Assembly (NCBI GenBank): GCA_000002435.2 | Contig: AACB03000027.1 | Reading direction: 5' to 3' (one strand) | Source: Giardia intestinalis | Taxonomy: Eukaryota | Length of the DNA stretch: 2,889 nt | Shown here: piece by piece, positions 1 through 2,889 of the stretch | Numbering within the stretch: the stretch's first letter is position 1 | How the letters are laid out: each line of letters starts with the position of its first letter | Notes under the pieces: generated by a model | What the model was told of the DNA's origin: nothing | The model's input: only the letters and a program-made list of their open reading frames with translations | The model's database searches: none | Made by a program: the position numbers and the translations under genes

Positions 1-2889
1 GACGAGATTGCCCAACTCAGAGACGCACTTTCTGCACACGCGGTCTCCTGCAGATGGTCTGCAAACAGCTATCAACCAGCTCGCCGACAAGGTTCAGGAC
101 AACGGCAGCCTGGTTACACACTCATGGGCAATATCGTCCAGGGTGTGGAATCTGCAAGCGCCGAGGGCGAATTGCCAGTTACCATTGATGGACTTACGGC
201 TCGCATCCGGGCTCTAGAAGATGCCGCTGCGGAAGCAAGGACAGATGCCGAACGGAAGCGCCGAGATCTCCAGGCTTCAGAGGAGAGGCTCGCCGCCAGG
301 ACCCGAGATCTCTCGAATCCGAAGAGCCCGGGGCAGCACGCCCGAATCCAGGCCCTTGAAGAGGCCCTCCAAGCCCGTGACGAAGAGCTTGCCCGCCTCC
401 AGGCCGCAGCCGCCGAGCCCGCCATTGACTATCCTGCCCTTTCTCCGGGCCGCGGAAGAGGCTCGCGCAGCCGACGAAGCCCGGCACCGAGGCGCTGGAC
501 GATCTCCGGCAGCAGCTGCGCGCCAACGAGCAGGCAGACCGGGCTGCAATCCAAAGCGCCCTTGGCCGACTGGCAGAAAGGTCAAGGAGAACGAAGGCCT
601 CACAAAGCGCCTCGGAGGACGCCGTCGCTAGCGGAGCCCGCGGAGCCCGCGCCTGGCCCAGACCACCACCGACTACGACGCGCCTCCTGGCCGAGAAGGA
701 CGCGAGATCAAGCGCCTCCAGGAGGCCCTGCTCTCCCAGCCCACCGGGGACGTCCTGGCACAGAAGGACGAGAGATATGCCCAACTCAGAGACGCACTTT
801 CTGCAACGCGGTCTCCTGCAGATGGTCTGCAAACAGCTATCAACCAGCTCGCCGACAAGGTTCAGGACAACGGCAGCCTGGTTACACAACTCATGGGCAA
901 TATCGTCCAGGGTGTGGAATCTGCAAGCGCCGAGGGCGAATTGCCAGTTACCATTGATGGACTTACGGCTCGCATCCGGGCTCTAGAAGATGCCGCTGCG
1001 GAAGCAAGGACAGATGCCGAACGGAAGAACGCGAGATCTCCAGGCTTCAGGAGAGGCTCGCCGCCCAGGACCCGAGATCTCTCGAATCCGAAGAGCCCGG
1101 GGCAGCAGCCCGAATCCAGGCCCTTGAAGAGGCCCTCCAAGCCCGTGACGAAGAGCTTGCCCGCCTCCAGGCCGCAGCCGCCGAGCCCGCCATTGACTAT
1201 CCTGCCCTTCTCCGGGCCGCGGAAGAGGCTCGCGCAGCCGACGAAGCCCGGCACCAGCAGGCGCTGGACGATCTCCGGCAGCAGCTGCGCGCCAACGAGC
1301 AGGCAGACCGGGCTGCAATCCAAAGCGCCCTTGGCCGACTGGCAGAAAAGGTCAAGGAGAACGAAGGCCTCAGCAAGAGCGCCTCGAGGACGCCGTCGCT
1401 AGCGGAGCCGCGAGCCCGCGCCTGGCCCAGACCACCACCGACTACGACGCGCTCCTGGCCGAGAAGGACCGCGAGATCAAGCGCCTCCAGGAGGCCCTGC
1501 TCTCCCAGCCCACCGGGGACTCCTGGCACAGAGAGGACGACGAGATTGCCCAACTCAGAGACGCACTTCGCAACGCGGTCTCCTGCAGATGGTCTGCAAA
1601 CAGCTATCAACCAGCTCGCCGACAAGGTTCAGGACAACGGCAGCCTGGTTACACAACTCATGGGCAATATCGTCCAGGGTGTGAATCTGCAAGCGCCGAG
1701 GGCGAATTGCCAGTTACCATTGATGGACTTACGGCTCGCATCCGGGCTCTAGAAGATGCCGCTGCGGAAGCAAGGACAGATGCCGAACGGAAGAACGCCG
1801 AGATCTCCAGGCTTCAGGAGAGGCTCGCCGCCCAGGACCCGAGATCTCTCGAATCCGAAGAGCCCGGGGCAGCAGCCCGAATCCAGGCCCTTGAAGAGGC
1901 CCTCCAAGCCCGTGACGAAGAGCTTGCCCGCCTCCAGGCCGCAGCCGCCGAGCCCGCCATTGACTATCCTGCCCTTCTCCCGGCCGCGGAAGAGGCTTCG
2001 CGCAGCCGACGAAGCCCGGCACCAGCAGGCGCTGGACGATCTCCGGCAGCAGCTGCGCGCCAACGAGCAGGCAGACCGGGCTGCAATCCAAAGCGCCCTT
2101 GGCCGACTGGCAGAAAAGGTCAAGGAACGAAGGCCTCAGCAAGCGCCTCGAGGACGCCCGTCGCTAGCGGAGCCGCGAGCCCGCGCCTGGCCCAGACCAC
2201 CACCGACTACGACGCGCTCCTGGCCGAGAAGGACCGCGAGATCAAGCGCCTCCAGGAGGCCCTGCTCTCCCAGCCCACCGGGGACGTCCTGGCACAGAAG
2301 GACGACGAGATTGCCCAACTCAGAGACGCACTTTCTGCAACGCGGTCTCCTGCAGATGGTCTGCAAACAGCTATCAACCAGCTCGCCGACAAGGTTCAGG
2401 ACAACGCAGCCTGGTTACACAACTCATGGGCAATATCGTCCAGGGTGTGGAATCTGCAAGCGCCGAGGGCGAATTGCCAGTTACCATTGATGGACTTACG
2501 GCTCGCATCCGGGCTCTAGAAGATGCCGCTGCGGAAGCAAGGACAGATGCCGAACCGGAAGAACGCCGAGATCTCCAGGCTTCAGGAGAGGCTCGCCGCC
2601 CAGGACCCGAGATCTCTCGAATCCGAAGAGCCCGGGGCAGCAGCCCGAATCCAGGCCCTTGAAGAGGCCCTCCAAGCCCGTGACGAAGAGCTTGCCCGCC
2701 TCCAGGCCGCAGCCGCCGAGCCCGCCATTGACTATCCTGCCCTTCTCCGGGCCGCGGAAGAGGCTCGCGCAGCGACGAAGCCCCGGCACCAGCAGGCGCT
2801 GGACGATCTCCGGCAGCAGCTGCGCGCCAACGAGCAGGCAGACCGGGCTGCAATCCAAAGCGCCCTTGGCCGACTGGCAGAAAAGGTCA
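1..2889 (+). CDS. Internal fragment of a large gene encoding a repetitive coiled-coil protein made of 256-aa tandem modules. There is no start or stop codon in the window, and the reading frame is broken by copy-specific 1-2-bp indels. Those indels are probably sequencing errors, and the alternative is a decayed pseudogene.
   Basis: The majority-consensus unit is 768 bp, which is 256 codons with no stop on the + strand. The translation shows heptad-type Ala/Leu/Glu/Arg/Gln periodicity (...LTARIRALEDAAAEARTDAERKNAEISRLQERLAAQ...IQALEEALQARDEELARLQAAAAEP...ALDDLRQQLRANEQADRAAIQSALGRLAEKVKENEGLSKRLEDAVAS...). In the raw sequence the consensus frame can be followed piecewise. It is frame 2 for about 779-1031, frame 1 for 1033-1378, frame 0 for 1380-1520 and frame 0 for 1536-1568. 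It is then frame 1 for 1570-1683, frame 0 for 1684-1998, frame 1 for 1999-2127, frame 0 for about 2157-2406, frame 2 for 2408-2554 and frame 0 for 2556-2889. Minus-strand ORFs are low-complexity A/R/S/G/P-rich shadows. The strand call is confident, but gene intactness is not. Confidence 0.55.
12..780 (+). repeat. Repeat unit copy 1 (769 bp). It is the most indel-laden copy, with about 18 small indels relative to the majority consensus.
   Basis: Hand alignment against copies 2-4. Examples are 'ctgcacacgcgg' versus 'ctgcaacgcgg', 'ttacacactcatg' versus 'ttacacaactcatg', 'ggaagcgccgag' versus 'ggaagaacgccgag', and 'cttcagaggagagg' versus 'cttcaggagagg'. Further examples are 'gccgccagg' versus 'gccgcccagg', 'gcagcacgcccg' versus 'gcagcagcccg', 'ccctttctcc' versus 'cccttctcc', 'caccgaggcg' versus 'caccagcaggcg', 'gcagaaaggtc' versus 'gcagaaaaggtc' and 'gagcccgcggagcccg' versus 'gagccgcgagcccg'. 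Confidence 0.9.
781..1549 (+). repeat. Repeat unit copy 2 (769 bp), with about 5 small indels relative to the consensus.
   Basis: Differences from the majority are 'aacgcgagatc' (-1 near 1031), 'caagagcgcc' (+2 near 1378), 'gactcctgg' (-1 near 1521) and 'cacagagaggac' (+1 near 1533). The start has 'gacgagagatatgcc' in place of 'gacgacgagattgcc'. Confidence 0.9.
1550..2314 (+). repeat. Repeat unit copy 3 (765 bp), with about 6 small indels and one substitution relative to the consensus.
   Basis: Differences are 'cacttcgcaacg' (-2 near 1568), 'gtgtgaatc' (-1 near 1683), 'ctcccggcc' (a g>c substitution), 'gaggcttcgcg' (+1 near 1998), 'caaggaacgaagg' (-2 near 2127) and 'gacgcccgtcgc' (+1 near 2157). 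Confidence 0.9.
2315..2889 (+). repeat. Repeat unit copy 4. It is partial, with 575 bp before the window edge, and has 4 small indels so far.
   Basis: Differences are 'gacaacgcagcc' (-1 near 2406), 'gaaccggaag' (+1 near 2555) and 'gcagcgacgaagccccggcacc' (-1 then +1, near 2773 and 2783). It is otherwise base-identical to copy 2. Confidence 0.9.

Follow-up and report, generated by a model that had tools for sequence, protein, structure and literature searches.

The window analysed here, a stretch of 2,889 nucleotides, is quite probably an internal piece of a tandem array that lies within a single protein-coding gene of the gut parasite Giardia intestinalis (assemblage A), orthologous to DHA2_152437. 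Recurring 12-mers in the window lay at distances of 765-771 nt (567 at 767, 482 at 768 and 337 at 769), and recurrence beyond this range was found solely at the double period. The repeat-family search likewise spaced all families by 765-771 nt. Tandem Repeats Finder returned zero rows for the window, which is uninformative about absence because the longest period it considers is 500. The earlier note on this DNA had described a near-perfect 768-bp (256-codon) tandem repeat filling the window, and the 12-mer distances, the repeat families and the unit boundaries all agreed with that description.

All units lie on the plus strand, and the window holds 3.76 head-to-tail copies of the 768-nt unit, in line with the at least 3.75 copies claimed before. 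In particular, unit 1 is complete and spans positions 1-769, with codon 1 at window base 1. The longest stretch free of errors, 1032-1375, begins within unit 2 (770-1538), which is also complete. Unit 3 (1539-2303) is a full copy of 765 nt, a net loss of 3 bases, and unit 4 (2304-2889) is partial, covering unit positions 1-586 because the record stops there. Across the 2,889 nt we found neither spacer sequence between copies nor unique sequence at either end of the window, as the note had stated. BLASTP comparison of the 256-aa unit with itself gave the self-match alone, with no internal sub-repeats, and Rfam and tRNA scans of both strands gave nothing.

The copies were compared with a majority-rule consensus of 768 nt laid out four times. 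Relative to this reference the window differs at 38 positions (about 1.3%), comprising 17 insertions, 18 deletions and 3 substitutions; all 35 indels are single bases, and 23 of them change the length of a homopolymer run. None of the 38 differences is common to two units, and units 1 to 4 carry 19, 7, 8 and 4 of them, respectively. The copies are thus near-identical, as had been claimed, and the figure of about 99% identity before indels was too low: identity at aligned bases is 99.9%, with indels as the sole appreciable difference. Because they are private to single copies, the one-base indels look like long-read sequencing error and not biology, and their pattern fits a poorly polished long-read record. 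PacBio errors have been described as a cause of frameshifts in the WB assembly (PMC7000408).

The raw window contains no intact reading frame, and its longest ORF is 277 aa. In the corrected consensus, frame +1 alone is open, over 256 codons, and the remaining five frames have stops in every unit. The period is exactly 256 codons, the junction from residue 256 to residue 1 is in frame, and a single frame stays open across the junctions of a spacer-free array whose period is a multiple of three, as expected of a coding tandem array.

The gene to which this array is assigned was recognized through a HMMER search, after the first protein search had given just one match, a protein labelled 'Streptomyces' that is discussed below. 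Consensus positions 253-766 matched the G. intestinalis isolate DH (assemblage A2) gene DHA2_152437 (AHGT01000037.1) over 514 nt at 100% identity, gapless and in the same frame; the match lies at 11561-12074 of the DH record, a whole number of codons from the gene start. The same segment matched gene GLP15_4739 of isolate P15 (assemblage E) at 94.2% nucleotide identity, also in frame (9882-10394 of the P15 record). These near-identical, in-frame nucleotides make the windowed gene a probable orthologue of DHA2_152437 and GLP15_4739. In the window, the shared segment, which encodes unit residues 85-255, occupies 1022-1536 in unit 2, 253-767 in unit 1, 1788-2301 in unit 3, and the part of unit 4 from 2556 onwards, all on the plus strand. 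The window and the two public models most probably represent the same gene; however, the repeat portion of the models consists of residues 85-255 alone, with residues 1-84 absent, whereas the window has entire units. The sole models are ESU36892.1 (DH, 1001 aa) and EFO62623.1 (P15, 1000 aa), both named 'hypothetical protein', which matches the expectation that such a product would be unannotated or fragmented. In the literature, neither the gene identifiers nor a Giardia repeat of 768 bp or 256 aa turned up, and the search yielded no localisation, expression or proteomic evidence for the protein. A word-indexed protein search with the P15 N-terminus missed the P15 model itself; recall was incomplete, and the lack of a WB orthologue in the match lists therefore says nothing against WB having the gene. 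The numbering of neighbouring accessions, taken by itself, suggests that a WB strain model is there, possibly KAE8305151.1 / XP_001709253.1.

The models of about 1000 aa begin with a helical N-terminal region of about 520 aa, followed by 171 aa of repeat, a coiled-coil tail, and ankyrin repeats at the C-terminus. In the full-length orthologue, Ank_2 at residues 915-992 (E = 1.1e-14) was the sole Pfam domain above cut-off, corresponding to about three ankyrin repeats at the extreme C-terminus, and the neighbouring genes also encode ankyrin-repeat proteins. The Giardia ankyrin class is defined by ankyrin repeats without a kinase, zinc-finger or other Pfam domain (PMC7000408). The full-length orthologue, though not the window itself, has this composition, and the gene lies within a run of ankyrin-repeat genes; it differs from the class in that its bulk is the helical N-terminal region plus the 256-aa array, and in being named 'hypothetical protein' and not ARP-1.

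The earlier note had anticipated a large, periodic coiled-coil product, and the open corrected frame, the heptad signal and the structural model all point to one. The hydrophobic period of the unit is 3.4-3.7, and a home-made 28-residue heptad index reached 9.0 compared with 4.0 ± 0.7 in shuffled sequences, 7 SD above them. An AlphaFold single-sequence monomer of the unit was about 85% helix, in seven helices of 20-57 residues, with moderate confidence (pLDDT 65); the pTM of 0.27 indicates no compact fold. Assignment to the coiled-coil class accordingly refers to heptad a/d periodicity, as seen with the home-made index and the monomer model. The AlphaFold model of the N-terminal region had a pLDDT of 40.5. 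Pfam searches with the unit gave sub-threshold generic coiled-coil families alone; TMF_DNA_bd, ADIP, CENP-F_leu_zip and others were rejected, as the best score of 22.2 bits missed the gathering cut-off of 35. PDB sequence searches returned noise alone, and a Foldseek search with the unit model found nothing at E < 6. Each unit may thus be pictured as several heptad-patterned helices of 20-57 residues with short Pro/Gly linkers between them, and the array as a segmented coiled-coil rod in which each unit would measure at most about 38 nm (an α-helical rise of about 0.15 nm for each of 256 residues).

From this architecture we infer that the array serves as a spacer, a segmented coiled coil within an ankyrin protein of cytoskeletal type. 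The rod would space the all-helical N-terminal region from the C-terminal coiled coil and ankyrin-repeat module, and the number of units would set its length. By analogy with the many Giardia ankyrin and coiled-coil proteins, and given the ankyrin gene neighbours, the role is probably structural and cytoskeleton-associated. Parasite antigens typically carry near-identical long repeats, and a genuine coding array could on that ground be chiefly an exposed immunodominant repetitive antigen or adhesin-like fibre in place of an internal spacer. We regard this as improbable: by eye, neither a signal peptide nor a transmembrane feature is evident at the N-terminus of the full-length orthologue, cytoplasmic proteins are the usual setting for ankyrin repeats and heptad coiled coils, and the neighbouring genes belong to the paralogous ARP-1 class (formerly 'protein 21.1'), which is cytoplasmic or cytoskeletal in published work.

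Proteins comparable to the proposed spacer are known from Giardia and from other protists. GASP-180, the median body protein and HPSR2 of Giardia have long heptad coiled coils, and GASP-180 also has ankyrin repeats; our searches revealed no similarity to these proteins, and the present protein differs in its C-terminal ankyrin repeats and 256-aa unit. Among structural proteins and antigens of other protists, long arrays of near-identical in-frame repeats occur, for example, in repetitive cytoskeletal proteins of trypanosomatids and in kinesin K39 of Leishmania. These resemble the Giardia array in having in-frame units homogenised within a genome, in being helical or coiled-coil, and in collapsing in short-read assemblies. 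However, their units are typically 14-68 aa long, compared with 256 aa here, and no sequence relationship was detected.

The locus had been expected to extend beyond the window, and the DH and P15 assemblies, in which unique flanks are present, support this. The unique left flank ends ...CTAGCGCGGAAG and the unique right flank starts GTCTCCGATGAATC... Given the repeat phase at these flanks, the window requires at least four extra units between them. Provided that the window derives from this locus, the array would comprise at least 171 + 4 × 256 = 1195 aa, which puts the protein at no less than about 2025 aa. The DH and P15 assemblies retain 0.67 of a unit (514 bp). Additionally, in six Logan assemblies from different sequencing runs, contigs start 23-44 nt inside the unit end and run from there into the right flank, which is the signature of a de Bruijn graph branch point. 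In these contigs the right flank is reached from the branching unit end; no contig or read links the window to the flanks. Short-read assemblies thus cross the array by the shortest path, which keeps 171 aa, or else break at its edge. The predicted collapse is seen in the DH and P15 assemblies, in the six Logan breaks and in a 767-bp contig holding a single unit. Collapse of repeat regions in the P15 assembly has been reported (PMC3091692).

Three further readings concern the array and the locus. A second locus may bear the same unit, and the short forms in DH and P15 could in principle be real alleles and not collapses. The tandem structure itself could also be artefactual, produced by assembler concatenation of a single, perhaps partial, unit, by rolling-circle-type amplification of a small circle or by a noisy raw read, in which case the 1000-aa DH and P15 models would be correct. 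The lack of unique flanks in the window, its raw-read-like error rate, which falls along its length, and the retention of just 514 bp of the unit in two independent assemblies would be in keeping with such an artefact. We nevertheless consider it very unlikely, as residues 1-84, which are absent from the short form, and the 256-to-1 junction are both kept in frame in the one-unit contig and in a distant relative (L007). Moreover, the six short-read assemblies halt at the unit end as if that end had two successors, and an exact 256-codon period with an in-frame junction also speaks against an artefact.

The one-unit contig is AKXV01000073.1. It is the source of WP_164875159.1, 'hypothetical protein, partial [Streptomyces sp. 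SS]', which was the only match of the first protein search. The 767 bp of the contig comprise exactly one circularised unit without flanking bacterial sequence. It has the same 768-nt period, with 767 nt being one base short of a full period. Compared with the window unit it is a circular permutation, colinear and without internal gaps, at 82% nucleotide and amino acid identity; it thus holds one complete unit, but it is labelled bacterial and 18% of its positions differ. Its identity is 82% to assemblage A and 85% to assemblage E. Assemblages B and E share 77 ± 5% nucleotide identity (PMC3091692), and the repeat evolves slower than the remainder of the gene. The contig is most likely a Giardia contaminant from a lineage at the distance of assemblage B.

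That Streptomyces sp. SS match, standing alone in the first search, and a GC content of 64-67% in the unit, compared with 41-50% in its Giardia flanks, might instead indicate that the repeat derives from a bacterial (Streptomyces) surface or coiled-coil protein, either because the window is actinobacterial or because the unit moved between actinobacteria and Giardia. This origin is scarcely credible. The contig is one unit long without a bacterial flank, and its GC3 of 75% is low for Streptomyces, in which GC3 usually exceeds 90%. Neither two peptide patterns nor a conserved 32-mer had a confirmed match in 185,579 bacterial and archaeal species genomes (GTDB), the same was true of plasmids, phages and viral contigs, and JGI metagenomes searched with the peptide patterns and the 32-mer gave nothing; homologues embedded in bacterial genomes were thus not found. 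Every other relative is Giardia or Giardia-like, and identities of 82% and 85% fit the distance between assemblages B and E for a repeat that evolves more slowly than its gene (PMC3091692). We dropped the bacterial reading once HMMER had found the Giardia genes and the bacterial genomes, plasmids, phages and viral contigs had proved empty.

With the unit placed in Giardia, its divergence between lineages can be read as selection. Differences between AKXV01000073.1 and the unit fall mostly at third positions (31, 22 and 86 at codon positions one, two and three), and dN/dS is 0.13 for this pair and 0.07 for the P15 comparison. At the level of sequence, these values show purifying selection on the unit across Giardia lineages, with its length exactly kept. 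Another reading of the array, a decaying non-coding satellite or pseudogene of a once-coding repeat in which the indels are real, would suit raw ORFs of at most 277 aa and about 35 frameshifts, but it is extremely unlikely, given that no indel is common to two copies and most are run-length changes, that the majority-rule consensus restores a 256-codon frame 100% identical to the independently produced DH assembly, and that dN/dS is 0.07-0.13. Within the window no difference is shared between copies, compared with divergence of 6% (assemblage E) and 18% (the B-like lineage) between orthologous units. Copies that are identical within a lineage and diverged between lineages are consistent with concerted evolution, and unequal crossing-over or gene conversion would keep them alike at the DNA level.

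A bolder proposal, which we put forward tentatively and hold to be rather doubtful, is that the array is a copy-number-variable 'length ruler' in a Giardia structural protein of more than 2000 aa, present at high copy number and bearing a footprint of GC-biased conversion. If so, isolates and assemblages would differ in unit number, and the protein would possibly be far above 2000 aa. The GC-rich composition of the array (64-69%, compared with 41-50% in the rest of the gene) would then be the footprint of GC-biased gene conversion from homogenisation of the copies, and the copies would be numerous enough for the unit to become the sole visible Giardia contig in a lightly contaminated bacterial project.

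In kind the array is unremarkable, and databases represent it poorly; large repetitive coiled-coil proteins are well known from protists. Identical long repeats are left unpolished and frameshifted in long-read assemblies and are collapsed or broken in short-read ones, and here a one-unit contig entered RefSeq as a Streptomyces protein. The public models of 1000 and 1001 aa probably cover no more than half of the real protein, with unit residues 1-84 wholly missing, and most of the molecule would escape proteomic, localisation or knock-down work built on these short models. A rod of five or more helical units of 256 residues, joined to an ankyrin module, would be a plausible part of the unusual cytoskeleton of Giardia.

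The window holds a genuine tandem array of a 256-codon unit, in frame and homogenised, within a Giardia gene. The spacing of recurring 12-mers peaked at 765-771 nt (567 at 767, 482 at 768 and 337 at 769), where the earlier note had expected an autocorrelation peak at 768-769, and the sole further peak was the double period. All families from a repeat-family search were also spaced 765-771 nt, and Tandem Repeats Finder returned no rows because its longest searchable period is 500. A 768-nt consensus was built by splitting the window at 1, 770, 1539 and 2304 and then aligning the four pieces. The window contains 3.76 copies, in line with the proposed minimum of 3.75; the final piece stops at unit position 586, and neither a spacer between units nor unique end sequence is present. 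The 12-mer spacing, repeat families and consensus alignment thus bear out the near-perfect, head-to-tail repeat of about 768 bp without spacers that the note had described.

Comparison of the window with four copies of the consensus gave 38 differences, comprising 17 insertions and 18 deletions of one base and three substitutions. None of the 38 differences was common to two units and 23 of the 35 indels altered the length of an identical-base run; private one-copy indels that are mostly run-length changes have the pattern of long-read error. The copy differences are what a weakly polished long-read record gives, rather than diverging copies, and the indels are sequencing noise. Differences per unit dropped along the window (19, 7, 8 and 4). 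The error density of positions 1-769 (19 events) was 2.5-3 times that of positions 770-2889 (7, 8 and 4 events per unit), which resembles the end of a long-read contig where coverage is low. The paper on the WB PacBio genome (PMC7000408) mentions frameshifts due to PacBio errors as well as 33 unplaced contigs that are small and rich in repeats. Because of the indels, the longest ORF in the raw window was 277 aa. The consensus was open in a single frame, starting at window base 1, through the full unit and across the unit junction, and the remaining five frames contained stops in every unit. One -1/+1 pair was corrected where only three copies cover the unit, and this correction was independently validated by the match to the DH contig.

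In the first protein search, the one relative to emerge was a 255-aa protein on a 767-bp contig, recorded as "hypothetical protein, partial" and labelled Streptomyces sp. SS. When this protein served as the query of an exhaustive HMMER search, it matched P0002 of Giardia lamblia P15 (GLP15_4739, 1000 aa, assemblage E), with which P0007 of Giardia DH (DHA2_152437, assemblage A2) clusters. The DH contig (L005, 11561-12074) was 100% identical to consensus positions 253-766 over 514 nt with no gap, and P15 showed 94.2% identity to the same positions. The complete match to DH assigns the window, by sequence, to Giardia intestinalis assemblage A. The match lies in phase with the annotated start codon (its offset is divisible by three), so the consensus frame is the annotated one; for the two thirds of the unit that an independent assembly covers, the error-corrected consensus is right. 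P0007 comprises about 520 unique N-terminal residues, which are predicted to be all-helical with no assignable fold because the pLDDT is only 40.5; the repeat; about 220 residues of more heptad-like sequence; and ankyrin repeats at residues 915-992, the sole Pfam domain in the protein. Our literature search found no paper naming this gene, which is so far uncharacterised. Its neighbours mostly encode ankyrin-repeat proteins, and it is part of a run of genes for ankyrin-repeat proteins of 511, 1815-1850, 1024, 1038-1098 and at least 726 aa (DH and P15 contigs L005 and L002 and Logan short-read contigs L008-L013). In strain WB, the locus is flanked by GL50803_0015023 and a gene for an "ankyrin repeat protein 1", and the ankyrin-gene run lies on a 4,018,654-bp record.

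In the DH and P15 models, the repeat extends only from unit residue 85 to residue 255, which is the shortest path of 171 + 256k residues (k = 0), without unit residues 1-84 and the 256-to-1 junction. If the window derives from this locus, the boundary phase requires, by arithmetic, k of at least 4, so the array would span at least 3586 nt (1195 aa) and the protein at least about 2025 aa; on that condition, the locus is larger than the window, as the note had argued. Its warning that long, similar units are often collapsed or mis-counted in short-read assemblies also holds, as DH and P15 keep k = 0 and six Logan contigs break at the array edge. The database models of the gene are shortened by collapse, and the P15 genome paper describes repeat regions that had collapsed and G+C-rich repeats that assembled poorly (PMC3091692). 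All six Logan assemblies, from different sequencing runs, start 23-44 nt inside the unit's end (four at exactly 29 nt) and continue into the right flank GTCTCCGATG. A shared start of this kind is expected from a de Bruijn graph in which the final k-1 bases of the unit (k being that of the graph) can be followed by either the next unit or the flank, and these break points independently support a multi-copy array. In L008 (1-44, SRR3177927), the copy adjoining the right flank has a T-to-G change of its own (GACGGCCTGG vs GACGTCCTGG), and the contig therefore reaches 15 nt further into the array than the other runs; the change shows real variation in the terminal copy. Two Logan contigs with the gene's 5' part (L003, 11343-11402; L004, 1384-1443) stop some 160 nt short of the array, and their final few bases do not match DH (...CCTGTGAG and ...CCTGCG vs ...CCTGTGCATT in DH); the repeat itself does not account for this break point.

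Residues 1-84 and the 256-to-1 junction are kept in frame in the 82% identical unit on the Streptomyces-labelled contig (L001) and also in the metagenomic relative L007 (about 48-55% amino acid identity). As these pieces are conserved in both relatives, the full unit predates the split of the assemblage A/E, L001 and L007 lineages. L007 (1-668; ENA ERZ27277194, k141_155295) joins a relative of unit residues ~213-256 to 1-97, and its GC-rich repeat part has AT-rich unique sequence on both sides. It presumably comes from another Giardia-like organism in the metagenome, and the unit junction is thus ancient.

The dN/dS of the unit was 0.13 against L001 and 0.07 against P15, which shows that the protein is under purifying selection. 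Orthologous units differed by 6% (assemblage E) and 18% (L001) and the copies within assemblage A were identical, which is the DNA pattern of concerted evolution. Between assemblages A and E, identity was 94.2% in the repeat and 87.9% in the N-terminal region, and dS was 0.21 in the repeat vs 0.52 in the gene's 1500 nt of unique N-terminal sequence (L005/L002), indicating that the repeat evolves more slowly than the N-terminus. The N-terminal value for DH and P15 agrees with the published A-E average identity of 87% (PMC3091692); the 77% identity that L006, an N-terminal fragment from a metagenome, shows to A and to E agrees with the published assemblage B vs E distance of 77% +/- 5 (PMC3091692). 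GC content was 41-50% in the unique gene parts and 64-69% in the repeat (L005 10001-13006, DHA2_152437; window 1-2889). This step within a single gene is sharp, and GC-biased gene conversion in the array is one possible cause. The 17 residues directly before the array (L005 11510-11560, LNDLLLSQPISDVLARK) repeat the unit's end (LQEALLSQPTGDVLAQK) in degenerate form and use AT-rich codons; farther upstream, LLKERDKEIDRL resembles LLAEKDREIKRL of the unit. Both segments look like traces of an ancestral single-copy segment.

The Streptomyces-labelled contig (AKXV01000073.1, 1-767) is exactly one unit, circularly permuted relative to that of the window and colinear with it without internal gaps; its 767 nt are the full period minus one base. 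It was 82% identical to the window's unit at both the nucleotide and amino acid levels, with differences of 31/22/86 by codon position; it was 85% identical to assemblage E and has a GC3 of 75%. Scans of bacterial and archaeal species genomes, plasmids, phages, viral contigs and JGI metagenomes gave no matches. Given the slower evolution of the repeat, 82-85% identity to A and E fits a Giardia at about the assemblage B distance. WP_164875159.1, a RefSeq protein attributed to Streptomyces sp. SS, is one circularised unit of this Giardia repeat, and contamination by an assemblage B-like Giardia is its simplest and probable explanation. That the repeat alone was assembled in that project hints at a high copy number in the contaminating genome.

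The 256-aa unit is rich in Ala, Leu, Glu, Arg, Asp and Gln, its hydrophobic residues have a period of 3.4-3.7, and its simple 28-residue heptad index was 9.0 vs 4.0 +/- 0.7 in shuffled sequences. No sub-repeats were detected within the unit, as BLASTP self-comparison gave the self-match only, and Pfam, PDB sequences and PDB folds yielded nothing beyond generic coiled-coil noise. In an AlphaFold single-sequence model of the related unit, about 85% is helical; the seven helices are 7-57 residues long (20-57 in six of them) and break at Pro/Gly sites. With a pLDDT of 65 and a pTM of 0.27, the model has no compact domain. The open frame, heptad index and predicted helix support the earlier note's very large, periodic coiled-coil product, which is also, as suggested there, unannotated or fragmented in databases: the Giardia models are shortened hypothetical proteins. 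This kind of feature is well known, namely a large repetitive coiled-coil protist protein with the usual repeat-assembly problems. The best reading is that the array would form a segmented coiled-coil rod of up to about 38 nm per unit, holding the helical N-terminal region apart from the C-terminal module of coiled coil and ankyrin repeats in a structural, probably cytoskeleton-associated Giardia protein, in which the number of units would set the rod length.

Follow-up and report, generated by a model that had tools for sequence, protein, structure and literature searches.

Frameshifts in a tandem array of coiled-coil repeats from Giardia are very probably residual consensus errors

Indels dominate the errors of long-read sequencing, and short-read assembly collapses tandem repeats (PMC6868369). 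The PacBio assembly of Giardia WB contained frameshifts resulting from read errors, together with 33 small, repeat-rich contigs derived from leftover reads (PMC7000408). Two annotated genes carry part of the repeat described here, GLP15_4739 of Giardia lamblia P15 (EFO62623.1) and DHA2_152437 of Giardia DH (ESU36892.1). Both lie in 90-100-kb Giardia contigs among ankyrin-repeat genes, and their proteins combine an all-helical middle part with C-terminal ankyrin repeats. A literature search using the identifiers DHA2_152437 and GLP15_4739 found nothing.

We analysed a stretch of 2889 bases, hereafter the window, which comprises 3.76 head-to-tail copies of a 768-bp unit and consists of repeat sequence only, without unique flank. 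The window shares unit positions 253-766 with both genes in the same frame, at 100% identity for DH and 94.2% for P15. In both gene models the unit occurs once, as a 0.67 portion from which residues 1-84 are missing; the window has at least 3.76 units. Because the repeat is found inside the DH and P15 contigs, we assign it to Giardia. By its identity to DH (assemblage A2) and to P15, the window appears nearest to assemblage A.

Structure of the array and its reading frame

The array was set up from repeat-finding, anchor words and a MAFFT alignment, with units cut at positions 1, 770, 1539 and 2304. An 18-base anchor recurs at 11, 780, 1549 and 2314 (anchor-word search of the window), and ungapped repeat families are spaced 765-771 bases apart throughout. 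Tandem Repeats Finder gave no output on the window because the longest period it covered was 500. On the plus strand, the three full copies occupy positions 1-769 (769 bp), 770-1538 (769 bp) and 1539-2303 (765 bp). The fourth (2304-2889) is cut by the end of the window after 586 bp and corresponds to unit positions 1-586. An earlier note, made from the window's sequence, had described four copies starting at position 12; the array itself is real, but only three of its copies are full, and it begins at or before base 1.

The majority consensus of the copies is exactly 768 bp long and, in frame +0, reads through 256 codons with 0 stops, which agrees with the clean 256-codon frame that the note had expected of a corrected unit. 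All other frames of the consensus, on both strands, contain 1 to 11 stops per unit. The encoded protein is rich in alanine, glutamate, leucine and arginine, and a Pfam search with the unit returned coiled-coil families only, all of them sub-threshold. The true sequence is one continuous open frame that encodes a coiled-coil repeat within an ankyrin-repeat protein of Giardia.

The ORF list also includes long ORFs on the minus strand (194-889, 862-1323 and 2374-2853; 153-231 residues), and one minus-strand frame of the corrected consensus has just one stop per unit. These ORFs are a by-product of GC-rich, stop-poor composition and give no evidence of a gene. The GC content of the repeat is 64.6%, compared to 47% for the P15 gene that bears it (L002, 8325-11327) and 43.7% for the surrounding 21-kb locus. 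One possible source of this excess is GC-biased conversion in a homogenising array.

Within the unit, a weak likeness is visible between the two halves (AINQLADKVQDNGSLVTQL versus ALGRLAEKVKENEGLSKRL, and DYDALL versus DYPALL; consensus residues 1-256). The best score for a half-unit internal duplication in the 256 residues, chosen among 32 rotations, was 73, compared to a mean of 44 and a maximum of 85 for shuffled sequences, and is not significant. The likeness hints at a trace of an older internal duplication, at a score that shuffled sequences can reach.

Differences between the copies

Compared to four consensus units, the window carries 18 inserted and 19 deleted bases, forming 33 indel events (4 of them 2 bases long), and a single substitution. 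Under five scoring schemes, some of which favoured substitutions, the counts ranged from 28 to 33 indel events and from 1 to 7 substitutions. These values match the note's tally of about 30 small indels and at most two or three substitutions, as does the finding that every variant is private to one copy, with no unit position hit in two copies. The sole apparent substitution, a G>C change in copy 3 at position 1981 of the plus strand (TCTCCGGGCCG to TCTCCCGGCCG, or CCGGG to CCCGG, taken from the sequence itself), is explained equally well by two run-length errors, CC to CCC plus GGG to GG.

The differences are unevenly distributed. Copy 1 has 10 inserted and 9 deleted bases relative to the consensus, copy 2 has 4 and 3, copy 3 has 2 and 5 in addition to its substitution, and partial copy 4 has 2 and 2. 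The overall error rate is 1.3% (38 of 2889 bases), and copy 1 is the most error-dense, with a rate of 2.5% compared to 0.9% elsewhere (2.8 times denser, p = 0.003). Positions 251-750 of the window (500 bases) hold 17 of the 38 error bases, and between 259 and 700 on the plus strand, within copy 1, the true reading frame shifts 15 times.

As a result of these shifts, the true coding frame is split into 34 segments across the window, the longest uninterrupted one being the 344 nt at 1032-1375 (plus strand). This fragmentation accounts for the broken-up ORF list and its spurious entries on both strands, much as the note had predicted for gene callers. None of 11 ORF products from the window was present in the protein collection by exact look-up.

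We also considered the sequence context of the indels. Deletions fell in runs of two or more bases in 12 of 19 cases (baseline 47%, p = 0.17), and insertions copied a neighbouring base in 12 of 18 cases (baseline 48%, p = 0.16), so that neither enrichment is significant. Seven of the 19 deleted bases lie outside any run, and 3 lie in runs of at least three. Roughly two thirds of all indels adjoin a run of at least two bases or repeat the base beside them, and several sit in short runs or AG/GA dinucleotide repeats.

Relatives of the repeat and a probable collapsed array

A word-indexed protein search identified one relative, P0001, a 255-residue partial protein on contig AKXV01000073.1. With the 256-residue query, the same search missed P0002, the product of GLP15_4739, and a 124-residue junction query gave no match; because known relatives were missed, its negative results carry no weight. 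P0002 was recovered when P0001 served as the query of an exhaustive HMMER search, and DHA2_152437 belongs to the same 90% cluster as P0002. P0002 has C-terminal ankyrin repeats (Pfam Ank_2, 2.7e-14), and its single-sequence AlphaFold2 model (pLDDT 43) is all-helical, with nothing further to be drawn from it. Further copies were found neither in plasmids and phages (blastn), nor in bacterial and archaeal genome contigs or viral contigs, nor in metagenome contigs (peptide and exact 30-mer searches).

At the nucleotide level, DH contig AHGT01000037.1 (L003, 7561-8074) agrees with the consensus at all 514 bases of unit positions 253-766, without a gap. The P15 sequence (assemblage E; L002, 9882-10394) differs from it by 30 mismatches and 0 gaps over 513 bp. 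The AKXV01000073.1 sequence (767 bp, rotated into register) differs by 139 substitutions and 0 internal indels; 31, 22 and 86 of these substitutions fall at codon positions 1, 2 and 3, and the resulting codon changes are 72 synonymous and 45 non-synonymous. A metagenome homologue with 49% protein identity (L004) keeps the frame across the unit junction, gaps occurring in the protein alignment only. While DH and P15 cover unit positions 253-766, positions 1-252 are represented by two divergent sequences only, AKXV01000073.1 (82% nucleotide identity) and the metagenome homologue (49% at the protein level).

The ratio of indels to substitutions is 33:1 within the window and 0:169 between lineages (Fisher's exact test, p = 3.3e-37). 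Assuming that indels make up 20% of real mutations, the probability of observing at least 33 among 34 is 2e-22. On the strength of the DH, P15, AKXV01000073.1 and metagenome comparisons, real divergence of the repeat proceeds purely by substitution, preserving the frame and under constraint, and the differences within the window are the reverse. The note had argued that genuine divergence would be dominated by substitutions and had proposed a comparison with an orthologous locus. The comparison bears the argument out: DH matches the consensus over all 514 aligned bases, and P15 and AKXV01000073.1 have none of the window's indels.

The DH alignment also bears on the length of the gene. The identical block begins at unit position 253, directly behind a diverged copy of the unit end that is richer in AT (LLSQPISDVLAR versus LLSQPTGDVLAQ), and it stops at unit position 766, where unique sequence follows. 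This block is the exact remainder expected from collapsing an array of the form [253..768][1..768]n[1..766]. The DH and P15 gene models (~1000 residues) are thus probably too short, and the array was probably collapsed to 0.67 unit in older assemblies. By sequence similarity, the window would represent the orthologue of DHA2_152437 and GLP15_4739 or a very recent paralogue; because it includes neither the N-terminal helical region nor the C-terminal ankyrin repeats that flank the block in those genes, a paralogous locus is possible and identity with the DH and P15 locus is unproven.

AKXV01000073.1 (L001, 1-767; GCA_000302615.1), 767 bp long, bears the label of Streptomyces sp. SS. Like the window, it carries the 256-codon unit, in circular permutation, with 82% DNA and protein identity and the same frame open; it differs from the window in belonging to another lineage, as its 139 substitutions indicate, and in being one period long. 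Because its length is one period, it is probably a collapsed array as well. Third-position GC is 75% in this contig, and a range of 70-75% was noted for the repeat; a value of 75% is low for Streptomyces. The contig is probably a eukaryotic contaminant of the Streptomyces assembly, possibly from another Giardia assemblage. A bacterial (Streptomyces) origin of the repeat itself was rejected on the basis of its third-position GC (70-75%) and its location inside 90-100-kb Giardia contigs.

The 49%-identical metagenome homologue (L004, 1-668; ENA ERZ27277194 k141_155295) includes the 84-residue segment that the DH and P15 models lack. Its contig is AT-rich and unrelated from about base 505 onwards and may be chimeric.

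Origin of the indels and comparison with known systems

Taken together, these data make it very likely that the window represents an identical in-frame array of a Giardia gene and that its indels are residual consensus errors. We propose that the array consists of identical in-frame 768-bp repeats, whose units each specify an alpha-helical coiled coil of 256 residues, within an assemblage A-like Giardia intestinalis gene that is either orthologous to DHA2_152437 and GLP15_4739 or their very recent paralogue. The 33 small indels would be absent from the genome and would stem from errors left in a consensus of low depth or poor polishing, most likely one built from long reads. Long reads are favoured because the assembly kept at least 3.76 identical 768-bp copies apart instead of collapsing them. 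Among identical tandem copies the placement of reads is ambiguous, and polishing therefore tends to fail. An error rate of 1.3% is far below that of raw long reads, which indicates that the window is not a single read but a consensus. The excess of errors in copy 1 fits a depth that falls toward one contig end and would be unexpected for mutation in homogenised copies. Because the indels show no significant homopolymer enrichment, the error model is not tied to a particular platform. The note had attributed the indels to an uncorrected long-read or homopolymer-prone consensus; an origin in error is supported by the alignment, the consensus and the orthologues, and the homopolymer component is the part that did not reach significance.

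It is improbable, although less so than the remaining alternatives, that the indels are errors of another kind, arising in 454 or Ion Torrent reads or at the poor-quality ends of Sanger reads. Older Giardia assemblies did use Sanger and 454 sequencing (PMC7000408, PMC6868369), and the two thirds of indels that touch a run of at least two bases or copy a neighbouring base are what such reads might produce. However, reads no longer than 1 kb are too short to resolve 3.76 identical 768-bp copies, and assemblies made from such reads collapse the repeat, as those of DH and P15 (a partial unit) and AKXV01000073.1 (a 767-bp unit) appear to have done. The proportions of deleted bases outside runs (7 of 19) and in runs of three or more (3) are also unlike pyrosequencing, and low-quality Sanger ends would be expected to add substitutions and N calls.

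We regard it as highly improbable that the indels are real. The repeat would then be a recently homogenised coding array shaped by a nearly pure indel process and now decaying, with slippage-type frameshifts in each copy, either as a young pseudogene array or as a gene whose frame is corrected at the level of the transcript or ribosome. The indels do stand in the sequence as given, and several occur at the short runs or AG/GA repeats where replication slippage can happen. Nonetheless, no ordinary mutation spectrum would yield 33 indel events and 1 substitution, and no mutation is common to several copies, which leaves no nested history. The DH and P15 orthologues are intact genes, the former identical to the consensus, and the repeat is under a frame-preserving constraint, with the substitutions of its relatives biased to third codon positions. 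The clustering of errors in one copy likewise argues against mutation. Compared to real indels, a real protein with many identical 256-residue coiled-coil units is much likelier.

Least probable of all is a mosaic consensus merged from alleles, nuclei or a mixed population, for which we found no specific support: Giardia is tetraploid (PMC7048089), but allelic variation would be substitution-dominated rather than composed solely of frame-breaking indels, and the consensus exactly equals the DH sequence.

With residual consensus error as the preferred explanation, we consider the frameshifts, with high confidence, to be an artefact, and the underlying feature to be an in-frame coiled-coil tandem repeat that is ordinary apart from its length and involves no new biology. 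The value of the result lies in curation: proteins predicted from the window should be kept out of databases, and the corrected 768-bp consensus supplies the true repeat unit. The corrected unit further suggests that the coiled-coil array is longer than the DH and P15 models show, and a side result is the probable contaminant contig in the Streptomyces sp. SS assembly.

Compared to known long-read artefacts, the window differs in showing no significant homopolymer bias, and its platform is inferred. In other respects it resembles long-read artefacts in tandem repeats: its differences are dominated by indels, private to single copies and scattered, the consensus of the copies restores the ORF, and one part of the contig is worse than the rest. 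The same problem of false frameshifts is known from the PacBio assembly of Giardia WB (PMC7000408) and from long reads generally (PMC6868369).

Follow-up and report, generated by a model that had tools for sequence, protein, structure and literature searches.

A Giardia duodenalis gene that probably encodes a long array of near-identical 256-residue coiled-coil-like modules, most likely collapsed in published gene models

The window, the whole 2,889-nt stretch of DNA that was analysed, is made up of 3.76 head-to-tail copies of a 768-bp (256-residue) unit. Neither end of the array lies inside it. With a probability of roughly 0.7, this is an error-prone long-read assembly or read covering part of one Giardia duodenalis gene of assemblage-A-like type, orthologous to the gene models DHA2_152437 and GLP15_4739. 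The gene would encode a large all-alpha protein with an N-terminal domain, a tandem coiled-coil-like stalk and an ankyrin domain, with the array kept uniform and the published models most likely collapsed.

A repeat search finds direct repeats throughout the window, their starts 765-769 nt apart. The copies were separated by anchor-based cutting, aligned with MAFFT and condensed into a majority consensus; unit boundaries fall at 9, 778, 1547 and 2312. TRF reports no repeat in the window because the 768-bp period exceeds its longest period of 500 bp. The array and its copies are as follows.

1-2889, + strand: tandem array of the 768-bp coding unit, 3.76 copies (repeat search, alignment)
9-777, + strand: copy 1, 769 nt, the noisiest, with 2 substitutions, 9 deleted and 10 inserted bases against the consensus
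778-1546, + strand: copy 2, 769 nt, the cleanest, with 0 substitutions, 2 deleted and 3 inserted bases
1547-2311, + strand: copy 3, 765 nt, with 1 substitution, 5 deleted and 2 inserted bases
2312-2889, + strand: copy 4, partial, 578 nt, ended by the window edge

Together, the four copies depart from the consensus by 3 substitutions, 18 deleted and 17 inserted bases, or 0.65-2.7% per copy. Indels make up 92% of these differences. This is the signature of sequencing error, and the underlying copies are essentially identical. Because of the indels, no ORF spans the raw window. The longest one has 277 aa, and the true frame is split into 15 stretches of 23-115 aa each. Copy 2 itself is read in three pieces, at 779-1033 (aa 1-85), 1033-1377 (aa 86-200) and 1380-1520 (aa 201-247). 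Antisense ORFs were set aside as by-products of the GC-rich repeat. Neither strand of the window contains an Rfam family or a tRNA.

The concatenated consensus is open in exactly one of the six frames. Its dN/dS is 0.10 against the assemblage E genome P15 and 0.13 against a contig filed under "Streptomyces sp. SS" (L001). Judged by these comparisons and the single open frame, the unit is a real coding repeat under constraint. GC3 is 0.70-0.75. The consensus translation is, residue for residue, the 256-aa string of the first-pass annotation, which had described a repeat every 256 residues. That annotation placed the unit at 781-1549, a span of one period (copy 2), and wrote the protein in another phase, from about window position 1349. 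The peptide at the unit-to-unit junction is GTCCTGGCACAGAAGGACGACGAGATTGCCCAACTC (QKDDEIAQL region).

The consensus is independently validated by a Giardia genome. Unit positions 245-758 are identical at 514/514 nt to positions 7561-8074 of contig AHGT01000037.1 (assemblage A2), within DHA2_152437 (ESU36892.1, 1001 aa). The same positions have 94% nucleotide identity to GLP15_4739 (EFO62623.1, 1000 aa, assemblage E, contig ACVC01000171.1). At the protein level, the unit and the Giardia gene model are identical strings over ~171 aa. The DHA2 and P15 loci are syntenic, with ankyrin genes all around. Both products are annotated "hypothetical proteins", and a literature search with the gene identifiers found no searchable paper that mentions them.

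DHA2_152437 is composed of an N-terminal 440 aa, coiled-coil segments between 440 and 871, and an ankyrin domain at 915-992 (55 bits). The ankyrin domain is the sole Pfam match in the protein. The first 440 aa have no ankyrin match, no other Pfam match and no COILS-style segments. The repeat of the window appears to belong to the same gene, between this unique N-terminal domain and the coiled-coil and ankyrin C-terminus. The two models differ from the window in that each holds only ~171 residues (0.67) of a single 256-residue unit and wholly lacks an 85-residue part, whereas the window holds at least 3.76 units. On copy 2, the two parts of the unit are as follows.

768-1021, + strand: 254-bp part (DDEIAQLRDAL...TDAERK, ~85 aa) without a counterpart in the DHA2 and P15 gene models, GC ~0.57; it recurs at 1-252, 1537-1787 and 2302-2555
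1022-1536, + strand: part kept in the short-read gene models, consensus positions 245-758 (NAEISRLQ...GDVLAQK, ~171 aa), GC ~0.69 and GC3 0.79; it recurs at 253-767, 1788-2301 and 2556-2889

Further relatives of the unit are few. L001 is an orphan 767-bp contig with 82% identity to the unit. With one added base it becomes a closed, in-frame 768-bp cycle, and it aligns with the unit over 255 codons free of gaps. The "Streptomyces sp. SS" label is probably due to contamination. The closed cycle looks like what a tandem repeat leaves after collapse, here in another lineage, and would give independent support to the tandem arrangement. A further relative (L004/P0004) likewise reads across the point where one unit ends and the next begins, and the 254-bp part is conserved in both P0004 and the orthologous unit P0001. 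Lineages 18% apart in nucleotide sequence have exactly the same module length, 256 aa.

No relative of the unit was found in 185,579 bacterial and archaeal species genomes, in plasmids or phages (blastn), or in JGI metagenome contigs (protein pattern; exact 36-mer). A word-indexed protein search returned the "Streptomyces sp. SS" fragment only; it overlooked the Giardia proteins and P0002, and its negatives are weak. Matches from an exhaustive search, namely a 61-aa repeat protein (P0003), an epiplakin-like protein (P0005) and a bacterial EKDAEISRLH repeat protein (P0006), were judged repeat or coiled-coil noise. A surface or fibrillar protein of an actinobacterium such as Streptomyces was rejected: a GC3 of 0.70-0.75 is not actinobacterial codon usage, the bacterial genomes searched contain no relatives, and the sole Streptomyces match is the orphan contig. 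The first-pass guess of a high-GC bacterium is wrong in view of the 514/514 nt match to Giardia DHA2, although the one named database match for the unit says Streptomyces. Its other guess, a giant repetitive cytoskeletal or antigen protein of a kinetoplastid or other protist, was right in kind and missed the lineage, since Giardia is a diplomonad.

Each module is predicted to be helical. The parts of the unit, numbered from AQLRDAL = 1 and placed on copy 2, are as follows.

818-943, + strand: aa 14-55 (ADGLQTAINQLADKVQDNGSLVTQLMGNIVQGVESASAEGEL), Gly/Asn/Val/Gln-rich, a low-confidence predicted helix (AlphaFold) that is not coiled-coil-like (COILS-style P ~0 in unweighted scans)
947-1071, + strand: aa 57-98, the best heptad segment, 42 aa, with a/d residues ILILAAAKILLQ and the motif KNAEISRLQERLAAQDP
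1099-1185, + strand: aa 108-136, heptad segment, 29 aa, with a/d residues AILLRLLA
1204-1418, + strand: aa 143-213, long predicted helix, 71 aa, coiled-coil-like in parts only, with register shifts
1440-1511, + strand: aa 221-244, short heptad segment DYDALLAEKDREIKRLQEALLSQ, with the TGD linker after it
~1515-1585, + strand: helix that crosses the unit junction, VLAQKDDEIAQLRDALSATRS

For the orthologous unit P0001, AlphaFold2 predicts helices only, seven in number and 7-57 residues long, at pLDDT 46-87. The mean pLDDT of this single-chain model is 65, which is low confidence, and its pTM is 0.27. The breaks between helices fall at the Pro/Gly linkers that had been named from the sequence as punctuating the helical segments. 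A model of full-length DHA2_152437, built from a two-sequence alignment, is too poor for use (pLDDT 39, pTM 0.24).

Hydrophobic residues in the unit recur with a local periodicity of 3.5-3.6 residues (z 8-9; 0/300 shuffles). The global Fourier peak is at 3.55-3.65, and there is none at exactly 3.5. A hendecad periodicity (3.67), hinted at by a coarse Fourier scan, was dropped because the finer global and local analysis gives 3.5-3.6. A COILS-style scan assigns P>0.5 to 62-69% of the unit, compared with 14-17% in composition-matched shuffles (0/200 as high); the scan is not the reference program, and it passed its controls (GCN4 and tropomyosin versus myoglobin, lysozyme and ubiquitin). Four segments have clean I/L cores at a/d, and clean single-register heptad runs are 22-42 residues long. 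In the 71-aa helix at 143-213, 11 of the 20 a/d positions are polar, and no single heptad register holds. About one third of the module, including one block of ~45 aa (aa 14-55), is not coiled-coil-like.

A module that is largely coiled-coil-like, in segments, is partly supported by the predictions. The first-pass annotation had proposed a long coiled coil with short breaks. The coiled-coil character is supported by high scores over much of the unit, an all-helical prediction and a matching periodicity. The shortness of the breaks is not, given aa 14-55, and the helix at 143-213 lacks a single register. No confident fold of another kind was found by sequence (PDB) or by structure (Foldseek), and scores are not low across the unit, so that neither outcome named in the annotation as refuting it was seen.

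Profile searches agree with this picture. All Pfam matches of the unit are coiled-coil families (TMF_DNA_bd, ADIP, SHE3 and Cast). For TMF_DNA_bd (PF12329), whose cut-off is 35 bits, an artificial two-unit concatemer reaches 39.8 bits; the single unit P0001 scores 29.6 bits, under the cut-off. The DHA2_152437 protein (P0007) has no TMF_DNA_bd match at E<=0.01. The unit and the TMF/ARA160 coiled-coil region have a heptad-type pattern in common, but the match spans only ~47 residues around the KDDEIAQLRDAL motif. It most likely reflects coiled-coil convergence, not homology. A PDB sequence search gave marginal matches only, to the coronavirus spike HR1 coiled coil (E 0.005).

An unlikely alternative is that the helices of each module fold back within one chain. 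The array would then be a string of beads, each a bundle or hairpin like those of spectrin or ESCRT-III. The helices are short (22-50 aa) with Pro/Gly turns between them, and the module length is exact across lineages 18% apart in nucleotides, as that of a folding unit would be. Helical hairpins, namely Shrub/CHMP4B and the ING4 dimerisation domain, are among the weak fold-search matches, all with E of 6 or more; Foldseek with the unit model returned nothing under E=6. Two units have no Pfam match to spectrin or another bundle domain even at E<=1, and the unit model shows no confident tertiary packing. The narrow a/d stripes of four segments, with hardly any hydrophobics elsewhere, fit two-stranded coiled coils better than multi-helix cores.

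The discrepancy between the array and the 0.67-unit gene models can be read in two directions. Collapse of repeats is a general problem of short-read assemblies (PMC6868369). For P15, the genome paper states that repeats could not be bridged by the 454 reads, whose lengths peaked at 250 and 500 bp, and that some of them collapsed (PMC3091692). Two Logan short-read contigs end ~150 bp short of the array. Because 454 reads are shorter than the repeat and the Logan contigs stop where they do, collapse is plausible, and the 454-based P15 and DH models are most likely arrays collapsed in assembly. It is also conceivable that isolates truly differ in copy number and that DH and P15 have a genuine 0.67-unit allele; in an assemblage A genome, this one noisy window is the sole record of the array.

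In the other direction, the array would be an artefact of long-read sequencing or assembly, such as rolling-circle/MDA concatemers or over-expansion by the assembler, and the 1001-aa DHA2 model would be the true gene. This is very improbable. The window does contain obvious uncorrected indel errors, both gene models read through with 0.67 unit and no Ns, and no multi-copy protein was found in protein collections, by searches of which one is known to overlook relatives. Each copy has its own error pattern, however, and hence the copies were read separately. The 254-bp part is real and conserved: two independent sources contain it, at 82% and 47% identity, and purifying selection acts on it. L001, from another lineage, is itself a closed 768-bp cycle, and collapse of repeats that exceed the read length is documented for 454 assemblies.

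Proline-punctuated amphipathic helices that bind a membrane or lipid surface, like those of exchangeable apolipoproteins and perilipins, would suit the prolines, the global Fourier peak and the composition of the unit (Ala high at 21%, strong hydrophobic residues modest at 21%), but are hardly credible, as the local periodicity is not 3.67, helix lengths are irregular and not 11- or 22-mers, wide aromatic-rich hydrophobic faces are absent, COILS-style scores lie far over composition-matched shuffles and all Pfam similarities are coiled-coil.

The favoured reading, a collapsed Giardia array with a coiled-coil-like stalk, suggests the following protein. An N-terminal domain of ~440 residues would be followed by a central stalk, built of amphipathic helices that show heptad character, and a C-terminal ankyrin-repeat domain. 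The stalk would hold at least 3.76 essentially identical 256-residue modules in tandem. Each module would have ~6 helices parted by Pro/Gly linkers, of which 4-5 (22-50 residues) are coiled-coil-like, and one region of ~45 residues that is not. The helices may pair with a second chain or pack back against one another, giving a segmented, flexible rod whose length would scale with copy number. Such a rod could set the distance between the N-terminal domain and the protein-binding ankyrin domain in the Giardia cytoskeleton. A cytoskeletal role would be by analogy with that proposed for other Giardia ankyrin and coiled-coil proteins. Unequal recombination or gene conversion (concerted evolution) may keep the array uniform.

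A more speculative step, for which the odds are poor, takes the array as a copy-number-tunable molecular spacer of the Giardia cytoskeleton, with homogenising recombination that drove GC3 from ~0.40 to ~0.79 within one gene (GC-biased gene conversion). It is suggested by the exact 256-residue length across assemblages 18% apart in DNA, together with the identical copies within a genome. If true, copy number varies between isolates and could alter the dimensions of a cytoskeletal structure. The gene would also bear a clear mark of GC-biased gene conversion, in a parasite whose sexual or recombination biology is under debate. The abrupt change in GC3 at the borders of the array offers a small, testable lead on recombination and gene conversion in Giardia.

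The findings overall would not surprise a specialist, and the protein is of an ordinary kind, its real size probably under-reported. Two reference assemblies annotate this Giardia gene as a hypothetical of ~1000 residues; it is probably far larger, by at least ~770-1000 residues (three to four full units), and a conserved 85-residue segment is missing from both gene models. Both points matter for proteomics searches, the design of gene tags and comparative genomics of this parasite. The locus is a worked example of two database problems, namely short-read repeat collapse and a eukaryotic repeat unit under a Streptomyces name. It adds a modular ankyrin and coiled-coil protein to a large, mostly uncharacterised set of Giardia cytoskeletal candidates.

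Giardia "head-stalk" proteins, GASP-180 among them, are described, in later accounts of Elmendorf 2005, as joining ankyrin repeats to long coiled coils (PMC3243723, PMC3499766). Many Giardia ankyrin-repeat proteins are located at the ventral disc and lateral crest (PMC3243723), and the wider ankyrin family includes protein 21.1, or ARP-1 (PMC7000408). DHA2_152437 resembles these proteins in that it is from Giardia, has ankyrin neighbours, and combines an ankyrin domain with a long coiled-coil-like region. In the description given in PMC3499766, GASP-180 has ankyrin repeats followed by a coiled coil. DHA2_152437 does not follow this order of N-terminal ankyrin head and coiled-coil stalk; its ankyrin domain is C-terminal, with the 440-residue domain at the N-terminus. 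On that description it is set apart from GASP-180, and also by a stalk that, in the window, is composed of tandem near-identical 256-residue modules.

Kinetoplastids and other parasitic protists possess large tandem-repeat cytoskeletal or antigen proteins. The lineage here differs, being diplomonad, and protein searches found no homology of the unit to the repetitive proteins of kinetoplastids. The likeness to protist repetitive proteins is one of long, near-identical coding repeats in a structural-type protein that is under-represented in draft assemblies.

The whole 2889 bases of the window form a single direct tandem array. Unit boundaries were placed by anchor search.

Window 9, unit boundary, first copy of 769 nt
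Window 778, unit boundary, second copy of 769 nt
Window 1547, unit boundary, third copy of 765 nt
Window 2312, unit boundary, partial copy of 578 nt

A separate repeat finder gave a start-to-start spacing of 765-769 nt across the window. Tandem Repeats Finder reported none because its longest period, 500, lies below the 768 bp of the unit. Aligned copies differ nearly always by gaps of one or two bases, with 3 substitutions, 18 deleted bases, and 17 inserted bases against the majority consensus and a per-copy deviation of 0.65-2.7% (highest in copy 1). These differences are the signature of uncorrected long-read error, not of divergence between copies. These indel errors break the true frame of the raw window into 15 pieces of 23-115 aa each, so that it contains no long ORF; across all frames the maximum ORF length is 277 aa. 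The consensus measures exactly 768 bp, and of the six frames of its concatemer a single one is open. Its translation is identical, with zero differences, to the 256-residue string that the first-pass annotation had reconstructed by eye, and the repeat described there is thus confirmed. The count of 3.76 copies is a minimum, since neither end of the array is inside the window.

The first protein search returned a sole match, P0001, a 255-aa "hypothetical protein, partial [Streptomyces sp. SS]" that fills an entire 767-bp contig. Seeding an exhaustive HMMER search with P0001 brought up P0002 (EFO62623.1; GLP15_4739 of Giardia lamblia P15), and the same cluster holds P0007 (ESU36892.1; DHA2_152437 of Giardia duodenalis DH). 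Over consensus positions 245-758, DHA2 contig AHGT01000037.1 is identical at 514/514 nt and P15 contig ACVC01000171.1 is 94% identical in DNA. The exact match establishes that the consensus is correct and that the window indels are errors; together, the two identify the window, by sequence comparison, as Giardia duodenalis, assemblage-A-like. Searches of plasmid and phage records, of 185,579 bacterial and archaeal species genomes, and of JGI metagenome contigs found nothing matching the unit.

Codon usage in the unit (GC3 0.70; Lys always AAG; GCC, CTC, ATC, and GAC favoured) appears to fit Giardia, unlike the expectation for a Streptomyces gene, where GC3 lies above 0.9. The Streptomyces contig (L001, 1-767; AKXV01000073.1, GCA_000302615.1) is an orphan that consists of one circularly permuted Giardia unit at 82% nucleotide identity, with a GC3 of 0.75. 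It looks like DNA of another Giardia assemblage or species contaminating a bacterial assembly. Its protein stands in NCBI and UniRef under the Streptomyces name.

Protein searches gave no WB or assemblage B orthologue, only fragments (P0010, from Logan; P0011, from an ENA metagenome, 85%). This absence is weak evidence, because the word-indexed search, queried with the unit, missed P0002, which is near-identical to ~170 of the query residues, and missed it again for a query ~91% identical. Two metagenome fragments indicate that further Giardia-like lineages carry a gene of the DHA2_152437 type. One (L004, 1-668; ENA ERZ27277194 k141_155295) encodes a relative of the unit at 47% identity, single-copy in appearance and flanked by AT-richer sequence. 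The other (L007, 374-1222; ENA ERZ28596764; P0011) encodes a relative of the N-terminal domain at 85% identity.

The host genes DHA2_152437 and GLP15_4739 encode proteins of ~1000 residues each with 91% identity, and their loci (L002 in DH, L003 in P15) are syntenic amid ankyrin-repeat genes.

L002 6001-9006, gene DHA2_152437
L002 7561-8074, array part of that gene
L003 6001-9003, gene GLP15_4739
Residues ~523-691 of both gene models, repeat-derived part
L002 1-801, 9087-10622, and 10577-15006, ankyrin-repeat (protein 21.1 / ARP-like) gene cluster around DHA2_152437, conserved between DH and P15

One of the neighbours at L002, a gene of 883 aa, has a faint beta-helix match. The sole family recognised by Pfam in the host protein is a C-terminal ankyrin domain at 915-992. 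The first ~440 residues have no Pfam family match and no coiled-coil signal, and coiled-coil-like segments lie within residues 440-871. The unit's motif recurs as KDKEIDRLR ahead of the array in P0007, at residues ~458-466. Both gene models hold only two-thirds of one unit, running from NAEISRLQ (DDEISRLQ in P15) to GDVLAQK and then into unique sequence. The remaining 254 bp of the unit (DDEIAQLRDAL...TDAERK) is absent at both loci, gene +/- 6 kb. The segment is present in P0001 at ~80% identity and also in the 47%-identical metagenome fragment P0004, where the reading frame is continuous across the junction of unit end and unit start. On these sequence comparisons, the 254-bp segment is real and conserved.

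Four lines of evidence indicate that the array is real. Each window copy has a distinct error pattern, so the copies were read separately. Addition of one base (A or G) turns L001 into a 768-bp cycle that is open and in frame and has the LLRAAEEARAAD join of the window unit, and 255 codons of the two align without a gap; the array, with its unit length unchanged, is therefore also present in a lineage 18% diverged in DNA. A contig one base below the period is the appearance of a collapsed tandem repeat in a short-read assembly. The P15 genome paper (PMC3091692) reports that its 454 reads, with length peaks of 250 and 500 bp, were unable to span repeats and that some repeat regions were collapsed. 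Short-read contigs L005 and L006, from different runs, each terminate at codon 466, leaving ~150 bp to the start of the array. Their N-terminal domain (L005 10001-11401, Logan SRR10662873; L006 44-1441, Logan SRR10368400) is 100% identical, and their final few bases differ. The unit has a dN/dS of 0.13 relative to L001 and 0.10 relative to P15, and the reading frame is therefore constrained coding sequence. The module is a constrained, tandemly repeated coding sequence. Alternatively, DH and P15 may carry a genuine short allele, or isolates may differ in copy number.

The 5' flank of the array codes LLSQPISDVLARK with AT-rich codons, and the unit codes LLSQPTGDVLAQK, nearly the same peptide, with GC-rich codons. 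On the 3' side, the flanking VSDESKPVDDLFLATHSS resembles a unit start, DDEIAQLRDALSATRSP, that has decayed. The homogeneous array therefore lies between old degenerate edge copies. GC3 reaches 0.79 (DHA2) and 0.75 (P15) in the array part; elsewhere in the gene, 5' and 3' of that part, it is 0.39-0.43, and four genes nearby have 0.41-0.54. GC-biased gene conversion alongside array homogenisation is a possible cause of this step. Within the unit, residues 2-97 align to 168-243 with a score of 68 (shuffles 47.7 +/- 7.8, maximum 65), the motif [KR][DN]xE[IL]xxLQxxLxxxxP occurs four times (aa 83, 123, 229, and 252; window copy 778-1546), and DYxALL occurs twice. These features weakly suggest that the 256-aa unit was itself assembled from older, shorter duplications.

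The unit contains 21% Ala and 12.5% Leu, with Glu, Arg, Asp, and Gln making up 36%. Hydrophobic periodicity peaks at 3.5-3.6 residues (sliding windows 14-35; z 7-10, reached by no shuffle). A 3.67 periodicity from an early scan was lost in finer analysis. A re-implementation of COILS with the MTIDK matrix scored GCN4 and tropomyosin at ~1 and gave 0 for myoglobin, lysozyme, and ubiquitin. In the unit, P>0.5 covers 62-69% of residues and P>0.9 covers 32-53%, the share varying with window size and weighting. Composition-matched shuffles gave 14-17%, and 0/200 reached the observed value; the coiled-coil score of the unit is thus not low.

Unit residues 57-98, 108-136, 221-244, and junction helix 246-12, clean I/L/A cores with almost no hydrophobics outside a/d
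Unit residues 143-213, register shifts required
Unit residues 14-55, rich in Gly, Asn, Val, and Gln, not coiled-coil-like

A segmented, partly coiled-coil helical module is upheld; the proposed long coiled coil with short breaks was overstated, given the register shifts in 143-213 and the character of 14-55. Every Pfam similarity of the unit is to a coiled-coil family, with TMF_DNA_bd above threshold on an artificial two-unit concatemer only. Other folds gave no significant sequence or structure match to the unit. AlphaFold2 predicts seven helices in the orthologous unit, with breaks at Pro/Gly linkers (mean pLDDT 65, pTM 0.27); in this model, secondary structure is credible and tertiary packing is not. 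The full-length AlphaFold model (pLDDT 39) is usable only as all-alpha.

The module is composed of amphipathic helices with heptad character, in a Giardia protein ending in ankyrin repeats. Modules would pair across chains to form a flexible segmented rod with a length proportional to copy number. The main rival is that modules fold back inside a single chain. The inter-chain rod may hold the N-terminal domain apart from the ankyrin protein-binding domain in the parasite cytoskeleton, a role proposed by analogy with the Giardia head-stalk proteins and with the ankyrin-repeat proteins of the disc and crest. That the array is a spacer tunable by copy number, with a GC signature left by gene conversion, is put at roughly one chance in eight.

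Databases already list the gene as a hypothetical protein. The multi-unit array and the 85-residue segment encoded by the 254 bp are absent from the protein collections searched, a weak negative given that word-indexed search misses relatives. The array gives a corrected version of a known kind of protein and would not surprise a specialist. Its value lies in Giardia annotation and as an example of repeat collapse and a mislabelled contaminant contig.

The ventral disc and lateral crest are home to many Giardia ankyrin-repeat proteins (PMC3243723, PMC3499766). Proteins with ankyrin repeats only make up ARP-1 (formerly protein 21.1), a family of ~267 genes in the current annotation of WB (PMC7000408). 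Giardia "head-stalk" proteins, e.g., GASP-180, combine ankyrin repeats with a coiled coil (PMC3243723, PMC3499766). DHA2_152437 does not match the GASP-180 layout, since its ankyrin domain is C-terminal, and it is therefore the same kind of protein as GASP-180 rather than a member of its family.
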